A stretch of DNA of 64,000 nt from a virus. The notes below the pieces were generated by a model. The model was not told where the DNA came from, ran no database searches, and saw only the letters and a program-made list of their open reading frames with translations. Positions within the stretch are counted from its first letter, which is position 1, and the number at the start of each line of letters is the position of its first letter. Location of the stretch: IMG/VR virus record IMGVR_UViG_3300029911_000024, positions 2,820-66,819 of that record; one strand, written 5' to 3'. Below are positions 1 through 64,000 of this stretch, one piece after another. Made by a program: the position numbers and the translations under genes.

Positions 1-683
1 CAGCCCTTGGCGATTGTCTGGTTTATGACGGCTGCCGGGTCATACCCAGCCGTGCGAAGCCGGTCGAGATCAAGAACGCAAAGGCGGCGAGCTTCATCGG
101 TGAATGGAATTTTGTTTTTCTTCTGCATTTGCAGCCGCATTTCGACAAATGCTCCCCAAGGCCCTGCCGGAACCCATTCCGGGATCAAAACTACCACAAC
201 CTTGTCATGACATTTTTTCTTCACGGACACCCCGGCTTCCGAACGAAGTGAGGAATCTTTGTTTTCCTGTTTTCCTGTTTCTTCTTTGTCGCGGTCGTGT
301 CTCGTCGTCGTCGCAGTTTGCGTCTCAACTGTGTCGCGCTTTGAAACGCCTACAACTTGGAAGTGATTGTAATTCTTTATTGAATATACCTGGGATGTGT
401 CGCGGCTGGTGTCGCGGATCATGTCGCGGTTTTCGAGGCGCTTGATAAAGCGATGGGCTTTATCCTTTGACCAATGCCACCGCTCTGCGAGGAAACGAAC
501 CGAGAATGAAAACTCGCCGCGCTCCAGCAGGATGGGACCAGAATTTCCCCTTGTGCGCCCACTTTTCCAGGCGGCGGAACTGACCAGCCAAAGCCACGCC
601 TCGCGCTCGGTAAAAGGCTCGTCGGAGAAATCCGCGTCGTCCCAGATGCCTCGATCAACAGCGAAAACGCTGCGCGCCGTCAT
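1..683 (-). CDS. Phage replication initiator (lambda O-like/replisome organiser), runs off the left edge
   Basis: Not in the ORF track because it has no stop in the window. My translation from ATG 683 (ATGA overlap with upstream stop): MTARSVFAVDRGIWDDADFSDEPFTEREAWLWLVSSAAW...FSVRFLAERWHWSKDKAHRFIKRLE (wHTH-like), S/T-rich linker, then PEWVPAGPWGAFVEMR...GYDPAAVINQTIAKG, a typical initiator C-terminus. Confidence 0.75.
   Translation of the reverse strand, partial: MTARSVFAVDRGIWDDADFSDEPFTEREAWLWLVSSAAWKSGRTRGNSGPILLERGEFSFSVRFLAERWHWSKDKAHRFIKRLENRDMIRDTSRDTSQVYSIKNYNHFQVVGVSKRDTVETQTATTTRHDRDKEETGKQENKDSSLRSEAGVSVKKKCHDKVVVVLIPEWVPAGPWGAFVEMRLQMQKKNKIPFTDEARRLCVLDLDRLRTAGYDPAAVINQTIAKG
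255..432. repeat. Putative replication origin: TGTCGCG iterons plus AT-rich tracts inside the initiator gene
   Basis: TGTCGCG at about 287, 333, 398, 410 and 422; AT-rich 361-390; TTTTCCTGT repeats at 258-285. Confidence 0.55.
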
Positions 684-1222
684 TTGCCGCCCCTATGCGC
701 CGCCATCGTCGCATAGGCCGATTCGATGATGCCATCTGCGACCGAGAAAGGGTCGCTCCATATTTCCGATCCTGTGAAACGGAAAATGTGCAGCCCTGCT
801 GTTTGGAAGTGCCGATCTCGCGCTTTGTCACGCTGCGCCTGCTGGGTGGTTTTTTCATGAAAATCATGCCCGTCACACTCGATAGCGAAATAGGCAGTCC
901 CATGTTCTTCATGCCTAACAGCCAGCACAAAATCAGCAAAATATCGGCCAACGCGGACCTGATAAAGCAGTGAACACCCCATCGGCAGTTTCTCGCTGGA
1001 AACGCGCTTAAGGGTCTCAAAAGGCAAGTTTTTATCGCTGATAAATGCGCCGTGCCGACCGAATACATTGGCCGCGAGCGCGCAACCAAGCGCAGTCTCT
1101 ATCGGCGATGCCTCAAGCCCAGCAAAATTGAGTCTGGCGATCTTCTGGAAAAATCCATCTGCAATGCGCCGACCATATTCATCAGCAGCAAATCGCATAT
1201 ACCGCGCACGGTCGAATGTCAT
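680..1222 (-). CDS. DUF559/Vsr-like PD-(D/E)xK endonuclease
   Basis: ADFVL...AIECDGHDFHEKT..Q..RDKARDR...G..IFRFTGSEI motif; start moved to ATG 1222. Confidence 0.8.
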   Translation of the reverse strand: MTFDRARYMRFAADEYGRRIADGFFQKIARLNFAGLEASPIETALGCALAANVFGRHGAFISDKNLPFETLKRVSSEKLPMGCSLLYQVRVGRYFADFVLAVRHEEHGTAYFAIECDGHDFHEKTTQQAQRDKARDRHFQTAGLHIFRFTGSEIWSDPFSVADGIIESAYATMAAHRGGK

Positions 1223-1425
1223 ATTTCCAGCCCTTTCAAGGAAAACCGGTCGGGCCGGGAGGGGCTTGGTGGCTGCCCGATCCCGACCGTTTCCTACGCC
1301 GTGGGGCGACCGGCCGGTCGCTTGCCACGAGCGCATGACGACATGAGATAGCGACAATGGCCAGACGCTAGGGCTTGTGGCCTAGACCGCATACAAGACA
1401 CTAGGAATCGCCCAACGTGCTGGAA

Positions 1426-1806
1426 TTACTTGCTGCGGTCGTGCGCGCGCCGCATGTGGCGACGGAAAATCCGCTGCGCGACGGTGCCGATTTTCTTGAC
1501 GAGCCTGTTGATCTTTCTGGAAGCACGCTGGCGCTTGGTAAGGGCGATGTTGCGCTGGCGCAGGCGACGCTCCAGGCGCACCGGGCTATTGCCGTGATGC
1601 CAAGGCTTCGCAACCCGCATCAGGATGCGCCGATAGGGCTCGTGCGCCCATTCGTCGATGACGCATGGATGGACCTCTCTGCCGTCGGGATAGCGGTGGG
1701 CGGCCAGCGCAGCGCGCACAGCGGCATCGGTCTCGTTCGCCGACTTCACGCTGCCGTCAAATTTCCTGATGATCGGCCCTGCGATCTTCTGCGCTCGATT
1801 CGGCAT
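1426..1806 (-). CDS. Hypothetical basic protein
   Basis: ORF in the tightly packed minus-strand operon. Confidence 0.5.
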   Translation of the reverse strand: MPNRAQKIAGPIIRKFDGSVKSANETDAAVRAALAAHRYPDGREVHPCVIDEWAHEPYRRILMRVAKPWHHGNSPVRLERRLRQRNIALTKRQRASRKINRLVKKIGTVAQRIFRRHMRRAHDRSK

Positions 1807-1963
1807 ATTTCGTTCCTCGCTTTGCTTGTGGAAGGGTGATTCTCAGTTTGGCAGCGGCCTTGTAGACGAACCCGCGCCCGCAGCCGGTGACGGCCGCGAT
1901 CTTCACGCCCGGCCAGTTCGGGTGGGCGCGGTGAACGGTGGCGATGTCCTGCACGGTAATCAT
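1757..1963 (-). CDS. Small HTH-like protein
   Basis: KIAAVTGCGRGFVYK helix-turn-helix pattern; ATGA overlap with upstream gene. Confidence 0.55.
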   Translation of the reverse strand: MITVQDIATVHRAHPNWPGVKIAAVTGCGRGFVYKAAAKLRITLPQAKRGTKYAESSAEDRRADHQEI

Positions 1964-2577
1964 GCGGATTTGAACTTCCCGACTTCGTTGCCGAGCACAG
2001 TCCAGCCGGGACGCTCGGTGCGCCCAAATAATTCCAGATACGGCCCGGCGACAAGTCGCTCGATGCGGCCATGCACACAGTCTGGCTTGCGGCTGTGCTG
2101 GCGGGCTGGCTCGATGATGCCCATGCGGACGTCAGCCTTGACGCGCCGGGGGCGGCCTCGTGTGGCCAGCAGGCAGACCTCGCTGTTGCTGCGGGTCCAG
2201 TAGCCCATCTTCATGTCGGCCGATTTCGGATCGGGAAATAGGTCGATGGTCGAGACGCTGGCTTTCATCCAGTCAAAACCACAGGTCTTGTAGACGAACC
2301 CGTAGGCCTCGATCAGCGCCAGCGTGTTGAGCAGATGGGGCCATGTCGTCCAGATCAGCATGACGCAATCCGTCTTGGAGACGCGGCTGATGTCTCCAGC
2401 CAGGGCGTGAAGCTGGGGCCATGTCATCGTCGGATAGTGGCGCTCGGCGCTGCGGCCCATGCCCTTTTTCGAGCGCACCACGAATTTCGTCGGCGGGTCG
2501 AGGTACAGAACGCCATATGTGGCGCTCGGCTGGATTTCAAGCTGATGCGCGACGTCGGGACCGGGCGACAGGATCAT
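1960..2577 (-). CDS. MT-A70 family adenine methyltransferase
   Basis: LYLDPPTKF, HYPTM, GYWTRSNSEVCLLATRG, HSRKPD, YLELFGR..RPGW...GNE. Confidence 0.9.
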   Translation of the reverse strand: MILSPGPDVAHQLEIQPSATYGVLYLDPPTKFVVRSKKGMGRSAERHYPTMTWPQLHALAGDISRVSKTDCVMLIWTTWPHLLNTLALIEAYGFVYKTCGFDWMKASVSTIDLFPDPKSADMKMGYWTRSNSEVCLLATRGRPRRVKADVRMGIIEPARQHSRKPDCVHGRIERLVAGPYLELFGRTERPGWTVLGNEVGKFKSA

Positions 2578-3167
2578 GCGGCTTTCTTCCTGCGCTGGAT
2601 CGGCGGCGCGAATAACCCATGCTGCACCGCCCGCTCAATTGTCATTGTCCCAAGCCGATACGCACCGGCCAACATCGCATCTGCGGCATGGTCATCGCAG
2701 ACAAGCCAGCGTCGCGACGTGCAGGCCAGAACAACCGCATCTTTCAAGGCTTTGCGGCGCTTTTCCTTGTCCTTGATCTTGCGGTCGACCTTCACGCCGA
2801 ACTCGGCGCGCACCGTTGGCTCATAGACCTCATAGACCGGGATTTTCCCGCTGGCATAGGCGACGGCATGCGCGACCATGAACAGGCCGAACAGCAGCTT
2901 GATCGGATTGATATTTGGCGTCATGCGATCCAGGCCGCTTTTGGTCTTGAAGGCAAATGCACCGACGAACGGCGTGCAGAGCACGACGCCGTCAGGCCGA
3001 TGTTCCTCGATCAGCGCTTTGATGAAATGACCAGCAGCGTGGCCCAGTTCGCCAAGATCGGTGGCGTTTCCCGGCAGCATGGCCGAGCCGGTGATAGGAG
3101 GACTTCCGCCCCGAACCACCGCGTAACCCGTCGTCAGGCCGAGGTCCAGGGCGAGAAGTTTTGTCAT
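2574..3167 (-). CDS. RuvC-like Holliday junction resolvase
   Basis: N-terminal LLALDLGLTTGYA and C-terminal DHAADA acidic motifs of the RNase H fold. Confidence 0.75.
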   Translation of the reverse strand: MTKLLALDLGLTTGYAVVRGGSPPITGSAMLPGNATDLGELGHAAGHFIKALIEEHRPDGVVLCTPFVGAFAFKTKSGLDRMTPNINPIKLLFGLFMVAHAVAYASGKIPVYEVYEPTVRAEFGVKVDRKIKDKEKRRKALKDAVVLACTSRRWLVCDDHAADAMLAGAYRLGTMTIERAVQHGLFAPPIQRRKKAA

Positions 3168-3751
3168 CAGTGAACGGGGGCTTTGTTTTCGTTTTCGATG
3201 GCCGCGAGTGCCGCTTCAGCAGCACTCTGCTTCGGCGCAGGCTGGACGATTTCAGCCTTGGGCGCGTCGTCGGGAATTTCTATTTCGCCCTGGGCGAGAC
3301 ACCACGCGCCGAACGGGGTGTCCTTGCCGAAGGATTGACCGGCAGCGATCAGCCGGTCCATGTCCTCGCGCTCTTTGGCCTCAAACTCGGCGAACTCGTC
3401 GGCCAGTGATTCCTGCGACTTGGCGATGTTGTAGAACATGCGGGCGATCTTGCGCGATGTGCCGAACTTGCTGGCCATTTCGCCATAGACGCCCTTGATG
3501 TCGGACATGAATGTGGCGTTCTTTTCCGCCTTTTCCTCGAATAGCTTATCGAGGCGGCTTTTGAACCCTTCCAGTTCTTTTTTGGTCGGGATTTTGGTGT
3601 TGTGCCCGATGCCGACATTGTCGCCCGTGACGACGCCGCTCACGGCATCCTTTGCGCCTTTGGCCGCTGCGGCCTTTTTCTTCGCTGGCTTTTTTGCCTT
3701 GGATGCTTTCGGGGCAGATTCCGCAGCCGCCGCCTTTTTCTTCGCTGCCAT
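3167..3751 (-). CDS. GapR/DUF2312-like DNA-binding protein with Ala/Lys-rich N-terminal tail
   Basis: GIGHN...ELEGFKSRLDKLFEEK...SDIKGVYGEM resembles DUF2312; GAGGA RBS before ATG 3751. Confidence 0.65.
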   Translation of the reverse strand: MAAKKKAAAAESAPKASKAKKPAKKKAAAAKGAKDAVSGVVTGDNVGIGHNTKIPTKKELEGFKSRLDKLFEEKAEKNATFMSDIKGVYGEMASKFGTSRKIARMFYNIAKSQESLADEFAEFEAKEREDMDRLIAAGQSFGKDTPFGAWCLAQGEIEIPDDAPKAEIVQPAPKQSAAEAALAAIENENKAPVH

Positions 3752-3861
3752 GTGATCCTCAGATGTTGGGTTGCCCACGAGTCGGGGACAATTTGTCCAT
3801 AGCATCTTGCATGAGGTGCCGGAAGGCCCTTACATCGGGCTATGCACACCATGGGGACAAA

Positions 3862-5169
3862 ATGGCCGAACACCTCCTGCTGATCGACGCCAGTGGCTTC
3901 GCGTACCGAGCCTATTTCGGCGGTATCAAGTTTCCGCGCTACCGTGCGGACGGCATGCCCACCGGCACCGTGATTGCCTTCCTCGAAATGATCCACAGGC
4001 TGGTGGGAGACGCGGCGAGAGACCCCGTCAGCCACATCGCGGCAGTTTTCGACAACCGGGAAGCGCCGACCTTTCGCCACAAGAAATTCCCAGCCTACAA
4101 GGGCAACCGGACCCAGCGGGAGCCCGAACTGTCGATCCAGCTACCGGTGATGCGGGACGCCGCGCGGGCCCTGGGCGTTACCCCCGTCGAGGCTATCGGC
4201 TACGAGGCCGACGATGTCATGGCAACCCTGGCGCGATGGGGTGTCGATGCTGGGCTGCGGGTCACGATTGTCAGCAGCGATAAGGATATGGGCCAGCTTG
4301 TTGAGGATGACCGGATCGAGATCGTGGACGACCGCAAGGGCATCCGGGTTCTGGCCAAGGACGTCGAGACCAAACTGGGCGTGCCGCCGCACCTCGTCGC
4401 CGACCTGCTGGCGCTGGCGGGCGACACCGCCGACAACATTCCGGGCGCTCCAGGGATCGGCGGCGGGATCGCGGCGAAGCTGCTGCGCAAACTGGGATCG
4501 CTCGATGCCATCCTGGCCGAGGCTGCCAAGAAAAGCGGCTACCGGATGACGGGAGCGGCGAAGCTGTCCATCAACGGGCATCGAAAAGAGATCAAACTTT
4601 ACAGGGAGTTGACAGGGCTCGTCGAAGATATTGACTTAAATGTCAACCTCGATGACCTCGTCGCGGTGCCCTATGTCCCCGCCCACCTCAAGGAATTGCT
4701 GCTGGCGCTGGAAGCCCCCGACGCGCTCCGGCGCATCATGGCGGGCGGCCGGATCGGCGGCACATACGAGGTGGTAGAAAAAATCGACACCGCCGATATT
4801 CTGGTATGGCACGCCAAAGCCCTGGCCGAATATCAGGCCAAGTTGGCCCGGCCGTCGCACAAGATCACTCTGCCCGCGCCGCCCGACCCGCAATGCGGCT
4901 GGTACAAGCGCAAGCTGGTGCAGGACGGTCCCTGGGTTCCGGCCCGCATCTGGCGGGAGCACGCGGGCGACAAGCACGCGCTGCTATGCACGGTCGGCGA
5001 CAAGTCGCACAACCCGGCCGACCAATGGGGACGGCTGCTGTCATATCCGATCAGCGAGACGGACTATCAGGCGATGATGACCCGGCGGTCCTGGGTCGCC
5101 CAGCACGCGCCGCTGGAGCCCGAGGCGAACGAGAACAAACCCGTGAATTATTTGACGCTGCCAGTTTAA
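3862..5169 (+). CDS. Pol I-type 5'-3' exonuclease/flap endonuclease fused to an unknown C-terminal domain
   Basis: LLLIDASGFAYRAYF, FRH..FPAYKGNR, YEADDVMATL, SSDKD, LAGDTADNIPGAPGIG (H3TH); no polymerase domain. Confidence 0.9.
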   Translation: MAEHLLLIDASGFAYRAYFGGIKFPRYRADGMPTGTVIAFLEMIHRLVGDAARDPVSHIAAVFDNREAPTFRHKKFPAYKGNRTQREPELSIQLPVMRDAARALGVTPVEAIGYEADDVMATLARWGVDAGLRVTIVSSDKDMGQLVEDDRIEIVDDRKGIRVLAKDVETKLGVPPHLVADLLALAGDTADNIPGAPGIGGGIAAKLLRKLGSLDAILAEAAKKSGYRMTGAAKLSINGHRKEIKLYRELTGLVEDIDLNVNLDDLVAVPYVPAHLKELLLALEAPDALRRIMAGGRIGGTYEVVEKIDTADILVWHAKALAEYQAKLARPSHKITLPAPPDPQCGWYKRKLVQDGPWVPARIWREHAGDKHALLCTVGDKSHNPADQWGRLLSYPISETDYQAMMTRRSWVAQHAPLEPEANENKPVNYLTLPV

Positions 5170-5247
5170 TTTCGAGACCGTCTTGCATCCAGCGCATGAA
5201 AGTGCATCTATCCAAACAGGACATTTCGTCCGCGAGGATAGGACAGC

Positions 5248-6156
5248 ATGACCGAGACAGCGCCAATCGGCCACAATAGCGGCGAGCCTGACGCGCTCCC
5301 AATCCTGCGCCAAGCGCCTGATCTTGAGGCGCATTTGGCCGTCACTTACGCGCCGCTTCTGGCGCGCACCAAGGAATTGCTGGAGAAGGGCCCGGCCAAG
5401 GCCAAGGTCTATGACGACGAGGCTGACAGCGCCGCCACCGAGTTTCTAATGGCGATTCGTGGTGCGATGGAGGAGGCCAAAAAGAAAAAGGGCGAGGAGT
5501 TGGAGCCTTACGCCACGCTGGAAGAAATCATCAGCGCTTTTTTCACCACCAATGTCTGGGAGCCGCTGAAGGCGCTTGGCGCGAAGGTCAATGATGCCAG
5601 CGGCGACTACAAGATGGGCATGGTGCGCGCCGCCAGAATTACCAGCGATGCCGCCGCCGCTGCTGCCGCCGAGATCAAGCGCAAGGCTGACCAGAAGGTG
5701 CGCGATGATGCCGAGGCGGCCCGGCTGCTGGAGGAAAAGGCCAACAGGGCGCGCAAGCCGGAAAACATCGAAAAGCTGACCGCCGCTGCCGAGGAAGCGA
5801 AAAACACGGCCCAGGTCAGCGTGGCCGCCGCCGCCGCCGTGGCTGTCGATCATGCTGAGGCCGTCAGCGAGGCCGCTACACCGGCCGCAGACCTGAGCCG
5901 GTCGCGCGGCAAGCGCGTCGGTGTCTCGTCCCTGCGCACCGCCGTGAAGCCGCTGGACCTGATCGACCGCAAGGCGCTGGCGACCAGCATCACATTGCTG
6001 GCCCCGTATTTCACCGATGCCTCAATCTTGGCGGCTGCCAGGGCTTATGAGAAGGCGAACAAGGCCACCGTTGGTGAACACCTCGACAATGGCACCCAGC
6101 CCATCGCTGGCATCACCTTCGTCGAGGATTACAGCAACGTCGCCCGCAAAACTTAA
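5248..6156 (+). CDS. Coiled-coil protein of the recombination operon
   Basis: PIGHNS N-terminal motif, long Ala/Glu/Lys helical region, directly upstream of recT. Confidence 0.7.
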   Translation: MTETAPIGHNSGEPDALPILRQAPDLEAHLAVTYAPLLARTKELLEKGPAKAKVYDDEADSAATEFLMAIRGAMEEAKKKKGEELEPYATLEEIISAFFTTNVWEPLKALGAKVNDASGDYKMGMVRAARITSDAAAAAAAEIKRKADQKVRDDAEAARLLEEKANRARKPENIEKLTAAAEEAKNTAQVSVAAAAAVAVDHAEAVSEAATPAADLSRSRGKRVGVSSLRTAVKPLDLIDRKALATSITLLAPYFTDASILAAARAYEKANKATVGEHLDNGTQPIAGITFVEDYSNVARKT

Positions 6157-6174
6157 TCCACAGGAGATTTTTCA

Positions 6175-7356
6175 ATGGCCGATACGACCGTCGACGAACG
6201 CCCGCAGCCGCCGCTGGAAGGCGAGGTCGTCACCGAGACCCAGAAGCCCGGCACGGCCGAGCCGCTGGCCCAGGAAGCCCCGAGCATGAAGGGCAAAGGC
6301 TTGATCGCCTGGGAGACCTTCGAGACCGAAATGAACGCGCGGGCCGACCAGATCGCGTCCATGCTGCCGTCCAACGTCAGCCGCGACCGCTTCCTCAATT
6401 CCATCATCGCTGCGGTGAAACAGAACCCGGACCTTCTGTTTTGCGTGCCTCGTACGCTGTTCACCGCCATCGTCAAAAGCGCCCAGGACGGCCTGATTCC
6501 TGACGGCAGTGAAGGGGTGATCCTTCCCTACAACAACAACGTGGCGAAGCGCGGCGAGCCAGACCGCTGGGAACAGCATGCCCAGTGGAACCCGATGGTG
6601 AAGGGCATCCGCAAGCGGGCGCGTGAGATCGACGGCATCCTGATCGACGCCCAGGTCGTCCACATGCAGGATCATTTCCTTTGGGAGCAGGGCGACGAGC
6701 CCAGGATTGAGCACACCCCAGCCAAGCTGGGAACGCCGCGCGGCGTGATGATCGGTTCATATGCCATTTTCAAGCGCGAGGACGGCACCATCCTGGCCCG
6801 CGAAGTGATGGATGCAGAGGCCGTCACCGCTACCAGCGAGCAGTCCAAAAACAAGAATGGCCTCATGTGGACGAAATTCGCCAGTGAGGGCTGGCGGAAG
6901 GCGGTGATCCGGCGCGGCTCCAAGTCGGTCCCGGCGGTCAGCCCGGCGCTGGCCCAGGTCATCAATCGGGATGACGAGAATTTCGACTTCGGCGAGCCCG
7001 CCCGGTTCATCGAGCATGAGAACAAGGCAACCCCGGCAAAGGCCTCCCCCGGCGGGCACGGCAGCGCCTTCAACCGCAGGCCTGCGGCCCAGGCGGCCAA
7101 AACACGGCCCAGCGCCGCCCAGGACGTCCAGCAGGCCGATTCTGGTCAAGAGGCGCAGGATGCGGTCTTTGAGGACGAGACGCCCATGGAGCGCGGCAAG
7201 CGGCTTCTGGCGCTGTGCCAGACCACGAACGATGTCGCCGATCTGCGGGCCAGCATCGCCGAGGAACTGGCCAAGGACGAGATCATGCTGGCGGCCTGGA
7301 ATGCCGCCTGTGACGGCCGGTCTCAGGCTATGACGGCCGTGGCGGTGCGGAAATGA
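6175..7356 (+). CDS. recT: RecT family single-strand annealing protein
   Basis: LPSNVSRDRF, AVKQNPDLLFC, AQDGLIPDG.EG.ILPY, W.KF.SE..RKAVIRR..K..P. Confidence 0.9.
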   Translation: MADTTVDERPQPPLEGEVVTETQKPGTAEPLAQEAPSMKGKGLIAWETFETEMNARADQIASMLPSNVSRDRFLNSIIAAVKQNPDLLFCVPRTLFTAIVKSAQDGLIPDGSEGVILPYNNNVAKRGEPDRWEQHAQWNPMVKGIRKRAREIDGILIDAQVVHMQDHFLWEQGDEPRIEHTPAKLGTPRGVMIGSYAIFKREDGTILAREVMDAEAVTATSEQSKNKNGLMWTKFASEGWRKAVIRRGSKSVPAVSPALAQVINRDDENFDFGEPARFIEHENKATPAKASPGGHGSAFNRRPAAQAAKTRPSAAQDVQQADSGQEAQDAVFEDETPMERGKRLLALCQTTNDVADLRASIAEELAKDEIMLAAWNAACDGRSQAMTAVAVRK

Positions 7357-7610
7357 CCCTTCGCGTCGTCGGCGGGACGGATACCGCCAAACAGACTGCG
7401 GCCGACAAGACCTTCAACGTCAAGGTGGGCCAGCGGCTCCAGACTGCCCGCATCCAGGCTGACCTATCGCAGGATCACGTCGGCGCGTTGCTCAACATCC
7501 ACGGCACCACGGTGAAGCGCCACGAGGACGGAACAGTCCCGCTGACCTGCGTTCGCGCCAAGCGCTTTGCCGAGATCGTCGGGCTCACCATGGTGGACCT
7601 GTTCAAATGA
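7353..7610 (+). CDS. XRE-family HTH transcriptional regulator
   Basis: VGQRLQTARIQADLSQDHVGALLNI..TTVKRHEDG. Confidence 0.8.
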   Translation: MTLRVVGGTDTAKQTAADKTFNVKVGQRLQTARIQADLSQDHVGALLNIHGTTVKRHEDGTVPLTCVRAKRFAEIVGLTMVDLFK

Positions 7611-7837
7611 GCACCGAGATCACTATCAGCCGTCTCAAGTTGACGCTGCTGTGCGTGTGGTCATCAGATTGGACGCTGCACAAGGCCAACGATCTTCTCG
7701 ACGCCGACATCGCCGCCCATAATCACGGCTGGAACGCAGTCTGGGGCCTCAGTTGGGCTGGTATGTATAGCTTGATTGGATTTTGGCTGGTGGGACGCGC
7801 CTTGATCGAGTTCGTGAAGTGGGTGCGCGCGGTATGA
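7607..7837 (+). CDS. Small membrane protein
   Basis: Hydrophobic C-terminal helix; ATGA overlaps on both sides. Confidence 0.55.
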   Translation: MSTEITISRLKLTLLCVWSSDWTLHKANDLLDADIAAHNHGWNAVWGLSWAGMYSLIGFWLVGRALIEFVKWVRAV

Positions 7838-8178
7838 CAAAGCCCGTCACCCGCAAGATGGCCGTCGAGTGCCTGCTGCACCGGTTAGCCACTGACGCCA
7901 TCATCGGCAAAGGCGGCGAGATCATCCTTCCGTGCGGCATCTGCAAAGAGCCGCTTCTGCCGGGACAGGCAATCCAATTCGACCACACCCACGCCGATAC
8001 CCACGGCGGCGCGCACAAATACTGGAACCTGCGTCCGGTACATTACGACCCGTGCCATAAGAAAAAGACCAAGGCCGACGTCCAGGCCAAGGCCAAGGGT
8101 GATCGCATCGCTGGGGTCACAAAAACCAAACCGGCAGCAAAGATTCGCAGCCGCAACAATCTTAGGAGACGGCCATGA
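7834..8178 (+). CDS. HNH endonuclease
   Basis: CGIC...FDH...NLRPVH..CHKKKT. Confidence 0.8.
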   Translation: MTKPVTRKMAVECLLHRLATDAIIGKGGEIILPCGICKEPLLPGQAIQFDHTHADTHGGAHKYWNLRPVHYDPCHKKKTKADVQAKAKGDRIAGVTKTKPAAKIRSRNNLRRRP

Positions 8179-8783
8179 CAGTCACCGAGGCAAACCGGTA
8201 TCCGCTGACGTGGCCCGAGGGCTGGGCACGCACGCCGGATCACATGCGCAAGTCTAGGTCTCAATTCAAAACCACCTTCGACAAGGCCCGCCGTGATCTC
8301 AACACAGAACTCGACCGCCTGGGCGCGAGCAATGTGGTGATCTCCTCCTGGCTGGCGGTGCGCAATGACGGCAATCCATATTCCGATCAGGCCCGCCGCC
8401 GCATCCCCGATCCTGGCGTTGCCGTCTATTTCACCTATCGCGGCAAGCAGATGGTTATGGCGCGCGACGCCTACACCAGCGTGCATGACAACCTGCGCAG
8501 CGTCGGGCTGGCGATCCAGCATCTTCGCGGGCTCGACCGTCACGGCGGCGGCACGATGATGGAGCGGGCTTTCGAGGGCTTTGCCGCGCTGCCATCGCCC
8601 GACAGCTTCGATCCCTGGGCTGTTCTGGGTCTTAGGCCAGACGCGAGCAAGGATGCTGTCGATGCCCAGTTCCGTCATCTATCGAAGAAACATCACCCAG
8701 ATCACGGCGGAAAGTCAGAGGATTTCGACAAGCTGGTCAAGGGTCGCAACATGGCGATCAAGCAGATCGAGGCTCGACCGTGA
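8175..8783 (+). CDS. Phage J-domain (DnaJ-like) protein
   Basis: N-terminal YPLTWPEGWART; C-terminal DPWAVLGL...KKHHPDHGG with HPD motif. Confidence 0.85.
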   Translation: MTVTEANRYPLTWPEGWARTPDHMRKSRSQFKTTFDKARRDLNTELDRLGASNVVISSWLAVRNDGNPYSDQARRRIPDPGVAVYFTYRGKQMVMARDAYTSVHDNLRSVGLAIQHLRGLDRHGGGTMMERAFEGFAALPSPDSFDPWAVLGLRPDASKDAVDAQFRHLSKKHHPDHGGKSEDFDKLVKGRNMAIKQIEARP

Positions 8784-8950
8784 AGCTGGGCGATCTGCGC
8801 TTCGACACGCCCGACAATGCCTGCCTGTCTCTGCGCACGCTGGCGGAATGGGTCAGAACAGGCGAAATTCTGGTCGCCACCGCGTCCCATGTGGTGGCAT
8901 CGCAATCGACACAGATCACCGTTTTTGAGCCCAAGGCAAAAAGGAAATAG
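8780..8950 (+). CDS. Small hypothetical protein (56 aa)
   Basis: My translation MKLGDLRFDTPDNACLSLRTLAEW...; GTGA overlap; fills the gap exactly. Confidence 0.5.
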   Translation: MKLGDLRFDTPDNACLSLRTLAEWVRTGEILVATASHVVASQSTQITVFEPKAKRK

Positions 8951-8954
8951 GACG

Positions 8955-9839
8955 ATGGCCGAGGAAAGCGCGATCACATGGACCGACAGCACCTATAATC
9001 CGTGGATCGGATGCACAAAGGTCGGCCCTGGCTGCGACTTCTGCTATGCCGAGCGCGACAACGACCGCCGCAAATGGGTTGAAGCCTGGGGCGACGGCAT
9101 CCCGCGCAAGCGCACAAAGACGTTTAAGGATGTGCGCCAGTGGGAAAGGAACCACGAGCACTTTTTCAATCTGCATCATCGCCGTCAGCGGGTGTTTTCG
9201 GCGTCACTGGCAGATATTTTCGACAACGAGGTCGACGAGACGTGGCGCGACGGCACCTATGATGATGGCAATGGCCATATCGCCTTCTGGCCACTGGTGA
9301 AAGAGACGCCGAACCTCGACTGGTACATCGTCACCAAGCGCATCAGCAATGTACCGAAGATGCTTCCGCCAGATTGGTGCCAGACAAATTATGGACACAT
9401 CGTCCTTATCATCACAGTGGTCACACAGAACGAATGGCTACGCGACGGTCCCAGATTAAAAGCGATGAAGTTGCGATTCCCGTGGCTGCGCGTAGGCCTG
9501 TCGATAGAGCCGATGCTCGGGCGCATAGACCTGGGCGGCGACAGTATCCGCTGGCTTGACTGGGTGATCTGCGGAGGTGAAAGCGATGGCGGCACTGGAA
9601 CGGCCAGACCTATGGCGACGCAATGGGTCCGGGCCCTTCGCGATCAGTGCGTCGCCTCTGGCGTCCCATTTCATTTCAAGCAGTGGGGCGAGTGGATACC
9701 GACAGATCAGGTTTCCATTTTTGAAACACCGCGCGAAAGCTTCACGGTTTTTCCAAATGGCATCCACGCCGAACGAGCCGAAAAGAAAGCTGCCGGGCGA
9801 AAGGTGGACGGCGTCGAGCACAATGGATTCCCAGCATGA
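8955..9839 (+). CDS. Gp37/Gp68 (DUF5131) family protein
   Basis: ITWTDSTYNPWIGCTKVGPGCDFCYA, VFSASLADIF, LSIEPML, WVICGGES, FHFKQWG. Confidence 0.9.
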   Translation: MAEESAITWTDSTYNPWIGCTKVGPGCDFCYAERDNDRRKWVEAWGDGIPRKRTKTFKDVRQWERNHEHFFNLHHRRQRVFSASLADIFDNEVDETWRDGTYDDGNGHIAFWPLVKETPNLDWYIVTKRISNVPKMLPPDWCQTNYGHIVLIITVVTQNEWLRDGPRLKAMKLRFPWLRVGLSIEPMLGRIDLGGDSIRWLDWVICGGESDGGTGTARPMATQWVRALRDQCVASGVPFHFKQWGEWIPTDQVSIFETPRESFTVFPNGIHAERAEKKAAGRKVDGVEHNGFPA

Positions 9840-10078
9840 CAAAGCAGCTTTACGACTTCGAGAACGCCGTCCTGAAAGAGATCAACAGGCGGCCGCTCTC
9901 CATCCTCCATGTCGATCCCAATGTGATGGCTGCGCTTCTGGCCTGCGAGTTCGTCGTGAAGCGTCACATAGACGGCAGCCCGGCCGTCCACAGCACGCCA
10001 GCCAAAAAGGTCATGCTGCGGATCACCGATGCCGGAAAGGCGCATCTTGAGGCGCTGAAAAATGAAGCCCCGCGCTAA
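9836..10078 (+). CDS. Small wHTH-like hypothetical protein
   Basis: LRITDAGKAHL winged-helix-like end; ATGA overlap. Confidence 0.55.
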   Translation: MTKQLYDFENAVLKEINRRPLSILHVDPNVMAALLACEFVVKRHIDGSPAVHSTPAKKVMLRITDAGKAHLEALKNEAPR

Positions 10079-10280
10079 CTGGACAATCGGTGAAGGCGAG
10101 GCCAACGCGATCCGCAGCGATGGCGTGTTCGCAGGATTTTTGTTCCCAGAGCACCCGAAGCCATATGCCGTCCACCGCAAGGATGGAGGCTGGCTGCGGA
10201 AGTGGGCCGTCGATCAGCCCAGGCTCTACAAGACCCTGGAACTGGCGATGATCGCCGCTGATGAAAACTGGCCGCTGTAA
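10062..10280 (+). CDS. Hypothetical protein
   Basis: Last ORF of the plus-strand operon. Confidence 0.5.
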   Translation: MKPRANWTIGEGEANAIRSDGVFAGFLFPEHPKPYAVHRKDGGWLRKWAVDQPRLYKTLELAMIAADENWPL

Positions 10281-10296
10281 ATTATTTTCAGGTTCT

Positions 10297-10728
10297 TTAT
10301 GTCGGCGGCGAGATCAGCAATTCATCGCACGTCATTACGGCGGGCCATGAATGTGTCAGGCTGTAATAGGTGCCTTCATCCGCCGATAGCTGGCGCGACC
10401 ACGAGTCGAGCGCGAGTTGGTTTTTCTGCTGCTGGGCGACGCAAACCTTTGTCTTGGCGTCGCGGACCTCGCGCATCACTTGGCTGACTTGGATTTGCGT
10501 GAGAGTGGCCTGCTGCTGGGACACGTCGGCCGCCATGGCAAATCCGCCAAGACCCATCCACGTCAGAAATCCACACGCTTGGGCTACATGCCACGTCATT
10601 ACACAGCCCTCCACAACGACAGCGACAGCGATGGCGAGCGCCCAGCGTTCCCAGGCATTTTTGGGACGGAAGCTAGGCGGGACAAGCTCTGACGCCGCAT
10701 CACGAATAAACTCCGCATCGACCGCCAT
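10297..10728 (-). CDS. Membrane protein at the end of the lysis cassette
   Basis: One or two hydrophobic segments followed by a Gln-rich coiled coil. Confidence 0.6.
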   Translation of the reverse strand: MAVDAEFIRDAASELVPPSFRPKNAWERWALAIAVAVVVEGCVMTWHVAQACGFLTWMGLGGFAMAADVSQQQATLTQIQVSQVMREVRDAKTKVCVAQQQKNQLALDSWSRQLSADEGTYYSLTHSWPAVMTCDELLISPPT

Positions 10729-10824
10729 GGTTTCCGCCCAGCCCGATTTAATCAACCCCGGCTAAATATCTGGCGGAAAACTGCGCTGCACACAAGACCT
10801 TGTGTTGACCAGAATCGTACCGAA

Positions 10825-11382
10825 TTAGTGCGGCGTCGGCGCGGCCTGCTGCACGATGGCGGCGTTCGCCGTCACCGCACCGATCAAGTCGTTCAATTGC
10901 TGGGAGTTTTGACGGCCGGTTCCGTAGTCATCGGCGACGTCGGCTGCAAGCGAACGCCATGGAACGGGCGCGCAGGCGTCATCAGATTGCCCGGCGGGAG
11001 CGGGTTGATTGGCGGTATCGGTGCCAAGGGCTGCGTCGTTGAGCACGCGCACAAGGCCATAAGGGACGCAAGCGCGAATATCCGGTACATGGGTTTCGAC
11101 CTCTCTCACAACGGTTTTGACCTGGGTGACGATCTGCTGTTGGGCGTTTGCCTCGGCCACGGCGCGCGCCTCATTTCCTGATTCGATCTTCTGCTGCTGG
11201 ACGAGCGCTGCGGCCGTTGCAACCTGGGCGGCGGTAGCGTCCTGCGCCTTCATCTGCTGGATCGTGGCTTCGTCCATGCGGTGGACGACGTAGCCGGTTC
11301 CTGTGCCAGCGGCCAGGGCGATCAGCAGGCCGCCGATCAGATAGCCCTGCCAGCCGCCAAGAAAGGAAAGGATGCTGCCCAT
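10825..11382 (-). CDS. Rz-like inner-membrane spanin
   Basis: N-terminal TM helix, coiled coil, Cys pair; downstream of endolysin and holin; GGAG RBS. Confidence 0.8.
   Translation of the reverse strand: MGSILSFLGGWQGYLIGGLLIALAAGTGTGYVVHRMDEATIQQMKAQDATAAQVATAAALVQQQKIESGNEARAVAEANAQQQIVTQVKTVVREVETHVPDIRACVPYGLVRVLNDAALGTDTANQPAPAGQSDDACAPVPWRSLAADVADDYGTGRQNSQQLNDLIGAVTANAAIVQQAAPTPH
10893..11090 (-). CDS. Rz1-like outer-membrane lipoprotein spanin embedded in Rz
   Basis: Signal peptide with lipobox (MALCAC-S), Pro-rich mature part, fully nested in an alternative frame of Rz. Confidence 0.8.
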   Translation of the reverse strand: MYRIFALASLMALCACSTTQPLAPIPPINPLPPGNLMTPARPFHGVRLQPTSPMTTEPAVKTPSN

Positions 11383-11391
11383 GGTGATCTC

Positions 11392-11637
11392 CTATGCTGC
11401 GTCAGAGCCCAGCTTGGTTTTGATGCCGATGGCCGCGCCGGTCGATGCGATCAGGGCAGATGCGCCAGCGCCATAGCTAATAGGATCGAAATTGCCGTGC
11501 TTGACTAGCTGGGTGATGACGGCGGAATGGAAAACAGTGACCATGCTGGCTGAGATAATTCTGACAGGACAGTAGACGGTGCCGGAAGAATTTTCCGTCA
11601 TCACATCGCGCCAGAATTTTCCCAGCCCCGCCAGCAT
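11392..11637 (-). CDS. Putative holin
   Basis: 81 aa, two hydrophobic segments, between endolysin and spanin. Confidence 0.6.
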   Translation of the reverse strand: MLAGLGKFWRDVMTENSSGTVYCPVRIISASMVTVFHSAVITQLVKHGNFDPISYGAGASALIASTGAAIGIKTKLGSDAA

Positions 11638-11640
11638 GAT

Positions 11641-11781
11641 TTAGAACGGGATGTGGAAGTGACCGGCGCACCACAGCAGGCCGCCGACGATGGTGAGGCT
11701 GATGGTCTGATGGGTGGCGACCCAGGCGCGCACTGCGTTCCAGTCGGCCTTGATCTTGTCCTCTGTGCTCTGAATCGACAT
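11641..11781 (-). CDS. Small single-TM protein (holin/antiholin candidate)
   Basis: My translation MSIQSTEDKIKADWNAVRAWVATHQTISLTIVGGLLWCAGHFHIPF; GGAG RBS. Confidence 0.6.
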   Translation of the reverse strand: MSIQSTEDKIKADWNAVRAWVATHQTISLTIVGGLLWCAGHFHIPF

Positions 11782-11790
11782 GGCGATCTC

Positions 11791-12420
11791 CTATGTGAAA
11801 ATTGTCTTGGCGCGAGTGGTCAGGACTTTGCGGTCAGCAAGGCCGTTCTCGCCCCCGTTGATCTTGAGTGTGACCCCAGCCACATCATCGCGATCTGCCG
11901 CCTCGTCGCAATCCCGCTCGGTCCAGAACGATATGGCGAGTCGTACCGCGTTGTCAGCCACGGCGGCAAGGTCCGGTGTGTTGAAAATGTCGATGCCGGT
12001 GCGTGTCGCAAAATGGCTGTAATTCCACCGGCCGGTGATCTGGATAAGACCGCGCCCACGATAGGCCCAGCCGTTTCCGTTGCCTTCCGCGCCGTTGCCC
12101 AGCGGATCGTGGGTCTCGCCCTTATCGTCGACATATGAGGCATAGGCGGCATTTGCCAGTGCCTCGGGATTGTGGGCCAAAGCATTGGCGCGCGGCGAGA
12201 GCCTGGGCCAGCGGTCGGCGATGATGTCCGGCCGGTAATTCAGGTTCTCGATGAACCTGCGATAAAACTCACTTTCAAAACAGGTCTGGGCGAGGAAATG
12301 CCACGCCCGCAACGGTGTCCAGTCAGCAAGCTGGGCCTGCAATGGGCCAGCCAGAGCCGTCGTGGTGGTGCGGTCATCGGTCAGCGCCAGCGCATGCAGG
12401 CGGTCATAGGTGATTTCCAT
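11791..12420 (-). CDS. Endolysin, glycoside hydrolase family 19
   Basis: HFLAQTCFES...ENLNY, YRGRGLIQITGRWNY, INGGENGLADR. Confidence 0.92.
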   Translation of the reverse strand: MEITYDRLHALALTDDRTTTTALAGPLQAQLADWTPLRAWHFLAQTCFESEFYRRFIENLNYRPDIIADRWPRLSPRANALAHNPEALANAAYASYVDDKGETHDPLGNGAEGNGNGWAYRGRGLIQITGRWNYSHFATRTGIDIFNTPDLAAVADNAVRLAISFWTERDCDEAADRDDVAGVTLKINGGENGLADRKVLTTRAKTIFT

Positions 12421-12421
12421 T

Positions 12422-12835
12422 TTATCCCCAGCAGATTGCAGCGACCCCAGCCGCATCAGTGGCCGAGTCCACGGCCCCGCGCAAGTTTTCCAGCTTCGCC
12501 AGGGCGGCAGCACGGAAGGCGTGCCAGTCTGTGATTGCCGGGTCCATCAGCGAAGCATGGATGACGCCGCGACATTCCTGCTCCAACTCCAGCAGCTTAC
12601 ACGCCTTGCGCTCGGATATGTCCACCGGCCGCACCATCAGTCTTTTTGTGGCCGGGTGGATCGCATGCTTGTTCGGGTGCGGCGCGTGGTGTTGGCCCGT
12701 GATCTCGACCCAATCGTGCCCAGGAAATGCATTGTGCTGTTCGTGCATGTGCTGGCGCGCACAGCCGACGATCTGCTTGATCTTGCCGGTTGCAGGATCG
12801 AAAACAGCGACTTGCACCATATCGTTGTCGTCCAT
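12422..12835 (-). CDS. Tail fibre assembly chaperone-like protein
   Basis: Directly after the central fibre gene; C-terminal VAAICW pattern. Confidence 0.55.
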   Translation of the reverse strand: MDDNDMVQVAVFDPATGKIKQIVGCARQHMHEQHNAFPGHDWVEITGQHHAPHPNKHAIHPATKRLMVRPVDISERKACKLLELEQECRGVIHASLMDPAITDWHAFRAAALAKLENLRGAVDSATDAAGVAAICWG

Positions 12836-12838
12836 GGC

Positions 12839-15800
12839 CTATCTCTTGAGTTCGGTGGCGGTCAGAACCGATCCGTTGGAATTGACGCTGGAGCCGGTGA
12901 GGAATTTCGCTTGCAAGGCATAGGTGTGAGACCCAGCGGATGCTCCGGTATCGAGGCTGCCGCCCGCCACGAGGATATTATTCGGGCACGTTCCTCCTCC
13001 GGCTTGGATCGGAGCAATTGGCGTGCCGTCTCTCGTGATCTCGTAATAGACCGTCGGGCCAGAACTAGACCACGTCACATAGTCGCTCATCGCAAGCTGG
13101 ACATTTCCGCCGCTTGTGGCGAACGTCACTGAGCACAGAACGGCGAAAGTACCGGTGAGACCGGTAGTGCCAGAGGTCGCGACATTGGGCACCGTCACGC
13201 CATTGGCGACGATGTGGCCCGTCACGATGATGTTGTTGACGATAAGGTTTCCGGCATTGATCGCGCCGACGGCGATGGCACCGGCGACGATGGCATTCGA
13301 CGCGATGTTTGTGCTCGTCAGCGTCGAGGCGGCGATGTTGGTGCCGAGAATCGTGCCCGCCGCGATCAGCGTGCCGGTGATAGTGGCGCTGGCGATGTTA
13401 GCCGCCACGATGGTGCCAGCCGCGATGCTCGCGGAGACCACCGCGCCGGATGAAATCAAAGGTGTCGTGATCGCGTTGTTGGTGATCTGGGTGGTGGTGA
13501 TCTGCCCGGTAAGCTGGGCAGCGGTGATGCTGGCGATCTGGCTTGCTGTAAGCTGGCCGGTGATATTTACCGCCGGGACAGACAAGTCCCATGCCGTTCC
13601 GTTCCAGCGGTACAGCACGCCGGTCGTGGTGAGCACCGCGATCTGGCCGATATAGAGGCCGGTGCCGGGCAGCGACGAGTATTCATAGACGGGCGCGATC
13701 CCCGCCGCGAAGGCTCCGGCGTCCAGCGTGCCTGGGGCGATGTCGCCGCCGCTGATGTCGCCCGTGATCGTCGACTGGGTGAAAGCAGCCGTAGCGGAAT
13801 AGACCCCGCTGCGGTTCACCGCTTTGGCACCAAACCACCACGTCCCAGCCGGGATTTGATTGGTCGTCAGCGTGCCAGAAATTCCACCAGCACTGTTCGG
13901 TGTCGCCGCCGCCTGCCCGATGACCGTGACGCCAGATGTCCAGCTTTCGCTGGCGCTATAGCGATATTCAAAGACCGAGACGTCGGTGTCGGTGATCGGC
14001 GATCCCTGGAGCGTGACAGTCAGGCCGTTTTCTGAGACAGCAAGCGATGCGATATTGCTGGGCGCGGCGGTCTTGCCCTGCACCGTGTAACCGGTGATTT
14101 CGCACTGCCATGGATATGTCCCAGTGACGTCGCTGACGCCGCCGATAGCATTGCGAGAGCGGATCGCGATGTCATAGGAAGCGCCGATAGCCGCATTTTC
14201 GATATAGCCGAAGGTCTGATCGCCGGAGACAGTCGGCGCGTTCTGCCAGTTTCCAGAACCGCTGACCTGATAGGTGATGTCGATGAAGCCACCATCGAGG
14301 ACAAACTGATCGACGGGTGGTGTCCACGACACCTCGATGCGGGACACCAGCGTGCCGTCCGCCTGCTGGACGATCAGCGTGCCGCCAGATTGGAGCGTCA
14401 GATTTGACGGCGGCCCCACCACGAACGGATTGGGAAACTGGGTGTTGTTCTGTCGCTTTGCCGCTGCCTCCTCGGCCGCCGTATAGGCATAGATCGCCGG
14501 ATCGGTCTGGCGCGCGGTGATGTCGACATCGAGAGTCTGCTGCTGCGCCGTGGTGGCGATGCTGAATTGCCAGGACTGGACCTCAAAGGTCTCGCCCACC
14601 CAGCCCCACATCGCATTGTTGACCAAGATGGTATCCGGCGAGCCGACCTGAAATGCGGTCAGCTTGAGCGCCATGGATACGGTGAGTTCGCGGCGGATGC
14701 GCTCAAGATTGATCTTGGCGAGGCGCTGCGCCATCGAGGACGAGATCGTGAATGGGAGCGCCAGATCGCGCCATACGACCTCGTTTTGATCTTGCTCGAT
14801 GTATGTGAGGTTCTGAAGCTGCGGATAGTCGGTCGGCTGGCCACGGTTGAAGGGATCGACAAAGGTTCCCTTGACCGAGTTGAAAGAGGCGTCACCGCTT
14901 TGCAGCGCGATCACTTTGATCGGCCCGCGCAGATCGCCCTCGTCGAGCGTCACCGTCGGCGTGAGATATTGCGCAGGATAGACATTCAGGAAGATACCGC
15001 TCGGGACAAGATAGCCCGCCATGGCGGTGAGCATCTTCTGGATGACGGACTGGCGCGCTTCCGAGGTGTCGACTATCCCGTTGATAGTGTAGCGCGTCTC
15101 TGCCGCGACCGCGACGTAACTGTTGCCGCTGCCATTATTGGAGAAGGCGACGGGGATATGAGCACGCGCATTTTCCAGCGATGACGCGACCTGAATTACT
15201 GTGTCCGAAATAAAGATGGCGTAATAGGTGAAGCCAGCAGACAGGCCGGTTGGGAGCGCGCCGCCACTATTGGAAAGCGTCACCTCGGTGCCGGTCGTGA
15301 TGCGCAGCGCGTTGTTGTAGACGTTCAATTGGTTGGTGGTGTGGTCAGGCGTCAGCCCTTCCACAATCGTCATTGTTAGGACGCCAGTTCCGGTGCTGGA
15401 GATCGTGATGCAGCGTGGCGGCTGGGCGGCAGCGTCAACCGATGACAGCGACAGGCCACCGGTTGGGCCGCCACCGATCTGCGCCCAGAAATACGGGAAG
15501 TTTGCTGTCATCCCGGCTGGCATCGTGCCGGTTGTCGTGAACATCAACTGGCAAAGATTGGGCACCGACCCAGCCGCCAGATTTTCCACATAGGTGATCT
15601 GGCTGTCAGCCGGGTTCACCGTGCATGTGGTGCTTGGAATGACGCGCGGACAGATTTCGTCGCACAGGTTCGCGTTGGCGATCAGAAGGCCAGTGTTGAC
15701 CTCGGTGTCATAGACGACTCCCATGCCATGAACCGGCTCGACCAGATAATCATTGAGCAGCAGCGCGGCATTGTCTGACCAGATCATCTGGGTGACGGTG

Positions 15801-16711
15801 CCCCCGGAGCCGCCAGTAGCCAGCGTCAGAATGTTGTGGCCGATGTCGTAAAGCTGGAAGGTGTAGGCGTCGATGATATTGGCGACCTCATATTCCTGCG
15901 CGATTTTTTTCTGCTGCGCATTTGGCCAATAGGGCTGCGGATTGGCGGGCACCGCACCGGAATGGTTGCAGATGAACACCATGTTTCCAGCGCCGAGCCC
16001 GTGCGGCGTCGCGGTGACGAAATAGCCGTTTGTCGCACTGCTGGTGATGTTGATCGCAGTATTGCGCGGGTCCAGAACCATGCGGCCGCTGACGACGCAG
16101 GCGATATTCGGCACCCCAGTCGAGCCGAAAAGATTGTCGTTCCAGCCCAAGCGGACATAGATTTTGCCACGGCTGTACTGGAAGAAATTGTCTCCCCACT
16201 TTGGGCTCTGCGCCTGGAGGGCGGCGATCAGGCCAGCATCGCCTGCCACCGTACCGAGCCCCATATAGGCTTGCAGATAGTTGGTGTAATTGGTGGGCGC
16301 GGTGCCATCCGGCCAGTCGATTGGTTTTTCAGCCCAGCCCGCCGATGTCAGGGGAACATAGGTGTCATTGACGTATAGGGCGTCGATGGACTGGATAGGA
16401 TGCCCAGCCAGCGTGATGACGAGAAAAAGGGACTTGTTGTCGCTCGTGGTGTCCACGAACGTCATCGCGCCGCCGGTCTTCATCTGGCCATAGATCAACT
16501 TGTGCGGTGTGATCGGATCGCGCACCGTGAAGGTGCGTTTCTGGGCGGTGGCGAGCAGCCAGTTGCCCAGCGCCATGATACCCGTGGCGGCCAAGCTGCC
16601 GACGGCGGCGGCGGCGGGCAAGCCGATGAATGGCGTCAGAACAGCGGTGACGACAACGTCAACAACGACCGCAGCAACGGTTACGGCAATTTGCTCTACC
16701 GCCCTGCTCAT
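12839..16711 (-). CDS. Tail tip/central fibre protein (lambda J-like host specificity protein)
   Basis: 1290 aa; IYGQMKTGG, FNSVKGTF, QRLAKINLER, FN3-like domains, C-terminal IT/IA pentapeptide repeats. Confidence 0.88.
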   Translation of the reverse strand: MSRAVEQIAVTVAAVVVDVVVTAVLTPFIGLPAAAAVGSLAATGIMALGNWLLATAQKRTFTVRDPITPHKLIYGQMKTGGAMTFVDTTSDNKSLFLVITLAGHPIQSIDALYVNDTYVPLTSAGWAEKPIDWPDGTAPTNYTNYLQAYMGLGTVAGDAGLIAALQAQSPKWGDNFFQYSRGKIYVRLGWNDNLFGSTGVPNIACVVSGRMVLDPRNTAINITSSATNGYFVTATPHGLGAGNMVFICNHSGAVPANPQPYWPNAQQKKIAQEYEVANIIDAYTFQLYDIGHNILTLATGGSGGTVTQMIWSDNAALLLNDYLVEPVHGMGVVYDTEVNTGLLIANANLCDEICPRVIPSTTCTVNPADSQITYVENLAAGSVPNLCQLMFTTTGTMPAGMTANFPYFWAQIGGGPTGGLSLSSVDAAAQPPRCITISSTGTGVLTMTIVEGLTPDHTTNQLNVYNNALRITTGTEVTLSNSGGALPTGLSAGFTYYAIFISDTVIQVASSLENARAHIPVAFSNNGSGNSYVAVAAETRYTINGIVDTSEARQSVIQKMLTAMAGYLVPSGIFLNVYPAQYLTPTVTLDEGDLRGPIKVIALQSGDASFNSVKGTFVDPFNRGQPTDYPQLQNLTYIEQDQNEVVWRDLALPFTISSSMAQRLAKINLERIRRELTVSMALKLTAFQVGSPDTILVNNAMWGWVGETFEVQSWQFSIATTAQQQTLDVDITARQTDPAIYAYTAAEEAAAKRQNNTQFPNPFVVGPPSNLTLQSGGTLIVQQADGTLVSRIEVSWTPPVDQFVLDGGFIDITYQVSGSGNWQNAPTVSGDQTFGYIENAAIGASYDIAIRSRNAIGGVSDVTGTYPWQCEITGYTVQGKTAAPSNIASLAVSENGLTVTLQGSPITDTDVSVFEYRYSASESWTSGVTVIGQAAATPNSAGGISGTLTTNQIPAGTWWFGAKAVNRSGVYSATAAFTQSTITGDISGGDIAPGTLDAGAFAAGIAPVYEYSSLPGTGLYIGQIAVLTTTGVLYRWNGTAWDLSVPAVNITGQLTASQIASITAAQLTGQITTTQITNNAITTPLISSGAVVSASIAAGTIVAANIASATITGTLIAAGTILGTNIAASTLTSTNIASNAIVAGAIAVGAINAGNLIVNNIIVTGHIVANGVTVPNVATSGTTGLTGTFAVLCSVTFATSGGNVQLAMSDYVTWSSSGPTVYYEITRDGTPIAPIQAGGGTCPNNILVAGGSLDTGASAGSHTYALQAKFLTGSSVNSNGSVLTATELKR

Positions 16712-16714
16712 AGC

Positions 16715-17200
16715 TTAATCCCGGCCATTCTTGATGCGCCAACCCATCAGGATGTTGGCGTCCGTCCCAGGCGTCTCGATGGTGCTGACGCCCAGAAGAC
16801 CTTTCGCACCGACGAACAGCGAGATCGTTCCGGCGCAGATACCCAGGGTGCCATCAAGGCCGACATCGTTGGCCAGGGCCTCGACATCGGGGTTTCCGAT
16901 CACCACGTCACCGCGCTGAAGGCGAAGCACTGTTTCGACTTTCTGCCAATCCTGATTTGCCGCGACCTTCTCCATGGTGGGGATCAAAAGGCCGCCTGCG
17001 TAAGCCCGGAGCGCCGTGATGGCAGTTGCCGCATCTGTGTATGCGTCTCGGAATGGCGCTGCCGGGTCCACACCGCTCATTGCTTTGATGCAGTCGGCTG
17101 CGAACATGCAGCAATCGAAGCTTCCCCAAGCGAACGGATTGTGCCGGACACTCTGGAGATATTCGGCCATCAGGATGTGCCAGTTTTCCTTTTTCTGCAT
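16715..17200 (-). CDS. NlpC/P60-like tail tip protein
   Basis: PFAWGSFDCCMFAADC...G.DP, QRGDVV; GAGG RBS before ATG 17200. Confidence 0.8.
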   Translation of the reverse strand: MQKKENWHILMAEYLQSVRHNPFAWGSFDCCMFAADCIKAMSGVDPAAPFRDAYTDAATAITALRAYAGGLLIPTMEKVAANQDWQKVETVLRLQRGDVVIGNPDVEALANDVGLDGTLGICAGTISLFVGAKGLLGVSTIETPGTDANILMGWRIKNGRD

Positions 17201-17204
17201 GACC

Positions 17205-17762
17205 TCACCCGTGCCAGTTGATGGTGGCGTCTTGGATCGTGTCGACGAACGAAAAGCCGCCGTCGTTGGGATGCTCAAGGCGCTGGTCGAGATCGGTGTA
17301 GCGGCGCGAGCGCGGATAGCGCATGGCGACGAGGCGGCTTTCCACCGACACCGTAATGGTCGCGGTCTTGCCAGTCTGCTCGATGGTGGCAGTATCCACG
17401 CGGCCATTGAGAAACTGATACGGCGTGTTCACGAGGCTGAAAGTGTCGTCGATGGCACCGAGCCACAGCTTCGCTGGCAGATAGCGTTGCAAATCTTCCA
17501 GGGCCACGGCAATCAGCGCGACGTCGATGCCTGACAGCTTGAGGGTACATCCCGTCGCAAGAACCTTGTTCTGCTCGGTGACTGACCCGATGTCGACGAG
17601 GTTTCCACCGCCGATCCAGACTTGTCCGTTCCACGAGAAGTTGCCATAGCCGTTCCACATATAGACGTTCCCGCCTGCGGTATCGACTTCGCAAAAGATG
17701 ATCGGGCGGCACGACCCGGCCAAGGTCTGCGCGAGCATGCCGGATGTAAGGCTGTGCGCCAT
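17205..17762 (-). CDS. Minor tail/hub protein
   Basis: RRYTDLDQR..HPND.GF.FV...I.W; position between distal tail and NlpC/P60 genes. Confidence 0.75.
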   Translation of the reverse strand: MAHSLTSGMLAQTLAGSCRPIIFCEVDTAGGNVYMWNGYGNFSWNGQVWIGGGNLVDIGSVTEQNKVLATGCTLKLSGIDVALIAVALEDLQRYLPAKLWLGAIDDTFSLVNTPYQFLNGRVDTATIEQTGKTATITVSVESRLVAMRYPRSRRYTDLDQRLEHPNDGGFSFVDTIQDATINWHG

Positions 17763-18389
17763 TTAAAGCGCCTCGGTCACGCTGAATTGAACCGAATATG
17801 TGCTGACCTCGTTGGCATCCCAACCGAACGGCGCATCGAGGCGAAACTGAGTCATGGCGTTCTGGATGATGATCGCCTGTCCCGTCGATGGCGCATACCG
17901 CAAGTTCGGCCAGAAGGTCAGCGTTGCGTTACCGCTGCCGTCCGAATTGGTGTCGAAAAGCAGCTTATGCAACCGGGCATTTGTGCCGGTGCCGATCTGG
18001 AAATAATCGCCTGCCTTCAAAATGCCGGTGATACCAAGAAGCCAGCCGGTCGTCAGGAGCGTGTTGCCAGTCTGGTTTGCTCCGCTGACGATTGGGGTGC
18101 CTCGTCCATCACCGCGCGGCGTCGGCGCATCTGGATCGCCAAGCAGAAACGTGCCCTTGCGGCCGTTTAGCTGTGCCATGGCGGATAGCCACTGCTCGGC
18201 CTGGGCCCGCTTCATCATCGGTAACGTGACCATCGCTTTCCAGCGTTGGCCTTGGTGCTCGTAAGTTTGCTGCTCGAAAGTGAACGGCGACTCTGAGACC
18301 GCGACGGCATCATCCATCGTCCACTTGACGGTTTTGATGCCGGGCGATGTGGGCAGGGAGATCGGATAGTTGGGGATGAAAACGCCCAT
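17763..18389 (-). CDS. Distal tail protein
   Basis: SPFTFEQQ...GQRWKA.VTLP; follows tape measure. Confidence 0.75.
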   Translation of the reverse strand: MGVFIPNYPISLPTSPGIKTVKWTMDDAVAVSESPFTFEQQTYEHQGQRWKAMVTLPMMKRAQAEQWLSAMAQLNGRKGTFLLGDPDAPTPRGDGRGTPIVSGANQTGNTLLTTGWLLGITGILKAGDYFQIGTGTNARLHKLLFDTNSDGSGNATLTFWPNLRYAPSTGQAIIIQNAMTQFRLDAPFGWDANEVSTYSVQFSVTEAL

Positions 18390-20654
18390 TTAATTGTCCA
18401 TCCCTCCAGGCGTGAACCCGCGCTTGATGCTCTGGTCGAGGGCCTGCACCGCGCTGGCCTGGATGTGCGGCATCGCTTTCATAATTTCGCCTTTGGCGAT
18501 GGCGCTGACGTCCGGGTGAACGCTGATCTGCTGGGTGATGTAATAGACATTCCCGCCACCGTTGCCGCCAGAGCCGCCCTTGCCACCTCCCGGCATCGAG
18601 CCGTGCGCCGCGTTGCCGCCAAACATATTGCCAAGGATGCCGCCGATGCGGCCGCCAACACTATTGGCCGCGTGCTGTCCGCCCAGCGTGTTGAAAAGGT
18701 TTCCCGCGCTTCCGAAGGTCGGCAGCTTGCCTTTTGTTCCTGTGACCTGACCCGTCATTGCGTTTTCAAGAGGATTGAGGATCGCCAGCTTCTCGATCAT
18801 TTTCAGCATGGACTGGGTCAGGTCCGGCAGCAGAGTTTTGAGTCCCTTCGCGCCCTGGTTGGCGTGATCGAAAATCGAGCCCAGCATGTCGGTGTATTCG
18901 CGGCCGACGCTCAACTCTCTCTGCTGCTCGTCGCCGATGTCACGCTTGTTCTTGGCTAGTTCGGCCGCCTGGGCGGCATTGGCCATGGCCTGCTGGTATT
19001 CACGGCTGCCAACCTTTATGCCCTTTTCTTTCAACTCCAGCTCCGCTCGCAGCAGGGCGACGCGCTTCTCCCTGATGCTTTCGTCAGTTTTCAGCAGGGA
19101 GACCTCCAGCGCCAGAACGGCATTGGAGTCGGATGCCTTCATGTTTTCTTTGATCTGCGCTTCGGTGCGCTCGGCATCGGCGGATTTCAGCAGCGCATCC
19201 CGATAGGCGTTCACATTGTTGATTGCGCCCTTGCGAGATTCAGCTTCAGCCTTGACCTGCGCCGTCATTTCCATACCCGCTTGCGTGCTGGTGCGGTAGG
19301 CGTTGGCGATGGCTTCCTGCCCGGCGGCCTCTTTCTGGACGTTGGTTAGCGCGTCGGAACGCTCTCGCCTCTCTTTGACCCACTCATAATTGATGGTCGC
19401 ATCGCGGATAGCCCCTGCGCGCGACGCCATGCCCGGCTCGGTGCTGTTGCTGTTGATGGTGTACTGGCGATTGGCTTCAAGTCGGACGCGCATCATTTCG
19501 CGGTCGCGCGGACCGGCACTGTTCACCCGCGCCTCGTCGCGCAGTTTTTGAAGCTCCATGGCGGCAGGCGAACGGGCATCGGCAGCATTGTCGTCATCTG
19601 TCTTTTTCTTTGCGGCAGCCTGCTCGCGCTTATTTGCGTCCATCATCTGCCAGTGCAGATCACCAGCACGATGCCATGCTGAATTTACATCGCCTTGCGA
19701 GACAGCCCATGCGCCACGATTATGCCGCTCCTGCAAGCTCTGGGCTTGCATACGGGCGTCAAGGTACTGTTGCGCTGGAGTCTTTGGCTTTCCGACAATC
19801 GCCGCGCTAGTGTTGAACCACATGCCAGACATGAAGGTGCTGAATTTGTCGAAAGCTTTTGACAGCGACCACATGCTGTCCTCTACCGTCTTTCCGCGAT
19901 CAGCAATGGCCTTGAAAATTGCCATCTCCTGGGCAGCGCGGTCCTTCATGCCCTTGATGTCGTGAAGCTGGGCATCGGTCAGAAGGTTGAAATTGTCGTG
20001 CAAATCCTGCGCTGCCTTCGCAGGGTTTTTCATCATTCCCTCAAGGTCGGTCGCCGCTTTGTCGAGCGTGCCGCCCTGTATTGACTGCATGCCATAAGCG
20101 GCTTGGGTAAAGCCTCCCATGTTCTTGCCAGGGATGCGGCCATGACCGAGGCCAATGGCTTCGACATCAAGCGCGCCGCGTTGGCTGATGTTTCCATTTG
20201 TCCGCGCAAGATCGGAGGCGAGATTGAACATCTGCCCCTTATTTACGCCAGCCGCGTTTCCGCTTGCCGCGATGGCGCGACCGACCCGGTCGATGGCCAT
20301 TTCAGCCTGATAGGCGCTCACGGCCATGGCGGCGAACGGGGCGACAATCGCTCCACCCATCAGGATGCCCTGGCTGGTCAGCCCGGACATATGGGTGCCG
20401 ATCAGCAGCAGCGTGGACGGCAGCCGGGCGAGATCGCCGGTCATGGCTTCGCGGCCGAAATACAGCAGTTCGCGGCGGTTGATCTCAATTCCTCGGTGCA
20501 GTTCTTCCGCGCCGGAGGCTGCTTTCTTGAAGTGGCCCGAGATATTTTCGCCAGCCGTCTTGGAGACGCCGTCGAGTTGCTTGGCCTTCTCCATCGCGGG
20601 GCCAAGGTCGTAATCGACGGTGTAGTACAGCCGGTCGAGTTCTGTGCCAGCCAT
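18390..20654 (-). CDS. Tail tape measure protein
   Basis: 754 aa, helical and Ala-rich, lambda-type N-terminal region; after the chaperone pair. Confidence 0.85.
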   Translation of the reverse strand: MAGTELDRLYYTVDYDLGPAMEKAKQLDGVSKTAGENISGHFKKAASGAEELHRGIEINRRELLYFGREAMTGDLARLPSTLLLIGTHMSGLTSQGILMGGAIVAPFAAMAVSAYQAEMAIDRVGRAIAASGNAAGVNKGQMFNLASDLARTNGNISQRGALDVEAIGLGHGRIPGKNMGGFTQAAYGMQSIQGGTLDKAATDLEGMMKNPAKAAQDLHDNFNLLTDAQLHDIKGMKDRAAQEMAIFKAIADRGKTVEDSMWSLSKAFDKFSTFMSGMWFNTSAAIVGKPKTPAQQYLDARMQAQSLQERHNRGAWAVSQGDVNSAWHRAGDLHWQMMDANKREQAAAKKKTDDDNAADARSPAAMELQKLRDEARVNSAGPRDREMMRVRLEANRQYTINSNSTEPGMASRAGAIRDATINYEWVKERRERSDALTNVQKEAAGQEAIANAYRTSTQAGMEMTAQVKAEAESRKGAINNVNAYRDALLKSADAERTEAQIKENMKASDSNAVLALEVSLLKTDESIREKRVALLRAELELKEKGIKVGSREYQQAMANAAQAAELAKNKRDIGDEQQRELSVGREYTDMLGSIFDHANQGAKGLKTLLPDLTQSMLKMIEKLAILNPLENAMTGQVTGTKGKLPTFGSAGNLFNTLGGQHAANSVGGRIGGILGNMFGGNAAHGSMPGGGKGGSGGNGGGNVYYITQQISVHPDVSAIAKGEIMKAMPHIQASAVQALDQSIKRGFTPGGMDN

Positions 20655-20908
20655 TATTTGTCACCCGGCTTTTTGTCGGGAAAGCGCTGCTTCATTCGCT
20701 CGATGTCGCGCACGTCATCCTCGGTCCATTGATAAACGTCGTCCAACGCGCCCTTTTCCCGCATGTGCCCGATGAAGGCACATGACACCTCGTAAAAGGT
20801 CGACTTCCAGAACACCTCCGGCGGCCAATGCAAAACACCGAGCGCGAAGGTGGCCCATTTTTCGACGTCTAATCCTGTTGGTTTTGCGTTTCCGCCAGAG
20901 GAGGGTTT
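20654..20908 (-). CDS. Tail assembly chaperone, -1 frameshift extension (gpGT-like)
   Basis: ALGVLHWPPEVFWKSTFYEV motif, no own RBS/start, entered via slippery A-AAC-CCT at 20908-20902. Confidence 0.7.
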   Translation of the reverse strand, partial: KPSSGGNAKPTGLDVEKWATFALGVLHWPPEVFWKSTFYEVSCAFIGHMREKGALDDVYQWTEDDVRDIERMKQRFPDKKPGDK

Positions 20909-21294
20909 TCGACGCCGCGCTTGGCCGCCTCCGCATCTTCGATTTCTTTCATGGCCATGCGGACATGCTCGGCGTTGCCGCGCAGTGCGCGCGAGCACAG
21001 CATCCCGAGGGAATGCCAGAACGGCGTGCAGCCTTCCTCCATCAGCCGCTCGCCGACCAGTGCGGGCGTGATCTTGTCGCCCATCACAGGCCGCAACGCC
21101 TGATACAGAACGGTTCCGGTCTCGGTGAGGGATGCGTAGTTGGCTGGCTCGACGGCGAAGAATTTCCAGGCCAAGGCGCTGCATGCCTGCCCGGTCGCGC
21201 TTTCGATGGCCGACACGACCTCAAAGGTCGGTCGCACGGCATAGACTTTGCCGTCGAAGGTGATGTCGATTTCTTGGCGGGCCGCATTAGCCAT
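20869..21294 (-). CDS. Tail assembly chaperone (gpG/GTA-like)
   Basis: MANAARQEIDITFDG..Y.VRPTFE; between tail tube and tape measure; GAGGAGG RBS. Confidence 0.8.
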   Translation of the reverse strand: MANAARQEIDITFDGKVYAVRPTFEVVSAIESATGQACSALAWKFFAVEPANYASLTETGTVLYQALRPVMGDKITPALVGERLMEEGCTPFWHSLGMLCSRALRGNAEHVRMAMKEIEDAEAAKRGVENPPLAETQNQQD

Positions 21295-21325
21295 GCGTGG
21301 CCTCCTCTATGGTGGTGGGTTTGGT

Positions 21326-21748
21326 TTATCCCCCGGCGTTGAACACGATGGTGCCGGAGGAGGCGATGCTGAAATCATAGCTTTCAGCGCCGTCATAGTT
21401 GCCGGTGCGCTTCAGGGTGACGATCACCCAGTTGCCGGTATAGGTGTCACCGTTGTCGAAAATGATCTGGGCGTTGAACGCGCTCTGCGGCACATTTGAC
21501 GCCAGGATAAGCTGGTTGAGGTTGGTGCTGTCATCGAAAAGACCCTGCGCCGTCACATCGTACTTGGTGACGCCCGCGCTCGGCAGCATGGTCTGGAAGC
21601 CGCCGCTATCCTTGTTGGTCACATCGACAGGGCCCGCGCTGACGCTGAGTTCGACATTCCGCAGGCCGCCGACGGTGGAATAGGTCTCGGGGCTCGACTG
21701 GCTGCCATACTTGAGCAGGGCCGTGCGGCCTTTACGATATGTCGGCAT
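21326..21748 (-). CDS. Major tail tube protein
   Basis: KGR..LLK, TVGGLR, VDVTNKDSGG...L..AG, G.W.I..L...GNYDG. Confidence 0.9.
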   Translation of the reverse strand: MPTYRKGRTALLKYGSQSSPETYSTVGGLRNVELSVSAGPVDVTNKDSGGFQTMLPSAGVTKYDVTAQGLFDDSTNLNQLILASNVPQSAFNAQIIFDNGDTYTGNWVIVTLKRTGNYDGAESYDFSIASSGTIVFNAGG

Positions 21749-21809
21749 GAAAACCCCCTTGGCCAAAGCCCCAGAAGGCAAAACTCTTGCCTGAGACAGG
21801 TCGCCGCGT

Positions 21810-22424
21810 CTAGGCGGACAAGGCGTCCGCTGGCGTGCAGCGCGGCCAAATTGTCAGGGCGCTGTTCGGCGAGCCATTGATGACCTCGACATCTTTTGCC
21901 GCCAAGATAGGTGCGAGCGTGGAAAACGAGGCTTTCCAGCGTTCCATCGTCTCGGCTGGGATCGGCAACGTGTCATAGCCGCTGTGGAAGTTTCTGCCCG
22001 CCCGCGTGCCGTCATGGGTTAAATCCACCCCCAGCAGCACAATCTTTTTCGCCCCCAAATGCACGGCTAGGTGAGTCGCGGCATAGGCGCTATTCCAGCC
22101 GTGGCGCAAGTGTTCTGGATGCTCGTCGAAGCCGTCAGGGCCGGTGAATAGGTATTGCGTCACGCCCGGCGGAAGCTCATGCCGGTGGTATTCGATATTG
22201 CCGGTTGCCTTGTATGGCGCAGCGTGGGCTTGCAGCGTCATGTAGGCCCGCCGCCAGTAGCGCGCGTCCGTCCACCACAGCACATCGGCATACGGCAGAT
22301 ATTCGTGGGCGCGGTTGATGGCGATGACGCGGCGGTCGCGCAGCAGGTCGAAATCGAAGCTCTTGAGGCTCGCTCCCCCCGCACAAATTATGGCCGTCTC
22401 GCCCTCGAAGATGCGCGGGATCAC
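21810..22424 (-). CDS. Glycosyltransferase-like protein (DUF115/MAF-sialyltransferase-like Rossmann fold)
   Basis: AIICAGGASL, VIAIN, WWTD, NSAYAA.HLA.HLGAKKIVLLGVD, VINGSP.S.L. Confidence 0.7.
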   Translation of the reverse strand: MIPRIFEGETAIICAGGASLKSFDFDLLRDRRVIAINRAHEYLPYADVLWWTDARYWRRAYMTLQAHAAPYKATGNIEYHRHELPPGVTQYLFTGPDGFDEHPEHLRHGWNSAYAATHLAVHLGAKKIVLLGVDLTHDGTRAGRNFHSGYDTLPIPAETMERWKASFSTLAPILAAKDVEVINGSPNSALTIWPRCTPADALSA

Positions 22425-22825
22425 GCTGGGGACTTCATCAGCTTGTAATTGCGCGCCAAGGATGGACGCCGGTTCTCATCCTGGCCAAGCGGCATCGCGG
22501 CCGACTGCTGGGCATAGCAATAGACATAATCGGTGCCGAACTGGGACTGGGCGTTGCCAGCATGCAGGAAGGTAAAAATGGCCTGCTCTTTCTGCTGGAC
22601 CACATTGAAATCGTTGGGTGCGCCGCGCACCCGCACCTGCACGCGCGGATAGCCGACCGGGATCGCAGTCTCTGGCGGCGGGCCGCCAGCAAAATAGACG
22701 CAGATCGACCTGTCTGGCGTTTCCTGCAAATAGCCGACGCGGACCATCCAGTCCTGGGTTTCGTCAGTGTCTTGGCCGAGATCAGCCGTCACCAGCGCCG
22801 CCGCGATGTCGTCGAGCACGCTCAT
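22421..22825 (-). CDS. Tail terminator/neck protein
   Basis: PRVQVRVRG, LGQDENRRP; position before tail tube. Confidence 0.75.
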   Translation of the reverse strand: MSVLDDIAAALVTADLGQDTDETQDWMVRVGYLQETPDRSICVYFAGGPPPETAIPVGYPRVQVRVRGAPNDFNVVQQKEQAIFTFLHAGNAQSQFGTDYVYCYAQQSAAMPLGQDENRRPSLARNYKLMKSPA

Positions 22826-23274
22826 TCGACTTCTCCCGCGCCGCCGCTGTTGTCCTGCGTCGGTTCAACCGCCGGGGTTTTGACGCGCGCGGCGATCTTC
22901 GCCCCAAAGTTCTGGGTGTGCTCGTCGAAGGGCTGCTCAAGATATTTGGCTTGGCCGACCTTGTGATGCGCCTCCAAATTTTCATGGACCGCCAGCGCGT
23001 AGGCCGAGGTCGGCTCCAGCGTTTTGGGATTGATCTTGGTCGCCACGCCGCCATACCCGACCTCGTCGGTGATGTGACCGTCCTCGATCACCGGCTCGGC
23101 GACATAGCCCGAGCCGCGCAGCGCGCCGGTATCCACCGGCACCAGCGGCAGGCTATCCTTGAGCACGTCCTGCAATTCCTCATAGGTGGCCTTGGCGATG
23201 GCGGGCGTGGCGACGCCCAGGATATAATCCGTCAAGGTCGCACTCATGGTCTTGCCACTGGCAGATCGCATCAT
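22822..23274 (-). CDS. HK97 gp10-like tail completion/neck protein
   Basis: VPVDTGALRGS, YALAVHE, GQAKYLEQP. Confidence 0.8.
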   Translation of the reverse strand: MMRSASGKTMSATLTDYILGVATPAIAKATYEELQDVLKDSLPLVPVDTGALRGSGYVAEPVIEDGHITDEVGYGGVATKINPKTLEPTSAYALAVHENLEAHHKVGQAKYLEQPFDEHTQNFGAKIAARVKTPAVEPTQDNSGGAGEVE

Positions 23275-23603
23275 CCGAAATCGACCCTGGTAAACTGCTG
23301 TTCGCCGGTCTCGTCCTCGGCACCGTTGACGGCCAGGATCGGCGGGGTGGTGCCGTCTGGTAGCGTGACGCGAGAGGTGGGCGGGAACGGTGTCTGGCAA
23401 TTCAGCCATATCCGCCCCTTGGTGGCGATCAACTCGCCTTGCGGCCCGCGAATGTACCCGGCCTTGTTTGAAACGTGCGCCTTATATGGCACGTCGGTGC
23501 CGTAGGTTGCGGCTCCGTATTGGTCACTGTTGAGGCGTGGCGCGACCTTCACGACGCTGGGCATCATGTCTGCAAAGTCAGCGATGAAGCTGTCGGCCGT
23601 CAC
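23271..23603 (-). CDS. Head closure (stopper) protein
   Basis: 110 aa, beta-rich, DQYG...RVTLPDG; position in the neck module. Confidence 0.7.
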   Translation of the reverse strand: MTADSFIADFADMMPSVVKVAPRLNSDQYGAATYGTDVPYKAHVSNKAGYIRGPQGELIATKGRIWLNCQTPFPPTSRVTLPDGTTPPILAVNGAEDETGEQQFTRVDFG

Positions 23604-24409
23604 GCGCTGTCCTCCGGCACATTATTGTTCTGGAAGCCGCCATAGCTGCCGCCGCGATTGTCGAATTTCTTGAGCGTGGTGAACGCGCCGATGGCGTCGC
23701 TGTTGAAGCGCGGAGAATAGGCGTTGCGGTCTGACTTGCTGATGCCAGCGGTATACATGCCGCCGCCGTGCATGTCGGCCTGGGCCTGATAGTCGTCGGC
23801 TGCGTTGAAGAAGTTCTTGGAAATCTCGCCGTAATTGATCGACAGATCGCCCAGGCGCTTGGTGGCCTTCCCTGCATATTTCTGGCCGAGCATCCGGCAG
23901 ACCTGGGCGGCGACATAGAGCGGGCCGCCGAAAGTCGTGGCGAGACCGTTATAGACCTGATCGGAAAAATACGGGCTGTCGGTGTCTGTGTCGCCAACCA
24001 AGGCGCGGGCAAAGTCGCGCGCGGTGGTTGCTGGATCGCCCGTGCTGGTCGCCAACGGCTTTGGCGAAACCGTCATCTGGCCGGTGGCTACCGTCGAAAC
24101 AGCGCCGGTCATGTCGGTGATCGAGAGTGTATAATAATACCCCTCGGACATACTGGCCGTGTCGGCGGCAACAAAGGTGCATTGCATCTGGCCGGTCGAG
24201 CCGCTGCCGACAATCGAGAGACCGGTTGTCAGTGTCTTGGTCAGCGCAACAGGCGTGCCAGTGTCGAGATTCTGCTGCACCACCAGCGAGGCAGCCGTGA
24301 CATTGCCGCTGCCAATAGGAATCGGATTGTCGTTCCCATCGGTGATCGTCCACACGACGATTCCGGCGTTCCCCTGGACAATCGAGAAATCCTGATTTGC
24401 GACGGTCAT
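23600..24409 (-). CDS. Head-tail adaptor fused to an N-terminal BppU/Ig-like domain
   Basis: N-half QG...WTITD..DT......YYY.L.I beta sandwich; C-half R.LVGDTD....FSD...AA..C...KRLGDLSINY adaptor. Confidence 0.65.
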   Translation of the reverse strand: MTVANQDFSIVQGNAGIVVWTITDGNDNPIPIGSGNVTAASLVVQQNLDTGTPVALTKTLTTGLSIVGSGSTGQMQCTFVAADTASMSEGYYYTLSITDMTGAVSTVATGQMTVSPKPLATSTGDPATTARDFARALVGDTDTDSPYFSDQVYNGLATTFGGPLYVAAQVCRMLGQKYAGKATKRLGDLSINYGEISKNFFNAADDYQAQADMHGGGMYTAGISKSDRNAYSPRFNSDAIGAFTTLKKFDNRGGSYGGFQNNNVPEDSA

Positions 24410-26109
24410 GTTTTGACACTCCCCACCAGCAGCACCTCGACCTTAGACCCTTGAAGTTCGGTCGTCTGCTTGGTGCCCTCAAGCTGTACCGTGACTTTGC
24501 TTCCCTGCAAAGCCTGCTGTCCGATCAGCGCATAGCCGTAAAAGGCGATGGGGATGCCGCTGTCATCGTGGACCTGCATGGTGATCTCGATGCGCGCGGG
24601 CGCGTCGGTCAGGATGGTTCCGGTTCGGTCGATCCGGCTGGGCAGGTCGACCAGCAGCGCGCCGCGCCATTCCACCCGGTTTTTGGAATCGACGCGCACG
24701 GGCGTCAGCCGCTCCACCACGGCCGCCACCGCGCTGGCGATCCCAGACATCAGCGCCGCCGGGATCGGCGTGCTGGCCGCCAGCGTGCCGCTGTAGGCCG
24801 CCTTGGAAGGCGTCAGGCCGGTGACGGTCGCGGTGTGCTCCAGGCTGCCCGGCGCGTCCTGTCGAATGCGAGACAGTTCCTCGACCAACGCGGCAGTGTT
24901 GCTTTGAAGCCACGCCCGGAACTCCACCGCCTCGGCCCGGTCAACCCGGATAAGGCTGACGTGCTCGGTTGGTATTTTCACCCCAGGCCCTCCAATGCCC
25001 AAGCCGCGCTCCAGCGGGGCCGCAGACAGCGCCAGTTCGGTGCCCAGGCGCTCGCCTACCTCCGGCGTGTCCCGGGCCATGGTGCCCTTCTGGTCGTCCC
25101 TGACTGGCGTGGCGGCGGCGATGCCACCCAGGTGCTCCAGCGGCGGGACAGCCGTGCTGCGCACGCCGAGCAGCGCCTCGACTGCTTCCAGGGTGCTCAC
25201 CACCATGGTGCCGCGAAACTCGATGGGGAATGTCGGTGTCGTGAACCGCAGGCTTCCGATGATCTGGATTGGAATCAGGGACAACGGCTTCACATCGAAG
25301 GTCTTTTCCAGCGGCACCGTCACGATGGGCTTGACGTCTGTAGTGCGCTCAACCTGGGCCGGGGTTGAGACCGGCACGCCCATGGTGTGCTCGGCGGGTT
25401 CCGGCGTGGTGCGCTGGAGCGTGCCAAGGCTCTCGATGCGGCCCGGTGTATCGGCGCGCGCGCTTCCGGCGACCTCGATCCGCGTCGCGGACAATGGCTT
25501 GACGTCGAAGGCGTGCTCGGGCGGGCTCGGCGCGTCGCGCAACTCGCTGGCCAGATGCTCGGCCGCCGATTGCTCGATCAGCGCCAAGGTAGCCGACCAT
25601 TCCGTCGGAGCCCCGAACAGGTTGATGATCTGGATCGCGATGTCGAGCGGCGCAAAGCTGTCAGCATGAACCGCATTAACGATTTCCGACCGGCTCGGCG
25701 TATCGGCCAGGAGTGGCGCAAAATCGTCGAAGTTGATCGCCCAATCGAAGAAAATATGACTGAACCACTCGGTCGGGACCGCGACAATTGGTTTGACGTC
25801 AAAGGTGTGCTCGGCAACGGTGGCGCTGAAAGACGAAACGCCATCCAAGATTTCGAGACAGGAAAATTCGAGGCGCAGACCTGCGGCCTGGGTGATCTCC
25901 ATCGGCACGAACACTGGCGGCGAGACCATAAGCGTGATCTCGTCAGGCTGCTGAGTATTGGAGTTGTCGGGGATGATCCGGCCGCCCGTACTGTCGTTAA
26001 TCAGAAAGCCGCCGAGGCCTTCCAGCCAGAAGCCGTTAGATCGCGACGTGGTGTGGGTGTAGAGCCCTTCCGCAACCGACGCGCTGTCTGCGAAAATGTT
26101 GGATGTCAT
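24406..26109 (-). CDS. Repeat-rich putative virion fibre/collar protein
   Basis: About 16-aa periodic repeats including four E(H/R/K)x(F/T)DVKP units. Confidence 0.65.
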   Translation of the reverse strand: MTSNIFADSASVAEGLYTHTTSRSNGFWLEGLGGFLINDSTGGRIIPDNSNTQQPDEITLMVSPPVFVPMEITQAAGLRLEFSCLEILDGVSSFSATVAEHTFDVKPIVAVPTEWFSHIFFDWAINFDDFAPLLADTPSRSEIVNAVHADSFAPLDIAIQIINLFGAPTEWSATLALIEQSAAEHLASELRDAPSPPEHAFDVKPLSATRIEVAGSARADTPGRIESLGTLQRTTPEPAEHTMGVPVSTPAQVERTTDVKPIVTVPLEKTFDVKPLSLIPIQIIGSLRFTTPTFPIEFRGTMVVSTLEAVEALLGVRSTAVPPLEHLGGIAAATPVRDDQKGTMARDTPEVGERLGTELALSAAPLERGLGIGGPGVKIPTEHVSLIRVDRAEAVEFRAWLQSNTAALVEELSRIRQDAPGSLEHTATVTGLTPSKAAYSGTLAASTPIPAALMSGIASAVAAVVERLTPVRVDSKNRVEWRGALLVDLPSRIDRTGTILTDAPARIEITMQVHDDSGIPIAFYGYALIGQQALQGSKVTVQLEGTKQTTELQGSKVEVLLVGSVKT

Positions 26110-26118
26110 GGCCCATCC

Positions 26119-26337
26119 TTATGGAGGCGTGAGACCAAGCGCCGTCACGGCGGCATCACTATAAGCGGCGGAAGAACTATCAGCATTGATGACCGTCGCG
26201 CCGCCATGCCAATCGAGCAAGAATTGCCGGCAGTCGGCATTGTCCATGCTCATCGGGATAAAGGCGTTATCAGAGCGCCGCACCATGACGGCTCTTGAGA
26301 TCGGGTCTGCTTGGCAGAACTGGTAGGACGCGGTCAC
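26119..26337 (-). CDS. Small fibre chaperone-like protein
   Basis: VRRSDNAFIPMSMDNAD...FL.W; follows a fibre gene. Confidence 0.6.
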   Translation of the reverse strand: MTASYQFCQADPISRAVMVRRSDNAFIPMSMDNADCRQFLLDWHGGATVINADSSSAAYSDAAVTALGLTPP

Positions 26338-26338
26338 A

Positions 26339-27571
26339 TCAAAGCTCCGCTGAAATGGTGATTGTCGCGTTGTTCAAATAGAAAATCGAACTTTGCCCAG
26401 CGGTCAGTCCGCTATAGCCCGAACCCGAAACGCGGAAAGTTGCCACAGATTCGTTGATGCCCGTATTGGTGCCAACCGTCCCGGGCACTGAAACAGTTCC
26501 GTCCAAAAAACACCCATCACCTACTGAACCGCCAGCGGGCGGCAGTGTGATGGTGGTAGCAGCCGTTCGCATTGATACGCGCAAAGGGAAATTGCAAATG
26601 GCCGCCGAGATGCCCGTCGCCTGCCCCTGACCGGCATACTCGCCGACATTGCCAATTCCGATAACCTGATAGTACCGCTGGCACCGTTGCATGGCGGTCG
26701 CAAAGTCATCAGGCACGAATGGCGTCGGAACCGATCCGCGCTCCAGCTTTACGCCACCGAGTGCCATAGTGGCACCGTTAGTGGCTACCAAATTAGTCTG
26801 GCTGGTAACGCCGAAGAAATTTCCGGACTGCCATGAACCTGCTGACGCAGCTTTCGAAGCGCCCGCACCAAAACTGATACGTAGTGTAAGTCCGGCATTT
26901 ATCCCGGTATTGATTGCGTTCGATGTGTCGCCCGGGATTGTTACCGAGACAATCTTCGGCGTGTTGGCCGTCAAAGCAAACGAGAAGGGATATGAGAAAC
27001 CGGCGCTGTTGTTATAAAGCAGGCCACTATAAGTTCCGGTGACGCTGGCCTGAACAGCAAATGAAATAGTGACTGACTGCGCTGATGCGCGCCCAAAAAC
27101 CAAATCTTGGAGATTGCCAGCCTCAATGGGCTGCTCCAGGGCGAAAAAGTCAGTCGATCCGACGGTTGTGGCTGCCAGCGACGTGACGGTTATCCCGCCC
27201 GGCATTCCAAGGGCAGCGAATGTGTTATTCGCTGTCGTGTTGAATTGTTGGACTGAAAACTTTGAAGCCTGAGACATTCGCGCCGCCCAGCGGTCGACGG
27301 TATAGGTTCCGTCTGATGCTGGAGTTAGGCTCGCGCCAGCATTGCGCTGGTCAATCCGCATATCGCCGTTGATGATCTTGTTATTTTGCGAAAGCCCGAG
27401 CGACGCGAGAAAATCCCGAACGAACATATTCTCGGGCGCATAGGTGTTGTTGTTTGGGTTCGCGGCGTCTGTGCCAGACACCAGCTTTGCCAGCAGCAGC
27501 AGGTCGAGCGCTCCCGGCGTCCCGGTGAGGGATGTGGTGTTGGTGAGCGCCTTGATGGTGCTGTCGGACAT
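26339..27571 (-). CDS. Fibre/receptor-binding protein with carbohydrate-binding-like domain
   Basis: NKIINGDMRIDQR...DRW...VKLERGSVPTPF...RCQRYY. Confidence 0.8.
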   Translation of the reverse strand: MSDSTIKALTNTTSLTGTPGALDLLLLAKLVSGTDAANPNNNTYAPENMFVRDFLASLGLSQNNKIINGDMRIDQRNAGASLTPASDGTYTVDRWAARMSQASKFSVQQFNTTANNTFAALGMPGGITVTSLAATTVGSTDFFALEQPIEAGNLQDLVFGRASAQSVTISFAVQASVTGTYSGLLYNNSAGFSYPFSFALTANTPKIVSVTIPGDTSNAINTGINAGLTLRISFGAGASKAASAGSWQSGNFFGVTSQTNLVATNGATMALGGVKLERGSVPTPFVPDDFATAMQRCQRYYQVIGIGNVGEYAGQGQATGISAAICNFPLRVSMRTAATTITLPPAGGSVGDGCFLDGTVSVPGTVGTNTGINESVATFRVSGSGYSGLTAGQSSIFYLNNATITISAEL

Positions 27572-27599
27572 CAAATTCCCCTAGCCGGGGGCCCGGCCC

Positions 27600-28877
27600 T
27601 TAAACCGTGGTGCCGAACTCGCGCAGCGTGAAGCTGGTCTTAGCCGGGGCCAGACCGGGCGTCAGATGCAGATGCAGCCAGACTGCCTGGGCACCAGCGG
27701 CGTTTGGAGCCGCGCCAGAAGGCAAATTCTGCGGCGACGGGACATTGATGGTCTGCGGAGCCGCCCCGTTGCTGATGTACTGGTTGACAGCCGCCCCGTT
27801 GGAATGGGTCGCGGCGGTCGAACCGCACTGACCACGTGCGACGGTCCACGAGTTGGTGCCCGCGCCAGCAGTGACAAACAGGATTTCGCTGTCGATCTGG
27901 ATGAAAAAGCCGCCATTCACGATGGTCGACGGAAACTGGCTGTTGCCCGTCATCGTCAGGGTTGTCGCGGTCGTGGTGGTGATCGCCGCGCCCAGCGTGT
28001 TCGCGCCCAGGCTTTGCAGTCCGCTCGTCGGGCCCGTCTGGCGGGCCGCCGTGGTGCCGGTGTCGTTGAGCGCCGATGTCAGTGCCAGATCGAGGATGCC
28101 GGACGCCGGATCAACCTGCTTGCTGATCTGCACAGCGGTCAGCGCGGTCGCGGTGTTGTTGTTGACCGCGAAAATCTTCTCGAAATAGTCCTTGTTCACG
28201 CCGCCAGCGATGTCGGCCGAGGCATTGTAGAACGGACGACGCACCTGGGTGACTTGGTTGGGCGCGAGATTGAACAGCATGCCCTCATAGATCGAATAGG
28301 TCGAAGCGGACGAGGGCACGGTGCCCCAGTCGGAATCCACCGCCACGACATCGGTGCCATAGCCGGAGACCGCGATGATCTCCTTAAGCTGAAACTGCAC
28401 GCCAGACGGGAGATTGTTCTCGATGCGCACAATGTTGCCGATGTTGGCCGTCGCGCCATCGCCAGACTGCAAGGTGATCGTGGCCGGGGTGATGCCGGAC
28501 GAGTTCGCTGCTGCCTGGGCAGTGTGACCGCTGATGACAGCGGTATGGCTGATCGAGGCGATGACGCCGACAGCAGTGGTGCCGCCAGCAACAGCCTTCA
28601 GCAGGCGCTCGAAAGACTGCGACCCGGCCACCTTGGTGGTGCCGTTGAGGGTCTTGGTCTCGGTCTGGATTGCGCCAGTGCCGTCGCGGCCGGTCTGGGC
28701 GATTGTGGTCGCCGTGTCGCTGGCGCTGGACGAGACGTAGTCCATCGTGCCGGTGGGCGAGACATCGGTGAAGGTGATCTTGTTGGAGAAGTTGACAGCG
28801 CCGCCTTGAGTCGTGCCGTCGGCATCGGACATATTTGCCGAACCGTAGAAGCGAATATCGCCGGGCTTAACGCTCAT
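27600..28877 (-). CDS. Virion structural protein
   Basis: T/A/G-rich beta protein, IQIDSEIL...VARG..G.TAATH module. Confidence 0.7.
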   Translation of the reverse strand: MSVKPGDIRFYGSANMSDADGTTQGGAVNFSNKITFTDVSPTGTMDYVSSSASDTATTIAQTGRDGTGAIQTETKTLNGTTKVAGSQSFERLLKAVAGGTTAVGVIASISHTAVISGHTAQAAANSSGITPATITLQSGDGATANIGNIVRIENNLPSGVQFQLKEIIAVSGYGTDVVAVDSDWGTVPSSASTYSIYEGMLFNLAPNQVTQVRRPFYNASADIAGGVNKDYFEKIFAVNNNTATALTAVQISKQVDPASGILDLALTSALNDTGTTAARQTGPTSGLQSLGANTLGAAITTTTATTLTMTGNSQFPSTIVNGGFFIQIDSEILFVTAGAGTNSWTVARGQCGSTAATHSNGAAVNQYISNGAAPQTINVPSPQNLPSGAAPNAAGAQAVWLHLHLTPGLAPAKTSFTLREFGTTV

Positions 28878-28977
28878 GTCTTTTGTCCCCTAGAATCGTG
28901 CCCGCAGAGAAGGCATGTAAGCAGAGATAGGCAACATCGTCACCGTGGACAGTATGTCCTAAATCGTCATGTAAGCC

Positions 28978-29340
28978 TCAATAGATCAGCGGCCAAAACC
29001 CTGCCGAGGGGTGATCCCAAGGCCATGGGTTTGGCGGAAGATGGGAATCCTCGTGAATGATCTGGCAGCCTAACTCGCGGGGGTCGCCGTCATCGCTCAG
29101 AACATGATACCAGCCGAGCGCGTCGCGGCCCGTGCAGGAACCGATCGTTCCGCGCTCGTTCGTCCTGACGCCAAGCCCGCGACAGTAGCCGTCGATAAAC
29201 TGACTGTGCATCCAGACGGCGCGTGCGGCGACCTTGTGTCCCTGATATTGCGGCGGCGGCATCGTGATGGTTCCGCAGCCCTGATCCGCGACGCACCCAC
29301 CGAGCGCCAACGCAGCAGCGAGGGCGAGAAAGCGGGTCAT
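28978..29340 (-). CDS. Lipoprotein with HExxH motif
   Basis: Lipobox LGGC; IIHEDSH; four further Cys. Confidence 0.6.
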   Translation of the reverse strand: MTRFLALAAALALGGCVADQGCGTITMPPPQYQGHKVAARAVWMHSQFIDGYCRGLGVRTNERGTIGSCTGRDALGWYHVLSDDGDPRELGCQIIHEDSHLPPNPWPWDHPSAGFWPLIY

Positions 29341-30611
29341 GGATAGACAGCCGCTGAATTGAATTGTCCCTTAGTTGGGCCGAAAGCTACGCGCTGCATA
29401 TAGCCGTTCAAAGCGCGATCCGCGGCAGCACGATTAGCAAGATAAATAGAACCAGACGGGGTCCCCCATGAAGTCGCGTCCGTAACAAGCGTGCCACCGT
29501 TGGCGACAACAGAGGTGCCACTACTGTCCATTCCGAATGCAGATTTCACCGAATTGATAGTGGATGTGCTATTACCTGCCGTCCCAATGGCGGTGTTCGT
29601 ACTGCCATTGGGAGAGATACTCACATTGGTAGTTGAACTCGCCCCGTAGAAAATGATTTGGTTTCCATTAATGTCGATGAGGCGTCTGGTGGTGGCGCTC
29701 ACGGCATTTCCAAAAGAGTTGGTCTGGAAATAAGCCGCCTTCGCAGCTAGCGTCGCCGAAGCTGCCGCCCCAACCAACGTCACATTATCCGCATTCCGCG
29801 TCACAGCAACTGTCGTGGTGGGGATGGGAGAGGTGGGGAAGGCGAGGTTTTCAACTTGCGGTGCCCAAACAAGGACGCCGCTCACGTTGTCGCCTGTATA
29901 GCTCCCCCACGTTGAATTTATGGTCCCGGCAAGTTGAACACCATAATTCGCAGACGAGGCCGGAACAAACTGTGCAGTACACCGATACCAGCCATTGCCA
30001 ATAAGGGTCACAGTGCCATTTGTAAGCACGCTTGTTTGTGTGACAACGGCGTTTTGCAGATCAAAAACAATCTGACCTACCGTGTTCACAACTATAACGA
30101 CATAGCGCTGTCCAGACTGTTTGAAATAAGCGCTAATCGTGTAGGTCTGGGAAGCAGTAAGTGGAATGCTTGTCGCATTCACGGAGTGAAACGTGGTGGT
30201 GTTGTTCGCAACAACAGATGCGGCATCTGTTGTCAGGTCTGGGGAAACCGCCGCGTTTGGCGTGACTGTAGCGGCAGAGGCAGTCCATGCTGCATTTCCA
30301 AGCGCCGAACTTTGAATAATCAAATTCGTACTCGCCTGCTCTACGTCAACGCCAAGACCGGAGCCGAGGCGCAGCGTGTTCGCGCTGCACGGGACGAGGA
30401 GCCCACTGGCATTCTGGACGTAGCTGGGGACGGTCTGCGCGCGCGTGACGCTGTGGATCGAGTTTATGTTGACCGGCTGCAAATTGCCGCCCTGCGCGAC
30501 TGCGGCGAGACCGAGCGTGTAGTCGATGTAGAGGGACGAGGTCCAGAATTGGCTCGGTATCCAAGACGGAGCACCGCTTAAAAGTGCTCGCCGCGCGCCA
30601 TAAAGTGCCAT
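29337..30611 (-). CDS. Head spike/fibre protein with CBM-like and LamG-like domains
   Basis: EQASTNL, GNGWYRC, PTSPIPTT..AVTRNAD motifs. Confidence 0.75.
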   Translation of the reverse strand: MALYGARRALLSGAPSWIPSQFWTSSLYIDYTLGLAAVAQGGNLQPVNINSIHSVTRAQTVPSYVQNASGLLVPCSANTLRLGSGLGVDVEQASTNLIIQSSALGNAAWTASAATVTPNAAVSPDLTTDAASVVANNTTTFHSVNATSIPLTASQTYTISAYFKQSGQRYVVIVVNTVGQIVFDLQNAVVTQTSVLTNGTVTLIGNGWYRCTAQFVPASSANYGVQLAGTINSTWGSYTGDNVSGVLVWAPQVENLAFPTSPIPTTTVAVTRNADNVTLVGAAASATLAAKAAYFQTNSFGNAVSATTRRLIDINGNQIIFYGASSTTNVSISPNGSTNTAIGTAGNSTSTINSVKSAFGMDSSGTSVVANGGTLVTDATSWGTPSGSIYLANRAAADRALNGYMQRVAFGPTKGQFNSAAVYP

Positions 30612-30616
30612 GGCGG

Positions 30617-31222
30617 TTAATCCTGCAATGGGATCAGGTCAACGCCAAGGATGTCAGAAGTGGCGGTGAAAGTCGGCGTCCCGGTGGTCACGAGAATGCC
30701 ATAGAGCGTCGTGTTGCCAGCGCCAAGGGCAATCGCTTTGCCCAATCCGTCGAGATTGTAAATGGTGTGAGTGCCAAGAGCGCTCACTGCTGATGTGAAC
30801 GACAGCTTTCCGATCAATGCCGGGATGTCAGCAGAATTTATGGCTGGTGCGGTCTTGTCCGCAAATGACGAATGGCTCGGGTTGGCATTGAACAGATACA
30901 GATCAAATTCTGATGTCTGCACCGACTTCATGCGCAGCACAGCGCTTTGCACGATGCCAGACCCAAGCGAGCCAAAGATGTTGGAGAAAGTGAGAACCTG
31001 TCCCACTTCATTGCCAACGGTGTAGGCGGCGCTTGCTGTAACAACAGGAACAGCCGTCACTGTGACGGTGTTCCCGTTCGCGTTGCTACTGGTCGGTGAC
31101 GTTTTCGGTATGATGGGACTGGCGGCCGTGCCATTCCCTGTCGATGCTAGGATGCGCGCGGCATCGCCGTCGCTGGTCTCATAAACGCAGTCGCGGGAAA
31201 GGGCGGACGGGTTGTTGACCAC
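30617..31222 (-). CDS. Virion structural protein
   Basis: Beta-rich, within the late operon. Confidence 0.6.
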   Translation of the reverse strand: MVNNPSALSRDCVYETSDGDAARILASTGNGTAASPIIPKTSPTSSNANGNTVTVTAVPVVTASAAYTVGNEVGQVLTFSNIFGSLGSGIVQSAVLRMKSVQTSEFDLYLFNANPSHSSFADKTAPAINSADIPALIGKLSFTSAVSALGTHTIYNLDGLGKAIALGAGNTTLYGILVTTGTPTFTATSDILGVDLIPLQD

Positions 31223-31233
31223 TTAAGCCCCTC

Positions 31234-32529
31234 TTACGAGAAGGTGATGCCGACCGAGGCGAGCACGATCCACTTGCCGTTGTAGGCCATCAGGGTGAGG
31301 CCCGCGCCAGCATTGGCCGCGAAGGTTGCCAAGTTGACGGCCGCAGTGCCGCACTGGAACAGGCCGGTCGCGGTGAGGGTGTGGGCAAACGCCGTGCTCG
31401 ACGTCAACTCGATCTCGATTCCGTCGTCAGTGCCAGCCGTCGGGGCCGCCAGGGTCATAGCGGCGACGCCAGCCTTGGTGATGACGTAAGTGTGGCCGAC
31501 GTGCGGCGGAATCGCACCGCTGGCCGAAACCGCCTGCGGCGTTGTGCTCTGGAGCGAAGTAATCGGTACTTCCCAGTTGCCCGCGACATTGCAGACATAG
31601 ACCGCAGTGGTGTTGATGCCCTGCGAAATTCCGGTCGCGGCGGTGATGCCGTTGATGGTGTCACCGGCGGCATTGTTGCCGAAAACCTGCATCGGGTTGG
31701 CACCGCGATTGAGCACCATGATGTTCATGCCCGGCTGTGCAGCAGGGAGCGCGACGCTGTCGCCCTGGGTAGCGACAGTAGAGACGCGGTTGATGAGGCT
31801 GGTGAGCGCCACCGCCGAGGCCTGACCGCCACCGGCATGCGCGGTGATGGTTGGCGTGAAGGAAAGAGTCTGGAGCGCGCCATAGAAACCGGTCGCCAGA
31901 CCCTCGCTGTACCACGCGCCCGCCGTGTAGCAGGTATAGAGCACCACCGAATTGACCATCTGGGACACGCCGGTTGCGGTGGCGACGTCGTCGATGGTGT
32001 CGGTGCCAGCGCCGAAAACCTGCATGGCGTTCGCGCCATGGTTCATCACAAGGATCGTAAGGCCGGGAGCCGAGGCGGGCAGTTTCACGCTATCGCCAGC
32101 GGTGGCGACAGTCGAAACGCGATTCAGTTCCTTGGTCAGGGCCAACGCCGAGGCCTGCCCACCGCCAGCATGCGCGGTCAGAGAGTCGAGATACGACTCA
32201 TTGAGCAGCCCGGTGAGGGTGACATTGCCGAACGTGGGGTTCGTGCCAGCGGCTTCAAAGATAGTCCACACCACCGACGTCGTGGTGCCGGTCATGATGT
32301 AGAGATTGCTGTTGGTCGCGTCGATGTAGAGCGAGCCCGGCGTGATCCAGCCCGCGCCATCGCCGGTTCCAGCAACACCATTGGTCGGAGCGCCAAGTCC
32401 GGTGGTGATCCACACATCGCCTTCGGTGCCTGCGCCGCCGCCAGGATTGAGCAGGAAGCAGCGACCGACCGCAGCAGAGGTCTGCGTCAGGACATTGGGC
32501 TGCGGCTGCTTGATCGGGAGAACGGTCAT
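31234..32529 (-). CDS. Capsid decoration/head fibre protein with internal duplication
   Basis: Two ~110-aa repeats starting TAHAGGGQASA...NRVSTVAT.GDSV.LPA. Confidence 0.7.
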   Translation of the reverse strand: MTVLPIKQPQPNVLTQTSAAVGRCFLLNPGGGAGTEGDVWITTGLGAPTNGVAGTGDGAGWITPGSLYIDATNSNLYIMTGTTTSVVWTIFEAAGTNPTFGNVTLTGLLNESYLDSLTAHAGGGQASALALTKELNRVSTVATAGDSVKLPASAPGLTILVMNHGANAMQVFGAGTDTIDDVATATGVSQMVNSVVLYTCYTAGAWYSEGLATGFYGALQTLSFTPTITAHAGGGQASAVALTSLINRVSTVATQGDSVALPAAQPGMNIMVLNRGANPMQVFGNNAAGDTINGITAATGISQGINTTAVYVCNVAGNWEVPITSLQSTTPQAVSASGAIPPHVGHTYVITKAGVAAMTLAAPTAGTDDGIEIELTSSTAFAHTLTATGLFQCGTAAVNLATFAANAGAGLTLMAYNGKWIVLASVGITFS

Positions 32530-32541
32530 CGGCGGTGCCCC

Positions 32542-32850
32542 TTACTTCGAGCGCTTTGCGGTCTTGCCGCCCAGAGCGTCGATCTTCTTGTGAAGCGAGG
32601 AGACCTCGGCGGTCATGGTCTCGCGGAAGCGGTCGAAACCGGCGAGCATTTGCCCGATCAGTTCCTTGGTGGCGGCGTCCATGGTGGTGGCAGCACCGGA
32701 GGCAAAGCCCTCGATCTCCATGATGCCCTGCGAAACCAGGGCTTCCTTGGTCTGCTGCGTCACCAACGACAATTCTTCGTCGCTGATGATGTCGCCGGGC
32801 TTCCGGTCCTTGCCGAGAAACGGCCCCGCGATTTTCATCCTGCCAGCCAT
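32542..32850 (-). CDS. Small protein after the major capsid gene
   Basis: AGGTG RBS; typical position. Confidence 0.65.
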   Translation of the reverse strand: MAGRMKIAGPFLGKDRKPGDIISDEELSLVTQQTKEALVSQGIMEIEGFASGAATTMDAATKELIGQMLAGFDRFRETMTAEVSSLHKKIDALGGKTAKRSK

Positions 32851-32901
32851 AAGTCACCTTCGCTGGAAACCTAGCCGGTCCCCGTTGGCGACACCGCCCA
32901 G

Positions 32902-33879
32902 TTAGTGGGTGGCGTCCTTGAACAGATAGCCGAGATCGGAGCCGGAGATCACCATGGCGAAGGCAAATTCGCCTCGGATCACGTCCTGCTTTTTCTTCTC
33001 GTCGTAATACTGGTCGATGCGGACGCCCGCGTCGTTCATGCCGGTCAGCTTCGACCAGCAGAAGATCGTGGCGGCAGTCGGCGACATCAGCGTCGGCGCA
33101 CCTTCCTTGTAGGTCAGCAGCGCGTTGCTCGGCACCGCAAAGTTCTGCGTCTTGGAGGCCGCACCTTCGTTGGTGGACGAATAGGACGCCTTGGAGACGT
33201 GATATTCATCAAGCTCGAAGAACTTGGCGATGATCGCGGCGGTGATGGATTCCGCGGAAGTGTACTTGATGCGGTCCTTGATGATCGGGTGGCGCTTGAG
33301 CGCCTGATGCACCGAATAGCCCACGGTGAACACGTTGCCCTCAAAGCCGGTGGTTTTCACCATCAGGTTCTTGGCGTCGTCCATGTTCTTTTCCGGGTCC
33401 GACGCATAGTCGTCCCAGGAGGTGAAGTCGGTGCCACCACCGGCGGTGCCATTCTTGGTAGTCGCCCAGCCTGAGGTCGACAGCATGAAGTTGGTCGCGA
33501 ACAGGCGCTCGCGGCGGATCATCATGCGCTGGGTGACAAGCTGCGCGGCGGCCTTGTCCAGCGGCAGGCCAGGATCGGTGTTGGCCTGGGTCATCTGCGA
33601 CAGCGGCACGGCGGTCCACCAGGGGGTGGCGTTGTAGTTCTGCTTGGACAGCGTGAAACCGGACTGGGGGGCTTCCTCGTTTTCCGCGCGGACCTTCACC
33701 GCGTCGTCGCGCATCCAGTCGTCCTTGTTGAACACAAAGTAGAGATCGGACTTGTGCTCAACCGGGAAGGTCGGGATGGCGTTGCCGCCGATGAAGTTCT
33801 GGTTGTCCTGAATATAGGCCAACGAGAAATCGGTCAGCGCCGCATCGGCGTGGACGTCGGAACTGGTGGGCTGTGCCAT
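32902..33879 (-). CDS. Major capsid protein (lambda gpE-like)
   Basis: H.DAALTDFSLAY, WDDYASDP, ALKRHP.IKDRIKYT, DLGYLFKDA. Confidence 0.9.
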   Translation of the reverse strand: MAQPTSSDVHADAALTDFSLAYIQDNQNFIGGNAIPTFPVEHKSDLYFVFNKDDWMRDDAVKVRAENEEAPQSGFTLSKQNYNATPWWTAVPLSQMTQANTDPGLPLDKAAAQLVTQRMMIRRERLFATNFMLSTSGWATTKNGTAGGGTDFTSWDDYASDPEKNMDDAKNLMVKTTGFEGNVFTVGYSVHQALKRHPIIKDRIKYTSAESITAAIIAKFFELDEYHVSKASYSSTNEGAASKTQNFAVPSNALLTYKEGAPTLMSPTAATIFCWSKLTGMNDAGVRIDQYYDEKKKQDVIRGEFAFAMVISGSDLGYLFKDATH

Positions 33880-33940
33880 GGCGTTACTTCCCTTTCACTT
33901 TCAAAAAGGGGCCCCCAGCCCCGTAAACAGATCAGGCTGA

Positions 33941-34390
33941 TTAGGCCTGGAGATAGAACGGCGAGAACAGAAGCACGACGGTGACCTCGGTCACGCCAGC
34001 CGGAGCCTCGTCGATGATAACACCCGAGACCCAGTGCGTGGCGTCGCCGCCGCTGCTGGCCACGGCGCGCGCCACAGCGCGGGCATTGGCGTCAGGTCCG
34101 ACGATGTTGCCGATGGACATCGAGCCAGACGCCATCACCTTGGAAACGCCAAGATGGCGCACTTCGACGCCGACGTTGGTGTAACCGGTGGCCCACTTCG
34201 GGTTGGTCTGGATGACGCCGATGGGAAAATCGGTCAGAGCCGCGCACGGCTCGATGGTCACGGCTCCGGTGAGCTTGGCGAACAGGAACTGGCCCGTCGA
34301 CTGGTAACCGTTGGTCGTGCCGGTCGTGCCCGACAGGTCGACATCGGTGGTCAGACCCGGAATGTCAAAAAGCTGCTTTTCCCATGCCAT
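33941..34390 (-). CDS. Capsid cement/decoration protein (DUF2190-like)
   Basis: PIGVIQTNP, GVSKVMA, VGPDANARAV. Confidence 0.75.
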   Translation of the reverse strand: MAWEKQLFDIPGLTTDVDLSGTTGTTNGYQSTGQFLFAKLTGAVTIEPCAALTDFPIGVIQTNPKWATGYTNVGVEVRHLGVSKVMASGSMSIGNIVGPDANARAVARAVASSGGDATHWVSGVIIDEAPAGVTEVTVVLLFSPFYLQA

Positions 34391-34449
34391 GACGGCTACC
34401 CCCAAAATGACGCCGGTTTGATACCCGGCAGAAAATCCTCAACCGCTGA

Positions 34450-35943
34450 TTAGGCGGCCCTGCGAGCCTCGGCAGATTCACGTTCTTCCTGCTTGGCCAG
34501 TTCCGGGTTCTGGGTGCGAGCCAGAGTGCGGGCCTTGGCGGCGGTCAGCTTCGGATCGGCCTTCATCAGCACATCGGCTGCGGCATTGATGCCGTCGATG
34601 GCCTTGGAGAAGCTGTAACCGCCACCATTGCCGCCCAGTTCCTTGGTGATGACGTCGGACTTGGCCATCAGCGCGTTGGCGCTGACCAGGACCTTCTCGA
34701 TGGCATCGGCATCGGCCTTGGTCGACTTGCCCACGGCCACACGGTGCAGGATACCGGCGGTTTCTTCCGACTTGCCGATCACGAACTTGAGCGGCGCAAC
34801 GCGCTTCTCGATCACGCCGATTGCAGTGGCCGTCTCGGCCTTCTCGATGGCGGCCTGCTGGGACTTGATGACGGCGAAGGTCACGTCGCCGACAGCCTTG
34901 CGCAGCACCTTGGTCCCGTCGACCTTGATGCAGTTTTTCTGCGCGCCGTCGCTGTCGTCCTCATCTTCGTCCTCGTCATCCTCGGACTTCGCGGCCTTCT
35001 GGATGGGGTTCTTCTCCATGTGCTTGTCGCGCTCGTCGGCGGACATGTCCATGAAGCCTTCCTTGCCGCCTTCCGGCATCTTGGCCTTGTCGTTGTTCAT
35101 GAACGCAGCATGCTTGCCGGACATTTTCAGAACGGCATCGGCGCGCTTCAACAGCACAGCCTGCGCATCCAGCGCCTTCTGGATTTCGGCCTCGGTGGCC
35201 GTCTCGGGCAGACCCAGCGACTTGGCGATGGCTTTCAGCATGATTTCGTCCCCTTGTTCCGCGCGTGGCGCGAGCCCTGCGATGTGATCTTTGTACTCGG
35301 CGAAATTTTTCTGCAAGAGTGACGCCGCGTCCTCCCCGGACGCGCTGTCCAGCACTGCCCACGATGACGCCACAAGCGCAACATTGGCGGTCGCCATTTT
35401 GGCCAGAGTGTCCTTGCGCAGTTTCGCGTCAGAAATCTTGGCAATGTCGTCGCCGATTTGCTCGGCTTTTACGACGTTATCCAGCAATTCCGGCAACGTG
35501 CGCGGCGCGACGCGGGCGATCTCCATGACGAGGTCGCCGCCGATGCTTTTTCCGGCCTTCCAGTCGGCTGGCAGCAGCGAGGAAGCATCAAGTGCGCGAG
35601 CCCGCGCGATGATGTGAGATTTGGCCTTTGCCGGGTCTTTTGCGCGACCGTGTGCGCGAATCGCGTTTTCCAGATCGTCGCGGTTCTTGATCGGAAAGCT
35701 GCCATCCGGCATCGCCGCGCCAGACTTTGCGTCGGCATCGCGCTGATCCTGGGTGAACTCGCGCTTGAGATAGGCTTCGACGGCGGGCGGCAGATCGGCC
35801 GCGCCAGCAGCCTTGGCCAGATACAGGACCGGCGCATCAACGGCGCGCTTCATGATGACCGCCTTCGCGCCTTCCTGGCACGGCCGGTCGACGGCCGCGA
35901 TGGCTGAAAGGCTGAATTTGTCCATGATATTACGCTTCGCCAT
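34450..35943 (-). CDS. Scaffold protein with N-terminal protease-like strand and DUF6582-like domain
   Basis: SAIAAVDRPCQEGA; AMPDGSFPIKNRDDLENAIRA.GRAK; K/A/E-rich helical C-half. Confidence 0.75.
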   Translation of the reverse strand: MAKRNIMDKFSLSAIAAVDRPCQEGAKAVIMKRAVDAPVLYLAKAAGAADLPPAVEAYLKREFTQDQRDADAKSGAAMPDGSFPIKNRDDLENAIRAHGRAKDPAKAKSHIIARARALDASSLLPADWKAGKSIGGDLVMEIARVAPRTLPELLDNVVKAEQIGDDIAKISDAKLRKDTLAKMATANVALVASSWAVLDSASGEDAASLLQKNFAEYKDHIAGLAPRAEQGDEIMLKAIAKSLGLPETATEAEIQKALDAQAVLLKRADAVLKMSGKHAAFMNNDKAKMPEGGKEGFMDMSADERDKHMEKNPIQKAAKSEDDEDEDEDDSDGAQKNCIKVDGTKVLRKAVGDVTFAVIKSQQAAIEKAETATAIGVIEKRVAPLKFVIGKSEETAGILHRVAVGKSTKADADAIEKVLVSANALMAKSDVITKELGGNGGGYSFSKAIDGINAAADVLMKADPKLTAAKARTLARTQNPELAKQEERESAEARRAA

Positions 35944-36613
35944 CGTCAAACTCCTTGTCGATGATGCGCTCGCCTTCAATCGAGAAACCGGTGTATTCGC
36001 CAGAAGCGAACTTGGCCAGAACCTCCGGCGGCGGCTTATAGCCGACCAGCAGGCCGGTGTTCTTGGTGACGATGCCGAGCGCCTTGGCGATGTCGGTCGT
36101 CATCGGGAAAAGGAAAAGATACTGGCCGATCTCTGGCCCAGCGTGCATTTCGTTTCCTGGGCGCGCTGCCTTGGCGAAATCGCAGGCGGCGTCCAGCATC
36201 GAGTTTTCTGGGATATGGTCCGGCTTCGGCGCACCGGTCGCGGGGTCTCGGTTCAAATCGTAGTATTCGACCCCATCCTGCTTGCAGATGATGGCCCAGC
36301 CGAAAACAACGCCATGCTCGATCTTCTCGACCTTGGCAAAATGCCGATAGTCCTTTGTCACGACGTCACCCCCAACCTTGACCTTGGTTTCCTGCTGCCC
36401 GTCAGGCGCACCGGCTTTGTCGCCCTCGCCATCCACGCCGCGCGTAGCATCGGCGACGATCCGGCTAAAATCCTGATGGGCCGTGGCGTCACCGCCGCCC
36501 GTGGTATGCTCGTCTGCTGCACCGAAATCGACCGCCAGCGTGTCGGCCGCAACCGCGTCAGCACCGGCCAGTCTGGCCTTGGCGGCGGCAATGGCGTCCG
36601 AATATGCGGTCAT
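35930..36613 (-). CDS. XkdF-like prohead serine protease
   Basis: VVFGWA, DHIPE..MLDAA.DF, NEMH, GEYTGFSIEG. Confidence 0.8.
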   Translation of the reverse strand: MTAYSDAIAAAKARLAGADAVAADTLAVDFGAADEHTTGGGDATAHQDFSRIVADATRGVDGEGDKAGAPDGQQETKVKVGGDVVTKDYRHFAKVEKIEHGVVFGWAIICKQDGVEYYDLNRDPATGAPKPDHIPENSMLDAACDFAKAARPGNEMHAGPEIGQYLFLFPMTTDIAKALGIVTKNTGLLVGYKPPPEVLAKFASGEYTGFSIEGERIIDKEFDDGEA

Positions 36614-36668
36614 GCGCGACTCCCCAGCTTTTGCCCTTGTACGGCAAAGGCGGGTCGCGACTCAAGGA

Positions 36669-37091
36669 TCAGGCGTAGGAGAACTCGATCCGGGTGACGA
36701 TGCTGTCTGGCGTGATGCCTTTGTGGCCACGGCAGAAAAACGCCACGAACTCGGCTGGAGTCATCAGCGGAAAACCCTCGCGGATCACTTCGGTGCGCCC
36801 ATATTCCGGCTCGTCGATCATGCGGCGCAGCGGCTCGCGGCGCACGTCCAGCACGATGATGGTGCAGATTTTGACGATCTTGCCGCCCTTGCCGAGGCCC
36901 TGGCACTTCTCGCAGGCGGACAGTTTGTCGCCGACTTCCAGAAATTCCCAGCCATCGCGGCGAGTGACATCCTTTCTGAGGTATGCCGTTGGGACCGGAA
37001 TGGCAGCAGGTCTCGACAATCGCCAATTCGTCACGCAAGCGAGCGACGCCCTGACCTGCTCCATCGTCATCATGAACGACATATTCCGCAC
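36669..37091 (-). CDS. ASCH domain protein
   Basis: MSF..T..QV, KDVTRRDGW, VRREPL, EGFP.MTP.EFV.FF, RIEF.Y. Confidence 0.8.
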   Translation of the reverse strand: MRNMSFMMTMEQVRASLACVTNWRLSRPAAIPVPTAYLRKDVTRRDGWEFLEVGDKLSACEKCQGLGKGGKIVKICTIIVLDVRREPLRRMIDEPEYGRTEVIREGFPLMTPAEFVAFFCRGHKGITPDSIVTRIEFSYA

Positions 37092-37093
37092 GG

Positions 37094-37681
37094 TCAGTTC
37101 ATTTCGCTCGGCAGCTTGGCGGGCGGGATGATGATGGTTTCGCCGTTACTGAGGTGCAAGCTGTCGCCTCGATCCCAGCCGGGCTTGAGCATGTGATCGC
37201 CGAACTCGGCTGCCCACCACCGGATGTAATCGGTATCTGGGTTGAGCCTGCCGTCAATGATCTTCTCGGCAGTTGTCCGCATCCGGTCCAGCGCCATGCC
37301 GTCGGTTGAGGCGATGAACTGGCCGACAAAGTTGTGTGGTGACATGCTGGCTGGCAGTTCGTGCCCCTTGATCGCGGGCTCGCGCGGTTTGTTGGGGTCA
37401 AGCGCGAACAGCATGATCTCGTGCGTCGCTTCCTTGAGGCGGCCGATGTTGGGAGGACGAACGCCAGGGATCGTGCGCAGATGAACGAGGGTCATGAAAT
37501 AGCTGTGCCAGACCGGATGGGCATAGGGCGCTTCGATGATCCATGCGCCCAGCGTCGCCTCGTAATCCGGCTGCCAGTTTCCAGCAGCCTTGATGCGGCT
37601 GGTGATCTCCTGCTGGTCGATCTCCCAGAACCGGCCGTGCGGTCCCGTCATCGTCGGCGGAATTGTAACCCTGTCGATCAT
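37094..37681 (-). CDS. Hypothetical protein
   Basis: 195 aa, ATGA-coupled in the operon. Confidence 0.65.
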   Translation of the reverse strand: MIDRVTIPPTMTGPHGRFWEIDQQEITSRIKAAGNWQPDYEATLGAWIIEAPYAHPVWHSYFMTLVHLRTIPGVRPPNIGRLKEATHEIMLFALDPNKPREPAIKGHELPASMSPHNFVGQFIASTDGMALDRMRTTAEKIIDGRLNPDTDYIRWWAAEFGDHMLKPGWDRGDSLHLSNGETIIIPPAKLPSEMN

Positions 37682-37878
37682 TCGATCATCCCATTGGCGC
37701 GTTGTTCTTCCGGCGTGCGATTGTCGTCCCGGGTTCCCATCCAGTATTTCACCACGAACGGGCTGTCGAAATAGTCGCGAGCGCCGCCGCCACTTTCGAC
37801 CACAATAGCAGGCTTATAGATGCGCTCGCCGTTCGTGTGCAGATACCAATAGCCCATTGTCGGATCGCGGTGGCTCAT
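37678..37878 (-). CDS. Small protein (GYWY.H.NG...YFDSPFV domain)
   Basis: Paralogous to the N-terminus of 59604-60296. Confidence 0.65.
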   Translation of the reverse strand: MSHRDPTMGYWYLHTNGERIYKPAIVVESGGGARDYFDSPFVVKYWMGTRDDNRTPEEQRANGMIE

Positions 37879-39404
37879 AGCCGGTATTCCTTGTCGATGA
37901 AGCCCAGGTCTGGATCGCCGCGCAGATGCCATTTTATCCACGTCTTGCTGTTGGTGTAATGCCGCCAGTGGCCGCGAACCCAGTGCATGCGCTTGTGGTG
38001 GCGCTCCTCGTCGATGTCGCCCGGCTGCGGCGCACGCGGCGCGTACCGCTTGCGGGCGGTTAGATTGACGATGTGATAGTCGAAGATCGGGACACGACCC
38101 TTTTTCTCACGCTGACGGTTCAATTTGTGTGGCGCGCGCACCACCTCGGTCTCGGCGACATCCGCTTCCAGGGAGATTGACACAGCCCTGATCTGGGCGA
38201 GGCATAACCGCGCCAACGGCTCCATCGCACCAAAGAAAGCCCGGCTGATGACCTCGGCCGCCTTGGCCACAACAACCTTGGGATCACCATTCGGCATGAT
38301 CTCGTAAACGCCTGACACTATCCAGCCGTAGCTGCTCTCGGTCAGCATATAGATCGACGAGAAGTGACCATTCTCGGACCCGCAAAGCACGATGGTGCGT
38401 TTGCCGGAAATCCGAAATTCAAAGGCCACGTCGTTATATGGCAGTTTCCACTCGCCGCCCTCGAAGTCCTGCGCGTGCTTGAAAGCTGCTGCCCAGTCAT
38501 GCTGGACGACGAAAATATGCGGCGCACCTTCCGGCGACAGCATCGCGATTGCGTGCGGTATCTGGGACGCGCCAGGAGCCAGGATAGCGCCAGCAGCGTC
38601 GGCATCCATCATACCGTGGAATTTTGTTTCGGTAAGGCGTTGAAGGACAGGATGCTCGCCGACCGGCAGCAGTTCCTCCATCGCCTTGTCATTTATCTCA
38701 GTGGCATTGAGCGCGATAATCTCGCAACGCAATTCGCGGCGCTCCCGCTCTATGCTTTCGATCTCGTTCAGGCGCTCTTGTGCCATGGCGACCATATTGT
38801 GAGGGAAATGGCCAGTTTTCTGGTAAGCATCAGCGAGACGGCGCTGCTGGTCTGGCCTCATGCCGCCAAGAACCTTCAAGCGGCTGTCAATGTCTTCCAG
38901 CTTTGCGAGGGCGGCATCAAATCCCTCGATATATCCTTTCGCGCTGGCCACGGTGAAAGCGCCATGCATCATTTCGTTGACGATAGCGCGGCGATTTTCG
39001 TCTGGTATCGCCCCAAGAATCTGTTCCATGTTCTCGGCGGCGGCGCGCTCCAGGCCGGGCGGGAATGATTTTTTTGCACTCCCAACCCGCAGATGGATTT
39101 TCCCATCCTTGCCGCGCGGTATGTCTCCGACCTTCATGTCAGGATCGAGAGGCACGCCTGGGCCGAAAGCGCTATCTCCGGCAATCGAGGTGAGCACGCT
39201 GCTCGGCGACGGCATGGCGTGGATTTCGTGCGGACTGAGCGGCCGCAGACCTGATGCGCCCTCTGCGGTGCTGTGCGCCATAGGCCATTCGCGTTCCTGG
39301 CGTTTGATGAACTCGGCGTCGGTCTCACCAAGGCGCTTTGCTCCAACCCCGGCGACATGCGCCGCAGTCGAGAACGGTGCGCCCTTGGTGGGATCGCCGA
39401 CCAT
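37875..39404 (-). CDS. Hypothetical protein with C-terminal HWVRGHWR motif
   Basis: 509 aa; RMHWVRGHWRHY...WIKWHLRGD is a recurrent phage C-terminal motif. Confidence 0.7.
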   Translation of the reverse strand: MVGDPTKGAPFSTAAHVAGVGAKRLGETDAEFIKRQEREWPMAHSTAEGASGLRPLSPHEIHAMPSPSSVLTSIAGDSAFGPGVPLDPDMKVGDIPRGKDGKIHLRVGSAKKSFPPGLERAAAENMEQILGAIPDENRRAIVNEMMHGAFTVASAKGYIEGFDAALAKLEDIDSRLKVLGGMRPDQQRRLADAYQKTGHFPHNMVAMAQERLNEIESIERERRELRCEIIALNATEINDKAMEELLPVGEHPVLQRLTETKFHGMMDADAAGAILAPGASQIPHAIAMLSPEGAPHIFVVQHDWAAAFKHAQDFEGGEWKLPYNDVAFEFRISGKRTIVLCGSENGHFSSIYMLTESSYGWIVSGVYEIMPNGDPKVVVAKAAEVISRAFFGAMEPLARLCLAQIRAVSISLEADVAETEVVRAPHKLNRQREKKGRVPIFDYHIVNLTARKRYAPRAPQPGDIDEERHHKRMHWVRGHWRHYTNSKTWIKWHLRGDPDLGFIDKEYRL

Positions 39405-39946
39405 CAGTGCGCCAGTTCCAGCCCGATGCCGAACACAAAGCCACCGGAGGCGTGGTCAGCGAAATTCGTTGACCTGTAGCCGCCATGCGCGCGTATCGCC
39501 ACGGCATGCCAGACCGGGATCGAGACGCCGCCGCCAGCACCCCAGTCGGTTTCAGAGCCATGGAACAGCAGGCTGGCGGGCTGGGGGAAGTTGTTGATGC
39601 CCACCGCGCTGTACGCCGACCGGCCGCCGTCGACCTGGGCATAGGTGTCCAGACCTTCGATCAGGTTGACGTGATAGGCGAGATCGACGCCGTAGCGCGT
39701 AGACGACAGGCTGCTGCCGCTCTTGTTGGCGCTGGCGCTGGAGTATTCGCCACCGAGCGAGACCGCGCCCAGACGATAGCCCGCGCTGACGCCAAGACCG
39801 GTGAGATCGTTCGGCACCCGCGCCAGCGTCGGCGCATCGAGATTGACGGACTGGAACACGCCGTCGACGCCCAGGTACGGGCCAGCGATGGCGGGCGCAG
39901 ATGCGAGATGCACGACAGCGAGAGAGGCGATTGCAAGTTTCTTCAT
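39404..39946 (-). CDS. Outer-membrane beta-barrel protein (Ail/Lom/OmpA-like)
   Basis: Sec signal peptide, alternating beta strands, GLGVSAGYRL, WGAGGGVSI. Confidence 0.75.
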   Translation of the reverse strand: MKKLAIASLAVVHLASAPAIAGPYLGVDGVFQSVNLDAPTLARVPNDLTGLGVSAGYRLGAVSLGGEYSSASANKSGSSLSSTRYGVDLAYHVNLIEGLDTYAQVDGGRSAYSAVGINNFPQPASLLFHGSETDWGAGGGVSIPVWHAVAIRAHGGYRSTNFADHASGGFVFGIGLELAH

Positions 39947-40380
39947 GGTCTCTTTCCTTGGTTGGTTGAACGAGATATAGGACGCTTTGTCCGCTTTGTC
40001 ACCGGGCGCGGCTTGGGACTTGCCGCAATGAAATCTTCCTCGCTCTCGAAATGCGGCGCGGTCCAGTCCATCTGCTTTTCCAGGCGCGTCGCCAGATCGT
40101 CATCGTTGCCGATGCCGGGCCAAGGATCACCGCCGCTGTCTTTGATGAACATCATCACCGCGCCAGCACAATGTTGGGTCTTGGGACCGAACACATAGCC
40201 GCCGCTTTCGCCGTTGTCGTCCTCGTCATTGGTGGCGGACAGGTGGCAGGGGAAGCCGTTGCGATAGGCCGACTTCGCGATCTCCTCGGCGCGCTCTTTG
40301 CACGAGAAGGTGATCGCGTCCGGCGTTGGCTGGAACGGGCAGTTCTTGCAGGGCTTTCGCAGTTTGAACTGGTCGGTCAT
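39943..40380 (-). CDS. Cys/His-rich metal-binding protein (DUF6283-like)
   Basis: KPCKNCPF...FPCH...QHCAGA. Confidence 0.65.
   Translation of the reverse strand: MTDQFKLRKPCKNCPFQPTPDAITFSCKERAEEIAKSAYRNGFPCHLSATNDEDDNGESGGYVFGPKTQHCAGAVMMFIKDSGGDPWPGIGNDDDLATRLEKQMDWTAPHFESEEDFIAASPKPRPVTKRTKRPISRSTNQGKRP
39975..40002 (-). promoter_or_regulatory. Promoter for the beta-barrel gene with GGAC-N5-GTCC in the spacer
   Basis: GTGACA-N16-CTATAT on the minus strand. Confidence 0.55.
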
Positions 40381-40553
40381 GGCGCGTTGACCTGGGCCCA
40401 GTGCGTCGCCGAGCGCGGGCCGGTGTCAGGCCTGTCGGTGACGCGCGCAGGCAGTGTGATCCGGCCGCTGTGAATCGCAGGCTGCCAGAAGATGAACATC
40501 AGGCCAGCGTGGCGTGACGGCGGCCATGTGGCGATGGGTTTCCAGTCGATCAT
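40377..40553 (-). CDS. Small DUF551-like protein
   Basis: My translation MIDWKPIATWP...ATHWAQV; ATGA overlaps at both ends. Confidence 0.55.
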   Translation of the reverse strand: MIDWKPIATWPPSRHAGLMFIFWQPAIHSGRITLPARVTDRPDTGPRSATHWAQVNAP

Positions 40554-40870
40554 GCTGCGATCCTTTCAGGTTCTGGCTTCTGTTTCAGGTGGCCAGCCTC
40601 ATAGGCGGCGATGGCCCTGGCGCGTTCTGCCTCCCGCTGGCGGATGGCGGCGCGCACCTCTTGATCGGCATGCGCGGGCGAGCCGTCGGCGTAGCTGTAG
40701 ACATATTCCACGTCTGTCAGCCCATCGCCTTGCCGGGCGTGGCGGCTAGGCTTCGCCATGATGTTATTGGTGCCGATCATGCGCTTGCCTTCCGGCGTGA
40801 GGGTTTTGAACCACGAGGCGACGCGGATCGGCACGCCTTGGCGCGTGATGGTGATCTGGTTAGTGGACAC
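40550..40870 (-). CDS. Hypothetical protein
   Basis: GGAGGT RBS before GTG 40870. Confidence 0.55.
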   Translation of the reverse strand: MSTNQITITRQGVPIRVASWFKTLTPEGKRMIGTNNIMAKPSRHARQGDGLTDVEYVYSYADGSPAHADQEVRAAIRQREAERARAIAAYEAGHLKQKPEPERIAA

Positions 40871-41060
40871 GGGCCACCTCCAGTCCATCGGCCGCGATAC
40901 CAGCGACGATGTCGCCGATGTAGCGGTGTTCGACGGCGATGCTGTTGCCGAGGCCATGCGCGTCGTCAGGAATGTTCTCGGCGACCCAGGCCTTGGCGGC
41001 CTCGGTCTTGGGATGCAGCAGGTAAACCGTACCGCCGCCAGTGACATGGAAATCAAGCAT
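40860..41060 (-). CDS. Hypothetical protein
   Basis: GAGGAG RBS, promoter immediately upstream. Confidence 0.7.
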   Translation of the reverse strand: MLDFHVTGGGTVYLLHPKTEAAKAWVAENIPDDAHGLGNSIAVEHRYIGDIVAGIAADGLEVARVH

Positions 41061-41105
41061 TTTGTTTCTCCTCAGTGGGCGGGCCAGATCGGGCCCTCGG
41101 GTTTG

Positions 41106-41134
41106 ATATAGGACAGAACGTCCTATGCTTCAAG
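41106..41134 (-). promoter_or_regulatory. Sigma70-type promoter with palindromic operator
   Basis: CTTGAA-N17-CTATAT; ATAGGAC-AGAAC-GTCCTAT palindrome. Confidence 0.75.
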
Positions 41135-41389
41135 TGCGGCGGTCAGCGCCCGCAGCAGCGACGTGAACGGGTCCAGCGCAGCAGCGTCCTTGGTCTCGGC
41201 CAGCTTGCGGCACTCGGACTCGGTGCGGGCGTAGCCGTCGGCATATGGCCTGCCGCAGTCTGGGCATTTGTGGGCGGCCTCGACGTCGGCCTCGGTTTTC
41301 AGCGTGCTGCCGTCGTGCGACCAGATATGCCAGCAGCCGGGACAAACGTGGTGGTGGAAGCCCGATGCGCGGGCGCGTGGTTCTGACAT
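41123..41389 (-). CDS. Small zinc-ribbon protein
   Basis: CPGC...CPDC; GGAG RBS. Confidence 0.65.
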   Translation of the reverse strand: MSEPRARASGFHHHVCPGCWHIWSHDGSTLKTEADVEAAHKCPDCGRPYADGYARTESECRKLAETKDAAALDPFTSLLRALTAALEA

Positions 41390-41453
41390 GGTGCTCTCCA
41401 GAAAAGGGAGGGACCAATTCCCCGGTCCCGTGGGGTTTGGGTGACGAGCCCGA

Positions 41454-41681
41454 TCACAGCGCCGGGCCGGGCACCTCCGGGCCGAGCGGCGCGAGGCCGC
41501 CCTTTACGAACAGTTGGAAAGTGATGATCCCGATAAAGATGGTGCCGATCACAGCGGCGGCCAGCAGGGCGACCATGACGCTCTTGTCCAGCACCAGTGG
41601 GGCGACGCCCAGCCAGACGTTATGCGCCTCGTCCAGAACCTTGCAGGCGATCTTGTGAGCCCGGACGCTCAGGATGGCCAT
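41454..41681 (-). CDS. Small membrane protein
   Basis: Strong TM segment VMVALLAAAVIGTIFIGIITF. Confidence 0.6.
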   Translation of the reverse strand: MAILSVRAHKIACKVLDEAHNVWLGVAPLVLDKSVMVALLAAAVIGTIFIGIITFQLFVKGGLAPLGPEVPGPAL

Positions 41682-41682
41682 G

Positions 41683-41869
41683 TTACTGGCCCCCCGTGTA
41701 AGCGGCATGGGCGAAGTCGTCGGCCTGGGCATAATCTTCCCAGATCGCGTCCTCGACCTCATGCTCGGCCATCTGCTCGGCCTCAAACTCCATGTAGCTG
41801 TGCGGGGTGGAAATACGCGATGCGGCCTCGACCATCGCGGCCGGGGCTTTTTCATACGGGGGTGGGCAT
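41683..41869 (-). pseudogene. Acidic small protein with an apparent 1-nt frameshift after codon 3
   Basis: GGAGAG RBS-ATG CCC ACC CCC GTA TGA; removing one C gives a 61-aa ORF; in-frame ATG 41835 has no RBS. Confidence 0.45.
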
Positions 41870-41915
41870 TTGGTCTCTCCATCTTTGGCGGGCCATGGGG
41901 CCCTCGACCCATCTG

Positions 41916-41943
41916 ATATAGGGCGGCCATTTTGGCCTACAAG
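41916..41943 (-). promoter_or_regulatory. Leftward early promoter
   Basis: CTTGTA-N16-CTATAT with GGCC-N5-GGCC in the spacer. Confidence 0.7.
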
Positions 41944-42001
41944 GCCCGGCGTTCATTCTTTTTTAGGGAAAGATTTGGCGGAAACGCTGGGTTTTTATCC
42001 T

Positions 42002-42029
42002 CTTGTAACCCGGACAAGATGGCCTATAT
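42002..42029 (+). promoter_or_regulatory. Rightward early promoter
   Basis: CTTGTA-N16-CTATAT with GGAC-N5-GGCC in the spacer. Confidence 0.7.
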
Positions 42030-42075
42030 TTGAGTGGCAAAGGGCCTTCCTGGCCCGCCTATCGAGGAGATCGCA

Positions 42076-42180
42076 ATGTCCCTTTACCGCCAGATGCTCT
42101 CCAGCTTTGAAAGCTGGGCGCGCGCCTATGAGACCATCGAGGTCTGTGGCTCGCACGAACTGGACGAGGTGTCGCTGTGA
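42076..42180 (+). CDS. 34-aa peptide, first gene of the rightward early unit
   Basis: GAGGAG RBS; MSLYRQMLSSFESWARAYETIEVCGSHELDEVSL. Confidence 0.55.
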   Translation: MSLYRQMLSSFESWARAYETIEVCGSHELDEVSL

Positions 42181-42389
42181 GACAGCCCAGCCAAAAGGCC
42201 ATGGAGAAGCGCGTCGAGCGCGCCTATTACGCCGGATGCAGCGGCGTGCAGATCAACATCATGGACATCAGCAAGGTGTTCAAGGCGGGCGTCGCTGCTA
42301 TCGTCGCCCAGCCTGAGATCAGCGATGCCGATTTGACCGTGAAGGTCCGCGCCATCGTCGACGCCATCAACCTGGGAGTCGCAGCATGA
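42177..42389 (+). CDS. Hypothetical protein
   Basis: GTGA overlap, coupled operon. Confidence 0.6.
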   Translation: MRQPSQKAMEKRVERAYYAGCSGVQINIMDISKVFKAGVAAIVAQPEISDADLTVKVRAIVDAINLGVAA

Positions 42390-42652
42390 GCTATCCCAAG
42401 GTCAAGGCGATCAAGGTCTATGGCACCGCTGGCGGCCAAAGCCGCGTTGCCGACATCACCGCCCATATGGTCATTTACGGCATGACCGAGGTGAAACAGG
42501 CAGAGGCGCTGTTGCTCAATTCAACCGATCTTCTCCACTTCGCCAAGTTCGTGAAGGAAGCGACAGAGCAGTCACTTCCATCCGAGACGCTCTTGCAGCA
42601 ACTTCGCGAGCGCGCCGTCGACGTTATCGGCAGAGCAGAAGGAACATCGTAA
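42386..42652 (+). CDS. Hypothetical protein
   Basis: ATGA overlap, GGAG RBS. Confidence 0.6.
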   Translation: MSYPKVKAIKVYGTAGGQSRVADITAHMVIYGMTEVKQAEALLLNSTDLLHFAKFVKEATEQSLPSETLLQQLRERAVDVIGRAEGTS

Positions 42653-43008
42653 TGACCAAGATGGAATTGCGGCGGCCGCAGCAGGCCGCGCCGACCGAGC
42701 AGGGCTGGCACTATGCTCGATGGCCTAACATTGCGGCGATTGTTCCAGTATTTGTCGGCGTCGTCATGTACGGAAGTCCGCGTGGCGACACGCTGATGGT
42801 TATAGACGGCCGAATACATCGCCAGCTATCTGATTTCCAGTGGTTCGGCCCGGTGCCGACGTGCATCGAGGCGGCCGTCCCAACCGAAACCGCGCCAGAA
42901 GGCTGCCCCAAATGCGGCAGCAAGCTGTTCGGCGAGCCGGGCGCGCGCGGCACCTATTCCGAGGTCTGCACGAATCCGAAATGCGATTACGAGGGATTTT
43001 CGACATGA
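42652..43008 (+). CDS. Hypothetical protein with C-terminal zinc ribbon
   Basis: CPKCG...CTNPKCDY. Confidence 0.6.
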   Translation: MTKMELRRPQQAAPTEQGWHYARWPNIAAIVPVFVGVVMYGSPRGDTLMVIDGRIHRQLSDFQWFGPVPTCIEAAVPTETAPEGCPKCGSKLFGEPGARGTYSEVCTNPKCDYEGFST

Positions 43009-43397
43009 AAACCCGCATGCTGATTATCCCGCCCCTGGGCCAGCCCACCATCACCGGGCTCGATCTGCCGCCGGAGCCGGACTTCAAGGCCATCGTGCGG
43101 CTGGTGACGCCGATCCTTTTCGACAACCTCAACCCTAAGGCGATGGCGTTCGGTGTCAGCCTGGAGCGCGTGCGCGTGCTGGCCGACTTCGAGGGTGGCG
43201 TCAATTACCAGCCCACCGACATGATCGTGGACGAGGATTTCCGCGAGAAGCGCCTGCCCCGCAATGAATACGCCACCACGATTTACCGGCGCGCGACGAT
43301 GCTGGGCCGCACTCCGGTGCGCACGCCAAGCGATCCCGAAATGCTGCCAGACATCCTGGGAACGGCCGTTCTGTTTGATCGGAGGGTTTGGTTTTGA
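43005..43397 (+). CDS. DUF3846-like protein
   Basis: LERV, DMIVDED....LPRNEYAT, ILGTAVL. Confidence 0.65.
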   Translation: MKTRMLIIPPLGQPTITGLDLPPEPDFKAIVRLVTPILFDNLNPKAMAFGVSLERVRVLADFEGGVNYQPTDMIVDEDFREKRLPRNEYATTIYRRATMLGRTPVRTPSDPEMLPDILGTAVLFDRRVWF

Positions 43398-43735
43398 GCG
43401 GCGGGATCGCATGCCAGTGCCCGGAAAAGGACGAGCCGCTGCTGGATAACCCCGGGGCGAACAGACCGGCGCGCGCGTGGCGGATACGCCAGTACAGGCA
43501 CAACAACAGCACCTTCCACGGCGGCTACCAGTCGAGCGAATATTCTGGGATCACATGCCTGCGATGCGGCGCGACGTGGCGCACCAAAGCAGCCTATGTC
43601 GACTTGCTGCAATACATCAGCCGGGACGAGGAATATTGGTATTCCGACCGGTCAAGTTACGAGGCGGTGATGAAGCGGCTTGGTAGGCCGCCGGATCACG
43701 GGAGGCCAGCATGTCCACCGGACCACAAGGCCTAG
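43394..43735 (+). CDS. Hypothetical Cys-containing protein
   Basis: CQC...CLRCGATWRTKA; GGAGG RBS. Confidence 0.6.
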   Translation: MSGGIACQCPEKDEPLLDNPGANRPARAWRIRQYRHNNSTFHGGYQSSEYSGITCLRCGATWRTKAAYVDLLQYISRDEEYWYSDRSSYEAVMKRLGRPPDHGRPACPPDHKA

Positions 43736-43786
43736 CGGCCAAAGCGTCCCCTGTGCTATATGCGGCAATCCATTGGGAGTCGCAGC

Positions 43787-44065
43787 ATGGCATCGCGGAA
43801 AGAACGGGCGAAGTTTTACGTCGACGCGCTGGCGCGGCTGGGCCTGTCCCAGGCCAAGGCGTCGATCTTTTTCGGCTTCTCGACCCGAAAGTCACGCCGC
43901 ATCGTCGGCTGCCACACCGATCTGCCCCAGGCCGAGGAAATGCTGCTCAAGGTGATGCTGCATACCGGGCTGACGGTCGACGCCGTCAAGAAAATCTGCA
44001 ACCCGGACGGCGAGCCCGCGCCCAAGAAAGCGCCGCGTCGCGCAGCCGCAGCGACCGCCACTTAA
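43787..44065 (+). CDS. Cro/XRE-like HTH protein
   Basis: ALARLGLSQAKASIFFGFSTRKSRR...LP....LL; GGAG RBS. Confidence 0.65.
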   Translation: MASRKERAKFYVDALARLGLSQAKASIFFGFSTRKSRRIVGCHTDLPQAEEMLLKVMLHTGLTVDAVKKICNPDGEPAPKKAPRRAAAATAT

Positions 44066-44088
44066 ACCCGGACATATCGTCCCCATAT
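44061..44088 (+). promoter_or_regulatory. Promoter for 44108-44326 with GGAC-N5-GTCC in the spacer
   Basis: CTTAAA-N16-CCATAT, followed by GAGGAGG RBS. Confidence 0.55.
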
Positions 44089-44107
44089 CAGTTTCGAGGA
44101 GGTCAGC

Positions 44108-44326
44108 ATGGCTGGCAAAATTAACTACGCCTATTTGGATGAAAGCCCGGTCGTTTTTGACAACGACAAGGCTTTCGAGTGGGTGCAGGGACAAACCACG
44201 GCAGGGCGCTGGGTGCCGCTGCACATGGCGGATGCGCGCTCCAAGGCGCGGCTGCTGACGGCGTCCGAGTTCAATGACTACGCGGCGCGCTCCGGCGCGA
44301 GCGGGTGGACAACCCTTTTCCACTGA
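44108..44326 (+). CDS. Small protein convergent with and overlapping the RelA/SpoT-like module (candidate immunity protein)
   Basis: GAGGAGGT RBS, own promoter, 49-nt 3' overlap. Confidence 0.65.
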   Translation: MAGKINYAYLDESPVVFDNDKAFEWVQGQTTAGRWVPLHMADARSKARLLTASEFNDYAARSGASGWTTLFH

Positions 44327-46200
44327 TCTGGCAGGCTGTCGCGCGCTGCGCCGTACAGCTTGATCTGCGCCTGGGCGAGCGCGTCCTTGCCAGGATCGCT
44401 ATCCGGCAAAGACCGCCACTGCTTGTAAAGCGTATGGCCACCGCCGCCTGATTCACTCTTGGCGTTGATAAGCTCTGGCGGCGCGAGCAGCACTTCCCCG
44501 ATCTGGCCATTCTTGAACTGGACGTTCACCGCCCGGTCAAAATACCCAACGTCCGTCGTCTTGTAGCCCTCGTCGGTGGCGGGGAAATGCTCGGCCAGCA
44601 TCTTGGCGACCTTGTCGGCCTGCTCCGGGGTGTCGACCGCGAAGGTGCCGCGCACGATGTCGGTCACGCCAGCCGGTTCGCGCCCGGCCGCCATCTTGGC
44701 CAGGGCAGCGTGGAAATCCTTCTCCAGCACGCGCGGCAGCTTCTTGACGCCGGGGCTACGCCACTGCGCGCCCGTCGCGGCCGCGATTTTATCCCCAACA
44801 TTGTCGAGCGTCGCCTTGTTGGCTTCCGCGCCAGCATAGACCTGCTCGATGGTTTTGAGCGGGCTGGCCTTGATCCAGCCAGCCTTGACATCCCGCGCAT
44901 CGTGCGGGCCCACCGCCTTGGTGCCTGGGCTGTCACCACCGCTCCAGCGGCCGTCATCGTCGCGCGGCTGATCGGGATCGTATTTCGCGAAGGCCTTGGC
45001 GATCATCTTGCGCAGGCCTTTTTCCTGGGCCCAGTTCTCGTTGATCCCGGCATGGACTTCCGGCCCGAACACCAGCGGGAAGCTTGGCGGCTCGATGGCG
45101 CGCACGTCCTTGCCCTGGGTGTCATAGGACAGGGTGATGTGGGTGAGATATTTGGGCCAGTCGTGCGTCGCGCCAGCCGCCATTGCCTCGGCGTGCCGCG
45201 CCTGGAGCGCAGGGCTTTGGAAATGAAGCACCACGGCACCCTTGTCGCCAAGGGCTGACAGATGCCGGTGATCGCCCACCGCCATCACGGTGTCGCTGCG
45301 CGGCTCCAGATCGACCGGCTTGCGGCTGTAGACCTGGGTGACATGCATTTCGTGGGGAGGGACGAGGTTGGGGATGCCAGCCGCTTTCGCCCAGGCGTGC
45401 AGCCGGTCGGCGTTGGCCAGCGGCCGGTGGACGTACAGGCTGTCAGGTGCAGCCAGCTTGGTGATGGTTGAGGCGGCCCGCAACGCATCGCCGAACGAGA
45501 TCGCCTTCCCAGCGGGCACGCCGCGCCCGACAATGACCTCGTGATATTTCCCGTTTTTGGTGACGTTGACAGCCACAACTTGGGAAACAGGAATATCCCG
45601 CTGCACTATGTTGTCGCCGAACTGGGCAGCGAACTCCCTGGTGGTCGCCCAGTTCTGGGTGGCCTTGGTGCGCTGCAACCCCACGGCGCGGAACAACGGA
45701 ATCTTGTCGCCATACTGGGCGCGTAGCACGGTGCGGGTGGCCGCGAAATTGTCGTAAAACTGATTTGGTGTCACCAGCTTGCTCTTGCCATCCATGATGT
45801 CGTCGATGGCAGTGTTGCTGTTTTTGGCGGTGCCATAGGCCGCATCGCTGATCGCCATATAGATCGGCTTGGTGCGCAACAGATCGGTGTGCGCGGCGAC
45901 GACAACGGCTGGTGACAGCGTGCTCATTGTTTCTGCGGCTGTGGCGATCTTTTCCGGTGTGGTCGGCTTTGAAAGATCGAAGCGCAGCGACCCAGCCTGC
46001 CGCACATGTTCCTGAAATGCTAAGGCATCTGCGCCAGTCAACGTCCCCTTTTGGCCCAGGGTACGAATGGCATCCACCTCGGCCTTGAGGCGCTCTCGCT
46101 TCTCGTCACGCGATCCACCCTCGATGCTGGAAAAGCGGCCGAGATCGTCGTGGTTTTCGTTGTATTTTAGGAACCGCTTCTGCGCTTCAAGCCGGGAACC
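44278..46200 (-). CDS. Polyvalent protein, distal part: ART-like + Acb1-like 2H phosphodiesterase + RelA/SpoT-like nucleotidyltransferase
   Basis: LFRAVG..NWATTREFAAQF..YHEVIV; SLYVHR..MHVTQVYSR..HITLSYD..LVFGPE; GVKK..R..EK..DIVRG..GYFD..VNV..GEV..GHTLY; frame stays open up to the TAG at 46203-46201. Confidence 0.8.
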   Translation of the reverse strand, partial: GSRLEAQKRFLKYNENHDDLGRFSSIEGGSRDEKRERLKAEVDAIRTLGQKGTLTGADALAFQEHVRQAGSLRFDLSKPTTPEKIATAAETMSTLSPAVVVAAHTDLLRTKPIYMAISDAAYGTAKNSNTAIDDIMDGKSKLVTPNQFYDNFAATRTVLRAQYGDKIPLFRAVGLQRTKATQNWATTREFAAQFGDNIVQRDIPVSQVVAVNVTKNGKYHEVIVGRGVPAGKAISFGDALRAASTITKLAAPDSLYVHRPLANADRLHAWAKAAGIPNLVPPHEMHVTQVYSRKPVDLEPRSDTVMAVGDHRHLSALGDKGAVVLHFQSPALQARHAEAMAAGATHDWPKYLTHITLSYDTQGKDVRAIEPPSFPLVFGPEVHAGINENWAQEKGLRKMIAKAFAKYDPDQPRDDDGRWSGGDSPGTKAVGPHDARDVKAGWIKASPLKTIEQVYAGAEANKATLDNVGDKIAAATGAQWRSPGVKKLPRVLEKDFHAALAKMAAGREPAGVTDIVRGTFAVDTPEQADKVAKMLAEHFPATDEGYKTTDVGYFDRAVNVQFKNGQIGEVLLAPPELINAKSESGGGGHTLYKQWRSLPDSDPGKDALAQAQIKLYGAARDSLPDQWKRVVHPLAPERAA

Positions 46201-46974
46201 CTACCGATCCCGAATCCCCCGCCATAGGTCTCCGGCGCTGCTTCCCTGATACCGGGATGCGTCAGCGGCGATGACGCGCTCGTAGGCTTCCCGGCCGCGC
46301 TGGCGCTGCTCGGCGTCGCTGCCTGTGCCTTGGTCGTCTCCGATGAACTCGGCATGTCCGGCGGTCCTTGTGGCCACGGTGTTGTGGGCGACGGCGAAAT
46401 CACCGACAGCGTGCCCGAGCGAGCCGTCAGTGTCCACCACCAGCACGCGGGTGCCGGTGGAGCTTGGAATCAAGGTGTGGAACCCGATGCCAGCTTTCAA
46501 GAGGGCCGCGTGGGTATCGGCCGGGCCGCCCGGCACCGTCAGGTCATACATGGCCTGCGGGCCGTCCTGGGCCTTGGTAAAGACCAAGACCGCCTTCTGG
46601 GCGGCGAGGTGGCCTTTCATCACCGTGGCAAGCCGCATGGCCTCCGGCGTGGCGTTCTGGCTTTCGGTGACGGTCGAGTTTTCCGCGCCGTCCGACCATG
46701 CGCCGATCACGCCCGCGCTGCTGCCGGTGATCCCCAGGCGGCTGTCGATGTCCCGAGACATGGCCTCGAAAAGCTTCTGACGCGGCCCAGCGAGGTCGTG
46801 GGCAGCGCCGCCGAAATCCTTGTCATGGATGCTGGGGCTGGCGAACGCCGCGCCGCCGCCGGTCCATTTGCCGTCCTGATCTCGGGCCTCGTCCGGGTCA
46901 AACTTGTGGATGGCAGCCGCAGCAGCCAAGGCTTGATCGAATGAAAGCGCGCCCACCGCTACCGTCTCCCCCAT
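46201..46974 (-). CDS. Polyvalent protein, proximal part (possible SAM-lyase-like module)
   Basis: KFDPDEARDQDGKW leader; GAWSDGAENS...QKAVLVF; ends in TAG in frame with the next ORF. Confidence 0.7.
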   Translation of the reverse strand: MGETVAVGALSFDQALAAAAAIHKFDPDEARDQDGKWTGGGAAFASPSIHDKDFGGAAHDLAGPRQKLFEAMSRDIDSRLGITGSSAGVIGAWSDGAENSTVTESQNATPEAMRLATVMKGHLAAQKAVLVFTKAQDGPQAMYDLTVPGGPADTHAALLKAGIGFHTLIPSSTGTRVLVVDTDGSLGHAVGDFAVAHNTVATRTAGHAEFIGDDQGTGSDAEQRQRGREAYERVIAADASRYQGSSAGDLWRGIRDR

Positions 46975-47215
46975 GCCAGACCGATTCCCAGTGGACGAGT
47001 TATCGCCCGAGGATCAGGCCTTCGTCCAGCTTATGGCTGGGGTGTATCGGATACTGACGACGATGCTGCTGGTTTTCCCGCCTGGACCTCGTCGGACTGC
47101 CCTTGAGGTTTTGCGGGAGAACCTGATAGCCACCGTCCGGTCAACGGTCGTGATGCCGGATCGCGCAAGTCATCCGGCTCGTCCGGGTGCCACTCCCAAT
47201 GAACCCAGCCGATAG
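46973..47215 (+). CDS. Possible small divergent ORF
   Basis: Protein-like composition, but overlaps the minus-strand ORF and has no clear RBS. Confidence 0.3.
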   Translation: MPDRFPVDELSPEDQAFVQLMAGVYRILTTMLLVFPPGPRRTALEVLRENLIATVRSTVVMPDRASHPARPGATPNEPSR

Positions 47216-47420
47216 TGGCTGTTTTCTCGACATAGCCGCCGGTCATGACATGGACGCGGTCTCCAACCTGGGCCCAGCGGATGCGGCGCTCGACGAACGC
47301 CATCAGCACGACATGGTTGCCCTTCGCCACCGGCCAGATGATGTCACCGTCATAGCCGATGCTGGCCAGGAACCGGTCCATGGCCTCGTCCATACGGCGC
47401 TTGATGTCGGCGTATTTCAC
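47031..47420 (-). CDS. Hypothetical protein
   Basis: GTGA overlap with upstream gene. Confidence 0.5.
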   Translation of the reverse strand: MKYADIKRRMDEAMDRFLASIGYDGDIIWPVAKGNHVVLMAFVERRIRWAQVGDRVHVMTGGYVEKTATIGWVHWEWHPDEPDDLRDPASRPLTGRWLSGSPAKPQGQSDEVQAGKPAASSSVSDTPQP

Positions 47421-47671
47421 AACCCGCCGCCGACGCGCATTACAGGCTTTTTTGTCTTGCGGGCAACGGCCTCCTGGGCAGCGACACGCCTGCCGCGCTC
47501 GGTCAGGGTAATCGTGACCTGCACAAGACCACGCCCGGCCAGGGCGCGCAGGTTTACGTTGGGCGATATGTGCTCGATGGTCGCGGCATTGCCTCTGACA
47601 GTGACGTCGCCGATCTTGTGAATGGCCGCGCGCTGGGTCTGGTTGAGATACGGGTCGCCGCTGTTGCTCAT
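47417..47671 (-). CDS. Small wHTH-like protein
   Basis: LRALAGRGLV...LTERGR. Confidence 0.6.
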   Translation of the reverse strand: MSNSGDPYLNQTQRAAIHKIGDVTVRGNAATIEHISPNVNLRALAGRGLVQVTITLTERGRRVAAQEAVARKTKKPVMRVGGGL

Positions 47672-48378
47672 GTGCCGACCCGCTCGTCTTTGGTATCGGC
47701 CCAGACGAACTCGCCATGTTCACCGACCGGGAAGTGCGCGCCGCAGCCGCAGCAGAACGTGCCGCCGTAATAGTCAGGGCATCTGGCATAAGTCTCAGCG
47801 ATTGCCTGAGACATTTTCGTCAACTGGCCGCAGCCTTTACCTACGCGGTCGAGTTCTTCCTGGGTCCAAAACTTTCCGCAGATCGTCGAGGCATCAGGGT
47901 ATTTTTCATATTGGACATAACCGAATGGAATGTACTGGGCATTTTCCTCCGGCGTCAGCACCCGCAACGGATATTGGGGCGCTGGCTTGCCGACGTGGAT
48001 GTAGCTGCGACGGACGGGCCGAACGAAACCCTTGGCGCGCTCCTCGGCCGACAGCACGACGTAATCCTGCTGCTGGCCGTTTGGTTTGCGCTCTTTGTGC
48101 GCGGGGTCATTGGGATCGCCGCCGCCGATCAGTTCCTTGGCGTTGCGGTCGACCGGGATATTTTCATTCTGCTTCAACATCCATGCGTCGATGGCCTGCT
48201 GCGCTTTCCTGACGCGATCAACGGCAGAGTCGTAAAGACCTTTCGCAAGCGTCAACTGGCGCGAGGCGGCGGCGACATTTTCCTGCGCGTCAGACCATTC
48301 GGTGTGAAGGTCGGTTTCTTCTTGGCTGACAGGTCTAGACTGTTCCATGGGCTCTCCGCTGCTTTGCGCGCCTGACAT
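47668..48378 (-). CDS. Conserved-looking phage protein with Cys-rich C-terminal domain
   Basis: YVVLSAEERAKGFVRPVRRSYIH...GCG..T.M...IAETYAR.P.YYG.TFC..C; start uncertain. Confidence 0.7.
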   Translation of the reverse strand: MSGAQSSGEPMEQSRPVSQEETDLHTEWSDAQENVAAASRQLTLAKGLYDSAVDRVRKAQQAIDAWMLKQNENIPVDRNAKELIGGGDPNDPAHKERKPNGQQQDYVVLSAEERAKGFVRPVRRSYIHVGKPAPQYPLRVLTPEENAQYIPFGYVQYEKYPDASTICGKFWTQEELDRVGKGCGQLTKMSQAIAETYARCPDYYGGTFCCGCGAHFPVGEHGEFVWADTKDERVGT

Positions 48379-48577
48379 GCCGGGCCCAGCCGCGCGATGG
48401 CCGTTGGTATGTTGCCATCAAAACCTCGTTGGCCGGAATATCAATTCCGATGACGATGCAGACGTGCGAGGCAGGTGCGTGTGTCGGCCAACCCCGGACA
48501 TGAACGGTTTGACCGACTTTCGCGCCGCGCCAGATCGGGCACATGCGGCTGGTGCTGATAGGGTTGTCGGTTCTCAC
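48335..48577 (-). CDS. Hypothetical protein
   Basis: GTGA-coupled ORF. Confidence 0.4.
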   Translation of the reverse strand: MRTDNPISTSRMCPIWRGAKVGQTVHVRGWPTHAPASHVCIVIGIDIPANEVLMATYQRPSRGWARHVRRAKQRRAHGTV

Positions 48578-48744
48578 GCCTTGACCCTTTTCTTTTTCGT
48601 CCCGGCGCTGGCGGCCTTGGCCGTGATCTCGGTGATGTCGAGCGGACCTTTGCAGGTATGGCGAAATTCGCTCTTGCCGCAGGTCCGGCAGCGCGGCGCG
48701 GCGCACGCCTTGGTACGTTTCTCCTGGGGTTCTGGCTTGGCCAT
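48574..48744 (-). CDS. Small zinc-finger protein
   Basis: My translation MAKPEPQEKRTKACAAPRCRTCGKSEFRHTC...; TGATG overlap. Confidence 0.5.
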   Translation of the reverse strand: MAKPEPQEKRTKACAAPRCRTCGKSEFRHTCKGPLDITEITAKAASAGTKKKRVKA

Positions 48745-49073
48745 CAGGCCCTTCCCGCTTCCTGGGAGATATTGGCCGCCTTTTCCTCGGCCATTTCCTG
48801 CTCGTCATATGATGCTTTGGCGCGGGCCAAGATCGCCGGAAAGTCGCGCCGCAGGTCTGCGATAATGGTATCCAGCGCGTCGATTCTCCAGCCTTCCACT
48901 GTGGCCATCGTAGCGACAGCCGCCATCAGCAGCTTGTGAGCGACAACACGGCCGTCAGCCGGATTACCACCGGCCAACTCGACATTGAGCCTTATGCCCA
49001 TCTGCATCGCGGCCGCGATTGCTTCGTGCTCGTCGTTTGACAGCGCGGGTAGAAACTTCTCGTGCGCGCCCAT
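48744..49073 (-). CDS. Hypothetical protein
   Basis: TAATG-coupled to the KTSC gene. Confidence 0.6.
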   Translation of the reverse strand: MGAHEKFLPALSNDEHEAIAAAMQMGIRLNVELAGGNPADGRVVAHKLLMAAVATMATVEGWRIDALDTIIADLRRDFPAILARAKASYDEQEMAEEKAANISQEAGRA

Positions 49074-49417
49074 TAGGCTGTCGCCTTGGCTTCCAGTGGG
49101 TTCGCTGCCAGCGTGTCCAGCAGGTTCGCGAAGTCGGCAGTCTGGGCCTGGATCACTTCCTGGCCGACACGCTTCTCGAAAGCATAACCGGCGCGCTTGA
49201 GGCGCTGGATCACGAACGAGCCAAGGCTGGGCGCGACCAGCATTTCAGCCCAAATCGCGGGCGGCACATCGAGATAGGCATAGACGGCTTCTGGCGAGCC
49301 CTTGAACACGACGCGCAGTTCTTTGGGTTCGGCCTTGTAGACCGCGCTGGCGATCTGGCTGCTGACCTCCGCGCGCTTGGCAAAGGACGGCAGCGGAGTC
49401 TTGGTTTCCTGTGACAT
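49073..49417 (-). CDS. KTSC domain protein
   Basis: SSQIASAVY....ELRVVFKG...YAYLDVP......L.APSLGSF; GAGGAG RBS. Confidence 0.85.
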   Translation of the reverse strand: MSQETKTPLPSFAKRAEVSSQIASAVYKAEPKELRVVFKGSPEAVYAYLDVPPAIWAEMLVAPSLGSFVIQRLKRAGYAFEKRVGQEVIQAQTADFANLLDTLAANPLEAKATA

Positions 49418-49443
49418 GGTAATCTCCTCGGGTGGATGGGTGA

Positions 49444-49477
49444 TTTGCATATAGGACAAATTGGCCTATATGGCAAT
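49444..49477. promoter_or_regulatory. Overlapping back-to-back promoters around one palindromic operator
   Basis: Plus: TTTGCA-N16-CTATAT; minus: ATTGCC-N17-CTATAT; core ATATAGGAC-AAATT-GGCCTATAT. Confidence 0.7.
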
Positions 49478-49497
49478 GCAGGCAGAGGAGGAAAACA

Positions 49498-49658
49498 TGA
49501 CAGACCTTGATCGCGTGCGAGACCGCCGGGCTGAGATTGATCGACAGGTCCAGGCCTTAAAAGCCGAGGATGCAGACCTCGCGACAGCCGAAACAGTGCT
49601 GGTCAGACTGCGGCCGACAGAAACGGCTAGGACGGTGCTGGCGGCCGTCAAGACCTGA
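49498..49658 (+). CDS. Small coiled-coil protein (stand-alone transcription unit)
   Basis: GAGGAGG RBS, promoter upstream, terminator downstream. Confidence 0.65.
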
Positions 49659-49725
49659 CGGAATCACTGTACGGTCTCGACGCACCCAGTCCCCTGGCTG
49701 GCGTGCATCTTCCCAACGAACTGGG

Positions 49726-49749
49726 CCCGGAGCGATCCGGGCCTTTTTT
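49726..49749 (+). terminator. Rho-independent terminator
   Basis: GGCCCGGA-GCGA-TCCGGGCC-TTTTTT. Confidence 0.8.
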
Positions 49750-49924
49750 ATGACAGGCGGCCGCTCAGTCGCACCATCAGAAAAACGAAAAAAGCGAACA
49801 GCGCAGTGCCAACGACAAAACCGATGATAGCGGCCGCGAGCAGGTCCATGCCGAGCCTACTCAAGGTGAAGGCAATCGCCATCACCACCGCAGCCCAAAG
49901 GACGATGAATAGCGCCTCGATCAC
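49748..49924 (-). CDS. Small two-TM membrane protein
   Basis: IEALFIVLWAAVVMAIAF...LLAAAIIGFVVGTALFAFFVFL; GTGA overlap. Confidence 0.55.
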   Translation of the reverse strand: MIEALFIVLWAAVVMAIAFTLSRLGMDLLAAAIIGFVVGTALFAFFVFLMVRLSGRLS

Positions 49925-50316
49925 TGCTTCTGTTCCGGTTCGGCGGCCGCGACATAGCCGGGCCGCAGATGCGGCGGCAGGGCGGCGGTCTCGTCGGCAA
50001 GAAGCTGCGCATTGGCGACCAGCTTTTCCTTGTGTGTCTCCTGCGCGGCATAGCGCTCGTCGCGCTGGCGCTCGCACCATTCGCCCAGGCACTCGAAGTC
50101 GCAAAAGTGGTGTTGCATGATGACGTCGTGCGCGTCGTGGCGCGTGACGTCGATCTTTCCCAGCGTCGGATGATCCGTGTGGTCGATCACCTCGGTGCCC
50201 GGCCGGATCGGCACCCGCGTGCCCTGCACCATCAGATGAAAGCCGCGCCCGTCGCCCTGGCTGATGTCCTTGCCGCAGTCCGGCGCGTCGCATGTGATGA
50301 CCTGATTCCGTGCCAT
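49921..50316 (-). CDS. Zinc-binding hypothetical protein
   Basis: TCDAPDCGK...HFCDFECL. Confidence 0.65.
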   Translation of the reverse strand: MARNQVITCDAPDCGKDISQGDGRGFHLMVQGTRVPIRPGTEVIDHTDHPTLGKIDVTRHDAHDVIMQHHFCDFECLGEWCERQRDERYAAQETHKEKLVANAQLLADETAALPPHLRPGYVAAAEPEQKQ

Positions 50317-50334
50317 TGGCTTTCCCTCGATGAT

Positions 50335-50848
50335 GGGTGGCGGCGCTGGTGAACTTCCACCCAGCCAGCGCCGCATCAGCCGGTTCTCAGCAAAGCCTCA
50401 CGACCGCTCCCCAGTTTTACAGCGCTCAACCGTCCAAAGTCATGCGCCGCCGACGCGGGACAATCTGTCCTGATTTTGTTTCGGGAGCAAGTGGCGGCCG
50501 TGAGCCTACCGGCCATCATGTTCGTCAGCCAGCAGAGCCTTTGCGTAGGTCAGCGCTCCGCTTTCGCTTTCGATGACCCTCAGCACGCAACGCCTCCTGC
50601 TGCTCAGTCGCCTCTTGTCCTGATGGTCCAGCCAACGGCATGAAATTCAACGAGAGGCGCACTAAGTGCCTACAGCTACCGGTTCCTTCTCAGCCGGGTC
50701 TTTCGCTGTCCCTAAAAGGTGCTGGCTGCCTCGCGAGCCTATCCAGACCCCTCTCAAGTATTCTGCTCTTTTCGGACGTGGGTGCTCGACCATCTGCACC
50801 TCAACGGCTTGCGCCGCACCTGTTTCAGTTTCCTAGGGCCTGAGGTCT
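50335..50848 (-). ncRNA. Candidate large structured ncRNA (ROOL/GOLLD-like class)
   Basis: About 510 nt without a credible ORF; nested helices and many GNRA loops; directly downstream of tmRNA. Confidence 0.6.
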
Positions 50849-50865
50849 AAATCGGCGACACGTCA

Positions 50866-51216
50866 GAAAAAAACAGTGGCCGGTATTCTGTTGCCCGGAA
50901 CCGGCCGAACCGCGCCTTCCGCATTAAGCGGCGAGGCGGACTTCTTCGTTGTCGTTGACCTTTACGGTCCTGCTCACCTTGGCTTGCGCCGTTTCGATCC
51001 GGTTCACGCCGTCGATCCTGTTTCGCCCCCAGCAACAGCACACCGACCAGACCTTCAACCGTTGCCGCCCGGTGCCGACCCGAACCGCTTGGGGAATCGA
51101 ACCCCGCCCTTTGTCTGTGCCCGGCCAACCGTGCCCGGGGGTGTGCTGGTGGTGGAGGCGGCGGGCACCGCCCCCGCGTCCGGTCAAGTCGTAATCGAAA
51201 ACATCAGCTTGCAGTG
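50866..51216 (-). ncRNA. ssrA: Two-piece (circularly permuted) tmRNA, alphaproteobacterial type
   Basis: Acceptor piece ends GGACGCGGGGGCGGTGCCCGCCGCCTCCACCA (3' end 51150); coding piece starts GGGGGCGAAACAGGATCGAC (51030); G3-U Ala determinant; tag VNDNEEVRLAA* at 50959-50924; terminal hairpin plus T7. Confidence 0.92.
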
Positions 51217-51222
51217 ATGGAG

Positions 51223-51250
51223 AGATAGGACGGAATGGCCGAATCGTCAA
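51223..51250 (-). promoter_or_regulatory. tmRNA promoter
   Basis: TTGACG-N16-CTATCT with GGCC-N5-GTCC in the spacer. Confidence 0.65.
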
Positions 51251-51499
51251 CTGGTGTTAATTTTCTCGCCCCTACTGGATGGTCGAAAATCCTATCATGT
51301 AACTTTTTTCGATCTCGTTCGTGGTGGATTGTCAAAGACTTGCGCAGACATGCACAAGTCGACATGCGAATTATGCCGGAACTTATGCGTCTATCCGAGC
51401 GCCACCGGGTTGTGCCTGTATCCCGCTGCTGCCCGCCGATCATCGCCCCCCAGCCCCGCATCGACGAGGGAAAGCCAGCAGCGGGAGGTCTCACACCAC

Positions 51500-51540
51500 C
51501 AAAGAAAAAGGCCCCGCCGGTTTCCCAGCGGAGCCTTTCG
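51500..51540 (-). terminator. Rho-independent terminator
   Basis: AAAGGCTCCGCTGG-GAAA-CCGGCGGGGCCTTTTTCTTT. Confidence 0.8.
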
Positions 51541-51561
51541 CCTGCCCGGTGAACGGCGGAA

Positions 51562-51963
51562 TTATACGACGGTGATCGTGCCCTGGGTATCCTCGGGATC
51601 GACGATCTCGCCCTCGAAATCGACGGTGACGACGTCGCCATCGGCATATGTGGTCACAGCGGTCAGGGTGAACAGGCCGTCGGTCGTGCCAGCCACAAAG
51701 GTGGCCGACAGGCCGTCAGCGGCGGGCGTCAGCGCCACAGCGCCAGCAGGCGTCACGCTCCAGGCAGGCACAATGCCAGCGGGCAGCGGGCGCGCGACGC
51801 CATTGGCATCGGTGAGGGCCAGGGTCGCCGTGTGGCTGGAGCCCTGGATAAAGTTCTGAGTCATGGCGATCTTTCCTTGCCCGTCGAAAATGAAAATGAA
51901 CCCGATGCGGCGCGGGGGCGAACACCGACACAGGTATCTGAGGATTTTGCAGATGGACAACAT
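51562..51963 (-). CDS. Ig-like beta-sandwich protein
   Basis: TATLALTDANG...PAWSV....VALTPAADGLSATFVAG; start either 51963 or 51864. Confidence 0.6.
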   Translation of the reverse strand: MLSICKILRYLCRCSPPRRIGFIFIFDGQGKIAMTQNFIQGSSHTATLALTDANGVARPLPAGIVPAWSVTPAGAVALTPAADGLSATFVAGTTDGLFTLTAVTTYADGDVVTVDFEGEIVDPEDTQGTITVV

Positions 51964-52003
51964 GGCCGGTTGTTTTACGCCGATCTCGAAAAGCCGCAAG
52001 CCC

Positions 52004-52243
52004 TCATTCGCCGCTTTCGTTGCCATAATCTTTGCAGCACGGGCCCAGCCAGACACCGCCATGGATGCGACGCCAACCTTCCGCTGCCGCCAGCCTGCGC
52101 ATGATGATGTAATCCTCGCCAACGGTGTGAAACCCGCCAGGGAACAGCGCACCGGATTTGGCGCAGCCGTCGCAGTCCAGCGTCATCGACAGCAGCATCA
52201 GCGGGCCGTCAGGATTCGGGATGCTGGTGAGGCGCTGGACCAT
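52004..52243 (-). CDS. Small zinc-finger-like protein
   Basis: CDGC...AEGW......LGPCC; TGATG overlap. Confidence 0.55.
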   Translation of the reverse strand: MVQRLTSIPNPDGPLMLLSMTLDCDGCAKSGALFPGGFHTVGEDYIIMRRLAAAEGWRRIHGGVWLGPCCKDYGNESGE

Positions 52244-52800
52244 CAATAGTCGATCACGGGCTGGCGGTGCGCTTTGCCATACTGCTGGTCGAGGCGCAGT
52301 GCTGCGGCGCGGTGCTGCTCGCGCCCCCATTGATGCGCCATCCAGCGGCCGAACTTCTGGACATAGGCGAAATACCGATAGGCGTTCATCGCCCCTCTGC
52401 CCTGGTTGCATAGATGACAGGCGATAATCTGGTTAGACCAGAAACAGCGGCCGCCAGCAGCGCGCGGCACCACCTCGTCTATGGTCGCCCGATTGTGCGC
52501 CCCATCTTTGATGTGATCGAACACACGCTGGCCGCAATAACCGCATCGGTGGTTCTGGGCCTCCAGCAGCGCCGAACGCTTGTCATAGTCGCGCGCCTCG
52601 GTGGATTTCAGCGGGAAATCATCCTGGCCGTGATGCCGAAACGCTTTTCGGCGCGGCTGCTGGTAAAGCCAGTCGGCCTCGTCGAACTTGCTGACGAACT
52701 GCTGGTGGATCGGGACGCGGGGACGCGGATCGACACCAAATTCAGCCGACAGCTTTGCCGCCGCCTCGTCTGACAACAGCTTTGCATATCGCACGCCCAT
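52243..52800 (-). CDS. HNH endonuclease
   Basis: QNHRCGYCG...ATIDEVVPRAAGG...N...ACHLCNQGRG; the usual DH is DE here. Confidence 0.75.
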   Translation of the reverse strand: MGVRYAKLLSDEAAAKLSAEFGVDPRPRVPIHQQFVSKFDEADWLYQQPRRKAFRHHGQDDFPLKSTEARDYDKRSALLEAQNHRCGYCGQRVFDHIKDGAHNRATIDEVVPRAAGGRCFWSNQIIACHLCNQGRGAMNAYRYFAYVQKFGRWMAHQWGREQHRAAALRLDQQYGKAHRQPVIDY

Positions 52801-52994
52801 CAGCACCGCCCGCGATAGATCGGGCCATGGTGCTCGCGCGCCAGCTTTTGGGAATGGGCGCGCATCGCCTGGGCGTCGGCGATCATCTGCTGCTGCGCAG
52901 CTTGGTTGCCGCCATGGCGCGCGCCGCGCATCAGGTCGTGGGCTTGGTCGAGAAGCTGGAGCGCGAAGGCCAGTTTCGGTGGATGCTGCATCAC
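52800..52994 (-). CDS. Hypothetical protein
   Basis: Coupled small ORF. Confidence 0.45.
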   Translation of the reverse strand: MMQHPPKLAFALQLLDQAHDLMRGARHGGNQAAQQQMIADAQAMRAHSQKLAREHHGPIYRGRC

Positions 52995-53176
52995 ATTTCC
53001 CCCAAATCGCGCCGCTCGGTATGAACTTGGCCGATGATGATAAAATGCTGCATGATGTCGTCGGAAGCCGTTGTCGCATTGGCTTGCGTGAGGGTGGCTT
53101 CCCAAAGCTGCGGTTCATGGATGTGCGGCAGCAACAGTGCCGGAGCCGCACTCGCCATCAAATCCCGCTTCGACAT
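52991..53176 (-). CDS. Hypothetical protein
   Basis: Small ORF after MuF. Confidence 0.45.
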   Translation of the reverse strand: MSKRDLMASAAPALLLPHIHEPQLWEATLTQANATTASDDIMQHFIIIGQVHTERRDLGEM

Positions 53177-53184
53177 GCACCGGC

Positions 53185-54246
53185 CTATCCGTCCGCGTCC
53201 CCAGTGTCGATATAGGTGATGCAACGGCACAGCGGATGCAAGGGGCCATACATGGCTGGGCCGTATGGGGTGTCGAAATATCCGTCCAGCGGCACGCCGT
53301 CCTCGTTCATGTCGGGGACTTGTTCACAGTATTCGCACAGCCGGTCATTCGGCGTCACCAGCCAGAACCGGCGCAGCGCGGTGCGGTTGAGCAAGCCCTG
53401 GTCGGCCGCCTGACCCCAGGCCATGTTCTGGGCGGCGTTGGAGGCGCGCATGGTCTCGGTGCGCGCGATCATCTGGGCCCGGTTGAGAATCGCCCGGTTG
53501 CGATACCGGTTGACCATCGTGGCGATCTGCTCGTCAGACAGCGTCCGGTCAGCGCCAGCGCCCAGCGCGCGCTCCAGCGTCGGATCGTGGCGGCGGTCCC
53601 GCATCGCCCTGGTCAGCGCTGCCCGGTCCTTGGTGCGCAGCAGGTTCTCGAAATTGGTCACGGCCTGGGCTTGGTCGTCGGTCAGACCGATGCTTTCGCG
53701 AATCTGCCGGGCCTGCTCATAGGGATGGCCGCCCATGGCAAAGGCGTTCTGGATGACCGTGCGGATGCCGTCGCGTGTTTGCTGGCTGATGTCGCGGATC
53801 AAGCCGAAATCGTAATTCCGCAGGAACGTCGCGGTGTTGGGGTTGGTCAGGTTAAACGACATGCCGACATGCACGCCCATCGTCTTGGCTGGGGTCGCCC
53901 GGCCCGCCGCGATGAAGGCATCCTCCAGCGGCTTGGTCAGGCCCGGCTTGAGGCTTTCGGACAATCCCTCCTCAACGCCGAGCGCCCGCATGGCGGCGTT
54001 GACGTCGCCCCGGGCGATGGCGTCCCGCAGTTCGGCCTCTTTGGCGGCATTGCGCACCCGGCGCAGCGCTTCAAGGAACGCGGCCTTGGTCGCTGGAGCG
54101 GCATTGTCGGCGATCTCCAGCAGCCATTCGTGGTCTGGGGTGTCAGGGCTGTCCGCCTTGGCCAGCCCGCCGCGTGCCCATGTCTGGCGGCGTGGACGGC
54201 TTCCCAGCGTCCTGGCGTGCTTCCGGCAGGCGTGGGGCAGGATCAC
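53185..54246 (-). CDS. Head morphogenesis/minor head protein (SPP1 gp7/MuF family)
   Basis: RAQMIARTETMRASN, W....NDRLCEYC, PLHPLCRC. Confidence 0.9.
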   Translation of the reverse strand: MILPHACRKHARTLGSRPRRQTWARGGLAKADSPDTPDHEWLLEIADNAAPATKAAFLEALRRVRNAAKEAELRDAIARGDVNAAMRALGVEEGLSESLKPGLTKPLEDAFIAAGRATPAKTMGVHVGMSFNLTNPNTATFLRNYDFGLIRDISQQTRDGIRTVIQNAFAMGGHPYEQARQIRESIGLTDDQAQAVTNFENLLRTKDRAALTRAMRDRRHDPTLERALGAGADRTLSDEQIATMVNRYRNRAILNRAQMIARTETMRASNAAQNMAWGQAADQGLLNRTALRRFWLVTPNDRLCEYCEQVPDMNEDGVPLDGYFDTPYGPAMYGPLHPLCRCITYIDTGDADG

Positions 54247-55706
54247 AGGCCCTTGCGCCTCCGCTTGCCCAACGTGCCGCCAGCGGGCTGGCCTGCGGCT
54301 CCAGCCGCAGGTTTGGCACCGGGCGTCTTGCCGGGTGGCGGCTGGGTCTTGGCCTTAATCTGATCTTCCGCGTTTTGCTGCTCCAGTTCGGCCGCGTCGC
54401 TGACAGCCGTTGGATTGTCGGCGGTGGGCAGACCAGCCTCCTCGCGCAGATGGGCCTCCAGGGTGTCGTCGGGCACCAGCGCGCCAGCGGCCGCAATGTC
54501 CTGAATGTACTGGCCGAGTTGCAGCAGGTCGGACTTGGCGATGTCGCCGTGGGTGACGTTGACGTTGCCCTTCATGCTGTTGAGCAGCAACAGGTCGTTG
54601 GCAGCTTTCTGGACCTCGGACGCGATGATGTCGAGGAAGTCGATCACCGCGTTGTTGAAGTTCTCGGATTTGCTCTGCGACTGGGTGCCGTGGCCGCCCA
54701 TCCCGCCCTTGCTGGACTGCTGGCCCAGGGTGATGAAATCCGCCAGCATCGAGGCCGCCATGCCGTGGTCATAGCGGTTGATGATCTCGGTGGTGTGGAA
54801 CTGGCGCGAGCCGCCGGTCGACAGAAGGTCGACGCTGAAGATCAGGTTCTTGTTGGCGTCATAGATCGCAGGGATGACGAGACCGGCCTGCTCGTTCTGG
54901 TTGATGAGGTTGACCATGTCCTTGGCCGCCTGGAGCGCGGTTTTGTCGTCGTCGCTGGCGTCCGACTTGAACCACGCTGGCGGGCACGAAACCACAGGCA
55001 GGCCAGCCAGATCGCGCGACACGCCGATGGCCTCGATCTGCTGCACCCGCTTCTTGAGGAAATAATAATTATACATCGACCGCATGATGCTGCGGCCTTC
55101 CGGGTTTTGCTTGTAGGGCGTGGTGCGGAAATGCAGGCACTTGGACAGCGGCACGTTGAGCAGGGGGCCGCCGGTCGGCAATAGCTGCACCATCGACAGC
55201 GCGTTGCCCTGCGGATCGAAAACCCAGTGCAGCAGCGTTTCCTGGGCACGCCCGGCGAACTTGCGCCAGCCGATCAGGCCATCGGTGTACTGGCTGCGCT
55301 GCGACGGGTCAGGATTGGTCGGACCGCGCCGGTATTTGTAGACCTTCTCGTAAACACCAAAGCCGTATTGCAGGAACGACAGCGCGTCGGCCATGAAGTC
55401 CGCCCAACTGTGATCCATGTCGGAAAAGCATGACTGGACAAAATCGGCTGCGTTGGCGTCGTCGGTGTTCTTTTCGTCCTGGGGCTCGACGCGAAACGGC
55501 ACCGGGCGCAGCAGCATTTCGGTATTGGTGAAGATGGCGGCGATGATGGGGTCGTTGTCGCGCATTTCGCGCAACGTCAGCATGCCACGGCGGCCTATCA
55601 GGTCGCGCAGCCACTCCTCGCGCACATAGCCCGAGAACTGGCGCAAGCCAGACGCGCCAGATTCCTGCGTAATCAGATAGCCGCCCTCTGTTTTCGTCCG
55701 CGCCAT
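54243..55706 (-). CDS. Portal protein (DUF935/Mu gp29-like)
   Basis: EMRDND, FL.YGF...EKVYK.R, NPEGRSIMR, EAIGVSRDLAGLPV. Confidence 0.9.
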   Translation of the reverse strand: MARTKTEGGYLITQESGASGLRQFSGYVREEWLRDLIGRRGMLTLREMRDNDPIIAAIFTNTEMLLRPVPFRVEPQDEKNTDDANAADFVQSCFSDMDHSWADFMADALSFLQYGFGVYEKVYKYRRGPTNPDPSQRSQYTDGLIGWRKFAGRAQETLLHWVFDPQGNALSMVQLLPTGGPLLNVPLSKCLHFRTTPYKQNPEGRSIMRSMYNYYFLKKRVQQIEAIGVSRDLAGLPVVSCPPAWFKSDASDDDKTALQAAKDMVNLINQNEQAGLVIPAIYDANKNLIFSVDLLSTGGSRQFHTTEIINRYDHGMAASMLADFITLGQQSSKGGMGGHGTQSQSKSENFNNAVIDFLDIIASEVQKAANDLLLLNSMKGNVNVTHGDIAKSDLLQLGQYIQDIAAAGALVPDDTLEAHLREEAGLPTADNPTAVSDAAELEQQNAEDQIKAKTQPPPGKTPGAKPAAGAAGQPAGGTLGKRRRKGL

Positions 55707-55742
55707 CAGAACCCCCGATTCCCTATGACCTGCACCCTACCG

Positions 55743-57476
55743 TCAGCGGGCCGTGACGACAAACGGGTTCTCCTGCTGAAATTCCTTGTTGATGCCCAGG
55801 TTGAGCCCGGTGCCAGGATCGACCTGGGGCTCCAGATGGGACAGCACATAGCCGTCGGCGTCGTCCGGGCTGGGCACGCGGCGCGCAGCAAGCTGCTGCT
55901 TGGTCTCGATCACGATCTTGCCGGTGTTGTTGCGGAACCACTTTGGCGTCGAAAGCTGCATCATCAGCGTGCCGTCGTCCGGCAGCAGCGCGCACTCCTC
56001 CAGCTTTTGCTCGATCCCGCCTTCCTGCTTGGTCAGCCACAGGTAATGCAGATGGCTGCGCTGGATCGCGGCGCGCGCCAGCCACCAGATTTCCGCCTTG
56101 AGATTGCCGAACTTCTCGACGCTGGTGGTCCCGTCGGGCCATACGCGGTTGCTGGGCGGCACGCCAGTGTTGATCGGATAGACGGCCTTGATCTTGGGAT
56201 ACTGGGTGCGGTCGACCTTGGTGAGGGTGGACAGCACGCCAGCGCCGACGCCGGGCACGTCGAAATTGAGGAATTGCGTCCCCGCTTCCTTCATGCAGTC
56301 CAGCATCCAATAGGCCGTGTCGGTGGTGTCGGCTTCCTGGCGGCGCTGGATCGGCAAACAGATCGGGCCGAACCGGTGGACGCAGACCGATTTCGCCTTG
56401 CCCGCGCCCACGTCGCCCCCGGTTATGCCGACCTTGCTGGGTGTGAACATGACGCCGAACTGCTTCATCAGGTCGACAGCGGACTGCACCCATTTGCCTG
56501 GGATCGCCATGCCCTCGGTCGCGGCGGTGTAGCTGATCTCGTATTCCGCGTCCCAGGTGGACGGGTCCGACATGCTGGCTTTTTTCTTGGCCGCCCATTC
56601 CGGTGTCTTGCGCGGATCGGCCGAGTAATGCAGCCGGAAGATCGAGCCGATGATATTGGCCAGCGCAGCGCGCTTGCGAGCAAAGAAATTTGCCAGCCCG
56701 CCGCTCTCCGGATTGGGCGTCGAGACCCAGCCGATGCAATCGGTATTGCCGCTGATCGCCGCCTCGACCTTCTGGGGATGCGCCAGGAACGCGGCCTCGT
56801 CGACCACATACATGGTCGAGCGGCCACCGCGCCCAGGGTTTTCGCCGGTCTCGCCCGTCACCACCGCGCCAGTGACCGGGTTGGTAAACTGCATGATGTT
56901 GTCGTGTTTTCGCTCGTTGAAGCCGTCCGGCAGCATCCACGGCGGCAGGCGGCGATAGATCACCCGCAGTTTCTCGAAAATGCTGTCCGGATTGCCCTTG
57001 CTGTCGACGTTCAATTCGTCGCGCGAGCAGAATGTGGCCTTGAATCCCGGGGTGAACAGCCAGCGCCACGTCACATAGGCGCAGATCAGGTACGTCGCGC
57101 CCTGGTCGCGGGACTTCTCCAGCAGCCACGGCTCGCCCTTGCTGACCTTGTCGTGCAACCAAAGAATGAATTTGCGCTGTTCCGGCCACAGCTTGAACCG
57201 GATGTATGGCGTCTTGTTTTCGGCGATCAGGCGCGGGTCGAATGTCCAGGCCCAGTTATCAAACCAATATAGGACGTCCTTGGCGCACTTGGCCTTTTCC
57301 TCGGCATAGGACTTAGCGCGGTTTCCGACCCTGGCCTTAAACTCGCGCTCTGTGACCTTGCGCTGCGCTTCGGCTTCGATCCGGTCGATATGAGTTTGCA
57401 GCAGGCGGTCGAGATAGTCGGCAGCCTTACGAGAATTGACCACTCGCGATAGCAGCTTTGGCAAGTCGGAGGGCAT
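55743..57476 (-). CDS. terL: Terminase large subunit
   Basis: EKSRDQGAT (Walker A), YVVDEAA (Walker B), GGDVG, SPDDAD nuclease motif; start uncertain. Confidence 0.92.
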   Translation of the reverse strand: MPSDLPKLLSRVVNSRKAADYLDRLLQTHIDRIEAEAQRKVTEREFKARVGNRAKSYAEEKAKCAKDVLYWFDNWAWTFDPRLIAENKTPYIRFKLWPEQRKFILWLHDKVSKGEPWLLEKSRDQGATYLICAYVTWRWLFTPGFKATFCSRDELNVDSKGNPDSIFEKLRVIYRRLPPWMLPDGFNERKHDNIMQFTNPVTGAVVTGETGENPGRGGRSTMYVVDEAAFLAHPQKVEAAISGNTDCIGWVSTPNPESGGLANFFARKRAALANIIGSIFRLHYSADPRKTPEWAAKKKASMSDPSTWDAEYEISYTAATEGMAIPGKWVQSAVDLMKQFGVMFTPSKVGITGGDVGAGKAKSVCVHRFGPICLPIQRRQEADTTDTAYWMLDCMKEAGTQFLNFDVPGVGAGVLSTLTKVDRTQYPKIKAVYPINTGVPPSNRVWPDGTTSVEKFGNLKAEIWWLARAAIQRSHLHYLWLTKQEGGIEQKLEECALLPDDGTLMMQLSTPKWFRNNTGKIVIETKQQLAARRVPSPDDADGYVLSHLEPQVDPGTGLNLGINKEFQQENPFVVTAR

Positions 57477-57828
57477 CGACACCGCCCTTGGCAAGGGCCT
57501 CGGCGAGGCCTTCGAGCGCCGCCGTGTCGAGGCCGATTTCAACACGAGGCCCATAGCCTTCATCCCTCATTTTTCTGTCGGCATACCAGCGCACGGTCGC
57601 CATGTCTTTCGCCGCGAGGGCATCTGCGATGGCGCTCCGAGCGTTCGCCTTCATGTCCTCACCGATGCTGACCAGCACGGCCTGGAGTTCCGGGCTGCGG
57701 TCGACTCGCTGCTGGACCGCCTGCCGGGACGTCTTGAGTTCATCGGCCGCGCGCGGGATCAGGCCGTGATGCTTGCGCAGCGCGGCCTCAATCATCGCGT
57801 TCGTGAACCGAGTGCCCCCCTTGGCCAT
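57427..57828 (-). CDS. Terminase small subunit
   Basis: N-terminal HTH (AADELKTSRQAVQQR); immediately upstream of terL. Confidence 0.75.
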   Translation of the reverse strand: MAKGGTRFTNAMIEAALRKHHGLIPRAADELKTSRQAVQQRVDRSPELQAVLVSIGEDMKANARSAIADALAAKDMATVRWYADRKMRDEGYGPRVEIGLDTAALEGLAEALAKGGVDALRLAKAAIASGQFS

Positions 57829-57901
57829 GACAATATCCAGCAATAAGACAGGGTTGAACCTATGGCGGGACGATATGTCCGCGCAATGGTGCCATTACGT
57901 C

Positions 57902-58111
57902 CTATCTCTGTATGAGGCGCACCAGCTTACCGCGCTTCAAGGCGGCGACAGAGACGGCGTTGCCGATCTGCTTCTCGGTCATGCGGCATTTACATTTTGG
58001 TTCGCCATCCCTTGGGCCAAGGCAGGCACACGGCCCCCATGCCCAGGCCGCCAGCAGTTCTGCGGGATCGCCGCGCTCGATCATGGCCGCGACGCGCTCT
58101 TGCCGGGTCAT
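57902..58111 (-). CDS. Small Cys-rich protein
   Basis: CACLGP..GEPKCKC.M. Confidence 0.6.
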   Translation of the reverse strand: MTRQERVAAMIERGDPAELLAAWAWGPCACLGPRDGEPKCKCRMTEKQIGNAVSVAALKRGKLVRLIQR

Positions 58112-58359
58112 CTATTTTGGCTGCCAGAAATGAACACGGCGGGCATGGAGAACTGGGCATACAGATTTGCCATGTTGTCGAGACATTCTGTGTGCAGGTG
58201 GTCTATGTGCCGGAGACTTTCCGGTGACGCACCGTCGCTGGCAGCGGTCTGGCGCATTTCCCATAAATGGCTAGCGGTGATCTCGTAATTGGCAAAGAGC
58301 CGGGCTGCGGTGTCGTTTGTCCAGTGTCCGACGATGATCGGGTTTACTTGGTCAGCCAT
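58108..58359 (-). CDS. Hypothetical protein
   Basis: GAGGAG RBS before ATG 58359. Confidence 0.55.
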   Translation of the reverse strand: MADQVNPIIVGHWTNDTAARLFANYEITASHLWEMRQTAASDGASPESLRHIDHLHTECLDNMANLYAQFSMPAVFISGSQNR

Positions 58360-58552
58360 CGCTCTCCTCCTCGTCGTCGATCTTGCCGCGCTCGGCCGGG
58401 CGGACGGAATAGTGGGTGCGGCCGACGTTGTGGATGATGCGGTCGATCTCGCCGGTAAAACTGGCACCGGGCCCGATTGAAAGCGGAAGCATTTCGCCCA
58501 CCAGAAAGACCTCCAGGCGGTCGCGGCCGAAATTGGTGACGATGTGCTTCAT
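58352..58552 (-). CDS. Hypothetical protein
   Basis: ATGA-coupled. Confidence 0.5.
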   Translation of the reverse strand: MKHIVTNFGRDRLEVFLVGEMLPLSIGPGASFTGEIDRIIHNVGRTHYSVRPAERGKIDDEEESDG

Positions 58553-58740
58553 GGGCCCCCGCTCCAGCGATAGCCGCAGGTCATGCATTTCGACCCACGA
58601 TAGGCGTATTGGTCACGGCCGTGCATGTCCTTGCCAACATAGGCCGTCACGATCTCAAGACGTGCGACGTCACGCTCGCCGCAGGACGGGCATCCACAAC
58701 CCTCCGGGCACAGCATCACAGTGGCTTTCTCCAGCGTCAT
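58549..58740 (-). CDS. Small zinc-ribbon protein
   Basis: CPSCG...CMTCGYRW. Confidence 0.6.
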   Translation of the reverse strand: MTLEKATVMLCPEGCGCPSCGERDVARLEIVTAYVGKDMHGRDQYAYRGSKCMTCGYRWSGGP

Positions 58741-58901
58741 AGCGGTGCCTGCTGGGCACGACGGCGATCACGCGCGGCGGCGCGCTGGGCCTTGCGGTCG
58801 CTGTCGATCTTGGCGGATGCGCACGGCAGGCACCGCTTGCCCTTGGTGATCTGGGCCGGGCAGTCCTGGCAGGCGTAATAGATTCGCTTGTGAGCGGTCA
58901 T
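58737..58901 (-). CDS. Small zinc-finger protein
   Basis: CQDCPAQ...RCLPC. Confidence 0.55.
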   Translation of the reverse strand: MTAHKRIYYACQDCPAQITKGKRCLPCASAKIDSDRKAQRAAARDRRRAQQAPL

Positions 58902-59101
58902 CAGCCTTTGCGTCCTTTGCTGCGGTTCTCGATGTGCGCCCCCCGGCAAGGCTGGCAGCGATCACCGCGCCCGCGCGGCTTGAACTGGGCGGGGCAATCG
59001 ACGCACTGCCGCAGGTTCGTTGGCTTCGGTTTGTCGCCCCAGATCACAGCGGCGCGCGCCTCTTGCTCCGGCGTCGGTTTGCCCATGGTGTGACGCGGCA
59101 T
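58901..59101 (-). CDS. Small zinc-finger protein
   Basis: CVDCPAQ...RCQPC. Confidence 0.55.
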   Translation of the reverse strand: MPRHTMGKPTPEQEARAAVIWGDKPKPTNLRQCVDCPAQFKPRGRGDRCQPCRGAHIENRSKGRKG

Positions 59102-59607
59102 CAGGTGATCTCCGCGCGCATTTTCCATCCGATCCATGCAGATCGCGTTGATTTGTAATGATAATTTCCGTTTTCGTCACGCTTGAGAGCATCGGACAGC
59201 GCCGGATCATCAGCGCATTCTTTCGCGACGGCGATCTCGAAGATGCGGCGCTCGACATCCTCGTCGATTGCCCGCGATGCAGCCCCAGAAAAACCGGGAC
59301 CACCCAGGTCCGCAGCCATATGCTCGGCGCGCTTTTCAGACAGTTCGGCTGGCGGCTCAACCTCGACGATCTCGATGGTGTGGCGGCCGGGCATCGCGCC
59401 GATGCCGCAAACACCAGACATCCGCAAGATCAGAGCGCGCTCCGCGCTTTCGACGGCAAATTCACGGTTCGACATCCATTCCCACAAAAACGACGAGCCC
59501 TCGTGCGGAACGCTACCGCCGAGATAAACCCTGGTCCCAGCAGGCAGCTTCCGGCGTTCATCAAACTGAGCAATGGTGCCTTGCGCTATGTACTTGGTTT
59601 CACTCAT
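59101..59607 (-). CDS. Hypothetical protein
   Basis: AAAGGA RBS; C-terminal RDENGNY...AW.GW motif. Confidence 0.6.
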   Translation of the reverse strand: MSETKYIAQGTIAQFDERRKLPAGTRVYLGGSVPHEGSSFLWEWMSNREFAVESAERALILRMSGVCGIGAMPGRHTIEIVEVEPPAELSEKRAEHMAADLGGPGFSGAASRAIDEDVERRIFEIAVAKECADDPALSDALKRDENGNYHYKSTRSAWIGWKMRAEIT

Positions 59608-60296
59608 GTCGTTTCCTTTTTCGGTGATGTTTCGTCGATTTCTGGGGCCAGCCGATCCTTGGCGTCCTTGTGCCACTTCCGGATCGTCGAATAGTCGCCA
59701 GCCTCGGTCAGGATCGTCCAGGCCTGCCGACATTGCTCCAGCGAACATTCCCCGCTGTGAAACTGGCTCAAGCCCATCTTGTGAGCGAGGTAGGCATAGA
59801 CGCGACGTCGCGCGACCTGCTGGATGGCCTTGCGGGCGGCATCGTCGAGCGGCCGGTCCTTGTAGGCCTCCAGGCGGTCGGCGGTCTGCCAGAGAGGGTC
59901 CAGGCGCTTGTGGTGCAAATCCATGCGGGCGGCTCGCAGCGCCTTACCGGCGGGCGTGCCAAGCGGCTTGGTGCCACCCGGGTGGCAGCCAACATAGGCC
60001 CCGCAAGGGTCGCAAACCCAGATCGGCTTGTCGTGCAGGTCTTGCCGGTGGGAATAGACCTCCCTGCCGTCGGTCAGGCGCGCGGCGTTGTGGCACTGCG
60101 GGCATACCGGCGCGTCCGGGTTGACGTCCTGGGGACGGCGGCAATCGTCGCGATGGCCGAACCACCAGCTTTTGACGAATGGGCTGTCGAAATAAGATGC
60201 CGGGCCGACGAAATTGACAACCGCCCAGCGCTTGAAGATCAGCGAACCGTTGCTGTGCTCATACCAATAGCCGGATTCGTGCGGATAAGCGGTCAT
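59604..60296 (-). CDS. DUF3268-family zinc-finger protein with extra N-terminal domain
   Basis: CPQC...WVCDPCGAYVGCH......PLGT.A...LR..R...H...DPLW. Confidence 0.8.
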   Translation of the reverse strand: MTAYPHESGYWYEHSNGSLIFKRWAVVNFVGPASYFDSPFVKSWWFGHRDDCRRPQDVNPDAPVCPQCHNAARLTDGREVYSHRQDLHDKPIWVCDPCGAYVGCHPGGTKPLGTPAGKALRAARMDLHHKRLDPLWQTADRLEAYKDRPLDDAARKAIQQVARRRVYAYLAHKMGLSQFHSGECSLEQCRQAWTILTEAGDYSTIRKWHKDAKDRLAPEIDETSPKKETT

Positions 60297-60631
60297 GGAA
60301 CTTTTTGTTTCACAGCGAAAAATCTGCGCCAACCATTTGGCCGCGCTTTGTTTTCTGCTGCATGGAATTTCTGCGTCGCCATCGCCAGGATGGTGCGGTG
60401 CTGATCTTCGGAGAGAGCCATCGCGGTCTCAAGAACGCTGGCCAGCTTCTCGATGGTAGCGGCATTGTTGCGAAGCTGGTTAGCGATGTCCCAGACTTCG
60501 GTTGTGGTGAAAGAGATCGTCGCCCTGGACTTGAGCGCATCGTGCAGTGCGACGCGCGACCCAAGGATTGAAGCAGCCACGCGCAGGCTTCTGGCGACCT
60601 TGGCTGCGTCCCTGGCGGTGTCCCTGGTCAT
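60293..60631 (-). CDS. Hypothetical coiled-coil protein
   Basis: ATGA-coupled. Confidence 0.55.
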   Translation of the reverse strand: MTRDTARDAAKVARSLRVAASILGSRVALHDALKSRATISFTTTEVWDIANQLRNNAATIEKLASVLETAMALSEDQHRTILAMATQKFHAAENKARPNGWRRFFAVKQKVP

Positions 60632-61029
60632 GCCTGCCGGGCCTTTCGGTTCGCCTTCTGGCCGTTGAGATAGTCCGGCTCGGTGTGCGAGACGCGGCCG
60701 ATCACGGCCTTGGCGAAATTCGGGATCGAGCCCCGCTGCCGGAATATGGCGGCGAACTGCTCGCGCACCGGGGCGTTGCCTTCGCCTTCCAGAAACTCTG
60801 CTGCTTTGAGCAGAAAAAAGTGCCTGTCGCAGAACGTCACCGTCATCAGAGACGAGACATCGTCGATCTGCTCGATGGCCAGCTTTGAACACGGGACATA
60901 GACGCGCGGCATGCACGTCGCGGGCTGGCCACAACGGGTGCAGAAAGCGGGCTCCGGCTTCTCAGGCGGTGGCGCGCGGTCGCGGACATAGTGGATTCCG
61001 GCGGCATCTTCCCAGGCGCGATCAACCAT
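60628..61029 (-). CDS. Zinc-binding hypothetical protein
   Basis: CTRCG...FCDRH. Confidence 0.55.
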   Translation of the reverse strand: MVDRAWEDAAGIHYVRDRAPPPEKPEPAFCTRCGQPATCMPRVYVPCSKLAIEQIDDVSSLMTVTFCDRHFFLLKAAEFLEGEGNAPVREQFAAIFRQRGSIPNFAKAVIGRVSHTEPDYLNGQKANRKARQA

Positions 61030-61310
61030 CAGGGTTTTCTTTCTGCCGTCACAGGTGATTCTGGAACAGTGATGGATGGCCGCAATTTTAGGCCGCAATC
61101 ACCGGTATCTTGAAGCTCGCTATCCCAGTTCCACATGGCGCAGCCTGGGCCCAGACAGGCGCACTCTGCCGGAACGATAAGCGGGCTCGCAGGCTTTGCC
61201 AGCCGATTGTATGTCGCAGTCCCCGGCATCAGTTCGCCGAGTTTGTTCAATTGTATGGCGCGCGATTGCGGACACCACGTCAGCATCGCCTGCTCAATTG
61301 TTTTTCCCAT
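61029..61310 (-). CDS. Cys-rich hypothetical protein
   Basis: WCP...CLGPGCAMWNW...GDCGL. Confidence 0.65.
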   Translation of the reverse strand: MGKTIEQAMLTWCPQSRAIQLNKLGELMPGTATYNRLAKPASPLIVPAECACLGPGCAMWNWDSELQDTGDCGLKLRPSITVPESPVTAERKP

Positions 61311-61322
61311 AGAAAATCCCTC

Positions 61323-61514
61323 CTATTTTGTAGGTCTTATTGCTTCGTTTGCGATAGTGCGAAGGTACGCTGGAACCGAGTGGTCGCTTCCAATCGCCAT
61401 CAGGGCGTCGTATTGCCGGTCAAGCGTGTCCATGACTTCCCCAAAAGTGAGATGGCCCCACAGTTTGCCACGGCGCAGTTCTCTCTCAAGGAGGGCTTGC
61501 TGGTCCTTAGTCAT
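61323..61514 (-). CDS. Hypothetical protein
   Basis: GAGGAG RBS. Confidence 0.6.
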   Translation of the reverse strand: MTKDQQALLERELRRGKLWGHLTFGEVMDTLDRQYDALMAIGSDHSVPAYLRTIANEAIRPTK

Positions 61515-61552
61515 GCTCGGCTCCTCGTTTATAGGTTGTTGGTGCTAGAACA

Positions 61553-61762
61553 TTAATCAGTTGGCAGGTGACGGGCACGCCAAAACGAAGCGATACCGGC
61601 ATCGGTTATGTCGGGCCACTTAGCGCGCAACTCAGCGGCATATTCTACCGGGATAGCATCCGCCTTTAAGGGGCAGCGCTCCGGTTCATCGTGCGCCTCG
61701 GCGTAGCACAGGCTGGCCTCGGCGCATCCGACCCCCATACTGCATAGTCTCATATCAATCAT
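61553..61762 (-). CDS. Hypothetical protein
   Basis: GAGGGAG RBS. Confidence 0.55.
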   Translation of the reverse strand: MIDMRLCSMGVGCAEASLCYAEAHDEPERCPLKADAIPVEYAAELRAKWPDITDAGIASFWRARHLPTD

Positions 61763-61780
61763 GGATTTTGGCTCCCTCTT

Positions 61781-61975
61781 TCAATGTTCAGCGGCTAGAT
61801 GGTTTAGCGCGTAGGTCAGCAACGCGCGCAACGCCATCTCGTTGTCCACGACAACCTTAGCCAAGTCGTGATCGCTATGGCCTTGATTTCCGATTTCGTC
61901 CAAGGCGGCATAGAGCGCACCGCAGCCGGTCATGGCCTTGGCGAGATACCCGCGCTCATCGGTGTTGTACGGCAT
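61781..61975 (-). CDS. Hypothetical protein
   Basis: GGGAG RBS. Confidence 0.55.
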   Translation of the reverse strand: MPYNTDERGYLAKAMTGCGALYAALDEIGNQGHSDHDLAKVVVDNEMALRALLTYALNHLAAEH

Positions 61976-62028
61976 GGCCCGGCTCCCTAGTTTACGTCTG
62001 TTAGAACTGGACTATTAAGCGCGGCCCC

Positions 62029-62220
62029 TTATTGTACCAAGGCGCGCATATCGGCTTCGCAAGCCCGCGCGTCTTTGTTCGTTCCCCAGAACCACTTCCG
62101 CAGAAGTCCGATGCAGTCTTTAAGCGCAGCATTGTATCGCTCGCGCCGCGTAGCTTCCCATTCCTGCTGCTCAAAGCCGGTCGTGATGTGACCGCAATGC
62201 GGACATTGATGTTCACCCAT
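62029..62220 (-). CDS. Small CxxC protein
   Basis: AGGAG/GAGG RBS; CPHCG. Confidence 0.5.
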   Translation of the reverse strand: MGEHQCPHCGHITTGFEQQEWEATRRERYNAALKDCIGLLRKWFWGTNKDARACEADMRALVQ

Positions 62221-62230
62221 GCCTCACTCC

Positions 62231-62350
62231 TTAATTGTAAACGATGACTTTGAAACGACCCAGCCAGAACGCCCGATACCCAAGACCGTGCAATGGCCTA
62301 AACACAACCCACTGCGCAGGCTGCCTATAGAAGACTTTGATCTTGGGCAT
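62231..62350 (-). CDS. 39-aa peptide
   Basis: GAGGAG RBS; MPKIKVFYRQPAQWVVFRPLHGLGYRAFWLGRFKVIVYN. Confidence 0.4.
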   Translation of the reverse strand: MPKIKVFYRQPAQWVVFRPLHGLGYRAFWLGRFKVIVYN

Positions 62351-62362
62351 GGCCTTGCTCCT

Positions 62363-63037
62363 CTACTTTTTGGGCAGCGGGTTAGACCGCCGCCACGCTA
62401 GACGTTCTTTCACAGTCCTGTTGCGCCAGCCGGGGAAGCGCAGATTCACCAGCGCCACGGATACCCGGAAGCGCCGCGCAATGGCGTTGAGCGATAGCTG
62501 ATGGGACCGGGTGGACAGGATCAACTTTTCCATCTGTTCCCATTGCTTGGCCGTCAGCTTGCCAGGAGCGCCAACCAGCGAGCCGTTCGCCTTGGCCTGT
62601 GCCATCCCTGCCCGCGACCGTTCGGCGGTGGTGTCGCTTTCAAATTGCGCGAACACGGCCAGCATCCCGAAGAAGGCGCGGCCCATAGGCGTCCGAGTGT
62701 CAATGGCTTCGGTTAGGCTAACAAGGTTCTGGCCTTCCGCCTCAAATTCCTTGGACAGCCGCAGCAGCTCCATCGTGTCGCGGCCAAGCCGGTCTAGCTT
62801 CCAGATCACCAAAGCACCGCCCGGGCGCATCTGCTTGATCGCCATGTCGAGATTGGGGCGCTTCGCCTTCCGACCGGAAGCAATGTCACCGAAGATCAGT
62901 TCATCGGGAATGCCGCGCCGCTTTAGGGCAGCAATCTGCATGTCGGGCGTTTGGTCGCGGCCAGTGCTGACCCGCCAATAGCCAACCTCCCAAGCGGGGT
63001 CAGGCGCGGCGAGTTCCAGGGGAATAGTCTTTTTCAT
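62363..63037 (-). CDS. Small serine recombinase (resolvase/invertase family)
   Basis: GYWRVST..Q..DMQ, SG....RP, VIWKLDRLGR, IDTRTPMGR, C-terminal HTH. Confidence 0.92.
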   Translation of the reverse strand: MKKTIPLELAAPDPAWEVGYWRVSTGRDQTPDMQIAALKRRGIPDELIFGDIASGRKAKRPNLDMAIKQMRPGGALVIWKLDRLGRDTMELLRLSKEFEAEGQNLVSLTEAIDTRTPMGRAFFGMLAVFAQFESDTTAERSRAGMAQAKANGSLVGAPGKLTAKQWEQMEKLILSTRSHQLSLNAIARRFRVSVALVNLRFPGWRNRTVKERLAWRRSNPLPKK

Positions 63038-63049
63038 GGCAATCCAAAA

Positions 63050-63112
63050 ATCGACTGGACGATTATTTCAGGGAATTATTGGACAGTCAACTAGATTATT
63101 GTATTATTGTAT
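63050..63112. repeat. AT-rich ATTATT repeats upstream of the resolvase (possible res site)
   Basis: ATTATT four times within 63062-63108. Confidence 0.4.
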
Positions 63113-63141
63113 TGACAGGCGGAAAGGCGGGGGATTATAAG
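63112..63141 (+). promoter_or_regulatory. Strong sigma70 promoter
   Basis: TTGACA-N18-TATAAG. Confidence 0.7.
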
Positions 63142-63148
63142 CGCAGCC

Positions 63149-63302
63149 AGCCGGTGGTCGTCGGTTCAAATCCGACCTTTAGGAGCCTAGTCAATATGGA
63201 CGGCGGGATTGTGATGAAGCGTGACGCGTCGCGTGTAAAGCCTAGCCAGCGAGCCATAGGCGGGATTGCTCCTACGGTAGCTCAGCAGGTAGAGCACCGG
63301 CA
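63149..63302 (+). ncRNA. Circularly permuted tRNA-like RNA (3' half, 86-nt spacer, 5' half)
   Basis: GCCGG-TGGTC-GTCGG TTCAAAT CCGAC-CTTTAGG-A, then CCTACGG-TA-GCTC AGCAGGTA GAGC-A-CCGGC; all cloverleaf stems are complementary. Confidence 0.8.
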
Positions 63303-63337
63303 GCTTATTCAGTACCGATAGAGGAAGGGCCGATAGA

Positions 63338-63790
63338 GTGACCTTACAGATATTCCCCGCGACTTTGAAGCAGGCTAATGACCTGGTTGCGGGCCTGCAT
63401 CGTCACCATAAGGCTGTTGTTGGCCATCGCTTTTCCATCGGTGTTCGTGATGACGCTGGCGTCGTCCGTGGTGCCGCCATAGTGGGGCGACCGACTGGCC
63501 GGAAGAACCCGCAATACGATTGGGCAGAGGTCACACGGCTGGTGACGGATGGAACAGACAACGCTTGCTCCAAGCTGTACGGGGCTTGCGCGCGCATCTG
63601 CAAGGAAATGGGTTTCGCCCGTATCCAGACATTTATCCTAGACAGTGAGGGCGGTACTTCGCTCAAGGCGGCAGGGTGGGAATTTGACGGCTATTCGGAA
63701 GGCGGCGATTGGAATGTACCTAGCCGTGGCGGCAGGCGCACCGACCAGCCGCAAGAGCGTAAACAGCGTTGGAAGAAAACTCTACAATAA
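63338..63790 (+). CDS. XF1762-family (GNAT/Mom-like) protein
   Basis: AN..V...HRHH....G..FSIG, AIVGRP, EVTRL..DG..NACS.LYGA, T..L..E.GTSLKAAGW. Confidence 0.8.
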   Translation: MTLQIFPATLKQANDLVAGLHRHHKAVVGHRFSIGVRDDAGVVRGAAIVGRPTGRKNPQYDWAEVTRLVTDGTDNACSKLYGACARICKEMGFARIQTFILDSEGGTSLKAAGWEFDGYSEGGDWNVPSRGGRRTDQPQERKQRWKKTLQ

Positions 63791-63802
63791 GGGCCGATTG
63801 CC

Positions 63803-64000
63803 ATGATGAGAAAGCAATTCGAGTGTGACGGCTGCGGCCTGATTGACTTGGTTGAACAAGACGCGCCGTCCAACAAGATCAGGTCCGGCGTTATGGTTTC
63901 CATCAACGGCGGTTCCGATAAGGTCTATGACATGTGCGTGAATTGTGAGGCGCACCTGACCCGTCACGCCGATCCAAAATCATGGCCGCGTGTGGCCGAA
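63803..64000 (+). CDS. Zinc-binding small protein, truncated at the window edge
   Basis: MMRKQFECDGCG...YDMCVNC. Confidence 0.5.
   Translation, partial: MMRKQFECDGCGLIDLVEQDAPSNKIRSGVMVSINGGSDKVYDMCVNCEAHLTRHADPKSWPRVAE

Follow-up and report, generated by a model that had tools for sequence, protein, structure and literature searches.

A conserved leader motif at the module junctions of phage polyvalent proteins, described from a predicted head-packaged four-module effector

Introduction

Many phages are believed to bring in anti-defence enzymes and toxins with their DNA by means of polyvalent and MuF-linked effectors. To our knowledge, the loading and release of such cargo is understood only in T4 and P1 and in some of the giant phages. 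In T4, proteins that reside in the head and are ejected bear an N-terminal capsid targeting sequence, which gp21 removes at a hydrophobic-x-charged site. Encapsulin cargo-loading peptides are short and disordered; they attach directly to the shell and in most cases stand at the C-terminus. Polymorphic toxins carry pre-toxin junction motifs, VENN in CdiA and PxxxxDPxGL in Rhs, the latter being a cleavage site as well.

Closest to the locus described here are the polyvalent proteins, presented in passages of Iyer et al. (2017, PMC5512222) as unrelated effector domains in one polypeptide for which packaging in the head is predicted, and the MuF polymorphic toxins, treated in passages of Jamet et al. 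(2017, PMC5576092) and of a study of Apk2 (PMC12226406). Here we show by sequence comparison that a motif found at the module junctions of one such gene is a widespread leader of effector modules, conserved at the protein level and set in flexible linkers, in polyvalent, MuF-linked and portal-linked phage proteins.

Results

A four-module effector gene among head and packaging genes

The locus lies in a complete phage genome of 66.8 kb with terminal repeats, and positions below refer to the window, the whole stretch of 64 kb that was analysed. The effector gene is flanked on one side by a MuF gene and on the other by XkdF-like, scaffold and capsid genes, the head and packaging neighbourhood that is expected of a polyvalent protein:

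32902 to 33879, minus strand: major capsid protein (phrog_1005, E 2.3e-64)
34450 to 35979, minus strand: scaffold-like protein of 509 aa, with motifs A and B (defined below) absent
35930 to 36613, minus strand: XkdF-like (S78-clan) candidate prohead protease (PF14550, 14.8 bits), which aligns with the PF14550-labelled proteins P0024-P0030
53185 to 54246, minus strand: MuF-like head morphogenesis protein, with motifs A and B absent
54243 to 55706, minus strand: portal protein, so named for its sequence and place between TerL and MuF

Two short peptides recur in the effector gene. The first-pass annotation had placed one of them (motif B) ahead of modules at about 46905, 46167 and 44986 and the other (motif A) ahead of modules 1 and 3, and both placements hold. 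A regular expression for motif B, K[FY][DN]x[DN]..(R)D..G[KR][FW], written after the motif had been seen, matches the six-frame translation of the window only three times, all in one minus-strand frame, against a mean of 0.003 matches and a maximum of 1 in 300 residue shuffles. Similarly, motif A (SF.DAL...K) has two matches in the window against none in the shuffles. In the direction of translation the gene reads:

46201 to 46974, minus strand: ORF1, 257 aa, comprising leader 1 and module 1 and terminating at an in-frame TAG (GC3 0.81)
46903 to 46944, minus strand: motif A copy 1 (SFDQALAAAAAIHK), a short amphipathic helix with a terminal Lys (AlphaFold2 helix at residues 12-20, pLDDT <50)
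46864 to 46905, minus strand: motif B copy 1 (KFDPDEARDQDGKW), followed by TGGG (profile A3, E 9.3e-15; disordered in AlphaFold2)
46204 to 46854, minus strand: module 1, a conserved alpha/beta domain, ORF1 residues 41-257 (AlphaFold2 pLDDT about 85)
46201 to 46203, minus strand: in-frame TAG at the position of a Trp (RDRW) shared by all 7 aligned relatives
46120 to 46200, minus strand: leader 2 (GSRLEAQKRFLK-YNENHDDLGRF-SS), which holds the His variant of motif B (pLDDT <50, residues 1-27)
46132 to 46167, minus strand: motif B copy 2 (KYNENHDDLGRF), the His variant, matched by the regular expression
46075 to 46077, minus strand: GTG, the earliest canonical start codon in the downstream frame, from which gene callers predict a 599-aa product (P0001)
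45520 to 46119, minus strand: module 2, a helical and beta domain in the AlphaFold2 model
45457 to 45498, minus strand: motif A copy 2 (SFGDALRAASTITK), immediately before Acb1 and without motif B (pLDDT <50 at 228-252)
45043 to 45444, minus strand: module 3, Acb1, an anti-CBASS 2H phosphodiesterase (Pfam PF23474, E 1.6e-37)
44899 to 45042, minus strand: leader 4, comprising the helix KMIAKAFAK, motif B copy 3 and an SGGDSPG linker (pLDDT <50 at 387-434)
44985 to 44944, minus strand: motif B copy 3 (YDPDQPRDDDGRW), given over these coordinates with the preceding K as KYDPDQPRDDDGRW (profile A3, E 1.6e-14)
44278 to 44898, minus strand: module 4, a Tas1/Apk-like nucleotide pyrophosphokinase of predicted RelA-SpoT fold, followed by the terminal TAG (PDB 6ox6, E 1.1e-4)

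All four module junctions carry hydrophobic-x-K (I-H-K, F-L-K, I-T-K and F-A-K), as had been claimed from the first inspection, and in the AlphaFold2 models all four fall in low-confidence linkers (pLDDT <50) between folded modules. The motif copies differ at synonymous sites, which points to selection on the peptide itself, and for the same reason we rejected a DNA-level repeat or recombination site as the nature of the motif. A motif A-type element also stands ahead of Acb1 in five relatives (P0002, P0004, P0005, P0010 and L001), and the L001 ortholog of leader 2 reads KFNPSHDEHGRFSS. The first inspection had further likened the junctions to strings in the scaffold (YLAKA, IEKA, FSKA) and in MuF (LAKA). 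These strings are present, but they do not resemble boundaries: hydrophobic-x-K occurs 33 times in the scaffold, 4 times in MuF and 24 times in the polyprotein, and in the scaffold and MuF it is at chance level, since it is a common pattern and none of these occurrences adjoins motif A or B. A six-frame scan of the window with the regular expression places no copy of the motif in the phage's protease, scaffold or MuF.

Module 3 scores 128.9 bits for PF23474, whose gathering cut-off is 27, and matches PDB entry 7t26 with E 3.1e-11; Foldseek returns the same structure (TM 0.86, rmsd 2.0), and the module carries HVTQ and HITL, the two H-x-T/S motifs of a 2H fold. Module 4 is, by sequence and predicted fold, a Tas1/Apk-like (p)ppApp synthetase, with Foldseek similarity to 6ox6_A (E 2.3e-7, TM 0.63) and also to 8vx3. 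Module 2 is homologous only to P0021 and P0022; its ESM Atlas leads (DUF4765, DRAT and ADPrib_exo_Tox, at 0.91-0.81) suggest a possible ADP-ribosyltransferase fold, as a lead from predicted structure. Module 1 has homologous modules in P0003-P0006, L001, L015 and L037 and zero matches in Pfam, PHROG or NCBIfam. Its best Foldseek matches, ferredoxin-like tandem domains, reach a TM of only about 0.2 and were rejected as an assignment of its fold. The gene thus joins Acb1, a Tas1-like enzyme and two further folded modules, where a polyvalent protein has at least two distinct effector domains, and four effector modules in one ancestral polypeptide suggest that the product belongs to this class.

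A stop codon divides the gene at one junction

The first-pass annotation had read 44945-46960 as one continuous polyprotein, a reading that fails at the in-frame TAG, which separates the 257-aa ORF from an open frame of 640 codons. To judge from its unsplit relatives, the gene is ancestrally a single frame, and a TGG>TAG change has already split it at one junction in the present phage. We rejected an assembly error because contigs of four further metagenome runs (X2-X5), which by their nature cannot reveal rare variants, cover the TAG identically, with zero differing letters. Recoding or suppression was also rejected, since TAG is the ordinary stop of 9/59 genes, including the terminal stop of the effector gene itself, and no tRNA gene was found in the window, which begins 2.8 kb into the genome. 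Translation from the GTG at 46077 would begin only after the second motif B copy and, as the frames read, leader 2 is translated only through read-through, which would give a full-length product of 897 aa, or from a non-canonical start. At least one leader may therefore be dispensable, because the TAG leaves leader 2 untranslated unless it is read through.

The leader motif is widespread and conserved at the protein level

The leader consensus is [FYW]-[DSN]-[PE]-x-[QEH]-x-R-D-x-x-G-[KR]-[WF]-[TS]-x-G-G-G, usually after a helix that ends in hydrophobic-x-Lys, and the invariant part of the motif B core is R-D-x-x-G-[KR]-[WF]. Profile A3 matches 4307 cluster representatives at E<=1e-3 and 760 at E<=1e-10, with 2-9 matched stretches per protein among the best 150 matches, and a degenerate DNA pattern of the motif has matches in 63 IMG/VR stretches and 30 genome stretches, the latter holding the strict variant of the motif and mostly bearing titles of Alphaproteobacteria MAGs and isolates. 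Among the top 150 multi-motif proteins, the median motif spacing is 247 aa, the first motif lies at most 60 aa from the N-terminus in 86/149, and the last motif is followed by 120 residues or more in 143/149 (by fewer than 60 in only 4/149). The sequence after the motif is GGG-rich and of low complexity.

We further note that seven relatives (P0003-P0008 and P0010) keep the junction motifs while their modules are shuffled, which supports the original view of the motifs as module leaders. One relative, L001, is a single ORF of 1737 aa with 5 copies of motif B detected by the regular expression, one of them 18 aa from the N-terminus. Across 58 frames, the partners of the motif include ART families, Zeta toxin, MuF, portals, CDI toxin, Acb1 and TopoIB. 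An anchor domain lies N-terminal to the motif in L057 (a portal, whose homolog in the present phage is the portal protein at 54243 to 55706) and in L058 and L040 (MuF). Split genes near junctions are also found elsewhere, as adjacent motif-bearing frames in L007, L015, L054 and L057. A 2811-aa frame in L030 equals phi24B gp47 in length, an identity that was rejected because it has no match to Stx phages; its best annotated match is gp59/gp60 of Pseudomonas phage F116, which is without the motif.

No solved structure with the motif was found in PDB, where the best profile match is partial (E 0.41). The junction motif is not described in the passages of PMC5512222, PMC5576092 or PMC12226406; PMC5512222 has 0 occurrences of 'linker', and PMC5576092 has 0 each of 'motif', 'linker' and 'cleav'. 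Our literature search found neither a description of the motif nor an experiment on the cleavage or packaging of any motif-bearing protein, and the supplementary alignments of Iyer et al. (2017), which lie outside that search, might show the linker.

Lysine at the junction and an S78-clan protease

The residue before the motif (P1) is Lys in 324/598 instances against a background of 5.1%, and Lys at P1 with a hydrophobic residue at P3 occurs in 273/598 against 2.2%, in a sample whose underlying profile was built from sequences picked by a DNA pattern that forced Lys. At 54% Lys is not invariant, and the other P1 residues include Ala (101 of 598), Glu (56) and Gly (25). S78-clan proteases are found in 29/36 motif-bearing records (PF14550 in 14, PF04586 in 18), which are not phylogenetically independent and have no matched control. 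Each of the ten records with a completeness of 90% or more has one, two of them only below the Pfam cut-off, and the 7/36 records in which none was found are all fragments. ClpP and S49 were each found in 0/36 of the motif-bearing records, as was Mu-like_Pro, for which the control was likewise silent.

In the present phage, the candidate protease scores below the PF14550 cut-off of 24 bits, with 0 families at E<=0.01. It is 22-28% identical to the PF14550-labelled P0024-P0030 and 43-46% identical to Acb1-XkdF fusions, and His157 and Ser211, which may be catalytic, are invariant in 14/14 aligned sequences. HK97 gp5 reads ...TFNK|SLGSD and its mature chain (1ohg) begins at residue 104; the S78 protease of HK97 cuts the capsid protein after F-N-K103, a hydrophobic-x-Lys site. 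The enrichment of Lys, the co-occurrence of S78-clan proteases and this precedent make it plausible that a prohead protease cuts after the junction Lys. The conserved motif, at 14 residues, exceeds the needs of known prohead-protease sites, which suggests a binding function, perhaps one unrelated to cutting. Considered as sequence, the motif probably marks the place where the capsid protease separates or handles cargo.

Discussion

We tentatively favour an explanation, on balance somewhat more doubtful than probable, in which the leaders are docking sites in a head-packaged polyprotein whose enzymes an S78-clan protease frees at hydrophobic-x-Lys. As part of this explanation, and with the same reserve, the region would encode a predicted head-packaged polyvalent effector protein of four modules. 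Each module is preceded by a disordered leader, a short amphipathic helix with a hydrophobic-x-Lys end and then usually motif B. The polyprotein, here in two halves, would enter the prohead, where the protease would dock on the motif and cut at the hydrophobic-x-Lys just upstream; the freed individual enzymes would then exit the capsid together with the DNA. A broader version, decidedly unlikely in our judgement, makes the leader a general, portable address-and-cut tag for HK97-type or XkdF-matured capsids. The downstream domain would be docked on the protease or scaffold for encapsidation, and a cut after Lys would turn one gene into a set of free effectors with aromatic starts. That aromatic N-terminus might also serve as an N-degron which times effector life in the next host.

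The motif is long and, like short linear binding motifs, disordered and strongly conserved in its protein sequence, and it could instead be an uncut packaging or ejection address that binds the head interior (scaffold, capsid interior, portal or MuF) or primes threading through the portal, one per module so that every shuffled combination is still loaded and ejected. Precedents would be encapsulin cargo peptides and the capsid targeting sequence of T4, and in the 86/149 proteins with a motif at the extreme N-terminus cutting would merely trim a short peptide. However, the motif is also found after portal and MuF domains, themselves built into the head, where an address would be redundant, this phage's protease, scaffold and MuF reach the head without it, and no binding partner was identified; we consider this account unlikely while giving it real weight. 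The exchange of modules with the linker attached, the GGG-rich stretch after the motif and the toleration of splits at junctions, both at the TAG in the window and in the four other split genes, would also suit a passive conserved hinge, which keeps neighbouring modules from misfolding together and persists through cassette exchange, with no recognition by protease or capsid. Against such a hinge, passive linkers do not hold Arg, Gly and Trp invariant and the start aromatic through 4307 cluster representatives, the synonymous differences between copies indicate selection on the peptide, and the upstream enrichment of Lys and hydrophobic residues is left unexplained, so that we regard the hinge as an unlikely account.

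The aromatic start itself (F, Y or W is first in the 15 commonest three-residue starts, 553/598 instances, under a regular expression that also permitted L, M, I and H) could mean that the motif acts in the next host, as a docking site for a conserved host factor or as an N-degron, exposed by a cut ahead of the aromatic residue, that shortens the life of injected toxins. Toxin cargo such as Zeta, ART, CDI and Apk may require limiting. Position 2 is often Asp, however, which weakens ClpS recognition; none of the results indicates a host partner, and the association with a phage protease type favours a role on the capsid side, which makes action in the next host quite improbable. The same starts read FDP, YDP, FNP, YNP or WDP in 293/598 instances, as would suit a linker that cleaves itself at an Asp-Pro or Asn-Pro bond without any protease, in the manner of FlhB NPTH or acid-labile D-P. 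We rejected such self-cleavage, its probability being next to nil, because more than 250/598 instances lack [DN]-P there (YSP 91, YSE 59, YSD 43, YDE 19, FDE 17 and others), as does YNENH in the window, and the invariant part is R-D-x-x-G-[KR]-[WF] rather than the D/N-P bond.

A single code that is shared by thousands of protein clusters, stands ahead of a module throughout and goes with one protease clan would make cargo loading and release testable with one reporter. The motif would also let annotators divide polyproteins into modules, many of them without a family, and might be used as a general handle for getting proteins into HK97-type capsids. The locus also places Acb1 among the predicted virion-delivered cargo of this lineage.

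Compared with known systems, the leaders resemble encapsulin peptides in being short and disordered and in that they would guide cargo into an HK97-fold shell, and differ in that they precede modules, where encapsulin peptides are usually C-terminal, and in that shell binding was not found. Like the T4 leader, they are short, belong to predicted head-internal cargo and carry a candidate cleavage site of the form hydrophobic-x-charged. The T4 site is L/I-x-Glu and occurs once per protein, whereas here hydrophobic-x-Lys is joined to a 14-residue motif and repeated per module. The motif-bearing phages share with HK97 gp4/gp5 a protease of the same clan and, in F-N-K103, a hydrophobic-x-Lys site; the HK97 site, however, is followed by Ser with no PRDxxGKW, and its substrate is the delta domain of the capsid protein and not cargo. 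As with VENN and the Rhs motif, a conserved peptide delimits exchangeable toxin modules, although its sequence is another, its context is the phage head and it is repeated up to 9 times per protein. As far as the passages cited above describe them, polyvalent proteins and MuF toxins likewise combine several effector or toxin domains of unrelated kinds in a polypeptide whose gene neighbours those for portal, MuF and terminase and which is expected to enter the head, and these systems share with this locus a Tas1/Apk-type (p)ppApp synthetase as a toxin module. Unlike those systems, the locus described here includes Acb1 among its modules and is split by a stop codon.

A split polyvalent gene with four modules

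A complete phage genome (66,819 bp, direct terminal repeats) carries the multi-module gene on its minus strand, with the MuF-portal-terminase genes to one side and the genes for XkdF-like, scaffold and capsid proteins to the other. Several modules in this setting identify the product as a phage polyvalent protein, as Iyer et al., 2017 (PMC5512222) use the term. The elements of the gene are listed below in window coordinates.

46974 to 46201 (-): first frame (ORF1, 257 aa), ending in TAG at 46203..46201
beyond this TAG to 44278 (-): the identical frame, open for another 640 codons
46077 (-): GTG called as the start of the second part (P0001, 599 aa), downstream of the second motif B copy
46905..46864 (-): motif B, K[FY][DN]x[DN]..(R)D..G[KR][FW]
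46167..46132 (-): motif B
44985..44944 (-): motif B
46944..46903 (-): motif A, SF.DAL...K
45498..45457 (-): motif A

Module 1 (ORF1 residues 41-257) is predicted by AlphaFold2 to adopt a confident fold (pLDDT about 85), with no family match and no convincing structural match. The only relatives of module 2 (second-frame residues 28-227) are P0021 and P0022, and language-model leads point to ADP-ribosyltransferase-type families. Module 3 is Acb1 (PF23474, E 1.6e-37; Foldseek match to 7t26, TM 0.86). In sequence and fold, module 4 is similar to Tas1, a (p)ppApp synthetase, and to small alarmone synthetases; passages of PMC12226406 describe this domain type as Apk in MuF toxins and place the immunity genes iapK and aph1 after the toxin in those loci. 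Seven small ORFs with good GC3 (42177..44326, +) adjoin the polyvalent gene at its 3' end, none with a family save for one weak Zn-ribbon match.

At the TAG position, all seven relatives aligned over module 1 carry Trp (RDRW), and the related phage L001 has a single uninterrupted 1737-aa ORF at the corresponding place. TAG serves as an ordinary stop for nine of 59 genes selected by GC3, among them MuF and the polyvalent gene at its own end, and no tRNA gene was found in the window. These observations rule out recoding and indicate a TGG to TAG change. The allele is real in the phage population, since in contigs from four more metagenome runs the site is covered and no letter differs (rare variants being hidden in contigs). 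The downstream frame is intact with a GC3 of 0.78, and is thus presumably still expressed through re-initiation or read-through. We further note that four other loci (L007, L015, L054 and L057) each have two adjacent or overlapping motif-bearing frames, so splitting at or near junctions is not unique to this phage.

A conserved leader at the module junctions

Predicted confidence falls below pLDDT 50 (AlphaFold2) in four stretches, one for each junction: ORF1 residues 1-39 and second-frame residues 1-27, 228-252 and 387-434. All have a short helix predicted to end on or close to Lys (I-H-K, F-L-K, I-T-K and F-A-K), followed in three of the four by motif B and then a Gly-rich stretch. The Acb1 junction has the helix (motif A) without motif B, as is also the case in P0002, P0004, P0005, P0010 and L001. 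The motif B regex matches at the three places where the first-pass annotation had put its leader motifs, and nowhere else in a six-frame translation of the window; composed post hoc, it gave a mean of 0.003 matches over 300 residue shuffles. A third conserved linker element, the acidic helix LGES(I/M)D(E/D)D.A(W/Y)ERM, follows motif B and precedes the next module in P0002, P0004, P0006 and L001:11490-11560 (+), and is missing from the window's shorter linkers.

Motif B is present in ten of the 42 Acb1-containing homologues (P0002-P0043), all ten multi-module, and in none of ten portal-Acb1 fusions or six PF14550-labelled Acb1-XkdF fusions. Module order varies among those relatives, but motif B keeps its place between modules. 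A strict motif variant, searched as a degenerate DNA pattern, recovered 63 IMG/VR stretches, where by our own estimate far less than one is expected by chance, and 30 stretches in a species-representative genome collection, mostly titled Alphaproteobacteria, with one Mycobacterium MAG and one Sediminibacterium MAG. The 58 distinct motif-bearing frames include ADPrib_exo_Tox (6), ART-PolyVal (4), Zeta toxin (4), Phage_Mu_F (4), ART (3), CDI toxin (2), DRAT (2) and two portal families (1 each), along with Acb1, TopoIB, InPase and others; where an anchor can be placed, portal (L057) or MuF (L058 and L040), it is N-terminal to the motif. The motif profile A3 (33 columns, 69 motif windows), searched against 1.84 billion cluster representatives, matched 4307 proteins at E<=1e-3, 760 at <=1e-10 and 70 at <=1e-30, and the best 150 of the 4307 are 499-3849 aa long with 2-9 matched stretches apiece. 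No Pfam, NCBIfam or PHROG model covers motif B, no PDB chain contains it, and no description was found in the searchable literature (listings and retrieved passages).

Within the best 150 A3 proteins, a regex without the Lys requirement gave 598 instances in 149 proteins, with a median spacing of 247 aa between successive motifs. The first motif lies no more than 60 aa from the N-terminus in 86 of the 149, and only four have 60 or fewer residues past the last. This placement shows that the motif belongs to the module downstream of it, and thus bears out the earlier description of it as a leader. Such a conserved leader, which sets effector modules apart in polyvalent, MuF-linked and portal-linked phage proteins, is real and far more general than the first-pass annotation could know.

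Acb1 is also repeatedly fused to head proteins (P0009, P0011-P0020, P0024-P0030, P0027, P0034-P0043 and PDB 8hds). In some fusions it follows an N-terminal leader and precedes the XkdF protease domain, and in others it is found at the portal C-terminus, including in the solved Pam3 portal (8hds, residues 456-616). The 'DNA methyltransferase' label of phrog_1530 looks wrong, as this family hits the start of Acb1 as well as the XkdF domain. Elsewhere in the window, an outer-membrane beta-barrel gene among the head-region genes (39404..39946, -; OMP_b-brl, E 6e-10; signal-peptide-like start) looks like a moron or lysogenic-conversion-type gene. An HNH endonuclease-like ORF (52243..53151, -; PF01844, E 5.6e-5) lies immediately downstream of MuF; taken over all 302 aa, its GC3 failed the coding filter, so the ORF may really begin further downstream.

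Possible roles of the leader

The mechanism we favour, as possible rather than probable, is that the leader would dock on an S78-clan maturation protease, which would cut at hydrophobic-x-Lys. Counting back from motif B, Lys is at P1 in 324 of the 598 instances and at P2 in 89 more (background 5.1%), the P1 figure being somewhat inflated because A3 was built from sequences chosen by a DNA pattern with Lys, Asp and Pro fixed. P1 Lys is joined by a hydrophobic P3 in 273 instances (background hydrophobic-x-K, 2.2% per residue). Among independently found Acb1 relatives Lys is again commonest, and Gly, Ser and Glu also occur. The 15 commonest three-residue starts (553 of 598 instances) all begin with F, Y or W; Thr follows the motif in 401 of 598, and then [SD]-G-G-G. 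Self-cleavage at a D/N-P bond is unlikely, since more than 250 of the 598 instances lack one.

Alternatively, the leader could address the protein for packaging or ejection without being cut, serve as a passive hinge, or have a host-side role. Within a gene, the motif copies vary at synonymous sites, so selection acts on the peptide. As to an address, a six-frame search of the window found no motif B in this phage's protease, scaffold or MuF; these proteins enter the head without it, and we saw no support for the capsid-targeting role proposed earlier. The sites once cited alongside it, YLAKA, IEKA and FSKA in the scaffold and LAKA in MuF, are unremarkable, as hydrophobic-x-K is frequent (33 in the scaffold, four in MuF, 24 in the polyprotein), and none of these cited sites lies near motif A or B.

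Co-occurrence with S78-clan maturation proteases

We surveyed 36 motif-bearing viral records, comprising L001's record and all 35 contigs of at least 15 kb from the 63 stretches, with one locus per contig. PF14550 (XkdF) is found in 14 and PF04586 (HK97-type S78) in 18, with an overlap of three and a union of 29 of 36, from non-independent lineages and with no matched control group. All ten records estimated as at least 90% complete have one or the other, two only under the Pfam cut-off. ClpP and S49 were found in none of the 36, their controls being detected; Mu-like_Pro was also found in none, but its control was silent. The window's XkdF-like ORF scores only 14.8 bits against PF14550. It does align with members of that family, and His157 and Ser211 are invariant in the alignment.

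This ORF shares 50 bases, read in another frame, with a 509-aa scaffold-like ORF (35930..35979, -); the scaffold may really begin at a later ATG, or translation of the two may be coupled. In motif-bearing phages with HK97-type proteases, the protease is mostly fused to scaffold and capsid. L066-L076 have such fused frames (737-915 aa), with a conserved [ILVM]-x-[KR]-A just ahead of the conserved capsid start ..PA[MIL]TT..GWA; this [ILVM]-x-[KR]-A may be their maturation site, likewise after a basic residue.

In HK97, gp5 reads GAKTFNK followed by SLGSD, and the mature chain in 1ohg starts at residue 104, after FNK, so cleavage by the founding S78 protease falls directly behind a hydrophobic-x-Lys. 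Together with the S78-clan co-occurrence, this known cut site fits the first-pass idea that a prohead protease may cleave the polyvalent protein after Lys.

Follow-up and report, generated by a model that had tools for sequence, protein, structure and literature searches.

Spacer and neighbouring genes

The window analysed here, a stretch of 64,000 nucleotides, forms part of a 66.8-kb phage record in which a 514-nt spacer (50335-50848, minus strand) lies just downstream of a tmRNA gene. This gene, a two-piece (circularly permuted) alpha-type tmRNA at 50875..51254 on the minus strand, was identified with the alpha_tmRNA model at 85.3 bits (gathering score 50) and with the Rfam family tmRNA_permuted at 72.6 bits (gathering score 47), and is missed by ARAGORN; the tmRNA adjacency recorded in the first-pass annotation is thus borne out. 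Its tag reading frame ends ...AACGACAACGAAGAAGUCCGCCUCGCCGCUUAA, with the peptide ANDNEEVRLAA. At its 3' end (50867..50906, minus strand) a hairpin read from the sequence, GGCCGGU...ACCGGCC (50906-50878), is followed by seven U residues (50873-50867). The arrangement resembles an intrinsic terminator, by which the tmRNA would be set apart from the spacer; it is not listed by the terminator rule (a GC-rich hairpin whose U run starts within 0-2 nt of the stem) because its loop exceeds 8 nt. The same rule gave no minus-strand site in 50200-51400, and no sigma-70-like promoter was found in that region. The tmRNA is the upstream neighbour and lies outside the conserved motif described below. The next gene downstream is a 131-aa Cys-rich ORF (MARNQVITCDAPDCGK...; 49921..50316, minus strand) belonging to no Pfam or PHROG family. 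A perfect 10-bp GC hairpin, GCGGCGCUGG/CCAGCGCCGC, occupies 50340..50374 of the minus strand; 23 nt separate its end from the start codon of this ORF, and no U run follows it.

The spacer is free of ORFs, as had been claimed, with 8, 6 and 9 stop codons in the three minus-strand frames and 3, 6 and 2 in the plus-strand frames; the longest ORFs touching it reach 79 and 67 aa in the plus orientation and 45-47 aa in the minus orientation. It is present as a single copy in its own genome. A blastn search of the GenBank phages in distant mode with 50300-50900 gave no match, and none of the 22 listed sequencing runs containing the stretch is an RNA run.

The first-pass annotation had regarded the whole stretch as one large, highly structured RNA. 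All 16 strings that it listed are present on the minus strand of 50335-50848 at the implied places; however, the minimum free energy of the whole stretch (-201.8 kcal/mol) is close to that of dinucleotide shuffles (-198.5 +/- 6.4; z -0.51), an equal or better fold being obtained with 29 of 100 shuffles. There are 7 perfect complementary 8-mers, where shuffled sequences have 2.2 +/- 2.2 (18 of 300 shuffles reach 7), one complementary 10-mer pair occurs (reached in 28/300 shuffles) and complementary 6-mers number 51 against 34.6 +/- 7.5, so that the enrichment of complementary words is only mild. The 3' 311 nt taken alone are somewhat more stable than expected by chance (z -2.36, with 1/100 shuffles as stable).

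The 514-nt spacer is a composite and not a single giant RNA. It comprises a 5' part of about 80 nt (50770..50848), a conserved structured RNA motif (50646..50769) and a 3' part of 311 nt with three predicted hairpin domains (50335..50645), all on the minus strand. Comparison with nhmmer against the 121 loci collected by then gave no relatives for the 5' part (E<=1) or the 3' part, unlike the core. A pattern from the 3' part, GCAGCAGGAGGCGTTGCGTGCTG, was found in no viral locus. One lake-water contig aligns to 50519-50638 (about 85% identity, 15 substitutions and four single-base indels). By sequence comparison, therefore, the conserved part would amount to only 124 of the 514 nt, the other 390 nt or so being without demonstrated conservation, and the idea of a large RNA finds no support in a family whose members are about 75-135 nt long.

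A conserved RNA motif within the spacer

The motif was found by a covariance model (hereafter R1; 110 positions, six helices and 25 base pairs) in 80 contigs of IMG/VR, in a single GenBank phage record (MT835534.1) and in two alphaproteobacterial genomes (G005 and G357); by blastn, it is present in one of 50,697 GenBank phage records. The window copy (50646-50769, minus strand) matches model positions 1-110 at 75.4 bits (E 2e-18), a score that is partly circular because the window sequence is among the 31 used to build the model, and it is the sole strong R1 match within the window. It was first tied to the family through an nhmmer comparison with locus L048 (E 3.6e-8). Ranking 51st of 64 by R1 score, it is among the lower full-length matches, and all six helices are present, the non-standard pairs being the outermost pair of P1 and G31-A43 of P2b.

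Several searches contributed to the collection. A first pattern of 17 bases, GTAGGCACTNAGTGCGCC, gave no viral, 35 metagenome and 22 genome loci; only L048 of these 57 is truly related, and the others are therefore chance matches. Further pattern scans followed by R1 yielded 64 matches in 63 of 66 sources, and an independently anchored scan gave R1 matches in 20/20 further loci. Of 401 genomes, 9 contained the pattern GGNNNGGCTCGCGAGGCNNNC, a frequency close to that of its reversed control, and only two of them are true members. When R1 was applied to 151 genomes of the class of G005, that genome alone matched, in a scan made insensitive by the scoring of just 25 candidates per genome. No relatives were found among viral contigs by way of the neighbouring 131-aa ORF or the portal protein.

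In the family fold, a closing helix P1 of 6-7 bp surrounds a multi-way junction from which the arms P2/P2b (conserved, with a CGCRA pentaloop), P3 (a small hairpin), P4 (variable in length) and P5 (4 bp) emerge. In the window copy, P1 is formed by 50753-50748 with 50657-50652, P2 by 50746-50743 with 50725-50722, P2b by 50738-50736 with 50730-50728 around the loop CGCGA (50735-50731), P3 by 50719-50717 with 50713-50711, the base of P4 by 50709-50705 with 50676-50672 (enclosing a large insert) and P5 by 50669-50666 with 50662-50659. The P1-to-P1 length ranges from 55 to 114 nt in the family, and minimal three-helix versions occur (L088, L091 and L093). An AU-rich flank, GAAUACCC, precedes the motif, reading AGAAUAC in the window copy, and a short U-rich tract follows 6-8 nt 3' of it; at +6 to +8 after P1 the frequency of T is 0.41-0.54 against a background of 0.16, and at least four T in 6 nt are found within +20 in 14 of 60 copies, compared with 4.3 +/- 2.0 at randomly chosen positions. 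With 5 nt between it and P1, the U tract differs from that of a canonical intrinsic terminator.

One helix of the first-pass annotation, ACAGC/GCUGT, is retained as the base of P4, whereas three others, CCCUAGGA/UUUUAGGG, AGGUGC/GCACCU and CGCCUCU/AGAGGCG, conflict with the fold supported by the relatives, in which CCUUUUAGG forms a local hairpin and GCCUCUC pairs with the upstream GAGAGG. The other helices of that annotation lie in parts to which no relative extends. Thermodynamic folding of the window core alone misses the family fold (z +1.04). An additional outer helix, P0 (GAAA/UUUC), is unsupported, since 420 of 500 permuted-partner sets reach the value of the own partners, and no alternative pairing of the P1 strands with the flanks was found (the observed values are reached by 198, 90 and 149 of 300 permutations). 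Neither a switch nor a terminator stem is thus positively indicated.

Compensatory base changes in three alignments support every helix. In alignment A1 (MAFFT, 31 sequences), 89.8% of the cells are paired against 78.4% in shuffled alignments, 12 of the 25 pairs change on both sides and the covariation value of 0.292 (0.110 shuffled) is reached by none of 500 shuffles; sliding the partners by 1-3 columns lowers the paired share to 37-53%. Alignment A2 (64 sequences) gave 93.2% against 80.4%, with 15/25 pairs changing on both sides and 0/500 shuffles. Near-invariance of P2/P2b in A1 and A2 is not evidence of constraint, because the search pattern itself picked those sequences. In alignment A7 (26 sequences), anchored on P5 and not on P2, 94.6% of the cells are paired against 85.2% (0/500 shuffles) and the changing pairs (17/25) include P2b and P2, in which U-A becomes C-G in four sequences and C-G becomes G-C in one. 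Scores for P1 strands with their own partners (6.19) likewise exceed those with permuted partners (4.43), which none of 300 permutations matches.

Coding potential was assessed in parallel. Stops in all three frames are present in only 3 of 61 cores, P1-to-P1 lengths modulo 3 are split 31/21/9 and, with a crude gene caller, a same-strand ORF with coding-like GC3 spans the motif in 10 of the 64 matches, so that the motif is not established as always intergenic. A small ORF seen in the L048 copy was rejected: its frame differs in the window copy, whose P4 is 33 nt longer and non-homologous. A kissing dimer through the palindrome CUCGCGAG was also discarded, 14 of 24 full-length rows of the independently anchored set carrying CUCGCAAG. 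With relatives gathered and their core covarying, as the first-pass annotation had proposed to check, we are confident that a genuine, conserved RNA structure underlies the motif and that the window contains a member. The suggestion of a new RNA consequently has substance, in that a structured non-coding RNA outside Rfam lies within the stretch, and is borne out over about 124 nt and not over the whole.

Gene context and comparison with known RNAs

The family is characterised by its position in the late head operon, usually between a major head or gp35-like gene and a head-tail adaptor gene. According to the crude GC3 gene caller, the motif shares its orientation with the closest gene upstream in 48 of 62 loci and with the closest one downstream in 54 of 60. 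Upstream genes (n=90) include 27 for major head proteins (phrog_371, 20; phrog_1005, 5; phrog_29, 2) and 20 head protease matches (phrog_133, 16; phrog_328, 4), while downstream genes (n=88) include 20 for head-tail adaptors (phrog_195), 6 for Neck1 and about 10 for portal proteins. Boundaries from terminase to portal and from tmRNA to small genes are also occupied. The start of the motif is typically no more than about 10 nt from the stop codon upstream, the upstream ORF ending between 10 nt inside the match and 20 nt before its start in 27/64 matches; for roughly a quarter to a third of the copies, the next start codon follows the end of the motif at a distance of about 20-40 nt, and an SD-like sequence with a start codon follows P1 within 63 nt in 34 of 81, clustered at 19-27 nt.

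The window copy is atypical in these respects. Flanked by the tmRNA and the 131-aa ORF and thus outside the typical context, it lies behind the tmRNA terminator, 17 kb from the major head gene (32902-33879) and 329 nt from the next start codon; the late-head-operon context is typical of the family and not required, other members too being found at different boundaries. Nearness to a tRNA-like gene is peculiar to the present phage: nhmmer with the window tmRNA gave no match in the related loci collected by then, and ARAGORN made tRNA calls in 4 of 60 related loci. The possibility that the motif itself is tRNA-like was rejected, as none of these four calls falls at the motif and ARAGORN reports no gene in the window.

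The first-pass annotation had likened the spacer to ROOL. ROOL and GOLLD are described in passages of PMC5737381 as phage- or prophage-associated non-coding RNAs that often occur near tRNA genes, and the window spacer resembles them in adjoining a tmRNA gene. ROOL, however, spans 574 positions against a conserved part of 124 nt here, and the motif family is not tRNA-linked. The ROOL model (RF03087) gave no match at E<=10 in the whole 66.8-kb record, in a search not shown to work on a known ROOL because the control genomes likewise gave none. All-family Rfam scans, presumably with GOLLD among their models, list nothing for that family. At E<=10, Rfam models detected nothing in 50100-51000 besides the tmRNA and one weak plus-strand match; with 4227 Rfam 15 models, group I/II introns, RNase P RNA, riboswitches and small ribozymes gave no match in the window or in loci L048, L059-L061 and L106, and a direct search with group-II-D1D4-1 gave 0 matches. 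The first reading is thus corrected from a ROOL-like giant RNA to a motif of about 124 nt within a longer spacer.

A closer positional counterpart is the Mu-gpT-DE RNA motif (Rfam RF03012, 53 positions), a small conserved element of Mu-like prophages named for its position downstream of the major head gene gpT. Both are found mostly in the same operon segment, from the major head or gp35-like gene to gp36, but the model of the present motif is longer, with 110 positions and with six helices made up of 25 base pairs. The RF03012 model exceeded its cut-off in none of four motif-bearing records (one weak match of 11.1 bits fell elsewhere in the record) and gave none at E<=10 on L106 6780-6980 or on window 50100-51000, and Mu-gpT-DE is at most a positional analogue from another family. 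In phage Mu itself, the gap between the major head gene T and gp35 contains a terminator-like hairpin, AAAAGGCGG...CCGCCUUUU, which shares with the motif its late-operon place and a presumed uncoupling of the capsid gene from minor downstream genes. Such post-capsid terminator or stabiliser hairpins are simple and have an adjacent U run, whereas the motif is branched and conserved in sequence, has its U tract 5-6 nt off and also occurs at other gene boundaries.

The motif is absent from Rfam 15 and nearly absent from cultured phages. The string GGCUCGCGAGGC / GGCTCGCGAGGC was found in no RNA paper of the literature searched, and the motif is undescribed in the main-text passages of PMC10690425, PMC5737381 and the preprint 10.64898/2026.09.22.753630 that were available. 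According to the first of these, intergenic regions of IMG/VR 3.0 were mined for 8,495 novel 'DNAVirus_X' candidates of 29-151 nt with covariation, among which the motif, with about 80 IMG/VR copies, may already stand undescribed; nothing in the available passages on that catalogue would assign it a function. The gain here is hence the anatomy, the context and a working model of the motif, and not necessarily its first sighting.

Probable role of the motif

Taken together, we consider it reasonably probable that the motif acts in cis on the late mRNA, and the fuller explanation, in which it is a cis-acting intercistronic element marking gene boundaries, is favoured at slightly better than even. 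The putative transcript would be the phage late mRNA, with the motif on the same strand as its neighbours. Constitutively folded and probably bound by a host or phage factor, the motif could serve as intercistronic 'punctuation' marking a boundary inside the polycistronic transcript. By acting on the processing or decay of the RNA, or on read-through to the following cistron, it might set how much is made from the low-copy genes downstream (head-tail adaptor, neck, portal) in proportion to the abundant major head protein upstream. In the window, the copy would play this part at the boundary from the tmRNA gene to the block of small genes behind it. Any specific boundary, processing or stability mechanism is proposed only tentatively.

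Other explanations differ in what the RNA would do at these places. An unlikely one is self-cleavage by the motif as a ribozyme, or its use as a dedicated substrate of RNase P or RNase E; in both cases the late polycistronic mRNA would be cut at a gene boundary. Small ribozymes are common in phages and AU-rich single strands beside a stem are typical RNase E sites; the intercistronic position directly behind stop codons would suit cleavage, as would the conserved, AU-rich single-stranded GAAUAC that borders a stable helix on its 5' side in genomes rich in GC, and by our reading a 7-bp P1 stacked on the 4-bp P5 resembles an acceptor/T-arm minihelix, though only loosely, the P5 loop being of just 3 nt. 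No ribozyme family of Rfam 15 matched, however, and nothing tRNA-like was found by ARAGORN at the motif in the window or the loci. The multi-helix junction, with its conserved joining nucleotides and covarying stems, could instead be a riboswitch-type aptamer that binds a metabolite or an infection signal and controls the downstream late gene, as the frequent distance of 19-27 nt to an SD sequence and start codon and the minimal three-helix versions, known also from some riboswitch classes, would allow. Such a role is improbable, given that no expression platform is detectable (the P1 strands lack an alternative partner and no hairpin abuts the U tract), the neighbouring genes are structural and not metabolic or for transport, many copies are far from the next start codon and no Rfam riboswitch matches.

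Action on RNA polymerase, either by partial termination (attenuation) behind the major head gene or as a put-like signal for processive antitermination, would agree with the GC-rich P1 followed by an enriched U-rich tract, with the place shared with the hairpin after gene T of Mu, and with the location of the window copy inside a long same-strand gene array needing read-through. We regard it as quite unlikely, because the offset of the U tract and the large branched structure closed by P1 are unlike intrinsic terminators, the terminator rule finds no minus-strand site around the spacer, and the motif lies behind the tmRNA terminator and not before it, which would be the wrong order for a put-like element. 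It is very unlikely, in our estimate, that the whole stretch of about 510 nt is one large multi-domain non-coding RNA, ROOL/GOLLD-like or new, with the motif as its core and perhaps co-transcribed with the tmRNA. The lack of ORFs on both strands, the folding of the 3' 311 nt (better than 99 of 100 shuffles) and the excess of complementary 6-mers are in keeping with it, as are the four single-base indels of the lake-water contig, which fit a non-coding better than a coding sequence, and a substitution pair (50574 with 50552) that is by our reading compensatory in a predicted helix. Against it stand the unremarkable folding of the whole stretch, the want of a ROOL or other Rfam match, flanks that lack relatives in the loci where the core has them, the seven-U terminator-like site between tmRNA and spacer, and about 80 other copies of the core lying in spacers too short for such an RNA and with different flanks; a 23-nt string kept in the lake-water contig retrieved nothing from IMG/VR. 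Least probable by far is a DNA-level site (for protein binding or packaging) or a short coding exon, with the RNA structure incidental. The long near-invariant P2/P2b stretch, the packaging and head genes nearby and the scarcity of stops in the core would fit, but the invariance is largely a product of the search pattern and breaks with compensation in the independently anchored set, the indels are not multiples of three and the orientation relative to the genes is fixed; with compensatory changes in every helix upheld by the slid-partner and shuffle controls, this explanation appears already largely refuted by covariation.

A more far-reaching form of the intercistronic explanation, which we hold to be rather unlikely, is that the motif represents a new RNA class: a 'punctuation' ribozyme that cleaves itself or guides a nuclease, or else a binding site for a dedicated factor of phage or host. 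It would cut or gate the late mRNA at gene boundaries and so set the capsid-to-connector stoichiometry. If so, the class would act in many alphaproteobacterial Mu-like and other phages, and the present phage would have recruited it to separate its tmRNA from the downstream genes. A phage late operon must supply hundreds of capsid subunits for a dozen connector subunits from a single transcript, and to our knowledge control of this ratio is understood for only a few model phages; a branched, conserved and covarying RNA at such boundaries in about 80 uncultivated phages is a testable candidate for this control.

Spacer adjoining the tmRNA gene

The source record is a 66,819-bp IMG/VR virus with direct terminal repeats, of which the window covers 64 kb; DNA of the phage is present in metagenome runs from peat and in two from lake water (of 22 runs, eight contain half or more of the sampled words, and none is RNA). 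Genes on the minus strand follow the order large terminase (55743-57563), Mu-type portal (54243-55706), MuF-like protein (53185-54246), HNH protein (52243-53151), a 196-aa ORF and a two-piece (permuted) alpha-type tmRNA (50875-51254, Rfam 85.3 bits), after which come the spacer and small ORFs of no known family. The tmRNA ends in a hairpin and seven U at 50873-50867 (minus), and the spacer is thus a true gene-free gap of about 520 nt directly following the tmRNA. The first-pass annotation had read 50335-50848 as an ORF-free RNA beside the tmRNA, and both points hold, each minus-strand frame having 6-9 stops, with a longest ORF of 79 aa touching the stretch.

The strings listed for this RNA were all found on the minus strand, but the proposal of a highly structured whole is not borne out, the minimum free energy being -201.8 kcal/mol against -198.5 +/- 6.4 kcal/mol in shuffles (z -0.51), and complementary k-mers being mildly enriched and no more. 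Likeness to ROOL also falls away, as ROOL (RF03087) has no match in the whole phage. No Rfam 15 family matches the spacer at gathering score, and at E<=10 only the tmRNA and one weak plus-strand CcsR1-like match were recovered from 50100-51000. Neither the first 80 nt of the spacer (5') nor its last 311 nt (3') has relatives among the loci compared. The 3' part folds more stably than 99 of 100 shuffles, and a single partial relative comes from a lake-water run (identity about 85%, with four single-base indels); this hints at something non-coding but falls far short of establishing a large RNA.

The CcsR1-like match (50304-50379, plus) comprises two hairpins with C/U-rich loops and scores 19.5 bits, the cut-off being 65.3. 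A terminator-like hairpin with a T run lies 3' of it at 50456-50482 (plus), on the strand opposite to the genes; the pair might form an antisense small RNA covering the next ORF's ribosome binding site, or might be chance.

The tmRNA is phage-encoded, with tag peptide ANDNEEVRLAA, and was missed by ARAGORN, which called no gene in the window. Its intervening segment exceeds the Rfam consensus by about 90 nt (insert at about 51034-51125), and in two runs contigs of other organisms lack 115-119 nt of this region, which suggests that shorter versions exist elsewhere. Further along the genome, a 599-aa ORF (44278-46077, minus) carries an Acb1 (anti-CBASS) domain at residues 213-351 (Pfam PF23474, E 1.4e-37); it is a counter-defence gene in fusion with other sequence.

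A conserved branched motif and its covariation

The conserved part of the spacer is a branched motif, to which a covariance model of 110 positions and 25 pairs gave exactly one strong match in the window (50646-50769, minus, 75.4 bits); 63 of 66 sources yielded 64 matches. As defined from a MAFFT alignment of 31 compact copies, all helices on the minus strand, P1 (50753-50748 with 50657-50652) encloses P2 (50746-50743 with 50725-50722), P2b (50738-50736 with 50730-50728), which is capped by a CGCGA pentaloop, the small hairpin P3 (50719-50717 with 50713-50711), the variable hairpin P4 (base 50709-50705 with 50676-50672) and P5 (50669-50666 with 50662-50659). Among the helices first proposed, ACAGC/GCUGU survives as the base of P4 and three others do not: CCUUUUAGG, said to pair with CCCUAGGA, forms the local hairpin P3; GCACC is the junction between P2 and P3 instead of pairing with AGGUGC; and GCCUCUC is the 3' strand of P1 instead of pairing with AGAGGCG. 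The core varies from 55 to 114 nt across copies without respect for codon phase, and minimal versions in four related loci (L088, L091, L093 and L075; 75-77 nt in the first three) retain P1, P2/P2b and P5 only, so that the essential core may be a three-way junction.

Pairing in the MAFFT alignment covers 89.8% of cells (shuffles, 78.4%), both sides change in 12 of 25 pairs, and the covariation score (0.292 against 0.110) was reached by none of 500 shuffles; sliding the partners by 1-3 columns reduces pairing to 37-53%. The alignment of the 64 model matches gives 93.2% (shuffles, 80.4%), and 15 of its pairs vary in both partners. Model-made alignments are biased towards the structure of the model, a bias from which the MAFFT alignment and a permutation test of P1 are free; in the latter, strands scored 6.19 with their own partners and 4.43 with permuted ones, none of 300 permutations reaching the former value.

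Invariance of P2 and P2b in the pattern-collected sets is meaningless because the collecting pattern fixed most of both helices. A control set was gathered with a pattern anchored in P5, and the motif was present in all 20 new loci. Here P2/P2b vary with compensation (U-A to C-G in four sequences; C-G to G-C, G-C to A-U and U-G to C-G in one each; in P2b, G-C to C-G in one), and two-sided changes are seen overall in 17 of 25 pairs. A kissing palindrome was ruled out, the P2b loop being CGCGA or CGCAA in this set.

Distribution and genomic context

Searches of the stretch by blastn against GenBank phages and by protein anchors gave no relatives, and among contigs of four runs compared with it, those of other organisms in a lake-water run match only 50708-50746 and 50519-50638; beyond its match, the first such contig carries a shorter hairpin and then a near-copy of the window's next conserved string. 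A 17-base pattern from the 50708-50746 region gave mostly chance matches, the sole true relative being L048, a prophage in an alphaproteobacterial MAG; patterns from its comparison with the window returned 3, 62 and 5 IMG/VR loci. The motif occurs in all in 80 IMG/VR contigs beyond the window's record, one GenBank record and two genomes, members having been gathered with fixed patterns and not by scanning whole collections with the model. MT835534.1 was the only true blastn match among 50,697 GenBank phage records, and two of 401 genomes of the class sampled carry the motif.

Neighbouring genes, called crudely from GC3, are mostly co-directional (upstream at 48 of 62 loci, downstream at 54 of 60). 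The 90 upstream genes include 27 major head proteins and 20 matching head proteases (phrog_133, phrog_328), and the 88 downstream genes 20 head-tail adaptors of the Mu gp36 type, six Neck1 and about ten portals, the usual order being protease, major head gene, an optional small gp35-like gene (FluMu_N), motif and gp36. The upstream stop codon often falls inside or just 5' of a conserved GAAUA(A/C)CC flank, a U-rich tract peaks 6-8 nt past P1, and 34 of 81 copies have a Shine-Dalgarno-like sequence and start codon within 63 nt downstream, clustering at 19-27 nt. The window copy is atypical: it follows a tmRNA, lies 17 kb from the major head gene (32902-33879) and has the next start codon 329 nt away; its P4 insert is among the largest, and two of its pairs are mismatched. 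Adjacency to tRNA-like genes is not a trait of the family (tRNA calls in 4 of 60 related loci). Other core copies have very different flanks, and many lie in spacers too short for the large RNA first envisaged.

The 8-nt string CAGAAUAC is common to the tmRNA 3' hairpin loop (50884-50891) and the motif's 5' flank (50757-50764), both minus; it is frequent in that flank across the family and close to the alpha-tmRNA consensus, and the sharing may be chance. In L048, inverted repeats (CTCACGCGGAGACGCGGAG... and its complement, at about 960-1000 and 460-490, minus reading) flank a segment of about 540 nt holding a small ORF and the motif, which suggests a long hairpin or small mobile insertion. 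Two IMG/VR contigs have two copies each, a few hundred bases apart (L098, 3089-3189 and 2696-2795, minus; L142, 4011-4108 and 4476-4572, minus); the second in L098 is nearly identical in its 5' half and degenerate in its 3' half, as if duplicated and decaying.

Probable role and known elements

The motif can fairly be described as a well-supported phage RNA motif, functionally uncharacterised. Neither a switch-type alternative pairing nor an outer helix around it was found, and Mu-gpT-DE (RF03012, 53 positions), the Rfam motif named for the same neighbourhood, does not match the motif loci. As a whole, the results point to an intercistronic element of late mRNA that folds constitutively and acts in cis. 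Such an element may mark a boundary that bears on processing, stability or read-through of the RNA, separating an abundant upstream product from low-copy downstream ones. Less probable alternatives are a riboswitch, a ribozyme or nuclease substrate, and an element acting on the polymerase.

In phage Mu (NC_000929), gp35 and gp36 overlap, and a bidirectional terminator-like hairpin, AAAAGGCGG...CCGCCUUUU, lies in the gap between the major head gene T and gp35 (6056-6123). At E<=1, Mu 5900-6700 matches neither Mu-gpT-DE nor any other Rfam family, one weak unrelated match excepted. The motif is absent from Rfam 15, and its hallmark string was not found in the RNA literature searched; known late-operon elements are its positional analogues, and it belongs to none of them. 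A 2023 mining of IMG/VR intergenic regions (PMC10690425) reported 8,495 candidates without names, 29-151 nt long, among which the motif may be included.
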